NCBI RefSeq assembly: GCF_902713615.1
Contig: NC_052171.1
Span: 3,782,001-3,846,000, forward strand
Source of the DNA: Scyliorhinus canicula
Lineage: Eukaryota
Length of the DNA stretch: 64,000 bases
Direction of reading: 5' to 3'
The position numbers and the translations under genes were made by a program. Shown here in pieces: positions 1-64,000 of the stretch. The notes beneath the pieces were generated by a model, which saw nothing but the letters and a program-made list of their open reading frames with translations, was not told the origin of the DNA and searched no databases. How positions within the stretch are numbered: position 1 is the stretch's first letter; the number at the start of each line of letters is the position of its first letter.

Positions 1-863
1 ACAACTAGTTTCATCGTCCTTGGGTTACGAAGGGTATAATTCATCACTGGTTCCCGCTGCTGCTGATTATGCATGAACACTGCTGGCTAGACATGTGGAC
101 TTTGGACAAAAACAGGGCTGGGCTTCTCTATGATGCCTCTCATTGTTAACTTGCCTAAGAATGCTCATTGTCCTCTTCAGAGATGGCAAATTGGGAACTC
201 TAAGCCACGTGCGCTTCTTCTGTGGTGGATGTTTGGCCTTTTAAATGCTTCCTTTAAATCCTCTCCAGTCCATACACTGAGTTTCGGTTTACACAATGGC
301 TTCAGTTTTCCAGTCACAATTTGATTACAGCGTCTCTGGACTAGTGGCAGGGGCCAAACTGTGTCCGCCACACTCAGTCAGGTGAGCAGAGAATGTGATG
401 GGTTGTGACGATCCACCTGGTGGTTAGCCTGCTAACGATGATGATCTTGAGCTTGCACCTGAAGAATGGCCACGGGCTGAGGTGTCAAGAGCATACCTCT
501 CCACCTCTTCAAGGGAGCACAGCAAAAAACCTGGTGCTGAGACAATGAGCAGGTCAGTGCAGAAGGAAAGCAGTGATCATGGTGTGTGGCATTTGGGGCT
601 CTCTGCATGTGCCAACACTGTGTTTAATGTCCAGAAAGGAGAGATTTACAACATCTCTGCGTCACAGGCAGTTTTGTTTGGAATTCTCAGAACACAAGAG
701 ACATAAAAATATTTGGGCCAAGTGTTTGCCATATGTTATTGCATTTCATCACTTCAGTTAATATATTGAGGTTATAATGTATGCACACATTTTTTGCTAA
801 CTTTCCAGAATCAGTATCTTCTGTCCACATTGGTAATTAAAAGAACCTATGTAAAACTATGAT

Positions 864-1090
864 TAAAAATTTTTTTTTTAGATTACCCAATTATTTTTTT
901 CCAATTAAGGGGCAATTTAGGGTGGCCAATCCACCTACCCTGCACATCTTTGGGTTGTGGGGGTGAAACCCACACAGACACGGGGAAAATGTGCAAACTC
1001 CACACAGATAGTGACCCAGGGTTGGGATTCGAACCCAGGTCCTCAGCGCTGTGAGGCAGCAATGCTAACCACTGTGCCACATGCCGCTCG
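864..1090 (-). mobile_element. tRNA-derived V-SINE, short A-tailed HE1-related type
   Basis: Reverse complement has an A/B-box head (TGGCACAGTGGTTAGC...GGTTCGAATCCC), a V-domain core and an A-rich tail; flanked by TGTAAAACTATGAT at 850-863 and 1094-1107. Confidence 0.9.
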
Positions 1091-1107
1091 TTTTGTAAAA
1101 CTATGAT

Positions 1108-1359
1108 TTTTTATTTATTTTTTTTTTTTTATTTTTTTTTTAATAAATTTAGATTACCCAATTATTTTTTCCAATTAAGGGGCAATTTAGCGTGACCAAT
1201 CCACCTACTCTGCACATTTTTGGGTTGTGGGGGCGAAACCCACGCAGACACGGGGAGTATGTGCCAACTCCACACGGACAGTGACCCAGAGCCGGGATCG
1301 AACCTGGGACCTCAGCGCCGTGAGGCGGTTGTGCTAACCACTAGGCCACCGTGCTGCCC
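1108..1359 (-). mobile_element. tRNA-derived V-SINE, short A-tailed type
   Basis: Full head GGGCAGCACGGTGGCCTAGTGGTTAGC on the minus strand and a long poly(A); TSD TGTAAAACTATGAT at 1094-1107 / 1361-1374. Confidence 0.92.
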
Positions 1360-1740
1360 TTGTAAAACTATGATGACAGCCTTCTCCCAATGGACGGCGT
1401 AGATCACTGAAGGATGACAGCTTACTCTGGCCAATTATCTTCCAGTCTTCACCTCTTGGCTACAATTGGTTGTGACTTCCCAAGAGTCATTTGAACTTTG
1501 CCTGGTTTCAGACCGGCAATGGTCAATGAGGTGCAAAATGGGTTGGCAATTCACTGGCACCAACAGACACAGAGTCAAAATGAATCCTAGCCGAGGGCAC
1601 TACACAATTATGTTTTGTACTGGAAGGAGGCTTTTCGGGAATGAGGGCAGTCAAAGCCTAACACAGTCCAGATTTCAGTCCTACAATGGCCTCCAGAGTC
1701 AGTGGAAAGGAATAGCATTGGCATTGAAATATCCAAGTTT

Positions 1741-1969
1741 GGGCAACACGGCGGTGCAGTGGTTAGCACTGCTACCTCACGGCGCCAAGGTCCCAGGTTC
1801 AATCCCGGCTCTGGGTCACTGCCCGTGTGGAGTTTGCACATTTTCCCCTTGTTTGTGTGGGTTTCGCCCCCACAATGCAAAGATGTGCAGGGTAGGTTGG
1901 TTGGCCAAACTAAATTGCCCCTTAATTGGAAAAAATGAATTGGGTTCTCTAAATTTATTTAAAAAAAAA
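1741..1969 (+). mobile_element. V-SINE, short A-tailed type
   Basis: GGGCAACACGGCGGTGCAGTGGTTAGC head; 15-bp TSD GAAATATCCAAGTTT at 1726-1740 / 1970-1984. Confidence 0.92.
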
Positions 1970-2617
1970 GAAATATCCAAGTTTTCTTCACACACCAGTT
2001 TCATTTATTTTCCCAACTCGGGGCGGGAATGAAGAATGCGACCAAAGTATGATGAGGCCACTGAGAGTTGATAATTAAACGCAAAGGGAAGTAACAGCGA
2101 GCAGAGATCATTCAATGAGTACACTGTGGGGGTAGGAAGTCGAGGGAATGAAGGCTGCTCGCCAATTAAATTGTCACAATCGGAGGTAGATCCATTCCTG
2201 AGCTGGGGCAATGAACGTGAGGGAACTTGTCTTCTACTAAAAATCACACAAGGTGTGGGGGATGGGGGTGGGGGCGGGGGGGGGGGGGGGCGCTCTGGCG
2301 ATATGGGGTGGCTCCCTCCTGACAGCACGGGTGAGTTTAAAGCCCCTCATGCAGGGGAAGACTGCACTGTACTGTTGAACTGACAATGCTATGCAGGCTA
2401 AAACCACCAGCAGACCCCTGAGCTTTCTCGATCCCTTGGCTGCAGGCGATGCAAATTGTCTCCGACTTTTGGTAAATTTCCAAAGAAACTAAGTTCAGAT
2501 CAGAACTAAAGGTGAAAAACTGCAATTCAAAACCACTATTTTGTTTGCTCTTCTTCGTCTGTTACTAATCCACTGCTGGGTTTGTTAACTGTTTGCTGCA
2601 AGTTTCGATACTGAGTA

Positions 2618-3080
2618 TGTTTTGTTATGCTCTTGATGGAGCATAAGCTGCTTCCTTGATGTGCACTCCGACAAAGGAAGGTTCAGACTTGGAGATAGCT
2701 TTAACACGTTTATTGAACTGTTATCAATTCTCCTACTTTGATTCGACTCTCCTGTTAATCCTGCTGACGAACCAGTCTGCTACAATCCACATGGTGGGTG
2801 TGATGTGTTTCAAATCAACCCTGTGTACACACTGAGTGTCTCCACTGGAAAGAGGAAGATCATGTGTGCTGTGTCCTTTTATATGGGTTGGTGTAATGCC
2901 CTCCTGTGGTAGCGTCACCTCTGTGTGTGTCGTGAATGCCCATTGGTTGTGTCCTATCTAACTGGCCTATTGGTTGAATGTCTGTGTCATGATGTCTCTG
3001 GTGCTCCCTCTAGTGTCTATCTAATCTACATGTATTTACATTAACCCCTTGTGTATTTACAATGGATGCAGATCACCACA
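2618..3080 (-). mobile_element. Solo LTR (Gypsy-type)
   Basis: TGT...ACCACA termini; near-TSD GAGTA/GAGTG; AATAAA and TATA-like motifs on the minus strand; same GATCACCACA end as the LTR at 37867-38126. Confidence 0.75.
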
Positions 3081-3339
3081 GAGTGTTCAACCACGGAGGT
3101 TACACTGGAACCGAGCCCCAACTTCTTCCACATTCATGCAAACATACCGAGTCTCAGAGACTCTTAAAGCCTGAATGGAGACCATTCGCTCTATTGGGCC
3201 TGTGCTGGATAAAAGAGAACTAAATACAAAATGTTGATGTAACAATGTTTCCTCTGGCTGTTGATACTTACTTTCAAAGCTCACAAATGATGAGTGGTTC
3301 CTTCAGGATTGTAGTGTGCCCAAGGCTTGGTACATTGGC

Positions 3340-4040
3340 AAACAGTTGACATTCCCAGTGCAGTACTGCGGGTGTGCCACATTTCCAAAGGTGCTGTCTT
3401 TCAGGTGAGACATGAAACCGAGGCCCCACCTGCCCTCTTTGCTGGATGCAAAAGATCCCATGGCACAGTTCGAAGATGAACAGAGAGATACACTCTTACC
3501 TCCTTGCTGCAATTGTTCAAAAGCAGACTGTCTGTCATAATATGATGGTGCATAGACAGACACTGACTGACACACTGAATGACCAATCAACACACAGAAC
3601 ACAGCAGCCAATCGCCAGACAGGACATGGCCACTATGCAGCCTCTGAGACAGCCAGAGCCCGTGAACTGCAACACGAATATCCACCATGTGCTAGCAGGA
3701 TAGTCTGGTCAGGTTAGCCTCAGGTCTCCAGTCAACTCAAGATAGTATCAACCCAGAGTGCAAGTATGTGTAACAGCTCATAGTTCAATAAAATAGAGTT
3801 GCACTTCTACAAGTGTTGGAAGCCTGTCTCTCTCACTGCTATGGTAAACGCAGTCCTCGCAGACCCAGCGTACCCAACACATCACTGTCCAGTCACTATC
3901 ACATTGCTGTTTGCGGGAACTTTCTGTCTGCAAATTGGCTGCAGTGTTTCCTGCATCATAACAGTGACTGTACCTTAACAGTGCTTCACTGGCTGTGGGA
4001 CTGCCTCCGATGCAAAAGGTGCTATATAAATGTACCTTTT
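3340..4040 (+). mobile_element. SacSINE1/DeuSINE-like ancient SINE, split by a solo LTR
   Basis: Deu-domain-like CCCAGTGCAGTACTG...AAACCGAGGCCCC...AAAGATCCCATGGCAC, then the 3' part ATCACATTGCTGTTTG...GCTATATAAATG resuming after 3889. Confidence 0.75.
3533..3884 (+). mobile_element. Solo LTR
   Basis: TG...CA termini; perfect 5-bp TSD CTGTC (3528-3532 / 3885-3889); CCAAT boxes and AATAAA near 3787. Confidence 0.85.
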
Positions 4041-4359
4041 AGATAGAGAAGAGGAGAAAAGAGGACCAAAAAAACATTGGCGGTAAAAGGTCAATCTGAC
4101 AGTTCAGTTTAAGTTTTAATCAAAACGTCAAGGATCCTTTGTGCGCAGAGATAGATTCCTGGCAAGGGAGGAGCGACATTTAATCCAAAGCTTTGTTCTC
4201 TTCCAAACGTTGAGAGGCAACATCAAAAAAGTCAGATCAAAATTCAGAGCCCCAGCTTCACTGTCAGACCATTTAGGAAGGTTAAAGCTGCTGAATATTT
4301 AGTTGTCAGTTTTATATTTCTTAACTCAATTAGATGACTGATTAAAATTCACCAATACA

Positions 4360-4583
4360 GGGGCAGCACGGTGGCGCAGTGGGTAAGCCCGGCTGCTTCA
4401 CGGCGCCAAGGTCCCAGGTTCGATCCCGGCTCTGGGTCACTGTCTTGTGTGGAGTTTGCACATTCTCTCCGTGTCTGCGTGGGTTTCACCCCCACAACCC
4501 AAAGATGTGCAGGGTAGGTGGATTGACTGTGCTAAATTGCCCCTTAATTGGAAAAAATGAATTGGGTACTCTAAATTTATTTA
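4360..4583 (+). mobile_element. V-SINE, short A-tailed type
   Basis: GGGCAGCACGGTGGCGCAGTGG head; TSD AAAATTCACC(A/G)ATAC. Confidence 0.9.
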
Positions 4584-5483
4584 AAAATTCACCGATACTG
4601 AGAACGGTTTTCTGTAAAACAAGGTCTCGACCTTGGCTTGTGTCTTTCAAAGTCACTTATCAGTTACCAAGAATCTAACATCCATTATGGATTAATAAGT
4701 GATTAGCAGGAAGTGGACCTTTTCACGCTATTCCAAGGGTTGGGCTCCCAATGCTCTGATTAGGATCAGACTCTTCCTGTGTACAGAGCGGCCTTTCCCT
4801 GAATTTGACTGCTTTGACAAGATCTTACAGAGAGATAACTCCACGACATAAAACACTGAATAAGGAAAAAGCATTTTCCTCCGTCAAACCTGCTTCACCC
4901 ACAAATAAAATCCACTTTATCGTGGAGTTTATACAAGTGATACTCTGCCAGATTCTTCCATCATGGATAAGCAGATCAAGGATACTTGTATCTGGCATTG
5001 ACTGCCTGTATCCTTGACAGAACTTCCCCATGGTCATAATGAAAGACCATTTTCACATTTTCTTCCTTTCAGTCTTTTTGTTTCTGTATTTACTGGTGCC
5101 AATCATGGAAGTTGCCGCGAATGGGCATTCAGTCCATGTGCCATGGTCCGAGGTCTCTTCTGTCTTTATTCCATGCAAACGCTTGCTTCAGTCTCTTCTC
5201 CCATTCACGTGAGGGTGCCCCCAGCTGATGAGTTAGAAGGAGGAAGCAGCAGCCAATTGACGAATGAGCACCATCAGGATGGCTCTGTCACGTGGTTCCC
5301 AAGCTAAATAATCCTTTCAAAGCCTCCCCGATGGCCCGCTAAGCTGATCCTGTAGTTAGTGTCACATCAGTGCAGTTGTTGCAGGGTTCCTCGTCTTGCA
5401 GATGTAGCCACTTCTGGAGTGAAATGAGGGTTTGGTGAGAGGGGGACAAGGATCAGAAGCATGACATGTACCGTATCAGACAA

Positions 5484-5668
5484 GGACTGGAATTCTCCAG
5501 ATGGTGCGATTCTCTGTGCCCACTGGCAGTGCACCCATCCCCCCCCCCCCCCACCCGGGATTCCCAGTGGGTGGGATGGCTTCAACGGGAAGTCCCAGTG
5601 ACAAGCGGCAGGTGGAGAGAATCCCGCCGCCGGTGAACGGTGCGCTGTGGCACCGGAGAATCCAGTCC
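5484..5668. mobile_element. Short GC-rich TIR element (MITE-like)
   Basis: Termini GGACTGGAATTCTCC ... GGAGAATCCAGTCC; same terminal motif as 56155-56877. Confidence 0.6.
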
Positions 5669-6039
5669 AAGGGGTCCTGACTTGCCACTTATCACAATCT
5701 GCCCAAAGGAAGCCATCACCACACATTCCTGCGGCCAGACCAGATCTGGCACGGGGACAGCTGTATCAGTATTGTCAGAGGAGGAGGTACTTCCAGCCTT
5801 TATCCATTGGTCCCTTTCAGACCAGTGCAGGAGGTTCAAGTTTCACTTTGCATGTTTACGGGATGCGGGCAACTGAATCCCACCCCTAGTGGTCCTCGGA
5901 TGGTGGTGCAGACCTACACTTTGATGGCAGCGATTGCAGGGTGGCAGATGCAGTCAGTAAGAGTGGTTTCCTGGGCCCAGAACAGCAGACTGACAAAAAG
6001 CCAGGCAGTGTGCAGCTACTGACAAATGTGAACCTGGCG

Positions 6040-6235
6040 GGGGGAAAGCACTCAGCAGGGCAGGCAGCAAGTGTGCAGAGAGTTTGTGCTTCAGATAGAT
6101 GCAGAGACCAAGCTCGGGTTAATGTTTCAGCTCAATGTGTTTTCATCTCCAAAACAATGATGCACTCAAACTCTTTCTCTCTCTCCAGATCTCTTTGGCC
6201 TGCTGAACGTTGCCAGCATTTTCTGTCTCTTGAAT
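6040..6235. repeat. Degenerate palindromic shark repeat (Penelope-end/MER6-like)
   Basis: CACTCAGCAGGGCAGGCAGC ... GGCCTGCTGAACGTTGCCAGCATTTTCTG inverted arms; related sequence at about 35310-35385. Confidence 0.4.
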
Positions 6236-6535
6236 ATTCTGGGCTGCAATGCTGACTGGGCCATGGGGAGGACCTGCAGGGCATGAAGGAGTTTGTATCG
6301 AGTTTCGTAGCAGATGGTGTCATATCTTCAGTTTGCCAATGAGACACAAAGTTGTTCTTATATCTTGATGTGTGTCCTGGTTTGAGCATTCCCCAATGTG
6401 GACACTCCGAACATTCTGAACTGGTGACTCATTGGGGACAGTGACCAATGGCCAGACGTTGTCTCAATCATTAGCTCGCCAGTATGTTTGGAAGCTGAGG
6501 CTAGTCACCTGGCCAATTCTGCTTCCCACTCAGAG

Positions 6536-7897
6536 ATATAGAACATAGAACTTAGAACAGTACAGCACAGCACAGGCCCTTCAGCCCACGATGTTGTCCC
6601 CACCATTTATCCTAATCTAAGATCAACCTAACCTACACCCCTTTAATTTACTGCTGTCCGTGTGCTTGTCTAAGAGTCGCTTAAATGTCCCTAATGACTC
6701 TGACTCCACCACCACTGCTGGCAGTGCATTCCACACACCCACTACTCTCTGTGTAAAGAACCTACCCCTGACATCTCCCCTATACCTCCCTCCAATCACC
6801 TTAAAATTATGTCCCCTCGTGACAGCCATTTCCACCCTGGGGAAAAGTCTCTGGCTATCCACTCTATCCATGCCTCTCATCACCTTGTACACCTCTATCA
6901 AGTCACCTCTCTGCCTTCTTCGCTCTAGTGAGAAAAGCCCTAACTCCCTCAACCTTTCTTCATAAGACATGCCCTCCAGTCCAGGCAGCATCCTGGTAAA
7001 TCTCCTCTGTACCCTCTCCAAAGCATCCACATCCTTCCTATAATGAGACGACCAAAACTGGACACAATATTCCAAGTGTGGTCTAACTAGGGTTTTATAA
7101 AGCTGCAGGAAAACCTCGCGGCTCTTAAACGCAATCCCCCTGTTAATGAAAGCCAACACGCCATATGCCTTCTTAACAACCCTATCAACCTGGGTGGCGA
7201 CTTTGAGGGATCTCTGTATGTGGACCCCAAGATCCCTCTGTTCCTCCACACTTCCAAGAATCCTGCTTTTAACCCTCTATTCAGCATTCAAATTCAACCT
7301 TCCAAAATGAATTACTTCACATTTATCAAGGTTGAACTCCATCTGCCACATCTCAGCCCAGCTCTGCATCCTGTCAATGTCCTGTTGTAACCTGCAGCAA
7401 CCCTCAACACTATCTACAACTCCCCCAACCTTCGTGACATCGGCAAACTTACTAACCCACCCTTCCCCACTTCCTCATCCAAGTCATTTATAAAAACTAC
7501 AAACAGCAGAGGTCCCAGAACAGATCCCTGCGGGACACCACTGGTCACCGACCTCCAGGCGGAATACTTTCCATCCACTACCACTCGCTGTCTTCTTTCG
7601 GCCAGCCAATTCTGTATCCAGATAGCCAAATTTCCCTGTATTCCATGCCCCCTATCTTTCTGAATGAGCCTACCATGAGGGACCTTATCAAATGCCTCAC
7701 TGAAATCCATTTGCACCACATCCACTGCCCGACCTTCATCAATGTGTCTCGTCACATCCTCAAAGAATTCAATGAGGCTTGTGAGGCATGACCTGCCCCT
7801 CACAAAGCCATGCTGACTATCTTTAATCAAACTATGGTTTTCTAAATAATCATAAATCCTATCTCTCAGAATCCTTTCCAATATTTTGCTCACCACC
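6536..7897 (-). mobile_element. CR1-clade LINE (HER1-like), 5'-truncated, RT domain frameshifted
   Basis: ORFs 7414-7905 ([38 protein letters not shown]) and 6623-7249 (LYKTLVRPHLEYCVQFW, TRGHNFK); 3' tail of TTCTA(A/T)G repeats. Confidence 0.95.
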
Positions 7898-8434
7898 GAT
7901 TTCATAATCGCCGATCAGGTGGAGAATCCCTTTTTACGATGGAATCGGGGGCAGCGCCAGTTTTCACACGCTCCGCCCCCACCAAAACGGCGCCATCGAG
8001 GAATGCGCCACACGCCATTGAGACGGCCTCAGGACATCACCTGAGGCTCTCCCCCAATGCTCCGCCCCCGATGGGCCGAGTTCCCGACAGCACGGGGAAC
8101 GTGTGGTCTCAGTGGTCGTGAACCTGGCATGGCGGCCACAGACTGTATCCAGTGGTGCCACAGCTGGGCGGGAGCCACCCTCCTGGCCGGGTGGGTCTTC
8201 GGCGAGGACAATGGGGACTGGTGGGGGGCGGCCAGGGGTGGCGAGGGGTGTCCAGGGGGGGCACTATCTGGCAGATCGGGTAAATGCATGGCCAGCGCCA
8301 TGTTGTACACCCGGGCGTTTTACATGGCGCAGCTGCTGGCCCCTCAGCGTTTGAACGATCGGCGCTGGGGCGCCGCTGGTTTTTTCGACGTAAAACGCCT
8401 CCCGACATAGCCTGGAAATCGGGGAATCCAGCCC
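7897..8434. mobile_element. GC-rich TIR/hairpin element, left end missing
   Basis: CpG-rich block ending GGGGAATCCAGCCC with an internal GGAGAATCCC; related to 48370-48778. Confidence 0.55.
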
Positions 8435-9149
8435 GTGAGCTTTATTCTTTCAGCACAGCCAGGAACAAGTCAGTCACAGCTATTTCTTACTCCCCTATAT
8501 CTTCTCACTCACAACTCCTTCCTTTCCTCCACTGAATTGGTTCCCTGCCTTTTAACCTTGTTAGCTGGGAGTTGTTCCTGATTATCAGCAATTAAGGTCA
8601 ATGATTTCTCAAAGCTAAACTGCTTTACTTTGGTCATGCTGACATTTTATACAATTTCTTAAAACTTCAGTAGCAGATGCAAAGCTCCCATGAGGCTGTG
8701 GCTCATCTCCCATCCCTCGCTCCCTCTGCTACACCAGCTAGAACATTAAAGCACCATCACCAGTATTATCATAGGGTTTTCATTCAGGAACAAGGTGAGA
8801 CATGAGAAAGAATCGATCCGAACTAATGAACAGTGGGATAGAAATTCATCTCAGCTTGCTTCACAAAGCAGGTGGAATTGCATTTGCTACACATTGTACA
8901 CCCTGTCTGTTATTCCATTTGTCTCATGTTGTGCACTGTCCAAGGGCAAGTTCCTGTCCCCGTAGATTCTGACTGGCTGCACAGACAGTTAGAGAACAGT
9001 CAGATGTGAATCATTTCGGTGGGTGATGATGGGGGTCTTTGCCAGCCTGCAAATCTAACAGGCAGCGAGGCATTTATGACAAACTTAGCACAATATTGCT
9101 TTTGCGGTCAACACTGTCACCTAAGCTCCTTGGGTGCTTTATGGTCCCC

Positions 9150-10754
9150 AAGTCATCATCCAAGCCCTGGGCTTGGATCAAACATTGGGTATTAATGTTA
9201 GCAGCCTACGAATGCTCTTGAGCACTGCCCAGGAACACACATTGCAAACGCAGATGCCCTGAGTCACCTCCCTCTGCCCACAAGCTTGCCCCCCCCCCCC
9301 CTGCCAAGTCGCTATGTTGAACTTCCTGGAGACCATGCCAGTATCCGCAAAGCAGATTCAGACAAGAACGCAGAAGGACCCCACACTGACTAAATTGCAT
9401 CATACGATCCTCAGTGACCGAACCTGAGGACACTCCACGGACGACATGAAGCCCTTCCTCACTAAACGACAAGAGTTAAGTGTAGAAGATGGCATCATTC
9501 TGTGGGGAGCCCGAGTAATTGTTCCCCCACCCAGGTCGGCCAAAAACCATGACATAATTACACAATGGACACCCCAGGGTATCCACGATGAAAATGCTCA
9601 CATGGTGGCCTGGGCTCGATACAGACATCGAGAATCTGGTGCAGCAGTGCTCCTTGTGCCAGGGGAACTAGAAGGTCCCACCTTCAATCTCTTTGCACCC
9701 ATGGAATAGGCAGGAAGACCATGGCTACGGGTGTATGTGGACTTCGCTGGCCCCTTCTTGGGATTGATGTTCTTTATTATGGTCAACGCCCACTCAAAAT
9801 GGTTAGAAGTACATTGTATGTCTTTCATGACCTCTCATGGCATATCAGTGAACCTCATGTCCGATAATGGTAACTGCATTACCAGTGGGGAATTCCAGGC
9901 ACTCATGAAGCCGAACAGCATTAAACACATGTGAAGACGGCGTACCTTTCATCATCTAATAGCCTGGCCGAACGCACAGTTCAAACATTCAAAACCGGAA
10001 TGAAGAAACAACCTGCTGGTTCCCTGGATACAAAATTGGCCCGGCTCCTCTTTGATTATAGAGCCATGCCGCACACGATGACGGGAGTCACACCAGCGGA
10101 TTTGTTAATGGGACAATGACTGCGTCTCAGGCACAGCCTGCTGTTTTCCAACCTGGGATTGAAGTTGGGAGTCAAAGCAGGAGACCCCAAAAAGGAACTA
10201 CAACACAACAAGACCTGAAAGGACCTTCGGAACAGGAGATGCCACCCATGTGCAGATGGCTCCCAATGCATCCCACGAGTCGTGCTGGAAAAGACTGGTC
10301 CAGTTTCTCACAAAGTCAAAGTCCAAGGGAAGGCTGGGAAGAAACGCTTGGACCAACTGAGAAGCATGGAGCCCACTCCAGCCGAGACGGTTTCAGCAGA
10401 GACAACGTCCTTGATGCCCACTGTAAATAACTCCAGGCAAGGGGCCTCAGTCTATGGGGGGACCGAGAGTCATTTCTCCTGCCCCCCTCCCTCCACCGAC
10501 GATGAAGATTTGGAGTCTGAAATGGAGACTGAAGAGGTGGATCTTCCACTGGAGGCGAGCACCAAAGTTGAGCCTCCGACTGTGGGCCTTCGAAACAAGA
10601 AAGTGACAATCCCCAGTCTATTTCATGCACCCCCCATCACCCCGCCCCCGATCCGGCTCCACCTGCTGCCAATTTGAGGCCTTCTACCAAGCGGCCAAAG
10701 GGGCCTCACTGCCGCGGGAGTGAGGGGGATGATTTGGACTTGAGCGGGGAGGGA
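9150..10754 (+). pseudogene. Gypsy (Mag-like) pol remnant: RNase H end, integrase, PPT
   Basis: Translates across frameshifts to HWVLMLAAYE..IANADALSHLPLP, ELSVEDGIILWGARVIVP, YVDFAGPFLGLMFFIMVNAHSKWLEV and SNSLAERTVQTFK; purine tract GAGCGGGGAGGGA at 10742-10754. Confidence 0.85.
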
Positions 10755-11022
10755 TTTGAAAACCCTCATGAGGACCACAGGGGAAATCGCTGAAGGATCT
10801 CTCCGTGGGCTTTGTAGAATATGAGTTCCCGTGGTGAGCGGAGGGAGGCCCACCCACCTGGGCTCATTACCGGGACCTTTAACTGTAGCTCCAAGATCTG
10901 AATGGCAGCCCCCGATAGTCTGGGGCGGAGATGTTTGTGTTGTGTGTCTTGGTCGCGGCTTTATTTTCAGTTTAAAAGAAACCAGTTTGGCCTTTCACTC
11001 TGGGCCTCCTGGAATTATTACA
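10755..11022 (+). mobile_element. Degenerate LTR lying between integrase and gag
   Basis: Follows the PPT, resembles the LTR at 15361-15624, and ends ...ATTATTACA. Confidence 0.6.
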
Positions 11023-11918
11023 GACCCGTTCGACCAGGGGACCGCAGACTGCAGCCAGTATATTGGGTGGCTCTGTTACTTCTTCACGGCAAATAATATA
11101 ATGGGGAAGTTATACAGAATTTTATCCTATTAGCAATCTGTGGGCCAACAACCTACTATCGTAGAATAAATAGATATCCCCTGACACAAAATAATTTGAC
11201 CAGTTGGTGAAGCTGGTCTGAGAGCATTTCAACCCCAGACCCTCGATCATACTACAGCGATACATGTTCAACTCGGATGTCAGAGGGGCCCAGGAGAATC
11301 TATCTCCGCCTTCGTTGGTAGACTCTGGCAAATGGCTGAGCATTGTTAGTTTGGTGCAGCAGTCGGTGATATGCTGCGTGATTGTTTAGTATGCGGTATT
11401 AACAATGCAAGTGTGCAGGGCGATCGATACGGGGGGGGGGGGCGGGGGATCAGAGCTTCAAAGAGTGCAAGAGGGCGAGGTCAACCAGTTGTGGGGCAGT
11501 ATGGCCGCAGGGCATGCAGGCAGGTCGACAGGCACAGAGGAAGTTCTGCCATCATCCCAGGAACAGGATCGTATTCAGTGCCCAGGTGAGAAATTGGGCT
11601 GTCAGCCCAGAACTCAAGATGAAGGCTATTGATGCGGGGAGATCACCCCCCGCCCCAGAATCCTACCGCTGTTGAGAGTTTGTTTCTGGTGCAATAGGAA
11701 GGTCCATGTTCAGTTACATTGCCACGCCCATTAGAATGCACCAATTCAAAATAAGGCAGCACGTTATGGCTCCAGTAAACAAGGTGGAGAGGAATTCAGA
11801 CGAAAAACCTGCAACGTACTGATGAAAGGCGGTGAAAGTGTGCAAAACAGCCCCAGTGCTCACAATAAGTGGAAGATCACTAAGGGTGGATGTCTACACC
11901 GGGACATCAGCCACAGTT

Positions 11919-13651
11919 TAACATTTTTTTAAAAATTAAGGTATTTGAAAATTTTTATAAAAATAACATAGGCAATGACATCAACATGGTATAATAAACA
12001 TTCCCCCCACCCCCGTCTCAATCTTCACACACCCCAACCATAAAACAACAATCTCCTCCCTCCCCTCCCCGGCCGACTAGCCATCTCCCTTTTTAGGCCA
12101 GCCTCTAGCTCGCACCCTCCACCTCCTCGAGCTCCCCCCTCGGTCAGTCGCCGTTCCCAACCTCCTATTTGTCCCCGAGTAACAGTTCCTCCCCTGTCAG
12201 CAAAGCAGCTCCCCCCTCCCTCCCCCCCCAGCAACAACACTAGAAACCCAAGTCAAGCTCCAGCTTAACACCTGCTCACCCCCCACTGTGCTTCTGAGAG
12301 TCAGCTGACCCATGCTGACTTGATAGCGCCCGCCCCTGGCACCAAGCAGTCTGTCTCCCCATTGTTCCCCCATTGTTCTCTCCCCTCTCCCCCCACTTGG
12401 ACAAACATTTTAAAAGCATCACATTCCCCAGTAAACAAACATCAGAAAGAACAAAAAAACAGCCACTTCAGAAAAATAATCACCCAAAAAGCAGAAACAA
12501 CCCCAAAGCCCATCCCCACTCTAACCAGCTCCCTGCAAGACAAAGTTACCTTTAGCCATCCAAACAGCCCCTTATTACACATAGCACTACTTATATTTAT
12601 ACAACCCAGCACATCAAATATCCGGCACAGTACTTCTCGAGGGCTTCAGTGTCTTTAAATTCGCCTTCCGCCACGTTTCTTTAATAAAAGTCTATACTGG
12701 TGTTTCAAAGTATAAGTCCCGTTCCTCATGTGTGACCCACAGACGGGCTGGGTACAGCATCCCAAACTTCACTCCCTTTTTAAAGAAGGCCGTTTTTACC
12801 CGATTAAACACAGCTCGCCCCTTGGCCAGATCCGCGCCCAGGTCCTGATAAATGCACAGCTCACAGTGCTGCTCCGTTCCTTCTTCTTGGCCCACCGCAG
12901 AACATGTTCCTTGTCCAGGAAACGGTGAAAGCTTACCACCATGGCCCTCGGCGGCTCGTTCGCTCGGGGCTTCATCGCGAGGGCTCTGTACGCTCTATCC
13001 ACTTCCAGGGGCTGAGAGAACGCCTCAGCCCCCATCAACATCTCCAGCATGGCCGTCACATGAGCCCTCGCATATGATCCCTCACTGCCTTCAGGGAGGC
13101 CGATAATTCTAAGATTCTGCCTCCTGAAACTGTTCTCCAGGTCCTCCAGCTTCTCCTGCATTCTTCTCTGGCCGTCGTCCATCATCCCCACCTTGGTCTC
13201 CAGCATGGTTATGTATTCCTCATGCTCAGACACCTTTTCCTCCACCTCCTGGATCGCTCTCCCGTGGGTCTCTTGATTCTGTACAACTTGATCAATTGAA
13301 GCCTCAATGGGGTCCAGCGTGTCCTTCTTCAGCTTGGCAAATCAATCTTCGAAAAACTTCACCAGCTGCTCTGTCGGCCACTGTGCCGTCTCCCCTCGGC
13401 CCTTGCTCTCCGCCATGCTTTCCCGCGCCACCAGCTCTGCTCGCGTCTCCCTTATAGGACTTTGTCTTCTCACACGGCCACTTCTGGCCCAATTCTCCAT
13501 ACATCGGAGGGGAATTTCTCCTTACTGTCCCACTCTTTACTGATTTATCCCATAAAATCCCGAAAAAAACAGGGGAAAAGGTCCAAAAGTTCGTCACAGG
13601 CGGGAGCTATCAAATGTGCGATCTACTCCTCCATGGCTGCCACCGGAAGTT
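11919..13651 (-). mobile_element. L1-clade element with 5'UTR, ORF1 and 3' A-tail but no ORF2 (HAL1-like)
   Basis: 5' end ACTTCCGGTGGCAGCCATGG; ORF1 remnant (LEDLENSFRRQNLRIIGLPEG, LEVDRAYR, FGMLYPARLWVTH); A-rich tail; 16-bp TSD 11903-11918 / 13652-13667 with 3 transitions. Confidence 0.85.
12692..13420 (-). pseudogene. L1 ORF1p (coiled coil, RRM, CTD), frameshifted
   Basis: ORF track 12796-13245 and 12692-12895 carry L1 ORF1 motifs. Confidence 0.85.
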
Positions 13652-14639
13652 GGCACCAGCCGCAGTTGTGGGCAAACAAACGTTTAAATACCTTCAAGGA
13701 TGTATTCAGTCTTTGAACTTGAGTGACACAACAGCCAGGTGAGCAACATACATGGGGAAGAGCCTAAAAGTTTGGTAAGAACCGTCAGCAAAAAGGTACC
13801 CAGGTACCTATGATTATTGTTGAAGGACATCAGCCAAGTCTTATGAGACGGGATTGGTTGCGCCAAATCAAGTTAAACTTTTCAAAATGTCTGACAGTTT
13901 CTTCCAGGAAGTCTTCTGCAAATATAAAGACGTATTCCAGAACGAATTGGACCTTAGGGATGGGCAATAAAATGCTGACCGAGCCAGCGACACCCACAGC
14001 AGGCGAAATTTAAAACAAAATCACCTTAAATGCCCTTCAAATGAGCCAACACAGGTCTGATGAGCCCAATGGCCTCATTTTCTGCTGACCACTTGATGCT
14101 TTTAGTCCGAGAATGGACCCCGAAAACTGAGCAAATGTTATACAATCAGGAACTTCAAACACTGAAAAATCTTTGAGTGCCGCAGTAAAATGTACTTGAA
14201 AACAAAATTACTTTGGGTTGCAATCAGTACGTCCAAAAAACTCAGAATTTAACTACCACATTTTTGCATAACCAAATTGAAAAGGCCCTGAAAGTAAAAT
14301 TCTTGTGCCATGTGTTTCCTTTTCAAATTTGCTTGCCAGCCCAGAGGTCAGCGCTCTCTGCTACGGTCTGTTACTGTCAGCTGTCAGGGAAATAAACCCA
14401 GTCAAAGGTATTACTCTGCTCAACTCCTCACACACCTGTGTTTTAATATTGTCCTGCACTGCCTTCACTTCAGCTCAACCACTTTCCCAATCCCCTTCCT
14501 CTTAACTCATGAGTTTGAAGAACTTTCTCCTGTCGTCTGTTTCTCTCAATCTCTTTTGGACCATTCTTAGCCTTGAACGTCATGACGTGGCAAGGGTTCA
14601 TCCGGGTACTTTTTGAGGAACGTGAGGCAACCTGATTCT

Positions 14640-15090
14640 ATCACCCTCCCAGGCATTCCAGTGCATTCCAGACTGTCACCACCCTCTGGGTAAAGACGTT
14701 TATCCTCACATCCCTCTAAAACTCCTGCCCCTCACCTTGAACTTGTATCTCCTCATGGCTGACCCATCAATTAGGGGGAGGAGCCTATCCACACTGTCCA
14801 TGCCCCTCATAACCTTGTACCCCTCGATCAGATCGCCCCTCAGTCTTCTCTGCTCCAAAGAAAACAACCCAAGCTTATCCAACCCTTCTTCATAATGTTC
14901 CATCCTAGGCAACATCCTGGTGAATCTCCTCTGCACCCCCTTGAGTGCAATCACATCCTTCCTATAGTGTGGTGACTAGAATTACATACAGTATTCCAGC
15001 TGTGACCTCACCAAAGTTTTATACAACTCCAACGTGACCTCTCTGCTTTTGGAATCTATGCCGAGACCGATAAAGGCAAAGTCCCATGCA
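14640..15090 (-). mobile_element. CR1 LINE fragment (RT C-terminus)
   Basis: ORF 14706-14954 ALKGVQRRFTRMLP...LGLFSLEQRRLRGDLIE. Confidence 0.85.
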
Positions 15091-15360
15091 GTGGGTTTTG
15101 CATACGGTGAATTCCAGACAGTGAGCTGTTTGACTGTAAGGAGCATCGTAGTCAAGCTCAATACTTTCCTCCTTAATGCGCCCTTTGTTTTGGAACACTC
15201 CCTTTGTTTTGTGTCCCCGAAATCTTTGACAATCTCTCCTTAGCTCTGACCTACCCCTGACTTTCCATTCTGCCCCACCGCCTTCTCCAACTATATAATT
15301 CACTCAATTCCTGCCCCTCTTCAGTTCTGAAGAGTCATAGGGACTTGAAATGTTAACTTG

Positions 15361-16700
15361 TGTGATAACCCCCCACATAACCCAGGGGCATGACCCGATT
15401 GATCTCGCTGTGGGACTCGTGGAGTACGAGCTTCTCCACTGAGGGCCATCAGCAGGATGGTTAATTCTCCGAGATTAAAGCCGGCTGGCCCAGGAAGGAG
15501 TCGGCAACTCAGGATGATCCCACCTGGGACTTGGACTATTAATTTGTATTTCTATTTCCTAACTGGGAGTAAAAAATAAACTACTTTCAACTCTCCTTCT
15601 CGGGGCTTCTGATTGACTACAATATTGGCGACGGGGATAAAATGGAACTACAGACGACATTGCTGGCCACTCAAAGTACGACTGCTTTTCAATGCAAAAC
15701 TGTTCCAAAAATACCGCTCTTTGGTAGACTCAACGAGTTCGAAGTGAGTGTGGAAGACTGGGCTCAGTACACGGTGCATATGTACTATTTCTTCAAGGCA
15801 CACAGGATTATTTTGACCGCCTGTGGAGCCCCCACTTGCAGTGTCATAAAGAGCCTAACATGCCCTGCGGCCGCAGACTCCAAGACGTTCGAGGAATTAG
15901 TGACATATCAGTATGACCCCAAGGTGTCGGTCACTGTCCAAACATAACGATTTAACACAGCTGAGAGAACACTGGGGGAATCCATTATCCAGTTTTTAGC
16001 AAGGTTACTGGTGGAACACTGCGACTATGGGCCATCCCTACCCGAGATGCTATGAGAGTGCCTTGTATGTGGGATAAATAACATGGCAACTCAGCAGAAA
16101 TTGCTGGCCGAGCTGTTGCTGGACCTAAAAAAGGCTGCTAAGATCTCCCTCTCATGGGAGAGCACAGAGAAGGGTGTCCAGGAACTCCAGGAGATGTCAG
16201 CAATGGAGGTGAATAACTGAGGATGCGCCCATTCAGACGAGCACTAGGAGTGGGACTGCTGGGACCCTGCCCTGACATGAACGCCGTCGAGTCCAGGCCT
16301 ATTGGCCGAGGACTGCTGCAACCAGGTGAGATACCTCCTCAGAATCAATGGAGGAAAGTACACAGCGATGCAGCACTTGTGGCCGGTGAAACCGCAGAGA
16401 CAGGAAACTACAGGTCAGTCAGCAAACGCACTGCCCTGGTTGAGGGAGGCACCGCCTAGAGCCGGAACCCTCTACCTGGAACAGCCTGATGAGGACGAGT
16501 GCATGAAATTAAATTGCCTTGGGTTTCCCTGTCAAAATCACTGTCCAGGTGAATGGTCACCCACTAGAATGGGAGCTGCAGTTTCACGAACAGGACGGCA
16601 GACATTTGAAAAGATCAGGACTGGAATTCAGCACTTGAACTTAAGGGACACCGAGGCGAGGTTGACAACCTCCCCGGGGGAACACCTAGCCTACATTTCC
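15361..16700 (+). mobile_element. Gypsy (Mag-like) 5' fragment: LTR 15361-15624, PBS, gag, protease
   Basis: TG-started LTR with AATAAA; gag PLFGRLNEFEVSVEDWAQY...DSKTFEELV; truncated within protease. Confidence 0.8.
15626..15638 (+). promoter_or_regulatory. Primer-binding site, tRNA-Ser(GCU)-like
   Basis: TGGCGACGGGGAT versus the complement of the vertebrate tRNA-Ser(GCU) 3' end, TGGCGACGAGGAT (1 mismatch), directly after the LTR. Confidence 0.65.
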
Positions 16701-16754
16701 AAGGCTCAGACTGATAGTGGGTTCAAGAATCTGGCCTGCAGATTCTGTCTCAAG

Positions 16755-17435
16755 TCAATGTGAGTGCTGCACTCCTGGAAGCCGATCTCTCAGATAGGAT
16801 ATTAAACAGAGGCTGTTTTTTCTCTCAGGTAGGTGGGGAAGATTATGATCACTATTTTGAATAGACATGGGGGATTATCTCCCTCATGGTCCCAGATAAT
16901 ATTTATCCCTCAGCAATATAATGAAAACACATCATCAGGGCCCTATGGAGGCGCAGTGGTTAGCACGGCTGCCTAACGGTGCTGAGGACCTGGGTTCGAT
17001 TTCGGGCCCGGATCACTGTCCGTGTGGAGTTTGCACATTCTCCCTGTGTCTGCGCGGGTTTCACCCCCACAACCCAACGATGTGTAGGTGGATTGGCCAC
17101 ACTAAATTGCCCCTTCATTGGAAAAAAAAATTGGGTACTCTAAATTTATTTTTAAAAATTAAAGCACATCCTTATCAAATTGCTGGCGTGTAAACTTATT
17201 TTCCCGGACAGGCGCCGGAATGTGGCGACTAGGGGCTTTTCACAGTAACTTCATTGAAGCCTACTCGTGGCAATAAGCGATTTTCGTTTTCATTTTTTCA
17301 TTGCTGTTCACAAATTTTCTGTTGCATTTTCTATGTTACACCAGGATACTTCAAAAGTACTTCACTGCCTGTGAGACACTTGGGAATAATATCTGTGAAA
17401 TGCGTTAGATAAATGCAAGGCCTTTTCTTTTTTTT
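16755..17435 (+). mobile_element. DeuSINE/SacSINE1-like copy with two nested SINE insertions
   Basis: Degenerate Deu domain (..TTAAACAGAGGC..AATATTTATCCCTCA) and 3' end CTTCAAAAGTACTTCACTG..AAATGCAAGG; inserts at 16938-17160 and 17203-17300. Confidence 0.6.
16938..17160 (+). mobile_element. V-SINE, short A-tailed type
   Basis: Head, core and tail match the other copies. Confidence 0.88.
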
Positions 17436-19029
17436 TCAAGTTAACTGGTCTGCACGACCCTTGCTTTCCTTTCCAACTTTTTTTTTAGTGTTTATGGTTT
17501 CCTTCCTGTAGTCAGAGCTCTGTGCAGCTACAGAACTGTGCTCAACTGTACTGTGGCAGGGTGTGACACTGAGCACTTGGATGTGTGTTTGAGCCTGCAG
17601 CAAGTTGTGCGCCAGTCCAGGACCCTGCAGAGATCTGAAGCTGGGGAAAGGGATGGAAGCAGGCACTGAGCAGCTAGAAAAATGCATGTTCAGTCAAAGC
17701 TCTTAATTTTGAGGAAGAGATGCCCCCCCCCGCGCACACCCATCTCTTTCAGTGGAGGACTAATGAATAAAATAAACCGAACAGACAGAGATACAGATTT
17801 GCTCGCCAGCTATTGCCAAATAACAGATCATGGTGGTGTGACAGATGGTGCCGCCAGCCATCTTCGAAGGTCAATCCAACCACATGTACAAACAGCCCTT
17901 TCACTAGGACCACATTTTAAAAACAATTTCTCAGCAAAACAAAAAACCTCACAATTCCTCTGCTGGTTTGCCCGGAGCTTCTCCAACCAACTATGTGTGG
18001 CCACAGAATCCCAAAATAACCCCATCGCCAGGACAGAGTGTGCAGCACATACTGATCAAAACACACAAATGAAAAACTAGTTTATTCTGGATTGACTATG
18101 TTTACATACATACATGTCCACAAGAGGATGCTATTGGAGGTGGAAATTATTCTGGTACTTTTATACTAATTCATAGGATGTGGCTGTCACTGGCTGGGCC
18201 AACATTTTTTTGTCCACCCTTAATTGCACTTGAACTGCGTGGCTTGCTGCCTTTTAACTTGCAAAAGCATGACTGTATGAATGGTTGCTGAATTGATGGG
18301 AAAGATGGTCAATATTTCAGAATGTGAATGAGGCGGGCAAACATCGAACTTGCTGATGAGCAACGAGATGGAAAATAAGCCGATGGCATTAAGGCAGCAC
18401 AGACCAGTGCAGGACAGAATGAGCCAGGCCAATGCAGGAGCAAATACTCTAATCAACAAGATGAATTTAGTATATTTCACAGAGTCTCATTCAGTTTCAA
18501 AAATAAAAATTAACTTCCTTACTTCCTCTCAAAAAATCAAAGACGTTATTGTTGTGAATTCACGTGAGTGAAGTGTCCGGTGAGTCCAGGTCGAATATCA
18601 GTGACTTTGTTTGGCAGGATTCTGTTGTTTGTCCTCAAGACTTTCTGAAGGCATAGACCGACCCAGTAGGGTCAGTTAAATGAAGGACAAACTAAATCTC
18701 TCTGGAAATTAGCACGGGTGAGAAAAACGTGATGTGTATATATACAACTGTTTATAAATATCGGAATTGCCAAAAGAAAGATTTAAAAAAAAAGACGTTC
18801 TGAAGGCTAGTCTTGAGAGCTCTCGTGGTTAGAATTACCAACATGTGACCAGCTGCAGCCATTATATCAGACCTGCAATGGTCCATTTCGAAAAACAGAA
18901 TTTAAACGAGAGGATATGGAAGAGGGACATATTTTAAATATTTTCTTGCTTCATCCCTTCTTAGCATGGCAATTTCGGCAGCTTTTTTTTCTATACTTTT
19001 CTGTACTTTTTCTTCACAAAATCATCAAT

Positions 19030-19200
19030 TGAAATGAAATGAATGAATGAAAATGAAAATGGCTTATTGTCACGAGTAGGCTTCAATGAAGTTACTGTGA
19101 AAAGCCCCTAGTAGCCACATTCCGGCGCCTGTCCGGGGAGGCTGGTACGGGAATCGAACCGTGCTGCTGGCCTGCTTGGTCTGCTTTCAAAGCCAGCGAG
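19030..19200 (-). mobile_element. tRNA-derived SINE (head B plus GGCGACTAGGGGCTTTTCACAGTAAC tail)
   Basis: Matches 61567-61742; (CATTT)n tail; tail-only copies at 17203-17300, 55261-55345 and 57090-57160. Confidence 0.8.
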
Positions 19201-20300
19201 ATAAACCAAATAAAATGTTCCTGATTCATTGTACTTCTCAAATAATTTTGAACTCTTTTCAATAGAGAAAAAGAATATTCATCAGAAGCATTTGTGACAG
19301 ATATTGTGAAACATATTTTCAGAATGGTTTCCACATTTAGAAAGATTGCTTGCACACCATCACATACAAGTCTGTGCAAATCAGCTGGTGATCTTGAAGC
19401 TCAGCACTCATCATTATCGATTAAATAAACTGTTTCACTTCATCTTCAGAAAGATTTGTGCCTTTGTGCTCCCAACAGAATTCACTTAATTTCTACTGCA
19501 GTGGCTTTTAGCATTCTCACCCAAACATTTTTGAAATGAATTTCTGAGATGTGGGCGTCACCTGTTAGCTTAGCATTTGTTACCCATCCCTAGTTGAAGG
19601 TGGTGGTGAGTTGCCTTCTTGAACTGCTGCAGTCCTTGAGGTTTAGGTACACCCACTGTGCTGTTAGGGAGGGTGTTCAAGGATGTTGCCCCAGCAACAG
19701 TGAAGGAACGGCGATATATTTCCAAGTCACGGTGGTGAGTGATTGAAGGGGAAACTCCAAGTGGTGAGGTTCTCAGATATCTGCTGCTCGTGTCCTTCTG
19801 GAAACTTCTGCCAAAAAACATGCAAAGTAAATCAAGTTTTCTTCAGAGATTCACTTCTATTCTGCATTGCTGCATTATTGTGTCACAAATAACATAGGCA
19901 GTCTCAACAATGATCTTCGCTTTCCCTTTTAAGGTGATTTAATTGTCTCTAATTTAATCGCAAAATAACTTCATGTGTCTTGTACACTTTTCATCATCAG
20001 AGGGACCTGAATTTTTTGTTAATATTAGTGCCTCTGCGTCAACTGAGCTGTAGTAATTTTGAATTTCCAAGTCAAAACTTTTAACTGAGGTTACCAATTG
20101 TGCAGTATTCAATAAAGTTGTCTCAACATTTCACAGCAGTTTGCTGATGGTATTAATTTTTTTGAAGTAAATAGTTTTTCACGAGAGTAAAAAACACCGA
20201 ACCGTACTTTTAAATCTCTGCCAAGCATTTTGCTTCAGCTTTCACACGTGATTTTTCAGAATTTGGTGCAGCTATGTAATTCCGCCTCTGGCCACCACCT
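19200..20300 (-). pseudogene. hAT-superfamily transposase fossil (C-terminal dimerisation domain)
   Basis: FLNVETILKICFTISVTNASDEYSFSLLKRVQNYLRSTMNQE matches the hAT dimerisation motif; upstream LLQKINTISKLL-like segments; interrupted by a LINE fragment at 19550-19800. Confidence 0.8.
19550..19800 (-). mobile_element. Crack/L2-like LINE 3' end
   Basis: Reverse complement ...CAGCACAGTGGGTGTACCT...TTCAAGAAGGCAACTCACCACCACC..GGGATGGGTAACAAATGC; same family as 21390-23070. Confidence 0.7.
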
Positions 20301-21511
20301 TCACAAAGCAAAATGGCCAGCTATTAAGTGCCCTAGGAACGGGAGCAATTGGCATTTTATTTGATGCGGCATTAGATGAATTTCCAACATGCCCTCCTTT
20401 GACAAGATTCGAGTGTTTCAATTACATGGTGCAGTTCACTGCTTTGCTGCCAAATGCTTTATGATATTCTGGCGTCAGGAATGCAGCCCCTGGCTATATA
20501 GTGGGAGCAGGGAGGAGAGCTTAGGTAGAGAAACGGATTGAACACACAGCAAATGCACCCAGCTCATTTCCCATGAATTCCCCGAAGCAGACAGATTTCC
20601 TGCTGCAGGTGACAGCATTCCTGAGCTCCCTGCACACTGTAACGCATTGTTCATAAATACAAACTCGGAAAATATCATGTTTTTGCACGTGGAAGGACTT
20701 CAGGAGCACGACCAAATGTGCTAAGGTTCACAACTTGGTATTTGGGGAAATAAGCAGTCTTTAGAATTCTCAATCCAAGCATAACATTTCTTGGCAGAGC
20801 GATAGTTTCTGCCTGTAAAATGATTGCACTGTGGTGCTGCCCCGTGCGCATTCATGACAGACTGGCTGAGATGGGTTATGATGAGGACCAAGAGGGAATA
20901 TGGAAACCTGGGCAGAAAAGAGTGTCCGGTTAACGGTTTAGGCAAAGTATATCGGTGTAAGGTTCTTTCTGTGCACCAAACATCGGGAAATCCTCAATCT
21001 GCTCCTCAGATATCTGCCTGCAAGCTTGCTCTACTAAACATGCAGAGGAAGTCTTCTTTTGCTGTTGGGTCCCGTCGGCTCCCTTTGACTATATGGCATT
21101 TAAGGAGGCCATTTGGCCCATGACGCATATGCCAGGACCTTGGTGGAGCTATTTTATTAATCTGACCTCTTTGTTCTTTCCCTACAATCCTGTAAATCTT
21201 CTCCCTCAAGTGCTTGCCGGATTATTATAATTCGCTGTGCAGAAAAAATGTCTTCTTATTCTGCCTTTGCTACTTTCGCTGGTCACTATAAATCTGTGTC
21301 CACTGATCACTCATCCTCCTGTCACTGGCAAAACCATTCATAATTATGAACATCGGGATCAAATCTTCTCCTAACCTTCTCTACTCTCACATTCTCACCA
21401 CGCAAATGCCAGGCAATGATCATCTCCAACAAAAAGGAGGATCTCACTGTCCCACCTTGACATTCAATGGCTTCAAGCATCAAATGTACTCCCACTATCA
21501 ACATCCTCTAC

Positions 21512-21861
21512 GGATGCAGCACGGTAGCATGGTGGTTAGCATAAATGCTTCACAGCTCCAGGGTCCCAGGTTCGATTCCGGCTTGGGTCACTGTCTGTGC
21601 GGAGTCTGCACGTCCTCCCCGTGTGTGCGTGGGTTTCCTCCGGGTGCTCCGGTTTCCTCCCACAGTCCAAAGATGTGCGGGTTAGGTGGATTGGCTATGC
21701 TAAATTGCCCTTAGTGTCCTAAAAAATAAGGTTAATGGGGGGGTGTTGAATTACTGGTATAGGGTGGATACGTTGACTTGAGTAGGGTGATCATTGCTCG
21801 GCACAACATCGAGGGCCGAAGGGCCTGTTCTGTGCTGTACTGTTCTTTGTTCTATGTTCTA
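21512..21861 (+). mobile_element. HE1-like long V-SINE with CR1 tail
   Basis: Head plus V-domain GGGTTTCCTCCGGGTGCTCCGGTTTCCTCCC plus tail GAAGGGCCTGTTCTGTGCTGTACTGTTCT. Confidence 0.92.
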
Positions 21862-22380
21862 TCCTGGGGGTTACTGTTGTGTGGCTACAAGAGCTGGTCA
21901 GAGGTTAGAACACCTGTGGTGAGTAACTCACCTCCTGACTCCCCAAAGCCTGTCCACTATGTACAAGGCACAGATTAGGAGTGTGATGGAATACACTCCA
22001 CTTGCCTGGATGAGTGCAGCTCCAGCAATGCTCAAGAAGCTCGACACCATCCAGGACAAATCAACCCGCTTGATTGGCATCCCATGCACCATCTTAAACA
22101 TTCACTCCCTACACCATTGATGCACAGTGGCAGCTGTGTGAACCATCTAGAAGATCTATTGAAGCAATTCATCAAGGTTCTTCTGACAGCACCTTCCAAA
22201 CCTGTGATCTCTGGCACCCAGAAGGACAAGGGCAGCAGATACGTGGGGGAACACCACCACCTGGAAGTTCCTCTCAAGCCACTCACCATCCTGACTTCAA
22301 AATGTATCGCTGTTCTTGTACTGTCGCTGGGTCAAAATCCAAGAACTCCCTCTCGAACAGCACTGTGGGTGCACCTACAC

Positions 22381-22820
22381 ACAAGAACATAAGAACTAGG
22401 AGCAGGAGTCGGCCATCTGGCCCCTCGAGCCTGCCCCGCCATTCAATGAGATCATGGCTGATCTTTTGTGGACTCAGCTCAACTTTCCGGCCCGAACACC
22501 ATAACCCTTAATCCCTTTATTCTTAAAAAAACTATCTATCTTTATCTGAAAAACATTTTATGAAGGAGCCTCAACTGCTTCACTGGGCAAGGAATTCCAT
22601 AGATTCACAGCCCTTTGGGTGAAGGAGTTCCTCCTAAACTCAGTCCTAAATCTACTTCCCCTTATTTTGAGGCTATGCCCCCTAGTTCTGCTTTTACCCG
22701 CCAGTGGAAACAACCTGCCCGCATCTATCCTATCTATTCCTTTCACAATTTTATATGTTTCTATAAGATCCCGCCTCATCCTTCTAAATTCCAATGAGTA
22801 CAATCCCAGTCTACTCAACA
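22381..22820 (-). mobile_element. CR1 LINE 3' end (young)
   Basis: LGLYSLEFRRMRRDLIETYKI..TRGHSLKIRG; near-identical to 34686-35065. Confidence 0.9.
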
Positions 22821-24271
22821 AATGGACACACCACATGAACAGCAGCAGATCCCAGTGAGCCACGCATCATCCTGACCGGACCATATAGCCATTCTTTTTC
22901 TGTCACTGGGTCAAAGTACTGGGATTCCCTCCTTCCTGACAGCACTTACACCACATGGACTGCAGCTGATCAAGGTGCCGGTTACCACCACATTCTCATG
23001 GGTAAATAGGGAGGGGCAATAAATGCCGGCCTAGCCAGTGATGCCCACATCCGATGAAAGAATTTTAAAGAACAAAGTTGAACAACCCCAGATACTCAAT
23101 GTAACTGAAGTCTCTCGCCCCGTATCAATAATTCTTTCAAACAGTGACTACACTGCTTCCTTCATTGGCTGTGAAGAGCTTTGGGACATCGTGAGGTTGT
23201 GAAAGGCTGTCTGGAAATGAATGTTTTTCTACCTGTATCACATATAGATTGAATGCTATCCTCCCGCCCAAGTCAATGTTGGACATTCTTCTCACTTCTG
23301 AATCAGGAGGCACTAAGACCTTGCTGGAAATGTCGCCGCAATTTTCCTCAGTAATAACCGCCATCAAAACAATGAGAGAAAAAGGTGCTACAGGTGATAA
23401 AGGTGCTATACCTTTGGAGCTGCACTCTGTTTTTTGAAAATCCTGGCAGTCACATAAAACTGACTTGAATAGCTTCTTGGAATATTTAAACTCTGCTGCC
23501 AAGATTAATGAGACAGTGGAGAAAGGTTCATGTGTAGCAGAAATGCAAACATAGACCAGATGGGCTAAATGGCCTGTTTGTGTGTGATAAATTTTATGCA
23601 GTGTTATATCAAGCCAGAAAGATGTTATACTGATTGTTGTCACGCAGGCCTCACTGTTCCAATACTCCGAGATTGAGCCCAATTCTTGGTGGATGTCGGT
23701 GTTTTTAACAAATAGAAAAGGTGAACTCTTGTCGCACTTGGCACAAACTTGTTCCTGCAGAGCGAGCTTCTAATAATGGCGAAAGCGCCCGTGTCTGGGA
23801 AGCAGCACTGAGAAAATGGATGGATGAATAAATGAATGAATGATTTCCAGATTGTACTTAAAAACCCGAGGGACTCAAACAAACAGGCTGCTATTGCATA
23901 TTTCACTGTATTTCCGGTGAGACCAAACTCCAGGAGAACCTTGCCCTGCTATTACATTCTAAATAAGCAGCATCAGAATGGAGCACGCGTTTAGTAGTCA
24001 AGGAGGGGTCTGGAAAGGAGAGCAAAAAATGGTCTATTTCCAAAGGGAAAGTATTTTCACGCAATAGGCCAAGTCCGATAGCAGGGACTATCCTGCTTTG
24101 CCGGCTCCTACCCGGGCAGGCTTTTATGGCAATTAATTAACAAGCTCGCTGATGGGCCTCTGTCCCTCAGCGGAAGGGCTCGTACTCCATGAGGCTCATG
24201 GGGAGATTGATCGGGTCAGTCGTGGCATGTGGCCTGGTCTGGTAACTAAACAAAAATCGTCCTAATCTTGT

Positions 24272-24493
24272 TTCTTTTTTTTCCTTTTTAAAAAAATACC
24301 CAATTGTTCTTTTCCAATTCGGGGCAATTTAGTGTGGCCAATCCACCTACCCAAGTCTTTGGGTCGTCGGGGTGAGACCCACGCAGACACGGGGTGAATG
24401 CGCAAACTCCACATAGACAGTGACCCAGGGCCGGAATCGAACCCGGGTCCTCAGCGCCTTAGTCAGCAGTGCTAACCACTGTGCCACTGTGCC
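24272..24493 (-). mobile_element. V-SINE, short type
   Basis: Matches the family consensus on the minus strand. Confidence 0.85.
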
Positions 24494-24652
24494 TTGTTTC
24501 CATGGATCCTGTGGTCTGTTTCTTCATCCCTCTGTTGAAGGTCTGCACCACTCTCTCTGCCAGTCCGGTCGAGGAAGGGTGATTCAGGACCATGTGGGTG
24601 TGTTTCACCCTGTTTGCCTTCACAAAGCATTCACATTCATCACTGGTGAACA

Positions 24653-25343
24653 TGTTATGGGCCAGGGTTTAGAGAACCCCAAAGTGTATAATGGAATTCA
24701 CCTGACCCACAACTTTTAATAGATTGTGGTATGGGGAGCACACGGCCCACTCTACAGGTGTGGCACAGCAGAAATGGAAAAGTATTTTTTAAAAGCAAAA
24801 CAATGTTTATTCTATGAACTCAAGTCAACCTTTTAAAAACATACAGTGAACATCTTAGCAACCATTAATTCAAATACAACCCCAAAGAATACAACACTAA
24901 GTAAAGCTTAAGCTGTCCTTTTTCACATCCACAAGACTTTAAAAACCTTTAAAACAGAAACACATCAGGTTACAGTCACTACTGAGAGCAATTATGAGTT
25001 TTAAATCATCAAAAGATCAATTTATAGTTTTTAGATTACAGACAGAGAGACTAATAACCCTTCTGGCTGTGACTGCAGCTATCCAGCTCTGAAAAGTGAA
25101 ACTAAAACACACCCTGCAGCAAACAGCCTAAAACAAAAGTAAAAAGCAGACAGACAGCCCAGCTCCACCCACTCTCTGACATTACTTCAGTAGTAAACAC
25201 CCATTTCTTAAAGATACTCTCACTACAGATATTTATGTACATACCCATTTATAAACTCCTATTTCTTAAAGGTACTCACTACAGATATTTATATACATAC
25301 CCATTTAGAAACTCGCATTTCTTAAAGGTACTCTCACATGGCT
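24653..25343 (-). mobile_element. Solo LTR containing an internal ~59-bp tandem repeat
   Basis: Starts TGTTATGG; TTTATT (minus-strand AATAAA); about 2.5 copies of CCCATTTCTTAAAGGTACTCTCACTACAGATATTTAT.. at 25200-25340; no clear TSD. Confidence 0.65.
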
Positions 25344-26608
25344 ACTCAATGGTGGCCTTAGATGTGATGGATGATATCCGATGCACTTCCTGTAACTTGA
25401 AATGAGCATCTACCACGAGTAAAAACATGGGATCTGGGAAAGGCCTGGCCAAATCAGCGTGCTGTCATTCCCAAAGCCGGTCTGGACATACTCCTTATGC
25501 TCCTGGCATGTTGTACATTGTTGGGCCAGTCATTCAATCTCGTCATCCAGGCCTGGCCACCACAAATAACTTCTGGCCAGAAACTTCATTTTCAACACCC
25601 CTGGGTGTCCATTGTGCAGGTCCTTGAGTATGGCCCCTTGCCCTGGCTTGATACCACGATGTGAGCTCCCTCACTGGGGGATGCCATCTTCCACACTGAG
25701 CTCCTACGTCTAGGTGTCGAAGGCCCGTTGCTCTTCATGCAGCTTACCCTGCTGGCCTCTGTGCAAGATGATGTGGTGTATTTTTGCCAATACTGAGTCC
25801 TTTTGCGTCCAGTCGTATATCTGTGCGGCGATGACCGGCAAGAACCGGCAAGATGTTCAGAGGTTTAGTGTCAAAACAACCTTGTCAGCCCTTGGTGGGG
25901 ATTGGGGTTGTATCGACACCAGGAGCCAGCTCAGCGTATTCACATTTGGGATCTACATGCCTGGGTGATACAATGTTGATTGAGATGGCCTAAACCTCAT
26001 ACATTGAGTTACATACTCATACGCTGCTAGCAATAGGGCCCATCACTGCATCGGGACAATTGCAATTGGCGGGATCACCATATCCTCTTTAAAAAGCCCT
26101 AGCAATGGCTTGCGGTTTGCCACAATGGTGAATCAATGCCATGCACGTACGGATTTAATTTATTCACCCCAAAGATGACGGCCAGACTTTTTTAAATTTG
26201 GGCATAATTGCTTTCGGTAACGGTCAAAGTGCATGATGCATATGCTATTGGCCTCTCTTGTCTGTCAGCCATGTAGTGGGACAACAATTCCGTCAGGCAA
26301 GGGTTGCACATCAGCAAAAAGGGCTTGGAGGGGTCGTGATAGATCAAACCCCAACATCATTTGTTGCTTCTTTACCCACGCAAAGGCTTCCTCCTGAGGT
26401 GCTCTCCACACCCATTCTTGGTGCTTCTTCAGCAATGCGCGTAGCGGGGCAAGGATAGTCACTAAGCTAGGAATAGATTTCCTATAGTTTACAAGACCTA
26501 AGACTGACCGCAACATTGTCTGCGTTTTCTGGACTGGGGGCTTGTTTTATTGCTCGTACCTTCTCCTCAACCAGGGGTAGGCCATCTCAATCAACTTGAC
26601 ATCCCAAA

Positions 26609-26835
26609 GGGCAGCACGGTGGCCTAGTGGTTAGCACAACCGCCTCACGGCGCTGAGGTCCCAGGTTCGATCCCGGCTCTGGGTCACTGTCCGTGTGGAG
26701 TTTGTACGTTCTCCCCGTGTCTGCGTGGGTTTCGCCCCCACAACCCAAAAAATGTGCAGAGTAGGTGGATTGGCCAAGCTAAATTGCCCTTTAATTGGAA
26801 AAAATAATTGGGTAATCTAAATTTATTAAAAAAAA
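26609..26835 (+). mobile_element. V-SINE, short A-tailed type, inserted in Gypsy RT
   Basis: 15-bp TSD AACTTGACATCCCAA at 26593-26607 / 26836-26850. Confidence 0.92.
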
Positions 26836-28834
26836 AACTTGACATCCCAAGTACGTGACTTCCTTGCTGTAGAAAACGCACACTTCCCCTTTGAGGTGGA
26901 CACCTGTCTCGAAAAACTGATGGAGGACTTCCTCCAAGTTGCTCCTTTTCCGTTGCTTCAAGAACCAGGACGTCGTCCAAGTAGACTGCCACTTGCGACA
27001 GCCCCCCTTAGGATGTTCTCCATAATGCACTGGAAAATTGCATAAGCCAAAGATACTCTTGTATATTCATAGAGGCCCCAGTGAGTATTGATGGTCACAT
27101 AACATCTGGAATGAACGCCCAGCTCCAGCTCATATCGAATTTGGAGAAGGATTGACCCCCAGCTAACTTCACGTATAGATCTTTTATCCGCAGCATTGGG
27201 TATCTATTGAAAGAAGAGGCCTTGTTTATGGTCAACTTATAATCTCCACACAGGTGTACTGTTTTGTCAGGTTTTAGTACAGGGACTACCGACGTTTCCC
27301 AATCGGCAAATGATACTAGCTGGATGATACTGAGGTCTTCAAATTGGCTGAGGTCCTCTTCGACTTTTGCCAGTAACGCATAGGTGACTGGACGGGCCCC
27401 AAAGTATTTTGGTTGGGCTCAGGATCTACATATCCACGGCCCCCTTAATTTTGCCCAGGCCCTCCTAGAAGACTTCCAGGGACTTCCCCAAGGCCTCATA
27501 AAGTCCTCCGGTGCCCATCCAGGAAATTCATTGCCAGTCCAGCCAGAGGTGTTGCAGCCAGTCACGGCCCAGCAGATATGGTCCGGAGCCCCACACTATT
27601 GTTAACAGCAGCCTAATGGACTGCTGCCCATAAGTAACTGGGGTGATTTTCATGCCTGGCTAGGTCTCACACGTGTAGGTTGCTGGTCTTGCCTCAGCGT
27701 CTCACAAACCCAGTTGTTGAATTCCTATCCTGATTCTCTCCAAGGTCTGCCTTCCTATTACTGAAATTGCAGCCCCCTGTCCAGCTCCATAGCTAACGAG
27801 TGACTATTCCCTTGGACAATATTTCTGTTGGGGGTAACTCGTGACACGGCAATGCAATGTAATTTAATACACTCATCATCATCAGGTGTTCTAGGTGGAG
27901 GGCCCTGGCTCTGGGCTGACACCTCTGTGCGGCAGGTTTGCTGGCTGACCTGTGGTTTTCTATCTCTGCAGTTTCGCCGGCCACAAGTGTCGAACCTCCG
28001 TGGATCATCCTTCATCGATTCCGGGGAGGTGTCCCAGCTGGAGCCCTCGATCAACGGGCCTAATCCCGATGGTGTTCAGGTCAGAGTGGGGTTCCAGATG
28101 TCCCCATCCGAGGGGACGCAGTTCTTCTGAATGGGGCGACGTCCTATACTGTTCATCTCCATCCTTGACTTCCTCTGGAGTTCCTAGACTCCCTTGTCTG
28201 AGCTCTCCCGTGAGAGGGAGATCTTGATGACCTTCTTTAGGTCCAGCAATGGCTCAGCCAGCAATTTCTGCTAGGTTGCCTTTTATCCACTCCACATACA
28301 AGACAGAGCCGTAGCATTTTGGGTTGGGATGGCCCATAGTTGCAATACCCTGCCAAAAACCCGGTGATGGATTTCCCTGGGGTTCCCTTGGCCATGTTAA
28401 ATCGGTATTAGTGCATAATTTCCCTTTGCATTCTGTAAAAGCAAGGGGTGGCACAGTGAGGTTATAATTGGTTGGAGAGCACAACAGTTAGAAAATGGAC
28501 ACCTCAATGCAGAAGAAAACAGTGTGATGCCAATTAGAAATGTGGGTGGCCCTCTGAATGTATTTAATTTAGACGGAACGTCATGTTTTTATGAAATAAT
28601 TTCTCCACAGAACAGAAACTTCGAGAACAGAAGGAGGCCATTTGCCAATCATGTCTGTGCTGGCTCTTTGAGAGAGCAGTTCACGTTTACCATATATGGC
28701 CCCATTTCTTTCTGCAACCCTGCAAGTTACTCAACTTTACACTGCCTGTTGCCTGCATAAACGGCCGATGATGCCGTCAGTACATCACATGATCAAATTC
28801 TTAAACAGAGCTTGATCCAACCAAGCCCAAAGAG

Positions 28835-29010
28835 TTTTTTTAAATTTCGAGTACCCAATATTTTTTTCCAATTAAGGGCAATTTAGCCTGGCCTATCCAC
28901 CTAACCTGCACATCTTTGGGTTGTGGGTGAGATTCGCACAGAGAATGGCCACACGGACAGTGACCCAGAGCCGGGATGGAACCTGGGACCTCGGGGCCGT
29001 GAGCTGGAAT
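28835..29010 (-). mobile_element. V-SINE, short type, internally deleted
   Basis: Tail and B-box retained; part of the core missing. Confidence 0.8.
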
Positions 29011-29327
29011 GCAACTTCTAACCTCTCCTGTTGAAGCTATTGTTCCAAGGATTTCCAAAAGGGTTCTTAGCCTTTTCAGAACATATCAGATTTACTCTTT
29101 AGGGGTGGTTTTTGAGCAAAATCAGGTTACGATAATTCTTCTTGCTGTTGGTTTGTTCATTGGTCTTCAGATGCTGCTGTCCAGAGTGAAATAGGAAAGG
29201 AATATTGGTGTTGCAGACTGCACTCAGAACAATCCAACTCTTCTTACAGGGTCATCTGGAGGAACTCCCATTCAAACGTCCTTCATGAGTTTCTGTGCTG
29301 GCTCCTTTTGCTCTTGTGTTTGCCGCT

Positions 29328-29550
29328 GTTTTTTAAAAATAAATTTAGAATATCCAATTCATTTTTTCCTAATGAAGGAGTCATTTAGCGTGGCCAATCC
29401 ACCTACTCTGCACATCTTTGTGTAATGGTGGGGGGGGGGGGTGAAACCCACGGAAACGCGGGGAGAATGTGCAAACTCCACACGGACAGTGACCCAGAGC
29501 CGGGATCGAACCTGGGAGCTCGGCGCCATGAGGCCACCGTGCTAACCACC
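29328..29550 (-). mobile_element. V-SINE, short type
   Basis: Family match; its 5' end is fused to a TIR-element end (GGAGAATCCCGCCC, about 29576-29590). Confidence 0.82.
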
Positions 29551-29951
29551 GGATTGGCTCTCCCCGCTGGTTCGCGGAGAATCCCGCCCCATTTCTACGC
29601 TCTATTCCTCTATGTATGAAGCCCCTCGAAAGCTCACATGTCAGCATAATGTACATCACTGCCCGGTTTAATTACGCATGTCTTGGCCTTGCATGGAACG
29701 CAATCAGCTCTGCTTCCTTAAACCTGACCCTATGCAACATCACGGCAGCAACATGCAAAAGACCCAGAAACATCACAAAGAACAACTGCACATGCAAAAG
29801 TGCAAATGCATCCTAAACTAACAGTCAGATGACTGATTAAATGTTGGGTAGAACACTGGGGAACTGCACCTGTCCTTGAAGTGTGGGATTTTGCCTGTCC
29901 AGTCATACAGGTAGACAAGGTTGTGGTTTAACATCTCATCCAAAAGATGCC

Positions 29952-30138
29952 GGGTGGGATTCTTCGTCCCGCCAGCCCCATTTTCCGGCGTGGCACAGCC
30001 CCACTGGCAGTGTGATCCTCCGTTCCGGCAGCTGGTCAATGAGGTTTCCCATTTTGGGCATGCCACATCATTGGAAAATCCACAGGCATGGGTGCGCTGC
30101 CGGCGAAGCAAAGGATCCCGCCGATGGAGAATCCCGCA
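29952..30138. mobile_element. Short GC-rich TIR element inside a DeuSINE-like remnant
   Basis: GGGTGGGATTCTTCG ... GGAGAATCCCGC; similar to 48875-49052 and 5484-5668. Confidence 0.6.
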
Positions 30139-32639
30139 GGAGATGTCCAAAAATATCTAAACTGTGCATTTGAATGTCTGGCGTAGGACGTGAACCCAGC
30201 AATGGTCTGGCTCAGAGGCAGAGGCGCAGTCCGCTGAGCCAAACTGGCACGCAGTGAAGCGAGAGTGAAACAATGCACAGTCCCCATTCAAATAATTCCA
30301 GGGATTAATAAAGTCAGGAGTAAATGTGGCAGCATTGATGCAGGATGCCTCATGCGAGGACAGAGTCTGCTGAACTCTCACTGAGGGGGAATTCCTTGAG
30401 ATTACACTGAGGACTTGTGCAGGCGGATATGCAGCTGTGAGTAAGCATGGCACCAGCTGCAATGTTTGCAGACCTGGAGATTTGGGGACATTCCCAGAGA
30501 GGCAGACTCGAGCAAGAAGGCACTGGTCTGAATTTCAGAACAATCAAAGTCTTACTGTATGCATAGACACCTGACAAGAATATCCTGGACTATTGACCAG
30601 GGTTTAAGCACTTGGGTTCTGTCAGTGAAAAGATTCTTGTGATGGCCACAAGATGTTGTGGGCCTCAATATACAGTCGCCTGTCCACACACTTTCAGCAA
30701 ACAGAATTGCTGGGCAGGGTCACTCAAACCAAGCTCATGATCCGAGTTTTTTTTTGCTTTTTCTTGAAGCTGTACTTGTTCTCTGGTGCAGAGCACATAT
30801 CCGGCATTGAAACAAAAAAAAAAAGAATTGTTGATTGCAACGATGCACAGATATTGGAGGTTTCCTACTCAATGAAAATGAAGCAATAGTTTAGTCCTCT
30901 GATTCTCCTTCAGTTGAGATTTCTGCCTCCAGGGTAAAGTGTAGGTAAAGTGAATAGTGTAACTCCAGTGCACTACTTCAAGATAAATCTCAAGGGCAGG
31001 AGGTCAAACTGTCAAAACGCCCATCAAGGACGAACATTCGGAGGTTTCTCTTCACCCAGTGTCTCACTAAAGTCCCACTTCCATATTTAGCTGGTATTTG
31101 AGTTATTTTGGTGGGAGGGATGCGAAACATCTTCCGAATCAGTGCACCTCAGCATTCTACACTCTCAAGGCCTTTGACCATGAACCAGTAGCGATGTTCT
31201 GGTGTGGTGAAATGGGTTCCCGTGATGGGCTAACTCTGCGTTTCCAAGTACCAAATAGGACGCTGAGACAAATTTGCAGCATTAAAATTGGCATTACTAG
31301 TTTTCTGAGGCTGTAGACGGAATGGACACTTGCACCCAATGGGAATTACCCGGAAATCACGGGTGGCCTCTGTGCTGACAGTTACATACACACGCATGAC
31401 CATCTCAGGAATCAATCCATCATTTTTTTGGTCAGCTTTTTGTGCCAAAGGAAGAACCGAGAAGGGGGGGGGGGGGGGAGGGGGGGTGCAGCCTCCCGGG
31501 CTTGTACGATCAGCAACGCAGTAGGAGAGGAGGCCACTGAACCCCTCAAGCCTGTTCTGTCAATCGACGAGGTCGTCTCCTAACTTCATGTGTTTGGAGG
31601 ATTAAGTGGTGGTTTGTAAGCAACGGGATGATTCATAGCGGCCTGACTTTGTGACACAGTCAGAGCTGGCCACTGACAATCTTCTGAAGCTTGGCTGCAG
31701 TTCCAGAGTTGAAGTCAGCTCTGAGCTGGCCATATTGTAGCCTGTTGCAGGCCTCTTGAAAGGACACCTGCTTGTGGCTGTGAAATCAATTAAAATGTTT
31801 CATCTGGGTCTGGCAAACACTATGCACGGCTCTCCATTAATCCACGAAACCACTCAGTGTTTCACCAATCGAGTTTCCTTTCGCTGGGCGAGTTTGGCCT
31901 TTCAACATTTTTAAATAATGCAGCCCATTCAGGCTGAGTAATTAGCTGATGGATGCCAAGATGAAAAAAAAGTTTGTTTTTATAAAAGCCAGATGTACTT
32001 TTCAACAAGTCACTTTTTATACTCCCCCTCTTCACCCCACACCCCGCCCCCATTTCTACTTCCAGCTTTCCTCTACTCTGTGTGCACATGCCCCACTTGC
32101 CCTCCCCAGAAACCACACAACCTAATCCCTCACCAGAAGCCAATAGCAACGCTCTCTGGCCTCTCCTGACTCTGCCCCAACTTTGTTTGGATGACGTTGG
32201 AGTAATCAGTTTTGAGGATGGGCCCTTCAGCCCGTTCAAACCCAACATCCTAACAGTTGGGGAAAGACCTGATGTTTCTGAATCGGCATTGGGACTGGAC
32301 AACATGTGCAGATGACAAGCAGAGCCTATTCTTTCACAAAATGACTTGACGGACGCAACACTGTGCAATGGTTTCATCAATGAGTCACTGCAATTTAGTG
32401 TGTGCTCCCTGGGCCCTTCAAGATTGGCACCAACTGGAAACGTACCACAGCCTCAGTGGGTGCCCTCTACATACACACTGAATCAAAGGTCCATCAGGCC
32501 TACCTGCCACTACTCACCCTACCAAAATCAGGCTGACAACCATCTCTCGTGGCTTCAGAATGAACTGGGTCAAAAAGTGAAATTATTCCAGTCTATAATT
32601 TGGATGATAGTATTGTGTGTGACAGCAATGTGAGGAGAA

Positions 32640-33423
32640 GCATTTGTCAGACGGCAGGTGGCGGAGTTTCCACTGCTGCCCCCAAGGAGAGTTCAGGACA
32701 GGGTGCTCTCTGGGATGTGGGTTGGTGAGGGGAAGATTTTGGCAATCTACCAAGTGATGCAGGGGGGAGAGGAGGCCTCGATGGTAGAGCTGAAAGATAA
32801 GTGGGAGGAGGAGCTGGGAGAAGAGATTGACGAGGGGACGTGGGCGGATGCCCTGGGGAGGGTGAATTCCTCCTCCTCCTGCGCGAGGCTTAGTTTAATT
32901 CAATTAAAGGTGCTGCATAGGGCGCACATGACTGGGACCAGGCTGAACCGGTTCTTTGGAAGAGAGGGCAGGTGTGTCAGGTGTTCTGGGGGCCTAGCAA
33001 ACCACACCCACATGTTCTGGGCGTGCCCTGCGCTGGAGGGCTTTTGGAGGGGTGTCGCGGAGACGCTGTCAAGGGTGGTTGGTTCCAGGGTTGATCCGGG
33101 CTGGGGGGCTCGCAATCTTTGGGGTAGCAGCGGAGCCGGGAGTGCAGGAGGCAAAAGAGGCCGGTATTCTGGCCTTTGCGTCCCTGGTAGCCCGGCGTAG
33201 GATTCTTTTGCAGTGGAAGGATGCGAGGCCCCCGGGCGTGTAATCCTGGATCAGTGATATGGCTGGGTTTATCAAACTGGAGAGGGTCAAGTTTGCCCTG
33301 AGGGGGACGGTGCAAGGGTTCATCCGGCGGTGGCAACCGTTCCGAGACTTTCTGGCGGAGCATTAGAGGATGGTCATTTTCAGCAGCAACCCGTTTGGGA
33401 GGATTGGGGGGGGGGGAGGGGGG

Positions 33424-33458
<35 letters not shown>

Positions 33459-33634
33459 GGGGCTCGTTTTTTCCTTTATTGCGTATGTGTGTTTGTTCTC
33501 ATGTTAATTATTTTTGTTAATTTATTGCTTTTGTATTTGGGGGGGGGGGGGGTTACTGTTATCTCTCTTTTTCTTCTGTTGTTGTTGGTTAAAACTTGTT
33601 GAAAATTTGAATAACATTTTTTTTTGTTTTAAAA
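32640..33634 (+). mobile_element. L1-clade LINE, 5'-truncated (ORF2 C-terminal zinc-binding region and 3'UTR)
   Basis: KWEEELGEEI..W..LIQLKVLHRAHMT..CVRC...HTHMFWACP; perfect 16-bp TSD AGCAATGTGAGGAGAA at 32624-32639 / 33635-33650. Confidence 0.93.
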
Positions 33635-34265
33635 AGCAATGTGAGGAGAACTCCTCTGAAAACTATCAACAGGTGGTATACTGACAGATAATATAAAGAA
33701 TTCAGCCCTCTGAAATGCACATGTTCTTGGTCAATCTTCCACCTCAAATTCTCCTTGGTTCCCTTCATGTCCAGAAAATATGTTGTTATTGAGCGACTGG
33801 AATGCCACAGCCCACTAGGGTAGAGAATGGCAAAGGGTCACAACCCTCTGAGTGAAGGAACTGCGCCTCACCTCTCTCCTAAATGGGCGGCTGCTGAGAC
33901 TGTGACTTCTCTCGTTCTTGTCTCCCCAGCCAGGGGAAAGAACCTCTCAGCATCTCTCCTGTCAAGCCCTCTTGCAACTTTCCAGCTTTATTTTCACTGA
34001 TGCCCTGAAGTAAGTTTCTGCTACTTGGAAAACACATCCCCAATTCTTTATTTTCCTCTGTAGTTATGGCATGGGGGTACAGGATGCGAGCAACAAACCA
34101 GCATTATTTCCTTAACCATCTTTACCAGCAGGCCTAATTTTCTTTAGCTGGTGATGGAGGATGATCACACCAGAGAGCCGGCAGGCAGTCTGGGCTGGTG
34201 ACTGGAGTGGGATCACCCATCAGTACACAGTTGGTGAGGTGACCTTCAACATTGGGGTTCATCCT

Positions 34266-34547
34266 TAGAATCCAAACACTGCTGAAGGAGGCCATTCAAC
34301 CCATCGAGTCTGCACCGACTGTCTGAAAGTGCAACCTACGTAGGCCCACTCCCCGGTCCTATCCTCGTAGCCCCACCCATCCTGCACTGCTTTGGACTGT
34401 GGGAGGAAACCGCAGCACCCAGAGGAAACCCACACAGACATGGGGAGAACATGCAAACTCCACAGACAGTCATCCAAGGTTGGAATTGAACCCAGGTCCC
34501 TGGTGCTGTGAGGCAACAGTGCTAACCCCTGTGCCACTGTGCTGCCC
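34266..34547 (-). mobile_element. Long V-SINE (HE1-related)
   Basis: Head, V-domain and GAATGGCCTCCTTC tail on the minus strand. Confidence 0.85.
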
Positions 34548-34685
34548 TCTAAAATCTACCATTCTGCCGCCGTATTTATAGCAGTTGAGCTCTGCCATTG
34601 CTCCACTCTTACCTCCCTCTGTGCTATTTTAATGCAATCATTTCCACCTCCTCTGGATCCATCTTTTGTTTGTGGATTTGTCCCA

Positions 34686-35065
34686 TTAAAATTATGAAGG
34701 GAATAGATAGGATAGATGCGGGCAGGTTGTTTCCACTGGCGGGTGACAGCAGAACTAGGGGGCATAGCCTCAAAATAAGGGGAAGTAGATTTAGGACTGA
34801 GTTTAGGAGGAACTTCTTCACCCAAAGGGTTGTGAATCTATGGAATTCCTTGCCCAGTGAAGCAGTTGAGGCTCCTTCATTACATATTTTTAAGGTAAAG
34901 ATAGATAGTTTTTTGAAGAATAAAGGGATTAAGGGTTATGGTGTTCGGGCCGGAAAGTGGAGCTGAGTCCACAAAAGATCAGCCATGATCTAATTGAATG
35001 GCGGAGCAGGCTCGAGGGGCCAGATGGCCTACTCCTGCTCCTAGTTCTTATGTTCTTATGTTCTT
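34686..35065 (+). mobile_element. CR1 LINE 3' end (young)
   Basis: KIMKGIDRIDAGRLFPLAGDSRTRGHSLKIRG..FFTQRVVNLWNSLP; (TTCTTATG)n tail. Confidence 0.92.
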
Positions 35066-35673
35066 ATTATCATTCCGTTTTGCCTTGCACCTTTGACCCC
35101 CTCCTCTTTATATAGTCGCCACTGCCCTCCACCCTATCAGAAACCTTCCCTTTTGCTCTTTAGCTGACTGCACCTCCACGTCTCTCCACTCCCCCCCCCC
35201 CCCCCCCCCCCCCCCCGGGCCACAATAAACACCTCCCCCGGCTCTGCACTTGCTTAACTTCATCTCTTCACATCTTCCAGTCCTGCGGATTACTCATTGA
35301 CCTGCAACATGAACCCTCTGTCCAGATGCTCCCTGACTTGCTGAGCGCTTGCAGAATTTTCCGTTTTAACTTCAGATTTCCAGAGTCCTCACCTTTTGTT
35401 TCTTTATGACTGGCATAACGTACCAGACGTTAATCTGCTGTTTACCCTCTCCCTCTACTCCCTGTGCCTGGTGGCATCCTCATCACTGGAGGAATATTTC
35501 TTAATTTAGCGTGCACTGAAGGGGTTAGGAGAATATTAAAGAACAACTATGTTGCCAATAACCGTGAAAATGACTTGGGCAGAAAAATACTTCAGGTGGT
35601 TGTATGGAATGTTGTCCAGAGTTTCTGGCACTTTCTGAGCTGATCCGTGAAGACCACGTGAAATCAAGTTAGC

Positions 35674-35806
35674 TTGCACATTCTCCCCGTGTCTGAGTGG
35701 GTCTCGCCCCCACAACCCAGAAAGATGTGCACTAGGTGAATTGGCCATGCTAAATTGGCCCTCAATTGGGGAAAAAAAATTGGGTACTTTAAACTTACAA
35801 AAAAAA
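35674..35806 (+). mobile_element. 5'-truncated short V-SINE
   Basis: Perfect 16-bp TSD GTGAAATCAAGTTAGC at 35658-35673 / 35807-35822. Confidence 0.88.
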
Positions 35807-35934
35807 GTGAAATCAAGTTAGCGATGCAAGACATTTGAACATCTGTCTGAATCCCCCCCACCCCACTACAACATCTGTCTGTAACCCTGCGAAACACTGT
35901 CAGTCGCTGAGAACGAGGCATTGGCTTCTACTCA

Positions 35935-36370
35935 ACTGTGACTCAGCTGGTAGCACTTTCGACTTCGAAACAGAAGGTGGTAGGTTCAAATCTCACTCTG
36001 GAGATGAGAGTACAAAATCAAGGCTGATACTCCAATGCGGCACTGAGGGAGATAGAGGTAGTGTTTTGCTGCAAGAGGCATTGAACCAGGAACCCCCCGA
36101 CCACATGCCCTCTCCGATAAGCGTAAATGCACCATGTTGGAGAAGCACCGGGTGGTTATCCCCAGTGTCCTGGTCGACATTAATCGCTCAATCGGCATTC
36201 GAAACACAGATTATTTGGCCGTGAGCACTTTGCTGTTTGTCACAGATTGTTGCGTGCAAATTGACTACTGCATTGTAACAGCTGATAACACTACAAAAGT
36301 ACTTAATTGGTTGTGAGGTGCTTTGGGATGCCCTGAGATCGGGTTAGGTGCTTGGCAAATGGATTTTTTT
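35935..36370 (+). mobile_element. DeuSINE/SacSINE1-like, near full length
   Basis: tRNA-like head (GACTCAGCTGGTAGCAC..GGTTCAAATCTC), GGCTGATACTCCAATGCGGCACTGAGGGAG, and 3' GTGCTTTGGGATGCCCTGAG. Confidence 0.7.
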
Positions 36371-36401
36371 GCCTTTTTGTCCTTAATATAGAAAGCCACA
36401 T

Positions 36402-37350
36402 TATTACAAACCCAGGCCAGAAGGCAACAGTGGCGAGGATACTGGAACTCAATGACAATATGAAATATTTGTAAGACTGCGTAAAGAATGATTTGCTTGC
36501 TCCAGGAGTGATTGCATGAAGAAATAGGGCTTTGGTATTTTAAAAGAAAACTTTATCATGAATGCAATGTCAAACTTTTTAACTTCACACCCGAAATTAA
36601 TAGCTTATAATTACCCCTGAGCACCACTACTCAATTTCCCATTAAACCAGAAGAAAATAAACATACAGTTCTCAATCCAGCTTAAAAATCAGCTGGGCAT
36701 AGGCTAATAGTTGCTTTGCAGAACAGATTTGGGCCCCGGTTAGAACCCTTGCAGACTCTGGCTGAATGTCTTCAAATAGCTGCTTCAACTGGGTTGTTTC
36801 AGCCTTTTCCTCGTCTTCAGACAAAACTGCTCTGTTTTAAAAAATGATCAGTCTTTTTAAAACTATCCTATTGAGAAATAAAGCTGCCTTTACTTGTAGA
36901 CTCTGTGGGAGCCAGATTAAACCTCTTCAAAAGCTTTCTCAAGTATGTTTCCCAGGGTGTTTATTTGCTGTAACCTGTTGTGATACATGTTTGCAATAAA
37001 ATACATTAAAAAAAGGCTTTCTCAAAAAAAAAACTCTCTCTGATTCTCTTAGCTCCACCCAACAGTGACATCATCTCCCCAAACTGAAAAAAAATAACTT
37101 TCCAGGGACTGAAAGCACATCAACTCTCCAGGGACTTTCCCCAGTCAAACCACAATGCATTGACATAGACTGACAAATACATTCCGCTGTCAATTTCACC
37201 TTCTGGCTGCTAAAAGCTCCCAGGACCTGCAAAGCAGAATCCTTTTAAAATATAACCACTGTAGTCAAACACACTCCAACCACAGGCGTTTAACCCTTAA
37301 ATTGCCTAAGATTTAGAATCCAATATTTCTAATATCTTCCAGTTGTCACA
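36402..37350 (-). mobile_element. Solo LTR (~950 bp)
   Basis: T(A)TTAC...TGTCACA termini; 4-bp TSD ACAT at 36398-36401 / 37351-37354. Confidence 0.6.
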
Positions 37351-37866
37351 ACATAGTACGTTCAGGAAAAGGAACAAGAAGAAGAAACAAATTGACTTTT
37401 TTGTCACCTCTAGCTGGAACTAACACAACAGAGAGGACCTAGATTTCATCCAGTGCCTGAGCAGAATTAGTGTAACTGTGGTGAAGTGACGGGACGAGCA
37501 TGAGAACAGGAAGAGGAATTGACCAAGGTCTCAAGCCCTGACTGCATCTTGGTGATCTGAAAGAAGGATTTGCATTTGAAAGGTGACTTTCACGTCTCTT
37601 CCATGTACAATGTCATGACTTCAGAGGCGATGAGATTACTTTTTAGGTTTAGGCCCTGTCCTCGGCAGATGTGGCAATTGGTGCCGGGCAAGATGGCACA
37701 CATTGCAAAAGGACAATCAGATATTTTGTTTCTGCTGTTTAGCTGAGGGAGAAATGTTGGCTGAACACTGGGAGGATGCTCTGAATTTCCTCAAGTAGTG
37801 TTGCTGGATCTTACGCATCCATTTGGCTCAGCTCCTGCAGCTTCAGTCCGATAATTGGCTCGCCTC

Positions 37867-38126
37867 TGTGTTGTTCCTCGTGACTTAATAAAGCTCGTAG
37901 TCTCAAATGTGGAGAAGATGCTTTATTGTGAATTCGTTCTCTCTTCAGAGCTGTTACCTACGGCTACCTCAAGTGTTTCTACTGGTGTTGTTTGTGTCCT
38001 GCTCCAAGTTCTGCCCTCTGTGAAGTGTGTCCTCACTTCCTGTCCCCGTCTATTTATATGGCTCTCCCGTGCCCCCTCTAGTGTTTGCTCAGTTGTATTG
38101 CATCTAGTTAACTTGTGATCACCACA
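37867..38126 (-). mobile_element. Solo LTR (Gypsy-type)
   Basis: TG...CA termini; perfect 5-bp TSD GCCTC at 37862-37866 / 38127-38131; TATA and AATAAA on the minus strand. Confidence 0.85.
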
Positions 38127-38721
38127 GCCTCTATGTCAGGAAGTTGATTCGGGTCACCCCAGCAAGCAAAACCCAAGGCTGACACTCCCGTGCAGCACTG
38201 AGGGAATGCTGAATTCTTGGAGATGCTGTCCTTTCGATGTGGGATTGACCCCGGCATCATTCTACGGGCTGGGGAAACCAAAGTGAAGTCTTTCCTGTTT
38301 GGCCGGTGCTGTTTTCTGCACCGATTGTTCATAACAGGGCAACGCTGGCGCCCCATGAAGTTGTCACAAGCTGCACTCGGTGTCCCCCAAAATGCCAGAA
38401 CAGAGATCAGAAACTTAGGTCTGCCGACAATCCTACATCTCGCCCAAGGCTGGTAAACCGCACTGGTAACCACCAACCTGCTGTGCACTGGCCCGTGTCC
38501 CAACCGAGAAGAACCTCGCCAGTTCCACATTCTCCCCTCTGCTGGGTGACCTGTGCTCTCCAGTTTCCTCTTGTTCTTGCACAGGAACCCTCCCGTTCCT
38601 GGGGCAGGGATGGAAGATTGGAAGTTTGAGGCACCCCTCCCATCGCCGGGGCACTTTGTGCTGTGGGGAATGCGATTTCCGATCTGAAGCAAGCGTGGGT
38701 GGCAGGAGGTTTTTGGTTAAC

Positions 38722-38739
38722 GCTGCCATCTACTGGTCA
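38722..38739 (-). promoter_or_regulatory. Candidate CTCF binding site
   Basis: Reverse complement TGACCAGTAGATGGCAGC matches the CTCF core consensus; lies in apparently unique sequence. Confidence 0.45.
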
Positions 38740-38915
38740 GAAGCTGCCTGGACTGCTGCACAAGGCAAGCAATTTTTCTTTCAACAACAACTAGTTGCAT
38801 TTACGTAGCACCTTTATTTAGCCTGATGAAATGTCTCAAGGTGCTTTTCATGAACATTATCAAACAAATTTTGACACTGAGCCCGAGTGAGACTTTTGGA
38901 CGGGTGACCAAAAAT

Positions 38916-39147
38916 TTTTTTTAAAAAATTTAGAGTACCCAATTATTTTTTTCCAATTAAGGGGCAATTTAGCGTGGTCAATCCACCTACATGGCACATC
39001 TTTTGGGTTGTGGGGGCGAAGCCCACGCAAACACGGGGAGAATGTGCAAACTCCACACGGACAGTGACCCAGAGCCCCGCGGGATTGAACCTGGGACCTC
39101 GGCGCCGTGAGGCAGCAATGCTAACCACTGTGCCACCCTGCTGCCCT
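38916..39147 (-). mobile_element. V-SINE, short A-tailed type
   Basis: 14-bp TSD GGGTGACCAAAAAT at 38902-38915 / 39149-39162. Confidence 0.92.
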
Positions 39148-39192
39148 AGGGTGACCAAAAATGAACTTCTTCCAAGAGGTAGGTTCATAAGA

Positions 39193-39415
39193 GGGCCGGT
39201 TTAGCTCAGTTGGCTGAACAGTTGGTTTGCGATGCACAGCAAGGCCAATAGCGTGGGTTCAGTTCCCGGACCGGCTGAGGTTATTCACAAAGACCCCGCC
39301 TTCTCAACCTCGCTCCTGGCCTAAGGAGTAATCCTCCGGTTAAATCGCAACCAGTCAGCTCTCCCCCTCAAAGGGGAAAGCATCCTATGGTCACCTGGGA
39401 CTATGGTGATTTACT
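39193..39415 (+). mobile_element. tRNA-derived SINE (head B, distinct tail)
   Basis: A-box TAGCTCAGTTGG, B-box GGTTCAGTTCCC, tail CTATGGTCACCTGGGACTATGGTGATTTAC. Confidence 0.75.
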
Positions 39416-39899
39416 GTCGGTCGATAACGAGTGTTTTAAAAGAACAAAGAGAGTTGGAGAGATATCAGTGGGTCCATTCCGGATCTTAGGAAAGCACGAA
39501 TGTCAAAGGGAGTGAATAAAATCGGGGTTGCAGAAGAGGGCAGTATGAAGAAGTGCAGAAATCTTGGTGGTTCATGGGGCTGGAAGAGGTCACAGAGATC
39601 AGGAGGTGTATTGGAAGTATTCAAAAAGGAGAATGAAGATTTTATAATGGCTGTTTCTCTGCATTCAGCTTGTCAAACCTCACTTTATGTAGCGAAAGTC
39701 GCCCCCTTATAAGGTGGCCTCGAACATCTTGAATGAATTGCCTGACAAAAGAACTCAGTGTTTCTCCCTTTCTCTGAAAGGTATGCAGCATCATGGTGAA
39801 ACACAGGACATAGATCTACCAAACACAGACACGACTACAGTATCAAACTCAGTAACATGGACAAACGGAAACTGCAAGGATGGCAGCACAACTTGACTC

Positions 39900-40345
39900 A
39901 GCTGTGTTCCCAGTCTCATCCTGCTTCTGCTCTCCCCGGGCTCCAACTCCCCCCCCTCCCCCATGTTTCCAGTCTACCTGTGCTCCCCCTCTTCCTGTGC
40001 TCTGGCTCACACCGTGCTCCCACTCTCTCCAGACTGCTGCACTGTCCTGGCTCTCGCACACCCTTATCTCCCACTCTCCCTGTGCTCCGAGAGTTCTCTG
40101 TGTGCTCCGGTTCTCTCCGTGCTCCCATTCTTTTTGTACTCTCGCCACCGTCCTGCTCTCCGAGTGCTTCCACTCTCTTTGTGCACCCACTTTCCCCGGG
40201 CTCTCGTTCCTCCTGCACTCCCTGTGCTCCCACTCTCCCTCGCGTTCTCTGTTTTCGTTGTTGCTCTCGCTCTGTTGCTCCCGCTCTCCTCATGCTCTCC
40301 CTGTGCTCCCACTTTTCTTGCACTCCGTCGCTCCTTGTTTCCACT
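39900..40345. repeat. Pyrimidine-rich degenerate minisatellite
   Basis: Recurring CTCCCTGTGCTCCCACTCT-like units; accounts for several spurious ORFs. Confidence 0.7.
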
Positions 40346-40348
40346 TCC

Positions 40349-40586
40349 TTTTTAAAAATTAATTTAGACTACATAATTCATTTTTTTCCAATTAAGGGGC
40401 AATTTCGCATGGTCAATCCACCTAACCGGCACATCTTTGTATTTTGCAGGGGGGGGGGGGGGGGGGGGGTGAAACCCACGCAAATACGGGGAGAATGTGC
40501 AAACTCCCCACAGACAGTGACCCAGAGCCGGGATCGAACCTGGGAACTCGGCGCCAATGGTAAGCACTGTGTCATCGTGCTGCCCC
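40349..40586 (-). mobile_element. V-SINE, short type with expanded G tract
   Basis: Family match. Confidence 0.85.
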
Positions 40587-40682
40587 CGTGCTTCCACTCT
40601 ACCTTGTCCCGCTCTCTCCCTACGCTCTCCCCGAGCTCCTTGCGCTCTCACATTCATCTCACTGATATCAATAAGTTAATAT

Positions 40683-40801
40683 GGGATCGTTGTTATTGTT
40701 GTGGGGTTTGACATATCTGTTGCTGATTATTGTTTATTGTTGGTGGGTGTAAATTCGGGAGAAAATGTGAAAAAGGAGGAGAATAAAAATATTTAAAAAA
40801 A
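40683..40801 (+). mobile_element. Very short L1-type 3'UTR retrocopy
   Basis: AATAAA plus poly(A); 10-bp TSD AAGTTAATAT at 40673-40682 / 40802-40811. Confidence 0.7.
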
Positions 40802-40990
40802 AAGTTAATATCTGTTTGCTTTAAAGCATGATTAAGACACTCTTTAAATGCAGCCATTTCATATTCTGAGCATTTATGAATGGGCGATTTCAGGACACTT
40901 AACTACTTGGAGAGGGGTCCTGCAACCATTCTGCTGGAAGCTGCAGAGGCAAAGATATCATGGAGCAACTGTGCCATCTAGTGACCAGAG

Positions 40991-41292
40991 ACTACAAGTG
41001 CAGGCTCCCAATACCTGCCACAATATGCTGCTCGTTGAATTGTGAATGTCATTCAGAAAAAGAGCAACTCAACTGCAAGTTCCCATCTAACTCTTGGAAA
41101 TATATTGCTGTCCTTGGGTCAAAATCCTAGAACGCTCCCTAACTACAAGTGCAGGCTCCCAATACCTGCCACAATATGCTGCTCGTTGAATTGTGAATGT
41201 CATTCAGAAAAAGAGCAACTCAACTGCAAGTTCCCATCCAACTCTTGGAAATATATTGCTGTCCTTGGGTCAAAATCCTAGAACGCTCCCTA
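40991..41292 (+). repeat. 151-bp tandem duplication within a Crack/L2-like 3' fragment
   Basis: 40991-41141 and 41142-41292 are identical except for one base. Confidence 0.92.
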
Positions 41293-41769
41293 ACAGCGTG
41301 GCATGTGTACCTATACCTCGGGGGCTGTAGTGAGTTCAAGAAGGCAGCTCACCACCACCTCCTCAAGTGGCAGCCAGGGATAGGCAATAAATGTTGGTTT
41401 AGTCCTGTGAATGAATTTTTAAGATGGCCTTTACACCCAGGGCTGCAAGCACAAAGAGGATATGCACAAGATTGTTCAGGACGCACAAACACTTCACTAT
41501 TTGAAGTGTGACTTCAAATTGAACTGTGGAAGCTAAACTCAGGGGCCTAGGTTCAAACAAGCAGTAAGCAGAGTCAGAATGAATGTCAGGAAAATCAATT
41601 TCAGACATACACACACTCACATTCACACTTACTCACACAATCATATGCACACAATCACACACTCACATTCGCACACACACAATTACGCACTCACAATCAC
41701 ACACACACAACAGTGGAAGCTGAAACTATTGAATCGTTTCAGAAACAACGGACGGGATTCTCCCTTGGC

Positions 41770-41930
41770 TGCATTAACCGATGCCTGTGTCTATGTATGG
41801 ACATTGTGTATTTTATGTTTGCCCGATGTATTTTATTGTCATGTACGGAATGATCTGTCTGAACTGCATGCAGAACAATACTTATCACTGTACTTCGGTA
41901 GGCGGGACAATAAACAAACCTAATCCAATC
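41770..41930 (+). mobile_element. LINE 3' end, Rex1/Babar-like
   Basis: ...TATCACTGTACTTCGGTAGGCGGGACAATAAACAAACC tail. Confidence 0.5.
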
Positions 41931-42559
41931 AAACATCGCCATAGTTTTCTGACAGTCATGCCCCTGGCCGGGGGGCTTCTGCGAGGGCCGGGAGGGGGGG
42001 GGGTGGGGGGTGGCGACCTGGAGGTGGGTGATGCGACCATCAATTCACACGAAACTAGGAGTAGAAGTAAACTGTGGCTTTAATCAACTAGAACAGTGCC
42101 GTCCTGCGACTTCTGTTAGTGGGAGCTGCCTGCTGGGCGGCTGTTCTTTATACCTCCCCTCAAGGGGTGGAGACAGGGACGGAGCCCACACAGGCCCCAA
42201 CATGCTACATTATAGGGAATACCATACAATGGTCCATAGGTGGAGCCCACATGGGCAACAGTGTAATACAGATAAGCACATGGTGAATTGTTACAGCAAT
42301 ACATTCACCCCCTGTTAAAAAAATGAAATCCGGCGGGGGTGATGGGTTCATCAGTTCAGCCTGTCCGGTGCATGGATTGTGCACTGATCGCCGAAGCTCT
42401 GGTATCACCGCTGGCCCGGGCAACGATCCCATCCGTGCTGGCATCGGTAGTGAAGTCGCCGGTGTGGATACAGACGTGGACTCTGGGAGCGTGTCTTCTG
42501 GAGCTTCATTCCTGTGGGTTGGTGAAGGGGGAATGGCGGGCGGGAGGGGGTGCTGGTGC

Positions 42560-45098
42560 CACGTAGGGGCGGGGGCACTGGTCAGCGTAAGTAGGGCGGG
42601 GTAAGATGGGGTGGCGGTGGTAGTGGAACCTGCGGATGCCAGATCCCGGAGGGAGACTGTATCCTGTCGGCCATCGGGGTGTTCGCTGTATGCGTACTGG
42701 GGGTTGGAGTGTAGGAGCTGGACCCTCCCGACCAGGGGGTCGGACTTATGGCTCCTGGCGTGCTTGCGGAGCAGGATGGGCCCCGGTGTCTTCAGCCAGG
42801 ACGGAAGCGAGGCCCCTGAAGTGGATTTCCTGGGGAAAACAAATCGGCGGTCATAAGGGGTCTCGTTTGTGGCCGTGCAAAGTAGGGACCTAATAGAGTG
42901 GAATACGTTGGGGAGGACCTCCTGCCAGTGGGAGACCGGGAGTTTCCGAGACCGTAGGGCCAAGAGGACGGTCTTACAGACCGTCACGTTTCCCCTGGGG
43001 TTATAACTGATAGTCCTACTCGATGCGATGCTTTTGCTGAGCAGGTACTGACGCAGTTCATCGCTCATGAACGACGAGTCCCGGTTACTGTGGACTTATG
43101 TGGGAAACCAAACAGGGTGAAGACACTATGTAGGGCTTTAATGCCAGTAACTGCGATCATGTCGGGGCAAGGGATTGCAAAGGGGAAGCGGGGGAACTCG
43201 TCGATGATGTTGAGGAAATATGTGTTGCGGTTGTTGAAGGGGAGGGGCCCTTTGAAATCGATACTGAGGCGCTCAAAGGGCCGGGATGCCTTGACCGTGG
43301 GCCTTATCTGGTCGATTGAAGTGCGGCTTATGTTCCGCATAGATTTTGCAGTCCCTGGTCACGGCTCTGACCTCCACTGTGGAGTAGGGCAGGTTGCGGG
43401 CCTTGATGTAGTGGAGAAGCCGGGTGACCCCCGGGTGGCAGAGGTCATCATGGATAGCACGTAGTCGGTCATCTTGCACGCTGGCGCATGTGCCGTGGGA
43501 CAGGGCATCTGGGGGTTCGTTGAGCTTCCCAGGACGATATACCATATTGTAATTATAAGTGGAGAGTTCGATCCTCCACCTCAAGATCTTATCATTCTTG
43601 ATCTTGCCCTGCAGATTATTATCGAACATGAAGACTACCGATTGTTGGTCGGTGACGAGGGTAAACCTCCTACCAGCGAGATAGTGCCTCCAGTGCCGCA
43701 CAGCTTCCACGATGGCTTGGGCCTCCTTTTCGACTGAGGAGTGTTGAATTTCGGAGGTGGTGAGGGTTCGTGAAAAAAACGCTACAGGCCTGCCTGCCTG
43801 ATTGAGGGTAGCGGCGAGGGCGACCTCTGATGCGTCGCTCTCCACCTGGAAGGGGATGGACTCGTCCACCACGCGCATTGCGGCTTTGGCGATATCCGCC
43901 TTGATGCAGCTGAAGGCCTGGCGGGCCTCATCCGCCAGTGGGAAGATGGTGGCCTTGATTAGTGGGCGGGCTTTGTTAGGGACCCACTGGGCGTAATATG
44001 AAAAGAACCCGAGGCACCTTTTCAGGGCCTTGGGGAAGTGGGGAAGGGGGAGTTGCAGGATGGGGTTCATACGGTCGGGGTCGTGTCCTAGAACCCCGGT
44101 TTCCACAATGTAGCCGAGGATAGTCTGGTTGTGTGGAAAATGCATTTCTCCTTGTTGTAAGTGAGGTTAAGCGTTCGGGCAGTTTGGAGAAGTCTCTGGA
44201 GGTTGGCATCGTGGTCCTGCTGATCATGGCCGCAGATGGTGACATTGTCCAAGTACGGGTATGTGGCTCGCAGCCCGTACTGGTCCACCATCCGGTCCAT
44301 CGTTCTTTGGAAGCCCATTCGTGACACAAATGGGGACCCGGAGGAAATGGAAGAAGCAGCCGTCTGCCTCATAGTCCCTGTAGTGGTGGTCCCCGGAGTG
44401 CATTGGGAGCTGGTGGTACGCAGACTTCAGATCCACTGTGGAGAACACCCGGTAGTGCGCGATCTGATTAACCATATCTGCGATCCGGGGAAGGGGATAC
44501 GCATCGAGGTGCGTGTACCGGTTTATGGTCTGGCTGTAATCTACAACCATCCGGTTCTTTTCCCCGGTCCTGACAATCACCACCTGGGCTCTCCAGGGGC
44601 TATTGCTGGCCTCGATGATTCCCTCCCGCAAGAGACGCTGGACCTCAGAACTGATAAAAGTTCTATTCTGGATGCAGTACCGCCTGCTTCTGGTGGCGAC
44701 TGGTTTACAGTCGGCGGTGAGATTTACGAAGAGCGGGAGAGGGTCGACCTTTAGGGTCGCAAGGCTAATATGGTGAGTGGGGATAGGGGCCCGCCGAACT
44801 TCAGGGTGAGGCTCCTGAGGTTACATTGGAAATCCAGGGCCAATAGAAGAGGAGCGCAGAGGTCGGGGAGTACATATAATTCAAAATTGGCGTACTCGGC
44901 GCCCTGTATTGCGAGGATTGCGGTAGTACGCCCTCGGACCTGTACCGGGTGCAACCCGGAGGCGAGGGAGATGGTTTGATGCGCCGGGAAGATTGGGAGC
45001 AAGCAGCATCTTACCGTGTCCGGATGAATGAAGCTCTCTGTGCTCCCGGAGTCGAAGAGGCAGGGCGTTTCGTGTCCGTTTACCCGGACGGTCACCAT
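42560..45098 (-). pseudogene. Gypsy pol: protease, RT, RNase H, integrase
   Basis: LFDSGSTESF (PR); SPWRAQVVIV..RMVVDYSQTIN..DLKSAYHQ..YLDN (RT); SDAS..EKEAQAIV..TD (RH); H..H..C zinc motif and SIDFKGPLP (INT). Confidence 0.92.
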
Positions 45099-45099
45099 A

Positions 45100-46201
45100 G
45101 AGCTCCGGAGGTGTTATGGTTGCGACTGGTCAAGGGTGACCATGCTGAGTTGCGGGTATCCGGCGTGGTCGAAGGTACTGGGACGGTCCCAAGATTGCTG
45201 CCCCTGTTGGTTGCACCTATCGGGCGGGGTTGCAGATGGCGGCCGAGATGGCGGCCCCCATCAATCGCACGTGGCGGGCTGTGTGGGCGAGAATGGCCAA
45301 GATGGCATCCCCCTGTGAGTCGCACATGTTGTGCGGGCTTGGAGATGGCTGCCCCCACAGACAACACGAGGCCGATGACGCGTCCGGGGAGGTGCGGAGC
45401 CGGCAGACACTGCCACACTGCGGGATCTGCGGGCCCGTGAGTCTGAGGGTCGGGCCGGCGATTTAGAGTTTTTGGATCAGGCCAGGCAAACTTTAGCAAA
45501 ATGTCCTTTTCTCCCGCAGTCACTGCAGTTTGCGTTACGGGCCGGGCAGTGCTGCCGGGGGTGTTGAGGCTGGCCGCAGAAATAACAGGGTAGCCCCTCC
45601 CATGGTGGGTGGGCAGCCGCACGGCACAGGCCTGGGGTATTCTTTGGCCGGGGGTCCACGAGGGGGTCGCGTGATCGGACGGGACCGCGTTAAGGCTCTG
45701 GAACACTACTACCAGAGAGGAGGCTAATTTGACCGTCTCTTCCAGGTCTAGGGCACCTTTTTCGAGTAGGCGCTGTCTCACGTAGTTGGACCTGACTCCA
45801 GCTACGTAGGCGTCCCGGATGGCAAGGTCCACATGTTGAGTGGCCATAACGGCCTGGTAATTGCAGCTTCGTGCAAGGACTTTGAGGTCGCGTAGGTACT
45901 CTTCCAGTGATTTCCCGGGACGCTGGCGGCGAGTGGTGAGGAGATGTCGCGCGTACCTCGTTCACGGGCCTTACTTAGAGGCGCTCTAGCATCGCGAGGT
46001 GGGGGCTTCCTCGAGTTGAACAGAGATTCGATGGCTCACCCGTGCGTGGAGGAGACTCAGCTTCTGTTTGTCGGAGACTGAAGGCGAGAAGGAGGCGGCA
46101 AGGTAGGCCTTGAAACAGCGGAGCCAGTGCGAAAAAATATCTTTCGCCTCCGTGGCCTGCGGAGCGAGTTCCAGTCGGTCAGGTTTGAGGGCAGATTCCA
46201 T
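45100..46201 (-). pseudogene. Gypsy gag with tandem CCHC zinc knuckles
   Basis: MESALKPDRLE..FSHWLRCF, IRDAYVAGVRSNYVRQRLLE, CYFCGQPQHPRQHC / CSDCGRKGHFAKVC. Confidence 0.88.
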
Positions 46202-46491
46202 TGTGGCGTTGCGACCATCAATTCACACGAAACCAGGAGTAGAAGTAAACTGTGGCTTTAATCAACTAGAACAGTGCCTGCCTTCGACTGATCTGTTAGT
46301 GGGAGCCGCCTACTGGGCTCTTTATACCTCCCCTCAAGGAGTAGAGCCAGGGCCGGAGCCCACAGAGGCCCCAACATGCTACATTATAGGGAATACCATA
46401 CAATGGTCCATAGGTGGAGCCCACATGGGCAATAGCGTAATACAGATAAGCACATGGTGAATTGTTACAGCAATACATTCACCACAGTGGG

Positions 46492-46885
46492 CTGTGAGGT
46501 TGGGGTGGACGGGCATGGAGCACCATTGCTGCGGCCTGCAAGGCAGCCATGCAGCTGCACGTGCAGCTGACTGCTCACTAGGAACTTAGGGCCGCAGGTC
46601 TTTGGGTGTCATCCCAGGCCACCCCCCCTCCCCCCCCACCCCCGGTGCCCTCTGGCCAGAGCTAACCATTATTGGCTGGGATGAGTGTGTGTGGGGAGTG
46701 TAATGTGTACATGTGGCTGCAGCTTGTCAGCCCCCTGAGTGTCCATCACTGACCCGGCCAATCCCGCACCATTTCTCAATGGAATCGATTGTGTTCCACA
46801 TGGCACCGGTGCTATCCCCTCCACAGTCGCTGAATAGATCTAGGTGCGGCGCCAGTCTTGCTGTGGTGGAAGTCCTGCCTCAGCG
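46492..46885. mobile_element. GC-rich TIR-element remnant (host of the Gypsy insertion; other half at about 41955-42028)
   Basis: GC-rich sequence continues across the GTGGG TSD and resembles the 7897-8434 family. Confidence 0.4.
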
Positions 46886-47526
46886 TCAATACTTACGTCT
46901 CAGGAATGTTGGATTGGTGCACATTCACTGATTGACAGGGCCTCTTCCGTCGAAAATACAAGTACATCAAGAATGAATGAAAGGGTTGGCTCATTTTTCC
47001 TTAGAGAAGGGAAGACGTGGGGTAACTTGATCAAGGCCTTCAACATCATCACCCTTTTAAAGATTGCACCTTGATTAGACTCCTTCCAGTCGAAGGGAAC
47101 AGCCCCAGGCCGCAGTAAGCTGGCTGAGAAACATCCAGTGGCTCACCTGGCTTACCTCTTGCTTTTTGTCTGAACTCTACTCGCCACAACAACACCCACA
47201 GCACTCCCTGGTTGAAGGTGCAAGGCATTGATCGACTAATGTGCTTGGAAGATAACTGTTTTTAGGCATCTTAACCCAAAGACCCTTTGATCCGGAGACA
47301 AAAATCACCAGAAGACTTGAAGCACTGTGTTGCCAGGATGCTGCGTTTATAAGTTGAGGCCTTGGATGAGTGAGCTGACCAATTGGGAGCAACATAACGT
47401 CCTGAAAAAGTCCCAGTGGTAAATCACATCGATGTTCCATCCCATCCAATTCCCCATCATCAGAAATTTTCTGCCATTTGGTGAGAGACAAGTGATTTGA
47501 AACTGAAATGTCTTTCAACTTAGCGT

Positions 47527-47843
47527 GGGGCAGCACGGTAGCACAATGGTTAGCACTGTTGCTTCACAGCTCCAGGGTCCCGGGTTCGATTCCCATTTGG
47601 CTCACTGTCTGTGTGGAGTCTGCACGTTGTCCCCGTGTCTGCGTGGGTTTCCTCCGGGTGCTCCGGTTTCCTCCCACAAGTCCCGAAAGACGTGTTGTTA
47701 GGTAACTTGGACATTCTGAATTCCCCCTCTGTGTACCTGAACAGGCGCTGGAGTGTGGCGACTAGGGGCTTTTCACAGTAATGTCATTGCAGTGTTAATG
47801 TCAACGTACTTGTGACAATAAAGATTATTATATTATTATTATT
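47527..47843 (+). mobile_element. V-SINE head and core with third tail type
   Basis: HE1-like head and V-domain followed by GTGGCGACTAGGGGCTTTTCACAGTAA..GTGACAATAAAG(ATT)n. Confidence 0.85.
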
Positions 47844-48369
47844 TTTAAGTCAGAGTGACACTAGAGATAGGGCAGCCTTTCCATCCTGTCTCCATCCCAG
47901 ATGCAGGCAAGTTACATGAGACCTGGGAGTTTGTCTTGACTCCAGCCACCACAATATGATTGGCACAACAATGGCTTTCTAAATAGGTGAAGTGACTGCC
48001 AGAACAGAGGAATCATGCCAAACCTTTCCAAACCCCCGGTGAGGCCTCAACTCTGGACACCACACTTTAGAAGGGATCTCACAGACTTGCCGAAGCTGAG
48101 CTTCTCTTCCTAATGTTACGTTCTTCTCTTTGACAGACGCACCAATCACATGACCTGGATTGGTGAAACAATATTGTGTGTTCTTTATTTGAAGATCAGA
48201 TGATATACAGATAGCATTTACTGAGAGGCTAAGGACAGTACGTCTAATCTCTCCTGCCGCTGCTTCAGGCTGAACACAAGTCAAGGGACTAATACATCAC
48301 AGCCTATCTAGATGGAAGTAGTGACTGAGTGCAGTTTAAGATCTGCATCCTTAAAAGTACATACACCAG

Positions 48370-48778
48370 GGGCGGAATGCTCCAAGCCTCCGTGCCGAAA
48401 TCGTGATCGGCACGGGGGCGGAGAATGGGCGTTGACGCCCATTCTCTGGTCCCCAGAGAATCGGGGTGAATCGCGGGCACGCGGTCTACGCGGTGGTGGT
48501 AGGGGGCCATTGACGGCGGCCCCATCACGATTCACCGACGACAACTGGCCGAGTTCCCGACGGCGTGGTTCTAACCACGGTTTGCCTGTTGGGAACGGTC
48601 GGCGGCGGCTGCTGACGTGACCACCCTGGTGGTGGGGGGGGGGGGGGGGGGGGGGGATCCTCAGGGACGGCCAGGCTAGCAATCGGGCGTCAGTTTCTTC
48701 CAAGAAAGTACAGAGTGAAACTCCCGCGTTTTGACACTGGAATGGGGGACAGGGCCCCATTATTGGAGAATCCCGCCC
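48370..48778. mobile_element. GC-rich TIR/hairpin element
   Basis: TIR GGGCGGAATGCTCCAA / TTGGAGAATCCCGCCC; internal hairpins CCGTGCCGA..TCGGCACGG and GAGAATGGGCGT..ACGCCCATTCTC. Confidence 0.75.
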
Positions 48779-48874
48779 CTCATAATGACGTTGTTCAAAA
48801 TTATGCGGGGTTTTGACAGAACAACTGGGGAGAGCCAATCTTTTCTGGCTAGTTTTAGGTCACCAGAGGTCACG

Positions 48875-49052
48875 GGCGGGACACTCCAGTCCGCCAGCCG
48901 CGTTTTCTAGCGCGGCGCATTCCGGCCAGCAGTGGGATTCTCCATTCCCGCAGCTAGCCAAGGGGGTTCCCGATTGTGGTGACCCCCATGCTATTGGGAA
49001 ACGCATGAGTGCTCTGCCGGCAGACAGGAAGGGGATCCCACCGAGAATTCGG
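48875..49052. mobile_element. Short TIR element (same type as 29952-30138)
   Basis: GGGCGGGACACTCC ... GAGAATTCGGC; shared internal TCCCGCCAGCC..TTTTC. Confidence 0.55.
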
Positions 49053-49989
49053 CTACACATAATTGAAAAATACGGGAAAAGAACTAAAGGTGAATAGAGG
49101 AGACATTTCTTTGTGAGGAGGGGCAGATGGCTTACATCTGTGCTGTAAGCTTCCATGATTGCACATGGCTGTGAATAGGCATTGAGGGACAGCTAGAGAG
49201 CAAGCAGCACATTCCCCTGATGTGGAGCTCCCACTCCATCCCTCATTTCAGCTATGGTGATATCCCCTGTACCAGTACCTGATGCTGAAATGGTTAAGTT
49301 CAGTATCTCGTGACAGGCTGTTTGAGCAGGACATCTTCAATGGTGCAATGGAACTTGGGGTTGACCCCTGCTGAGACTGAGAGAGGTTGATGGGACTAGA
49401 GGTCTGCAACGCGGAGAGAAAGTTAACGTAGGCCTATCAATAATTGGGTTTGGTGCTCAACATGGGCTGAGACGAGAGGGGTGAATGAGGGTTGAAATCG
49501 GCTGCATGGCTAACGGTATTAACTTAGTGTAAATGCAGACCTGCCAGTAATAGGAGAAACTGGAATGTCGTTTATTGCCAAGTTATGGCATCATTACGGA
49601 TGGTAAACTTGTACGTCCCTAATTCTACTCCTCTTTCCTGATCTGAAGGTTGCACTCAAGCCCCCTGCACATCGGGTACAATTTGGCCATAGATGTCACA
49701 CAAACTGATGGAGACGAAAGTCCAAATGAGGTGACAGGACATTCTGTCCCAACGACTGCATATGGTTTTGGAACGGGAAGTGAAATCCACATCCCGTTGA
49801 ACTTTACAAACCCTCCCAGCTCCAGCAGTTGGATTGTCTCAACGATTGTCAAGCAGCAGCAAACTCCCTCAGATGTCTTGTCTCAGTGACAATACTGACA
49901 GACTACACTGAGCATAGTGGGTTTTTTTTTAATTTAAAGAGAGCTGGAGAGAATTTAGAGAGAGTTCGAGCGAATTTTGTTTTGGCATA

Positions 49990-50157
49990 CCCAATACATT
50001 TTCACCAATAAAGGGCCAATACTGCACATCTTGGGTTTGTGGGGGCGAGACCCACGCAGGCACGGGGAGAATGTGCAAACTCCACACTGACAGGGGCTGG
50101 GATCAAACACGGGTCCTTGGTGTCGTGAGGCAGTAGTGCTAACCACTGCGCCACCCT
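49990..50157 (-). mobile_element. V-SINE, short type, degenerate
   Basis: Family match with deletions. Confidence 0.75.
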
Positions 50158-50272
50158 ACATTGAGCATAGTGTTGAGGTACCTTCTCCTTACTCCTCCCC
50201 GCCGTCCCATCAATCAAACATTGGAAACATACTCTGCTGGGATGCTTCCTTAATCCTACCCATTTCTTCAAG

Positions 50273-50630
50273 TAGAACATAGAACATAGAACATAGAACA
50301 GTACAGCACAGAACAGGCCCTTCGGCCCTCAATGTTGTGCCGAGCCATGATCACCCTACTCAAACCCACGTATCCACCCTATACCCGTAACCCAACAACC
50401 CCCCCTTAACCTTACTTTTTCTAGTACACTACGGGCAATTTATCATGGCCAATCCACCTAACCCGCACATCTTTGGACTGTGGGAGGAAACCGGAGCACC
50501 CGGAGGAAACCCACGCACACAGGGGGAGGACGTGCAGACGCCACACAGACAGTGACCCAGCCGGGAATCGAACCTGGGACCCTGGAGCTGTGAAGCATTT
50601 ATGCTAACCACCACGCTACCCTGCTGCCCC
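50273..50630 (-). mobile_element. HE1-like long V-SINE (young)
   Basis: Complete, with (TTCTATG)n tail. Confidence 0.93.
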
Positions 50631-51475
50631 GTCTTGGCTTAGTCTTGGCTTATTTTCCAATTCTAAACTTGAATTTCTTCAATTTATCCGATTGGTTTAG
50701 TTCCTCCTCGCACAGTCCAGGGCCAGTTTCTGGACAGTCATCTGTCCGATTCTGACAATAATCCCTGCCCATTCTAAACAGATTGCTCTCGGCAAATGTA
50801 ATCCGCTTGGCCGTGGGGTGAGGAATGCTGTGGTTACTCGGAAGTTGAACTGCATCCAGCTTGGGAGGAGCAAAGGGAAGTTTGGCTGGGAAGCCTGGCC
50901 AGATGTCTGGAGCGCCATCAACAGAATATCTAGTCATCCTGAAGGAGCATCCTCAGCCTTGTGTTCCCATTAAAAGAGGTGGAAAATAAAAATCACATCT
51001 GTGTTAGTGAGTCGCACCATGAGCTGTAATCTCTGGAATGTCGAAGTGCTAATACCTTCAGCTACAGACTGGGATTCTTTCTTTTCATTTATTCTTTCAT
51101 GGCATGCGGGTGTGACGCCAGTGAGCGGCTGGGCCAGCATTTGTTGTCCATCCCTCATTGCGCCTGAACCGAATGGCTGGCTCGGCCGTTTCAGAAGCCA
51201 GTTAAAGTTCAATCACATTGCTGTGGGTTTGGAGTCACATGTAGGCCAGTCCAGGCCAGGGGGCTGGTTTCTTCACCGAAACGAAGATTTGGAGGCTTGA
51301 ACCAGCGTTACCAACTCTACTTTGACACATATTCCGAGAGGTTTTATCACTGGCCCAGCCTGCGAGCAACCTCCCTGCTCCAGCTCTAATATTTTTACGA
51401 GAAAAAAAGGCTGAGCTTTGTTTCGCATCATTTTGGAGAATAATTTTAATTTCTAGAGAGTTGGCAACCTTAGTT

Positions 51476-52333
51476 TGTAGCCATCTGGGATGGCCACTTC
51501 CAGAATACAAAATGGATATTTGCAAAAACTATAGGGAACTATGGACAATGCTTAGAAAGCAGGCAGGCACAGAGCCTGTTTGCATATTGGAACCTCAGCA
51601 CCCAGACGAGACTGAAACTGTAAGGCAATTAGCATATTGATGGCCCATCTCCGGGGACAAAGGAATAACATTCAAGTAACCGATACTGAGGCAGACATCC
51701 CGGCGCCAGAAAGACACAAACAAAGCAAGGCCAACGGCCACCAAAGACACGCCCAGCCATCAGGGCACCCACCCCTTTATTGGTCAAGGTCAATATGAGT
51801 GATCAAGGTGCAGTCCAATTAATTGGGGCCAAGTTCAAGGCCCTCCCAAAAGTGCGCAAAGCCCCCTATGGAGTATAAGAAGAAGTCCCCGAGAGAGAAT
51901 CGCTCTCAAGGACTCGGCTCTCGAAGCGGAGAGACCCGTCCACCAGCCGCACCAGAAGTCCGAGGTCAACACTCGCTACCAGACGGACAACCTTAGCTGT
52001 TCTCCTGTTACCTCTTCGCACCCAACAGCCTCAGATCCGAACAACGGCCATTGTTCCTCTGACTGAGTGGGTACCCGAAGTTAAGTATAGGCGTTAGCAT
52101 TAGAGATAGTTTAGTTTGTGGTATTTGTACATTAGTAGATATTATTGTGTGTGTAAATAAATAGTATTGGCTTTGAACTAACTAACTGGTGCATTGGTTC
52201 TTTGATCAGTATTGGAGTTTGAACCTTGTGGCGGTATCGAAAGATACCTGGCAACTCTAGAGTAAACATACTTAAGATTAAGGAAGGTGACCATATTAAC
52301 CGCTATATTTAGAACCAGATAAATATAGCAACA
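51476..52333 (+). mobile_element. Solo LTR (858 bp; ERV- or Gypsy-type)
   Basis: TGTAG...CAACA termini; 4-bp TSD AGTT at 51472-51475 / 52334-52337; TATAA near 51874 and AATAAA near 52155. Confidence 0.85.
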
Positions 52334-52774
52334 AGTTAAACCAGGCTACAGCCAATGTTTTAACCAGTAAAAACTTTTTCCTTGTCTCATTATTCCACCT
52401 TAGAACAGGCAGTGTGCAAAACCCTCCACCAGGCAAATAATTTGGGGACACTAAACACCAAATGAAACTTAATTGAAGTAAATTTCACTTTGCACACATT
52501 TTCATATATGAACTGGGAATTCAGAATCTTCTCCATATTTTTGAGGTGAAATTTTCCAATCTCATTCAGGGTCCCACTGACCAGGTGCTCAGTCTGTATC
52601 AGAATGGTCTGGTACTCTCAAAGCCTTGTCCGTGCTGTTGTAAACTGGATGGAGATGTTACAGGGGTATATTTGTCTCATAGGTTCCCTCCAGGGGCATG
52701 AATGAAGAAAGGGAAAACCTCAGCACTTGCACATGGAAATAACACTAAAATGAGGCTTTCATGTTTCCTTCCCG

Positions 52775-53000
52775 GGGCAGCACGGTGGTGCAGTGGTCAG
52801 CACTGCTGCCTCACGAAGCCGAGGTCCCAGGTTCGATCCCGGCTCTGGGTCACTGTCCGTGTGGAGTTTGCACATTCTCCCCGTGTTTGCGTGGGTCTCA
52901 CTCCCACAACCCAAAGATGTGCAGGGTAGGTGGATTGGCCACGCTAAATTGCCCCTTAATTGGGAAAAAAAATAATTGGGTACATTAAATTTTTTTTAAA
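52775..53000 (+). mobile_element. V-SINE, short type
   Basis: TSD ATGTTTCCTTC(C/T)CG. Confidence 0.9.
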
Positions 53001-53160
53001 ATGTTTCCTTCTCGTTTTAATAATGTTCTGTGGAGTTTCATTGTCCATATTGAGCCCTCGTTCCTGCTGCCCCAATAGGGGGCAGCCTTACCTTGGCATA
53101 TCAGTTAATTACCCATTATCCACGTATCCACCCTATACCCATTATCCATGTGTGATCCAT

Positions 53161-53512
53161 GGGCAGCACGGTAGCATGGTGGTTAGCATAAATGCTTCAC
53201 AGCTCCAGGGTCCCAGGTTCGATTCCCGGCTGGGTCACTGTCTGTGCGGAGTCTGCACGTCCTCCCCGTGTGTGCGTGGGTTTCCTCCGGGTGCTCCGGT
53301 TTCCTCCCACAGTCCAAAGATGTGCGGGTTAGGTGGATTGGCCATGCTAAATTGCCCGTAGTGTCCTAAAAAGTAAGGTTAGGGGGGGGGGGGGGGTTTG
53401 TTGGGTTACGGGTATAGGGTGGATACGTGGGTTTGAGTAGAGTGATCATGGCTCGGCACATCGAGGGCTGAAGGGCCTGTTCTGTGCTGTACTGTTCTAT
53501 GTTCTATGATTC
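53161..53512 (+). mobile_element. HE1-like long V-SINE (young)
   Basis: Complete head, V-domain and CR1 tail. Confidence 0.93.
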
Positions 53513-53829
53513 TTGGCAGTGAGTGTGAGCAGATTCCGAGGCTTACTCAGTCTTGTTCCTAACTAATGCACTGAACAGGTTTTGGCTGCCTCTCTCATCC
53601 CGCGGTGTTTGCAGAAGAGAATTGCAATGCCCCTTAAGAACCTACCCCACCCCATCTCCCCCGAAATGGGATGAGCTAATTTTGAACAGACCGAGGGTCA
53701 AAGTAACATAACAGATTCAGTAACTACTGCCGGATCACACATTGTGCCATCAATAATCCAAAAATGAATGAATGGCGAGGCCAGCTTTGCGACAGTGCTG
53801 TGCATTTTTCAGTGAGCTAACTGTGTAAC

Positions 53830-54129
53830 ATAGAATCACTACAGTGCAGAAGGGGACCATTTAGCCCAGTGATTCTGCACTGACCCTCTGAAAGAAAACC
53901 CTACTGGGCCCCCAAAGCCCAATAACTCACCTAATTTTTTGGACACTAAGGGGCAATTTAGCATGGCGAATCCACCCAACATGCACATCTTTGGGCTATG
54001 GGAGGAAACCCATGCAGACTTGGGGAGAACATACAAACTCCACACAGACAGTGACCCAAGGATGGAATTGAACCCAGGTCCCTGGCACTATGAGGCGGCA
54101 GTGCTAACCATTGTGCCACCGTGTTGCCC
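53830..54129 (-). mobile_element. Long V-SINE (older)
   Basis: Family match on the minus strand. Confidence 0.82.
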
Positions 54130-54569
54130 TTTTTGTTAATTCCCCCACCTTGTGTTTTTTTTCTCCCTCTGTCGCCCGCCTCTATCTCTCATGTTCCTTT
54201 TGAGGAAGCTGTACATGTGGCCAATGAATCCTTGTAATCTGTCCTATCAATCACAAGAAACCAGGTCCCATGTTTACCCAGGATTCTTGTCTTCTCCTTT
54301 CCGTTTGAATTTTGCTGGACCTACATTGATTCCCAGTTAAGCAACACATTGATCTTAAAATTCTCATCCATATTTTCAAATCTCTCCATGGTTTCAGACC
54401 TCCCTTATCTAATCTCTCCAGCCCACAGCCCCCTCTGTATTCCTTTGAGAATTCCTTATGTTAACTGATCCAATATTGGTGGCCGTACCTTCAGCTCATG
54501 ATCCCTAAACACTGGAACTCCCTCCATAAATCACTCTGCCTCTTTATTTCACTTACAGTCCTTAAGGAG

Positions 54570-54875
54570 GTCTTGTGGTGTGGTGGGTAGGGTCCCTGCT
54601 CTGAGCCAGAAGGCCTGAGTTCAAGTCCCAGTCCAGCACTTGATGGTCAAGGAAGTTGCGTTCACAACGTGGTCAAACAGGTTGGGTGTCAACCTGCAAA
54701 ATCCTCCCAAACATGTCAATGGATGGCGGTAAGAGCGGGTCAGCCACGCTGGATGGGAAGCTGCTAAAAACCTCTGGCGACAGCCTAGCAACCTGTTCCT
54801 GGAAAAATCTTCCAATGGGAAATAGAAGAAATACTGCCTTGTGTATCACCAAGTGGGGGAAGAGATAGAACAAAC
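54570..54875 (+). mobile_element. Other tRNA-derived SINE
   Basis: A-box-like TGGTGTGGTGGG and B-box GAGTTCAAGTCCC. Confidence 0.5.
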
Positions 54876-55582
54876 AATTATTTAATACCTACCTCTTTGA
54901 CCAATCTATCGGTCATCCTATCTGACACCTCTTTATGTGGTCAAGTATCAAACGTTGCTTTATAACGTTCCTGTGAATGTTTTTTTGTGTTCACGTTAAA
55001 ATTTTATGTTAAATATAAATGAAAATGGTAGCTGTTGTTGCTGACTGAAGAACTGAAAAAGGCTGCTCTTCACACCAAACAAGCAAACAAAGCCTTTTAC
55101 GTAGCAAAGTGTTGTAAGGCACAACACCGAGGCATTATCAATCGGAATTTGACTCCGAACCACATTGGGCATCCAAAAGGATGGGCAAACTGGATTGTCC
55201 CATTGCTTGGTACATTCGGGATGTGAACATCAGGATCGATCAGTCTTAACAGGACAATTGAAAATGGAAATGGCTTATTGTCACGAGTAGGCTTCAATGA
55301 AGTTACTGTGAAAAGCCCCTAGTCGCCACATTCCGGCGCCTATCCGCGGAGGCTGATACGGGAATTGATTGAAGCTTGACACGGATACATGGTTCAAAGT
55401 TAGTTGGCCTACAAAGATATTGGATGCCATTCCCCCTGCAATCCCCTCCTCAATCTCCTCTCCCCAGTAACTGATTTGCAGATGATACAACTTTGGGAAC
55501 AGAGTTTATGTATTTGTGACGTCTGACTGAAAGAGAACGCAGTAAATTGGAAATCTGATGTGGAGGGTGGCTCCAGTCACTC

Positions 55583-55922
55583 GGCCACAGTAGCACAGTG
55601 GTTAGCACTGCCACCTGACAGCTCCAGGGACCCGGGTTCAATTCCGGCCTCGGGTGACTGTCAGTGCGGAGTCTGCACGTTCTCCCAGTGTCTGCGTGGG
55701 TTTCCTCCGGGTGCTCTGGTTTCCTCCCACAGTCCAACGATGTGCAGGTTAGGTGGATTGGCCATGCTAAATTTCCCCTTAGTGTCCAAAAAGGTTAGGT
55801 GGAGTTACTGCGTTACAGGGCTAGGGTGGAGGCATGGGCTTAAGTGGGGGACTCTTTCAAGGGGCTGGTGTATACTTGATGGGTCGAATTGCCTACTTTG
55901 CACTGTAAATTCTATGATTCTA
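55583..55922 (+). mobile_element. Long V-SINE
   Basis: Head, V-domain and tail CACTGTAAATTCTATGATTCT. Confidence 0.88.
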
Positions 55923-56154
55923 TTACTGCAGATGAAACTCGTTCATGAAAACCATCACCCATGAGGCGTTGGAGAATGGACAGCAATGGGTGTACAATAC
56001 ATTTGGTAACCAATGTGCTTTGCACATTGATCTATGAAGCGACTCTGCAATAAACAAAGCATTTTGATGCTCGTGTGTCATAGGCATATTTGTTTCTGAA
56101 GTGCTGATCAGAAAGGTTATAAAATACAGATGAGGGAGATGTTTTGGACCTTTT

Positions 56155-56877
56155 GGGCGAAATTCTCCGCCCCCCACGACGGGTGGGAGAATAGTGGGAG
56201 GGCCTTCCCGACATTTTTGCCGCCCTCCCGCTATTCTCCCACCCCCCCGCCGAAGTCCCGACCCGAATCGCTGCCGCCGTTTTTTTACGGCCGGCAGCGA
56301 TTCTCAGCTGTTAGATGGGCCGAAGTCCCAGCCCTTTCCGCCGTTTTTACGAACGGCAAACACACCTGGTCTTGCCGTTCGTAAAAACGGCGTCACAAAC
56401 TCGCTATTAATAACCATGGCACCGATTGGCACGGCCGTACCACGGCCGTGCCAAGGGTGCCATGGGCCCGCGATCGGTGGGCACCGATCGCGGGCAGCGG
56501 GCCCGATGCCCGCGCACTACTTGTCCTTCCGCCGCCCCGCAGTATCCATTCGCGGGGCGGCTGAGGGGCAACCCGGCCCGCGCATGCGCGGGTTTCGCGC
56601 AAAAACGCGATGCCGTCACCCGCGCATGCGCGGGTTGGAGTCTTCCAAACTGCGCATGCGCGGCTGACGTCATATGACGCGTCAGCCGGCGCTAACTCCG
56701 GCAAGCGGGCTTAACGATTTTCGTTAAGGCCGTCTTGCCGGAGCCTACGGCGTCGGGCTGCTAGCCCCGACCGGGGACCAGAATCGGTCCCCGGTCGGGA
56801 AGGGGCGCGCTGGCGTCAAACCCGCCCGGGTTTGACGCCAGCTTTACGATTTCTCCCGTTTTGGGAGAATCTCGCCC
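56155..56877. mobile_element. Non-autonomous TIR element made of an array of hairpins (possibly PIF/Harbinger-derived)
   Basis: TIR GGGCGAAATTCTCC / GGAGAATCTCGCCC; at least 11 internal stems; very CpG-rich; no transposase. Confidence 0.8.
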
Positions 56878-57786
56878 AGTATCTCTCTCTCCTGCATCGG
56901 AAATCATGACCAAAGGAGTGAACAACCTCTTGACTAATTCCGGGATTTGGCCTCTGCGATCCTATCCACAGACTATCCTCATCATTTGACACAGCCACAT
57001 CAAGTTTGAACTTACAAGGGAAAATTTCCTTGCACCCTGGGACCCTCCTGAAAAACTTGCGGTAGTCACAGAATTTGGACAGTTGAAAATTAAAAATGAA
57101 AATCGCTTATTGTCACGAGTCGGCTTCAATGAAGTTACTGTGAAAAGCCCCTAGTCGCCTAGTTCCATGTGATTTAGCTGGATAGTTAACCAGAATAATA
57201 TTCAACAGAACAAAAACAAATCTATCTGATCCCCCAACCACTCAGACTGACTCCCCACTCCATCTTCCCTTACGCCCCAACTACCCCCCGGAACCAAGCA
57301 GATGACCCCCCCCCCCCCAACCGCAACCCACCTGCCACCCTATCCACCTGCCTCCTTACTCACAGCGCTACAATGCTGAGGCAATGTTAGATGGTCTCAA
57401 GTGCTGCCTTTCAAACGTGAGGTTTAGACATTTCCCTGACTGCCCATTCCAGTGGATACGAGAGGTGCAATGGCGCAACTGGTGTTGGACTGGACTGAAA
57501 TCTCCTGCTGCTCCGTCCAACACCATCTAATACCAACGACAGCAGATTATCTGACCATCATGGGGACTTGCTGTGCGGAATTTGGTGCTGCCACTTGCCC
57601 ACGGAACAAGCCTGACTTCCACAAAAAATTATGCTTGAGGCGCCACAAGATATGACGCAAACGAACATGTTTATCTCAACGAGGTCTGCGGCTGGACAAC
57701 ACGTGGCTGCCGTCGAACAGGCACAGCGACAAACACCTTCGTTTTCCTTCGTGCCGAGCAGAGCTTCTGCATTCTCGCTCACAAAA

Positions 57787-58121
57787 GCCTCACGGTAGCA
57801 TGGTGGTTAGCATCAATGCTTCACAGCTCCAGTGGTCCCAGGTTCGATTCCCGGCTGGGTCACTGTCTGTGTGGAGTCTGCATGTCCTCCCTGTGTGTGC
57901 ATGGGTTTCCTCCGGGTGCTCCGGTTTCCTCCCACAGTCCAAAGATGTGCAGGTTAGGTGGATTGGCCATGCTAAATTGCCCGTAGTGTAAGGTTAATGG
58001 GGGGATTGTTGGGTTACGGGTATACGGGTTACGTGGGTTTAAGTAGGGTGATCATTGCTCGGCACAACATCGAGGGCCGAAGGGCCTGTTCTGTGCTGTA
58101 CTGTTCTATGTTCTATGTTCT
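57787..58121 (+). mobile_element. HE1-like long V-SINE
   Basis: Complete; same subfamily as 60655-60978. Confidence 0.92.
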
Positions 58122-59339
58122 AAAACAAGCATCTGGCAAACTGTGAGGACCCCACCCGCTTCAATCTGAGTGTGAATTCTCAGCAGCCCTGCCTGCAATG
58201 GGAGCTCAGTCACTGCACAGTTATTTCTGAAGCTAAACTATAAAACAGAATCGCCGCCCTGGGACCCCGAGGGGATTTAGCCTTTTTCCTTGCCTCATGA
58301 GCTGTTCCAGAGAAGCCAAATGTGACAAAACATCCTTTTTCCGTAAGGAGCATTCCTGGATTTGGGAGGGGAAGGGGAGAACTCCTCCCTCTCTTCCTCC
58401 TCTCAGGGCTTCATTAATCCTGAGATCGGCCTGTCCTGGCTGCCACACTCAGGGAGAGTCGTGCTGTTGTCTTGCTGTCCTTTGCTGTGAGGAGCAACTC
58501 CCTCGATGAGAAAAGGTAAGCAGAGTGGGCACTGCCTTTCCTACAACTCGGTCCTTGGTTGCAATGTCCCAGTCTGTGTGCACCCCTGCGGTGAGACTGG
58601 TAATATAAGATGATTAGAGAGCATTTAAAAGGAGCAAAGTTGACCGTCCCTCCAGCTGGAGGGATTATAAATGCTCAGCTGTGGAACTCCTGGTTTAGGA
58701 ATAAGCTTGTCTCCTCGAGTTGTGATTTCCCAGCACTGCCCGCACAGATTATGAATGCCATTTCCTCAGGAACTGCTTCATTGATGGCTGTTTCAGTGGT
58801 CTTGCATCAGCTCAGCTCCACACGGAGACTCTCACAGCCCTGCAGAGGTCACAACCTGCCTTGATGATTTATGTCCCTTTCAGACACACAGTTTACGTTT
58901 TACAGCTACACGTTAGTATTGGTAGATGAGAAAATAAAATAAATTAGTAGAAGAGTCACGCATTCTTGACCTCTGCTGTTGCATTCTTACATTACAAAAG
59001 TGACCTCACTTTGAAAGTATTTTGTTGGCTGCGAAGAACTTGGGGACAAGCTGAGGTCAGTTTTGAATTTGTGGCCTTCCCCCCCCCTCCCCCCCTCTGT
59101 TGTGTGAACAGCGATGAAAGGAGTGAACGGGGTAAAGTTTCACTTTCAATGTGAAAAAAGGAAACGGTTGTAAATCTGGAGACTGTTTTCTGTCACGTGG
59201 AACTTCAGCAAAAATCAGCTTGTCCTGCAGGTTAGGGGCTTGGGGCACCAGCTGACTGTTACCTCCCGGGTTTCAACAAAGTCCGGAGATTGTGTTACCG
59301 TTGTTCATCTTTTGGCAAATGTGCCACCGGACATGTCAA

Positions 59340-59625
59340 ACAGGAGGAGGAGTCGGCCATTCGGCCCCACGAGCTTGCTCCACCATTCAATGAGATCATG
59401 GTTGATCTGATTGTGGCCTCAACTCCACCTCACACCTGCACTCCCATGACCTCTCATTCCATCATTAGACAAAGATCTATTCATCTCTGCCTTGAAAATA
59501 CTCATTGACGTCCACCGCTCTCGGGGAAAGAGAGTCCCAAACAGTCAGGACCCTCGGAAAGAAAGAGTTTCTTCCCATCTGAGTCCTGAATCGGAGACCC
59601 CTTATTTTTATACTGTCTCTCCCAC
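59340..59625 (-). mobile_element. Old CR1 3' fragment
   Basis: IKIRGLRFRTQMGRNSFF..VWDSL motif and a CR1 3'UTR. Confidence 0.7.
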
Positions 59626-59939
59626 AAGGGAAAACTGAGCATAACTTTAGAGCAACAGTTCTGCCCATTGCTTTTCACGCAACACCCGTGGCTTACATAG
59701 TGAAGGAAACTGTTGGAAATAGAATAAAACCTCCCCGACAACTTCACAATGTACTAAATAGCAGCCAGATTATTGCAGGCAGTAATCTTCTTTCTATATT
59801 CAGACTTTGATGATGATGAATGCGTTTTTCTGGTTGGGTTGCTGTCTATGGGGAACAGAAGAAACCGAGGAAAAGGAGCATGAATAGATCATCCAGCTCC
59901 TTGATCAATAAGATCGCCGACTGAGATACCTCTTGCTTT

Positions 59940-60290
59940 GGGCAGCACGGTAGCATTGTGGATATCACAATTGCTTCACAGTTCCAGGGCTCCAGGTTCG
60001 ATTCCGGCTTGGGTCACTGTCTGTGTGGAGTCTGCACTTTCTCCCTGTGTCTGCGTGGGTTTCCTCCGGGTGCTCCGGTTTCCTCCCACAGTCCAAAGAT
60101 GTGCAGGTTAGGTGGCTTGGCCATGATAAATTGCCCTGAGTGTCCAAAATTGCCTTTAGTGTTGGGTGGGGTTACTGGGTTATGGGGTTAGAGTGGAGGT
60201 GTTGACCTTGGGTAGGGTGCTGTTTCCAGGAGCCGGTGCAGACTCGATGGGCTGAATGGCCTCCTTCCGCACTGTAAATTCTATGATAAA
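59940..60290 (+). mobile_element. Long V-SINE
   Basis: Head, V-domain and GAATGGCCTCCTTC tail. Confidence 0.9.
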
Positions 60291-60654
60291 TCTGTGACCA
60301 CTTCCCTCTCCTGTCCCCATTGCTCTCGATTTCACTGCGGTTCAAATATCTGTCACTCTCACACCTGGCGTGAACTCAATCGCTGAGGGTCCACAGCCCA
60401 CCAGAGATGTGAACCACCTGCTTGGCACGTGATGGCAGTTTGAGACAACTGTCCCTCTGGCAAAGCTCTACTTTCTGTTTCTCCACGGAAAGACGATTGA
60501 GGCGGGGAGAGGCAGCATGCGGAGGATGCGGGGGAACCTGCATTCCCAGTGCTGTGACACTCCACAAGGGTGCCAGGGAGAGCCAGCAGTAGCCAAGTGC
60601 TCAGTTGATGTCAGGACTTGTTGATCAAACCTATGCACCTATAATTCTCTACAT

Positions 60655-60978
60655 TATAGATTATAGAACAGTACAGCACAGAACAGGCCCTTGATGTTGT
60701 GCCGAGCAATGATCACCCTACTTAAACCCACGTAACCCGTATACCCGTAACCCAACAATCCCCCCATTAACCTTACACTACGGGCAATTTAGCATGGCCA
60801 ATCCACCTAACCCGCACATCTTTGGACTGTGGGAGGAAACCGGAGCACCCGGAGGAAACCCACGCACACACGGGGAGGACGTGCAGACTCCACACAGACA
60901 GTGACCCAGCCGGGAATCGAACCTGGGACCCTGGAGCTGTGAAGCATTGATGCTAACCACCATGCTACCGCGAGGCCC
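60655..60978 (-). mobile_element. HE1-like long V-SINE
   Basis: Complete on the minus strand. Confidence 0.92.
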
Positions 60979-61566
60979 CTATCAAAATAACGTCTGTTGG
61001 GGAGTCCAGAAAAGGGAGACCTAAATTAAGAGAGCCAGGAACAGATGGAATGAAGAATTAAGAAGCAATTTCTTTCCACACAGAGTGGTGAGAATGCAAA
61101 ACTGGCTGTCACATGGCTAAATCAGATAGCAGTGATTCTTATAGAAAATATGTAAAATGAAGCAAATTAGAGGAACCACTGACCTCAGTCAGATTCCAAA
61201 AGCTGGCACATAAAACCTGTACTTCCCAGCACTCAGAGAATAGATTGCTATGAGACTGACTGCCTTACCACCGACAGGTTAGGTGGGGTTACCGGGTTAC
61301 AGGGGTAGGGCGGGGGTGTGGGCCTAGGTACGGTGCTCTTTCGGAGGGTCGGGCACGGTAGGGATTCTATGTTCCACATTAACTTCACCTCTCAGCATTT
61401 TAATAAGCTTTCTAAGGTCCAATTCAGGGAGGTATCTCAGCCTACGATTGATACGAATGACCCTAATAAGAGGATTCCAAGCATCAGTTAATATTTAGTC
61501 ACTGTCAGTAAGGGGTTCGAGACCCGTCTTTTGGAGGCATGGTTGCTAATACGCATAACAAAGGCT

Positions 61567-61742
61567 CACAGGGCTAAATCGCTGGCTTCGAAAACAGACC
61601 CAGGCAAGCCAGCAGCACGGGTTCAATTCCCGTACCAGCCCCCCCGAACAGGTGCCGGAATGTGGTGACTAGGGGCTTTTCACAGTAACTTATTTGAAGC
61701 CTACTCGTGATAATAAGCGATTTTCATTTCATTTCATTCATT
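61567..61742 (+). mobile_element. tRNA-derived SINE (head B plus third tail)
   Basis: B-box GGGTTCAATTCCC, tail GACTAGGGGCTTTTCACAGTAAC, (CATTT)n. Confidence 0.8.
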
Positions 61743-61937
61743 TGAATGAAGTGTTTCTGATGAGGCTGCACCTGGATCAATAATCTATTCACACACCCAA
61801 AATCACCTCTGAGTGGAAGGCACAGTCCAGTAGAAATCTGTCAGGCAGTGCAATTAACAGCACTGATGGAGACCATTCAGCCCATCGTTTTGATGCCGTC
61901 TTTGCTTAAATAGTCCTTTGCTTATCGCTGACTGTTC

Positions 61938-62140
61938 GGGCAGCACGGTGGTACGGACCCAGGTTCGAATCCCGGCCCCAGGTCACTGTCCGTGTGGAGT
62001 TTGCACATTCTCGCCGTGTCTGTGTGGGTCTCATGCCCACAACCCAAAAAAGATGTTCAGGGTAAGATGAATCGGCTACGCTAAATTGCCCCTTAATTGA
62101 GACAAAAAAGAATGGGGTCTTCCAAATTTATTTTTGAAAA
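61938..62140 (+). mobile_element. V-SINE, short type
   Basis: 13-bp TSD ATC(G/A)CTGACTGTT at 61924-61936 / 62141-62153. Confidence 0.88.
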
Positions 62141-62212
62141 ATCACTGACTGTTGATATTCAGACAATGGACAGCACTGAAAATGAAGTGTAGATTTAAAA
62201 CAGATGAAAACA

Positions 62213-62710
62213 TTTTTTTGCATAAATTTAGAGTACCCAATTCTTATTTTTTTAAATTAAGGGGCAATTTAGCATTGCCAGTCCGCCTGCTCTGCACATC
62301 TTTGGGTTGTGGGGGTGAGACTGATATGCGATCAATAACGACTGAAACGAAGGAGTAGTCCGAATTGAAGGCTTTAATCTCCAAGATGTTTCCCCAGCTG
62401 CTTGAATACAGGAAGAATGATGGCTGCTGGGAAACACGGGTTCTTATATCCCACCTCATTGGGCGGAGCTACCTTACGTTCCGACCAATGAAATGCAAAC
62501 ACTTGGGCCAATGAGCAGCGAGCCTTCTCCACCAATGGTAGCTCACATTCCCAGGTACCGTAGTACCTTTAGTCATACTACCACAGAGACCCACCCAGAC
62601 ACGGGGAGAATGTGCAAACTCCACACAGACAGTGACCCAGTGCCGGGAATGTAGCCGGGTTCTCAGCACCATGAGGTAGCAGTGCTAACCACTGTGCCAT
62701 CGTGCCGGCC
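62213..62710 (-). mobile_element. V-SINE, short type, split by a solo LTR
   Basis: The SINE halves join across the GAGAC TSD. Confidence 0.88.
62322..62585 (-). mobile_element. Solo LTR related to the 42029-46486 Gypsy LTR
   Basis: TG...CA termini; perfect 5-bp TSD GAGAC at 62317-62321 / 62586-62590; shares ATCAAT..GGAGTAG..GGCTTTAATC. Confidence 0.88.
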
Positions 62711-63820
62711 TGAAAAGATATTTTTTTACGAATGACAGATGTTTACAATCACCTGTCAATGGAGGCAGATGTATTGGGCTTTGGTCGAAAGGTACATTCA
62801 GATCGGGAAGGGCGGCAGTAAATGTAGGAATTAGCAAGGCTTTTTTAGAGAAAAGGCTGAGAAGATAGTGCTTGAGTAGACAAAGGAAAGATGCTTCCAT
62901 TTATGCAGGAGTGCAAAACAACAAGCCTGAAAAGCAGGAAAGTCACCAATAAATCCAGTAAATATTTCAGGAGAAACCTCTTTATTCAAAGGGTAGTGTA
63001 GTGGGTTAATAGAATAGTTATGGTAATGAGTGAAGCAGCCATGATGTAACAGTACAGCAGCAATCAACAGACTGTTTACTTGGGAGATATGTGTCAATTC
63101 AGGAGTCCACCTTGTATATAAATCTGTTTGAATCCATCAGTACATGAAAGACAAACTCACAGTGTAGGAGTGCATAAAGGAAATCTGCCTGAGGTAGAGA
63201 GGAATATCAGGTTATGTCGCTGGTCTTAGATGAAGAGAGTCAGAAGCGAGGAAGTTTGTGTGGAGCATAGAATGAACAATGGCCCAAATGGTCTTTTTCC
63301 ACGCTGTAAAGTTCTGTCTATAATTGAGTGCTGGAATGGTTGAGTCAGAGATGAGAGGAAAGTTTTAGTGAGCTGAAGTTTCTTCTTTGGCTGCCAAGTT
63401 CCCTCATGTTAAGTCTGGCAGTGTGGAGACTGGCCAGATGTTCCAGGTGTATCCAGAAAAATATACAAATCGTAGAGGCCCATTTAGAAGTCAAGCTGTT
63501 AGTCACTGCAGAGGGATCAGGCAGACTGAAGGAAACAACATTACTCATATCTGGCAGCTGGTTGTTTAAAACGCACAGCTCCAATCGCACAGTTCAGTGT
63601 TCAGCCCTGATTCATGCACAGTCTGTGTTTCCACGTGATTTTGAGAGCCTTCTGTTTTCCTATTCAATGAAGAATGTCTGTGGCTGGGACTGGCACAGGG
63701 AACCAGAACACATGTTACTTCCTGAGAGCTCTTCATAGCAGTGCCACTCAGTAACTTTCCATCTGAAATAAAATAGCATTCGCTTCATTTTTTTTGGAAT
63801 AAAAGATCTGAGTGAAGGAA

Positions 63821-64000
63821 CTGCACGTCCTCCCCCTGTGTGCGTGGGTTTCCTCCGGGTGCTCCGGTTTCCTCCCACAGTCCAAAGATGTGCGGGTTAG
63901 GTGGATTGGCCATGCTAAATTGCCCGTAGTGTCCTAAAAAGTAAGGTTAAGGGGGGGGGTTGTTGGGTTACGGGTATAGGGTGGATACGTGGGTTTGAGT
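63821..64000 (+). mobile_element. HE1-like long V-SINE, 5'-truncated, runs off the window
   Basis: V-domain and start of the tail. Confidence 0.88.

Follow-up and report, generated by a model that had tools for sequence, protein, structure and literature searches.

What is the 723-bp stretch at positions 56155-56877 of a 64-kb window of catshark DNA (the whole stretch of 64,000 nucleotides that was analysed), and how did it come to consist almost entirely of palindromes? A sequence-only reading had described it as an element with 14-bp terminal inverted repeats, made up of consecutive and mutually unrelated hairpins, and had proposed that structure rather than sequence is maintained. The inverted ends were recovered with 13 of 14 positions matching (14 of 15 with one base added). 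They are located as follows:

56155 to 56168, plus strand: left terminal inverted repeat GGGCGAAATTCTCC, with a GGG start and the core ATTCTCC; the flanking sequence of other copies is divergent right up to 56155
56864 to 56877, minus strand: right terminal inverted repeat GGAGAATCTCGCCC (GGGCGAGATTCTCC on the minus strand), identified by sequence match; read depth is 0 past the bin 56858-56899

At the left end, 56155, read depth rose from 2.8 to more than 4e4, and the summed contig depth was 3e4-2.5e5 within the element versus 2.6 in its unique flanks, that is, about ten thousand-fold. These depth steps and the divergence of flanks among copies coincide with the inverted ends (56155 and near 56877). 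The loose contig ends before 56155 agreed with each other at only 0.49, which indicates that the copies are dispersed and that their flanks differ. From one DNA run, 4,892 contigs were aligned to the element; the family was present under three organism labels with the same depth pattern, and 20 runs from 10 studies contained the stretch wholly or partly, 14 of them with at least half of its sampled words. The family size is roughly ten thousand copies, and no second copy was found within the 64-kb window (blastn, word size 7, E = 1). The longest ORF of the element, 157 aa in length, had no relative among 5.8 billion proteins, and neither this ORF nor one of 38 aa is recorded as a gene. It is well supported that 56155-56877 is one copy of a very high-copy, non-autonomous catshark DNA transposon (cut-and-paste, MITE-like, 0.7 kb), and the description as an element with 14-bp inverted ends was borne out. 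As is typical of a MITE, the element is non-coding, short and sharply bounded by inverted ends; a target-site duplication, which also belongs to the definition, was not found at this copy, which is flanked by CCTTTT on the left and AGTATC on the right; an individual copy may, however, have lost its duplication. No published account of such an element, of its ends or of its motif strings was found in the literature; Dfam and Repbase lay outside this search, so that novelty is unproven.

Ordinary MITEs have a single long stem formed by the two ends. Local stems, defined by arms of at least 10 with no more than 1 mismatch and a loop of no more than 25, numbered 14 in the element compared with 0.36 ± 0.58 (maximum 3) in 300 dinucleotide shuffles, and they covered 64% of the element versus 1.6% in the shuffles and 2% of the window. 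The DNA fold had an energy of -290 kcal/mol versus -158 for the shuffles (z = -19 to -26 in two runs), and GC-rich control stretches of the window gave z values of -0.9 to -4.1. The folding comparison with shuffled controls that had been proposed as a check on the hairpins thus returned a large excess. Chance formation of stems in GC-rich sequence and an artefact of assembly are both virtually excluded as explanations: GC-rich DNA folds well in general and one control did reach z = -4.1, but the shuffle statistics refute chance, and the presence of the same sequence in thousands of contigs from independent runs and studies refutes an artefact.

All the stems of the sequence-only reading were present, seven of them at exactly the coordinates given there (56181-56203/56222-56244, 22 of 23 bp; 56265-56276/56292-56303; 56339-56359/56372-56392, 21 of 21; 56466-56479/56482-56495; 56766-56779/56786-56799; 56809-56824/56827-56842; and the CCCGCGCATGCGCGGG palindromes at 56577 and 56619) and the remaining ones with slightly shifted arm limits. 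The parts of the element between its two ends are listed below, with a strand where one was assigned:

56181 to 56244: H1, 23-bp arms and an 18-nt loop holding CCTTCCCGAC; an inverted pair of the end core, GGAGAAT / ATTCTCC
56265 to 56303: H2, 12-14-bp arms GAATCGCTGCCG / CGGCAGCGATTC around CCGTTTTTTTACGG; shares CCGCCGTTTTTACG with H3
56339 to 56392: H3, perfect 21-bp arms and a 12-nt loop; the left arm directly repeats the loop and right arm of H2
56360 to 56374, plus strand: H3 loop ACACACCTGGTCTTG, matching at 13 of 15 positions the Harbinger3_DR target consensus AAACACCWGGTCTTT as given in the review PMC3016246
56414 to 56465: H4, nested stems of 10 and 13 bp (CCATGGCACC.., TTGGCACGGCCGT acc ACGGCCGTGCCAA)
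56466 to 56514: H5, 14-bp arms and a 2-nt loop, with the overlapping H5b, 13-bp arms
56521 to 56571: H6, with the inverted GC-box pair CCGCCCC / GGGGCGG (56532, minus strand; 56554, plus strand) as arms and an 11-nt loop
56577 to 56690: central promoter-type cassette with NRF1, E2F-like and CRE motifs and the overlapping palindromes CGTCATATGACG and TGACGCGTCA
56580, 56622 and 56652: three NRF1 palindromes GCGCATGCGC, copies of one another
56593: E2F-like motif TTTCGCGC, inside a mini-hairpin
56609 to 56620: CRE palindrome, degenerate in this copy and GATGACGTCATC in the family
56665: CRE TGACGTCA, within the central cassette
56696 to 56743: H10, nested stems of 10 and 12 bp with a bulge
56766 to 56799: H11, 14-bp arms, an inverted CCCGAC / GTCGGG pair with the loop AGAATC
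56809 to 56842: H12, perfect 16-bp arms with TGACG in each
56851 to 56869: terminal mini-hairpin TTCTCCC gtttt GGGAGAA, overlapping the right end, from the MFE fold and the sequence

The chain of separate stems is therefore real, but the hairpins are not mutually unrelated, since H2 and H3 share a sequence, the stretch beside the left end recurs in the right arm of H1, and the three NRF1 palindromes are mutual copies. Recognisable short motifs (end core, TCCCGAC, CGTTTTTACG, GC box, NRF1 and CRE), arranged as inverted pairs, make up about 9-10 of the 14 hairpins, and four to five hairpins contain no nameable motif (H4, H5, H5b, H10 and part of H2). Copies of the end core lie at 56162 and 56233 on the plus strand and at 56186 and 56864 on the minus strand, and TCCCGAC at 56206 and 56256 (plus) and 56794 (minus). 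On the left side the element has degenerate tandem units of 62-71 bp, and one arm of H1 and one of H3 directly repeat a neighbouring unit, so that the opposite arm has the appearance of a recent inverted duplicate. Matches to the target consensus as good as that of the H3 loop are expected 0.42 times per 64 kb. The arms of 21-23 bp with loops of 12-18 nt exceed ordinary dimer sites in length.

The element contains 93 CpGs at a GC content of 65% and a CpG o/e of 1.24, versus 0.41-0.44 in its flanks, which agrees with the earlier remark that its CpGs are largely intact. With these values and a length of 723 bp it lies within the sequence definition of a CpG island (length over 200-500 bp, GC over 55%, CpG o/e over 0.65). 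Transitions account for only 28 of the 81 shared variant places. The central cassette had the highest family depth in the element, and neither NRF1 nor CRE sites were found in the other 63 kb of the window. Sites for SP1, NRF1 and E2F are typical of CpG-island promoters, and CpG richness alone is insufficient against methylation (PMC8286816).

Variation among copies was read from a per-position table of the aligned family contigs, in which 40 of the 104 variant places are listed. Shared variants were sparse in stems (15 of the 38 listed, versus 64% expected; p = 0.0017), in a test that takes the structure from this copy and so leans slightly towards it. In a subfamily, two pairs of H12 carry changes in both arms (56813 G>C paired with 56838 C>G, and 56817 C>A paired with 56834 G>T), against 0.21 compensated pairs expected among the listed variants (p = 0.017), and a third pair, 56597/56608, changed from G-C to A-T in the loose-end consensus of 15 contigs. 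The family majority is more perfectly palindromic than this copy, as it mends the mismatches at 56195 and 56729 and completes the CRE palindrome through 56613 and 56619. The T at 56195, the sole mismatch of H1, is C in 99% of family depth, so that the arms of H1 match at 23 of 23 positions in the family; in H10, position 56729 is G in this copy but C in 100% of family depth, so that the pair is intact in the family, and the variable positions 56718 and 56719 lie in the loop. The variants of H6 at 56543 and 56547 are likewise in its loop, and some copies carry a hairpin-sized deletion (56528>56561). In one contig H12 is missing exactly (56810>56844). H2 and H4 had no variant among those listed. 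Three of the five near-private differences of this copy interrupt palindromes that have no mismatch in the family. Seven listed variants disrupt a predicted pair without a listed change of the partner; of these, the two at 56734 and 56735 amount to a shifted bulge, and three more lead to G-T.

These observations support the conclusion that the palindromes are maintained at the family level, in the lineages that spread: the family majority restores stems, shared variants are depleted in them, and two H12 pairs changed on both sides. The further proposal that structure rather than sequence is maintained was not supported. Most arms are invariant among copies, so that these data do not separate conservation of sequence from that of structure, and most hairpins are the inverted motif pairs described above. 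In addition, symmetric changes of half-sites in double-stranded DNA are also expected from dimer sites or from arm-to-arm templated repair, and hence are no proof of a hairpin.

The most probable placement of the element is the PIF/Harbinger (PHIS) superfamily and, within it, the group that combines GGG-start ends with a CWG target. According to PMC4482050, members of the CWG-target 'NuwaI' group have ends of 12-61 bp that start with GGG, and the 14-bp GGG-start ends found here fall within that description. At this copy and five relatives we compared readings of the target duplication as TA, TWA, CWG, ANT or 4-5 bp, and an insertion at AAA|TTT without duplication, and none fitted this copy; nor was an autonomous partner with the same ends found in the 64-kb window. 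As a result, the assignment to a superfamily derives from the shape of the ends and from a half-site at one relative in the window:

48370 to 48778, plus strand: older related element with ends of the same type (12 of 14 each), inverted GGAGAAT pairs by the left end, and shared CCGAGTTCCCGAC

The left flank of this relative, ACACCAG before GGGCGG, is an exact match that is unique in the window and corresponds to the left half of AAACACCWGGTCTTT plus CAG; its right flank is CTC. The flanks of other relatives suggest CAAG or AGATG as the duplication. The 48370-48778 element had been described as having similar terminal repeats with different hairpins; its GGAGAAT pairs have a different spacer sequence. 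It also showed a clear excess of stems (z = -4.9/-5.4; 3 stems versus 0.13 expected). The other four named relatives (7897-8434, 5484-5668, 29952-30138 and 48875-49052) showed little excess (z of -1.3 to -3.5), so that among the five a clear excess is limited to 48370-48778. A Helitron or Helentron, suggested by the T and A that flank the element and by its palindromes, was rejected, because its termini are genuine inverted repeats and a 3' end of the hairpin-plus-CTRR type is lacking. A nested insertion of tiny palindromic elements was unsupported, given that the hairpins have no common termini.

As an explanation for the whole, we tentatively favour paired protein-binding sites combined with a mobile CpG-island cassette, with symmetry kept in the transposing lineages of a probable Harbinger-type family, to which we give somewhat less than an even chance. 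The palindromes would mainly be inverted pairs of short candidate protein-binding motifs acting on double-stranded DNA. Near both ends, ATTCTCC, TCCCGAC and CGTTTTTACG are likely candidate sites for the transposase of the partner element and for a Myb-like protein, and in the centre the NRF1, E2F, CRE and GC-box sites together with the 93 CpGs may form a portable CpG-island-like cassette, predicted to keep the element open and free of methylation in the germ cells. The arms would have arisen by inverted duplication of adjoining sequence, and their symmetry would be retained in still-transposing lineages through selection on both half-sites, through arm-to-arm templated repair synthesis, or through both, while copies once inserted, such as this one, would decay freely. 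The hairpins without a nameable motif and the length of the 21-23-bp arms count against this reading.

The same palindromes might instead be a mutational by-product without function, made and kept perfect when the repair synthesis that copies DNA transposons switches template within a strand (snap-back synthesis, quasi-palindrome correction), a process self-reinforcing in GC-rich sequence, with the family having spread despite them. The direct repetition of a neighbouring unit by one arm each of H1 and H3 fits such an origin, as do the two positions per arm of H12 that change together, for which one arm-to-arm copying event is the simplest account, the hairpin-sized deletions in some copies (56528>56561 and 56810>56844), which are expected of unstable palindromes, and the decay of an inserted copy without correction. 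It leaves unexplained why inverted pairs of identifiable motifs (NRF1, CRE, GC box, end core) make up most of the palindromes and why the chain is absent from ordinary MITEs and from four of the five relatives in the window; moreover, some ten thousand copies argue that the architecture is at least not costly. We consider a pure by-product possible but doubtful. It is unlikely that the hairpins form as DNA, either as cruciforms on supercoiled DNA or as stems of a single-stranded intermediate, and serve as transposition signals, perhaps by recruiting the transposase or architectural proteins, by positioning them, or by displaying a target-like site in a loop. The extreme folding excess (z = -19 to -26) is consistent with this, and so are a family consensus more perfect than this copy, the avoidance of stems by shared variants, the three compensated pairs, and the position of the 13 of 15 Harbinger target match exactly in the loop of the most perfect hairpin, H3. 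However, compensation is equally expected from dimer sites or templated repair, most arms are invariant, stems of 10-16 bp extrude poorly as cruciforms, and we know of no eukaryotic cut-and-paste DDE transposon that needs internal hairpins.

The sequence-only reading had also raised the idea of a structured RNA or small-RNA source. If the element were transcribed, the hairpin chain could act as RNA, either as a source of siRNA- or miRNA-like small RNAs or as a structured non-coding RNA, a reading that we regard as very doubtful. H1 and H3 do have stems of 21-23 bp, yet these are shorter than canonical Drosha substrates. Family contigs occurred in six runs guessed to be RNA (five studies), in one of which they extend into differing flanks, but these runs are RNA by guess only, and unrelated flanks fit read-through of intron or UTR copies or DNA carry-over as well. 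The three stem variants that make G-T are all C>T on the plus strand, although three versus zero C>T is not significant, and both strands fold alike as RNA (-488 kcal/mol for plus and -493 for minus). A search of Rfam 15 gave 0 matches at the gathering score, and the best match in E-value mode, among generic hairpin and miRNA models, reached 28.7 bits versus a threshold of 168, which speaks against the idea.

The family resembles Tourist-like and Harbinger-derived MITEs of the NuwaI and Harbinger3_DR types (PMC4482050, PMC3016246) in its short length, its lack of coding sequence and its high copy number, in its 14-bp GGG-start ends and in having a relative at ACACCAG. It differs from them in its approximately 14 separate local palindromes and its CpG island, and in that this copy has neither a CWG nor a TWA duplication. 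En/Spm (CACTA) and Ac/Ds elements carry direct and inverted repeats of a single motif, confined to the subterminal 200-300 bp, and inverted pairs of this motif form local palindromes. The catshark element resembles these in having short candidate binding motifs, direct and inverted, inside both ends, whereas its palindromes are of many different sequences and fill the whole body. MITEs that spread transcription-factor sites include plant MITEs with E2F sites (PMC5950925) and Xenopus enhancer MITEs (PMC12676858), and as in these a non-autonomous DNA transposon carries a cluster of transcription-factor motifs that is spread genome-wide with its copies; here, in contrast, it is a full CpG-island-like cassette (three NRF1 motifs, E2F, CRE and GC boxes) joined to a chain of palindromes in a heavily methylated vertebrate genome. 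No paper describing a MITE with such a cassette and chain was found in the literature. Bacterial REP/BIME clusters and integron attC sites are cases in which palindromes are the functional unit of mobile or mobilised DNA, and in attC structure is conserved beyond sequence; they are prokaryotic, have one palindrome type each and are processed as single-stranded DNA by tyrosine or HUH enzymes. We draw an analogy only and claim no membership.

Most MITEs are two ends plus filler, and this family is nearly all palindrome and CpG-island-like. If the NRF1/E2F/CRE cassette keeps copies unmethylated, it would be a transposon strategy against silencing and decay by CpG methylation and a ready source of shark promoters and CpG islands; if the palindromes stem from templated repair, the family would document in nature how DNA transposons are reshaped by gap-repair synthesis. 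We think it quite improbable that this is a vertebrate cut-and-paste family whose spread depends on a hairpin or cruciform chain under selection on pairing and not on sequence, and which also seeds about ten thousand unmethylated, NRF1/CRE-driven CpG islands in catshark genomes; were that true, it would represent a novel type of transposition signal as well as a source of new promoters on a mass scale. The thousands of natural replicates that the copies provide could separate selection on DNA structure, selection on dimer sites and mutational symmetry.

The 723-bp element at 56155-56877, which the sequence-only reading had described as a string of local stems between 14-bp inverted ends, was folded as single-stranded DNA and gave -290 kcal/mol compared with -158 for dinucleotide shuffles, with a z of -19, or -26 (30 dinucleotide shuffles), whereas GC-rich control stretches from the window reached only -0.9 to -4.1. 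Seven of the stems named in that reading were recovered at their exact coordinates and the others with slightly shifted arm limits. Using arms of at least 10, at most one mismatch and a loop of at most 25, we counted 14 stems covering 64% of the element, well above chance (0.36 ± 0.58 stems, maximum 3, and 1.6% coverage in 300 shuffles). Stem coverage of the whole window, which contains no N, was 2.2%, and the element was by far its strongest outlier. The inverted ends, GGGCGAAATTCTCC and the inverted copy GGAGAATCTCGCCC, match at 13 of 14 positions, or at 14 of 15 if extended by one base. CpGs are largely intact, as had been proposed, with an o/e of 1.24 at 65% GC compared with 0.41-0.44 in the flanks.

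Element sequence, whole or in part, was detected in 20 public runs from 10 studies carrying three organism labels, with at least half of the sampled words present in 14 of them. Contigs of four public runs were placed on 55850-57090 of the window, and family read shares were weighted by contig depth. Summed contig depth was 3e4-2.5e5 within the element versus 2.6 in the unique flanks in one organism (A), and about 2e3-3.4e4 versus 2.9 in another (B); B may be the same or a sister species, as its flank contig does not differ from the window. Summed contig depth is not copy number, and a family size of roughly ten thousand is taken only as a rough figure. Read depth begins and stops at the inverted ends, and it is exactly before 56155 that other copies run into divergent flanking sequence. 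The element is non-coding, has inverted ends and is very abundant. Family depth over the central 250 bp (56438-56689, central hairpins plus NRF1/CRE cassette) was 2-5 times that of the element's arms. This excess is partly due to palindromes aligning on both strands; the remainder suggests a centre common to more families or fragments, and the stretch may be a module common to several MITE families.

The palindromes are real, and the window copy preserves them less well than the majority of the family does. Position 56195, in hairpin H1 (56181-56244), is T in the window copy and C in 99% of family depth, which brings the H1 arms to 23 of 23, and 56729 is G there and C in 100%, the family letter re-forming a pair of hairpin H10 (56696-56743). 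C is replaced by A at 56613 in 100% of family depth and by T at 56619 in 62%; both family letters together give a 12-mer CRE palindrome, GATGACGTCATC, and the minority C at 56619 lengthens the adjoining NRF1 palindrome to 16 bases. Five differences of the window copy are near-private (alternative letter in at least 90% of depth), of which three break a family palindrome, one lies in a loop and one is unclear, the pattern predicted by neutral decay after insertion.

Subfamily variation spares or compensates the arms. Among the 40 of 104 variant places listed, and with stem structure taken from the window copy itself, shared variants fell in local stems at 15 of 38 places, against 64% of positions (binomial p = 0.0017). 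Four of the 15 make up two fully compensated pairs in hairpin H12 (56809-56842), 56813 G>C with 56838 C>G and 56817 C>A with 56834 G>T; two such pairs among 38 random variants have p = 0.017 (expected mean 0.21). One more restores a pair, three give G-T and seven break a pair with no partner change listed, two of these (56734/56735) representing a shifted bulge in a subfamily with otherwise perfect arms (loose end TTAAGCCCGCGA). A third compensated pair, 56597/56608 from G-C to A-T, came from a loose-end consensus (15, 8 and 2 contigs, three organisms). The subfamily concerned carries GACGCATATGCGTGATGACGTCATCC after 56595, at equal length, which turns the mini-hairpin TCGCG/CGCGA into the palindrome ACGCATATGCGT. 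Some copies lack a whole hairpin (56528>56561; 56810>56844). Transitions account for only 28 of 81 shared variant places, so that changes entering active lineages are not dominated by CpG decay.

The hairpins had been regarded as mutually unrelated, which proved untrue of several that are linked by direct repeats and recurring short motifs. The left third of the element consists of degenerate tandem units of 62-71 bp (56162/56233, 56249/56319, 56274/56338). Sequence adjoining the left end recurs in direct orientation as the right arm of H1 (56222-56244), and the left arm (56339-56359) of hairpin H3 (56339-56392) likewise directly repeats the loop and right arm of hairpin H2 (56265-56303); the opposite arms of H1 and H3 thus resemble inverted duplicates of sequence nearby. 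Most palindromes are inverted motif pairs, recurring short motifs being so arranged in about 9-10 of the 14 hairpins.

Table. Motifs of the element, from a motif scan.
56162, 56233 (plus strand); 56186, 56864 (minus strand): end core ATTCTCC
56206, 56256, 56766 (plus); 56752, 56794 (minus): TCCCGAC/CCCGAC
56342 (plus); 56381 (minus): CGTTTTTAC
56532 (minus); 56554 (plus): GC boxes, the arms of hairpin H6 (56521-56571)
Both arms of H12: TGACG
Within the element, three copies: NRF1 palindromes GCGCATGCGC
Within the element: CRE TGACGTCA
56593: E2F-type TTTCGCGC

The motif scan found no NRF1 or CRE sites in the remaining 63 kb of the window. By sequence definition the centre is a CpG island, with predicted NRF1, E2F, CRE and GC-box sites.

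A composite of motif-pair binding sites, a mobile CpG-island centre and symmetrical arms could well account for the element, and we hold it tentatively. The subterminal motif pairs would be putative binding sites for a partner's transposase and Myb-like protein, by analogy with the subterminal repeats of other class II elements. The centre would serve as a portable CpG island keeping copies open and unmethylated; CpG-island promoters typically hold SP1, NRF1 and E2F sites, and CpG richness alone gives no methylation protection (PMC8286816). The arms may have been made by inverted duplication, their symmetry being kept in transposing lineages.

The proposal that structure rather than sequence is maintained was not borne out as worded, because symmetric change of two half-sites in double-stranded DNA is predicted alike by pairing in a hairpin, by binding of a dimer and by templated repair from one arm to the other; the covariation shows maintained symmetry, not hairpins. 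That the palindromes are a pure mutational by-product we consider unlikely, and DNA hairpins or cruciforms acting as transposition signals distinctly improbable. A role of the element as RNA or small RNA is more doubtful still: family contigs were present in six runs presumed to be RNA, but in the one such run examined they continue into unrelated flanks and the flanks of the window locus are uncovered, as fits read-through of copies inside transcripts; moreover, the two strands fold equally well as RNA, and Rfam gave no match at gathering score. Chance or artefact, set against the stem excess over shuffles, carries practically no weight.

The 'NuwaI' group of PIF/Harbinger (PHIS), found mainly in fish, has ends of 12-61 bp, usually starting with GGG, and a CWG duplication (PMC4482050), and the zebrafish Harbinger3_DR integration site is AAACACCWGGTCTTT (PMC3016246). 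The 12-nt loop of H3, the most perfect of the hairpins with its faultless 21-bp stem, reads together with its neighbours ACACACCTGGTCTTG (56360-56374) and matches this consensus at 13 of 15 positions, a likeness noticed post hoc with a chance expectation of 0.42 per 64 kb and about 0.005 for the element; this target-like site at a hairpin tip could be a self-nesting hotspot, a transposase-binding site or a coincidence. The relative at 48370 lies directly 3' of ACACCAG, an exact match unique in the window. Against these matches, its right flank does not fit the target, the flanks of two other relatives suggest 4-5-bp repeats, and no target duplication of any length was found at 56155-56877 (flanks CCTTTT and AGTATC); Harbinger-type is thus a probable rather than a proven assignment. 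An apparently empty 14/15 target match, AAACATCAGGTCTTT, lies on the minus strand at 32263-32277.

Five relatives had been claimed within the window, of which 48370-48778 is convincing: its ends match at 12 of 14 positions, its folding z is -4.9/-5.4, it has 3 stems versus 0.13 expected, inverted GGAGAAT pairs adjoin its left end, and it has CCGAGTTCCCGAC in common with the element. The end motif is also present in the remaining four, which show only a small hairpin excess (z -1.3 to -3.5). The motif, GGGATTCTCC/GGAGAATCC, occurs in 5484-5668, 7897-8434, 29576-29589, 29952-30138 and 48875-49052, older, CpG-poorer elements or fragments that appear to form a broader set of related MITE families. 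The 7897-8434 copy also has CCGAGTTCCCGAC and TCCCGACAT in common with the element, and possible flank repeats are CAAG at the 5484 copy and AGATG at the 29952 copy.

The element is of a known kind, probably a Harbinger-type MITE, and MITEs with transcription-factor sites are already known. What is unusual is the architecture, about 14 different palindromes in a chain together with a CpG-island cassette, present in very many copies in a vertebrate whose genome is methylated; our literature search found no paper on an element of this sort or on the strings of its motifs. At the family level the analysis adds abundance, occurrence under three organism labels, consensus perfection and loop-biased and compensated variation. 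It also adds the loss of hairpins as units, the replacement of a module, the anatomy of the motif pairs and a connection with Harbinger elements of the CWG-target group.

The window also holds a GC-rich (55-61%) LTR retrotransposon at 42145-46483, with 165-bp direct repeats (42145-42309 and 46319-46483) that are 96% identical and a minus-strand ORF (43276-44145) with RT RNase H and integrase zinc-binding domains. At 40991-41292 and 41593-41706 lie a 151-bp unit in tandem duplicate (99% identity) and, after it, a CA-rich array that is degenerate and resembles a microsatellite. Several families of short interspersed repeats, with 7-13 copies each, are spread across the window (for example 1273-1360, 34461-34548, 54043-54130 and 62624-62711; 21516-21764 and 53163-53411), one of them with a tRNA-like core, GGGATCGAACC...GCTAACCACT.
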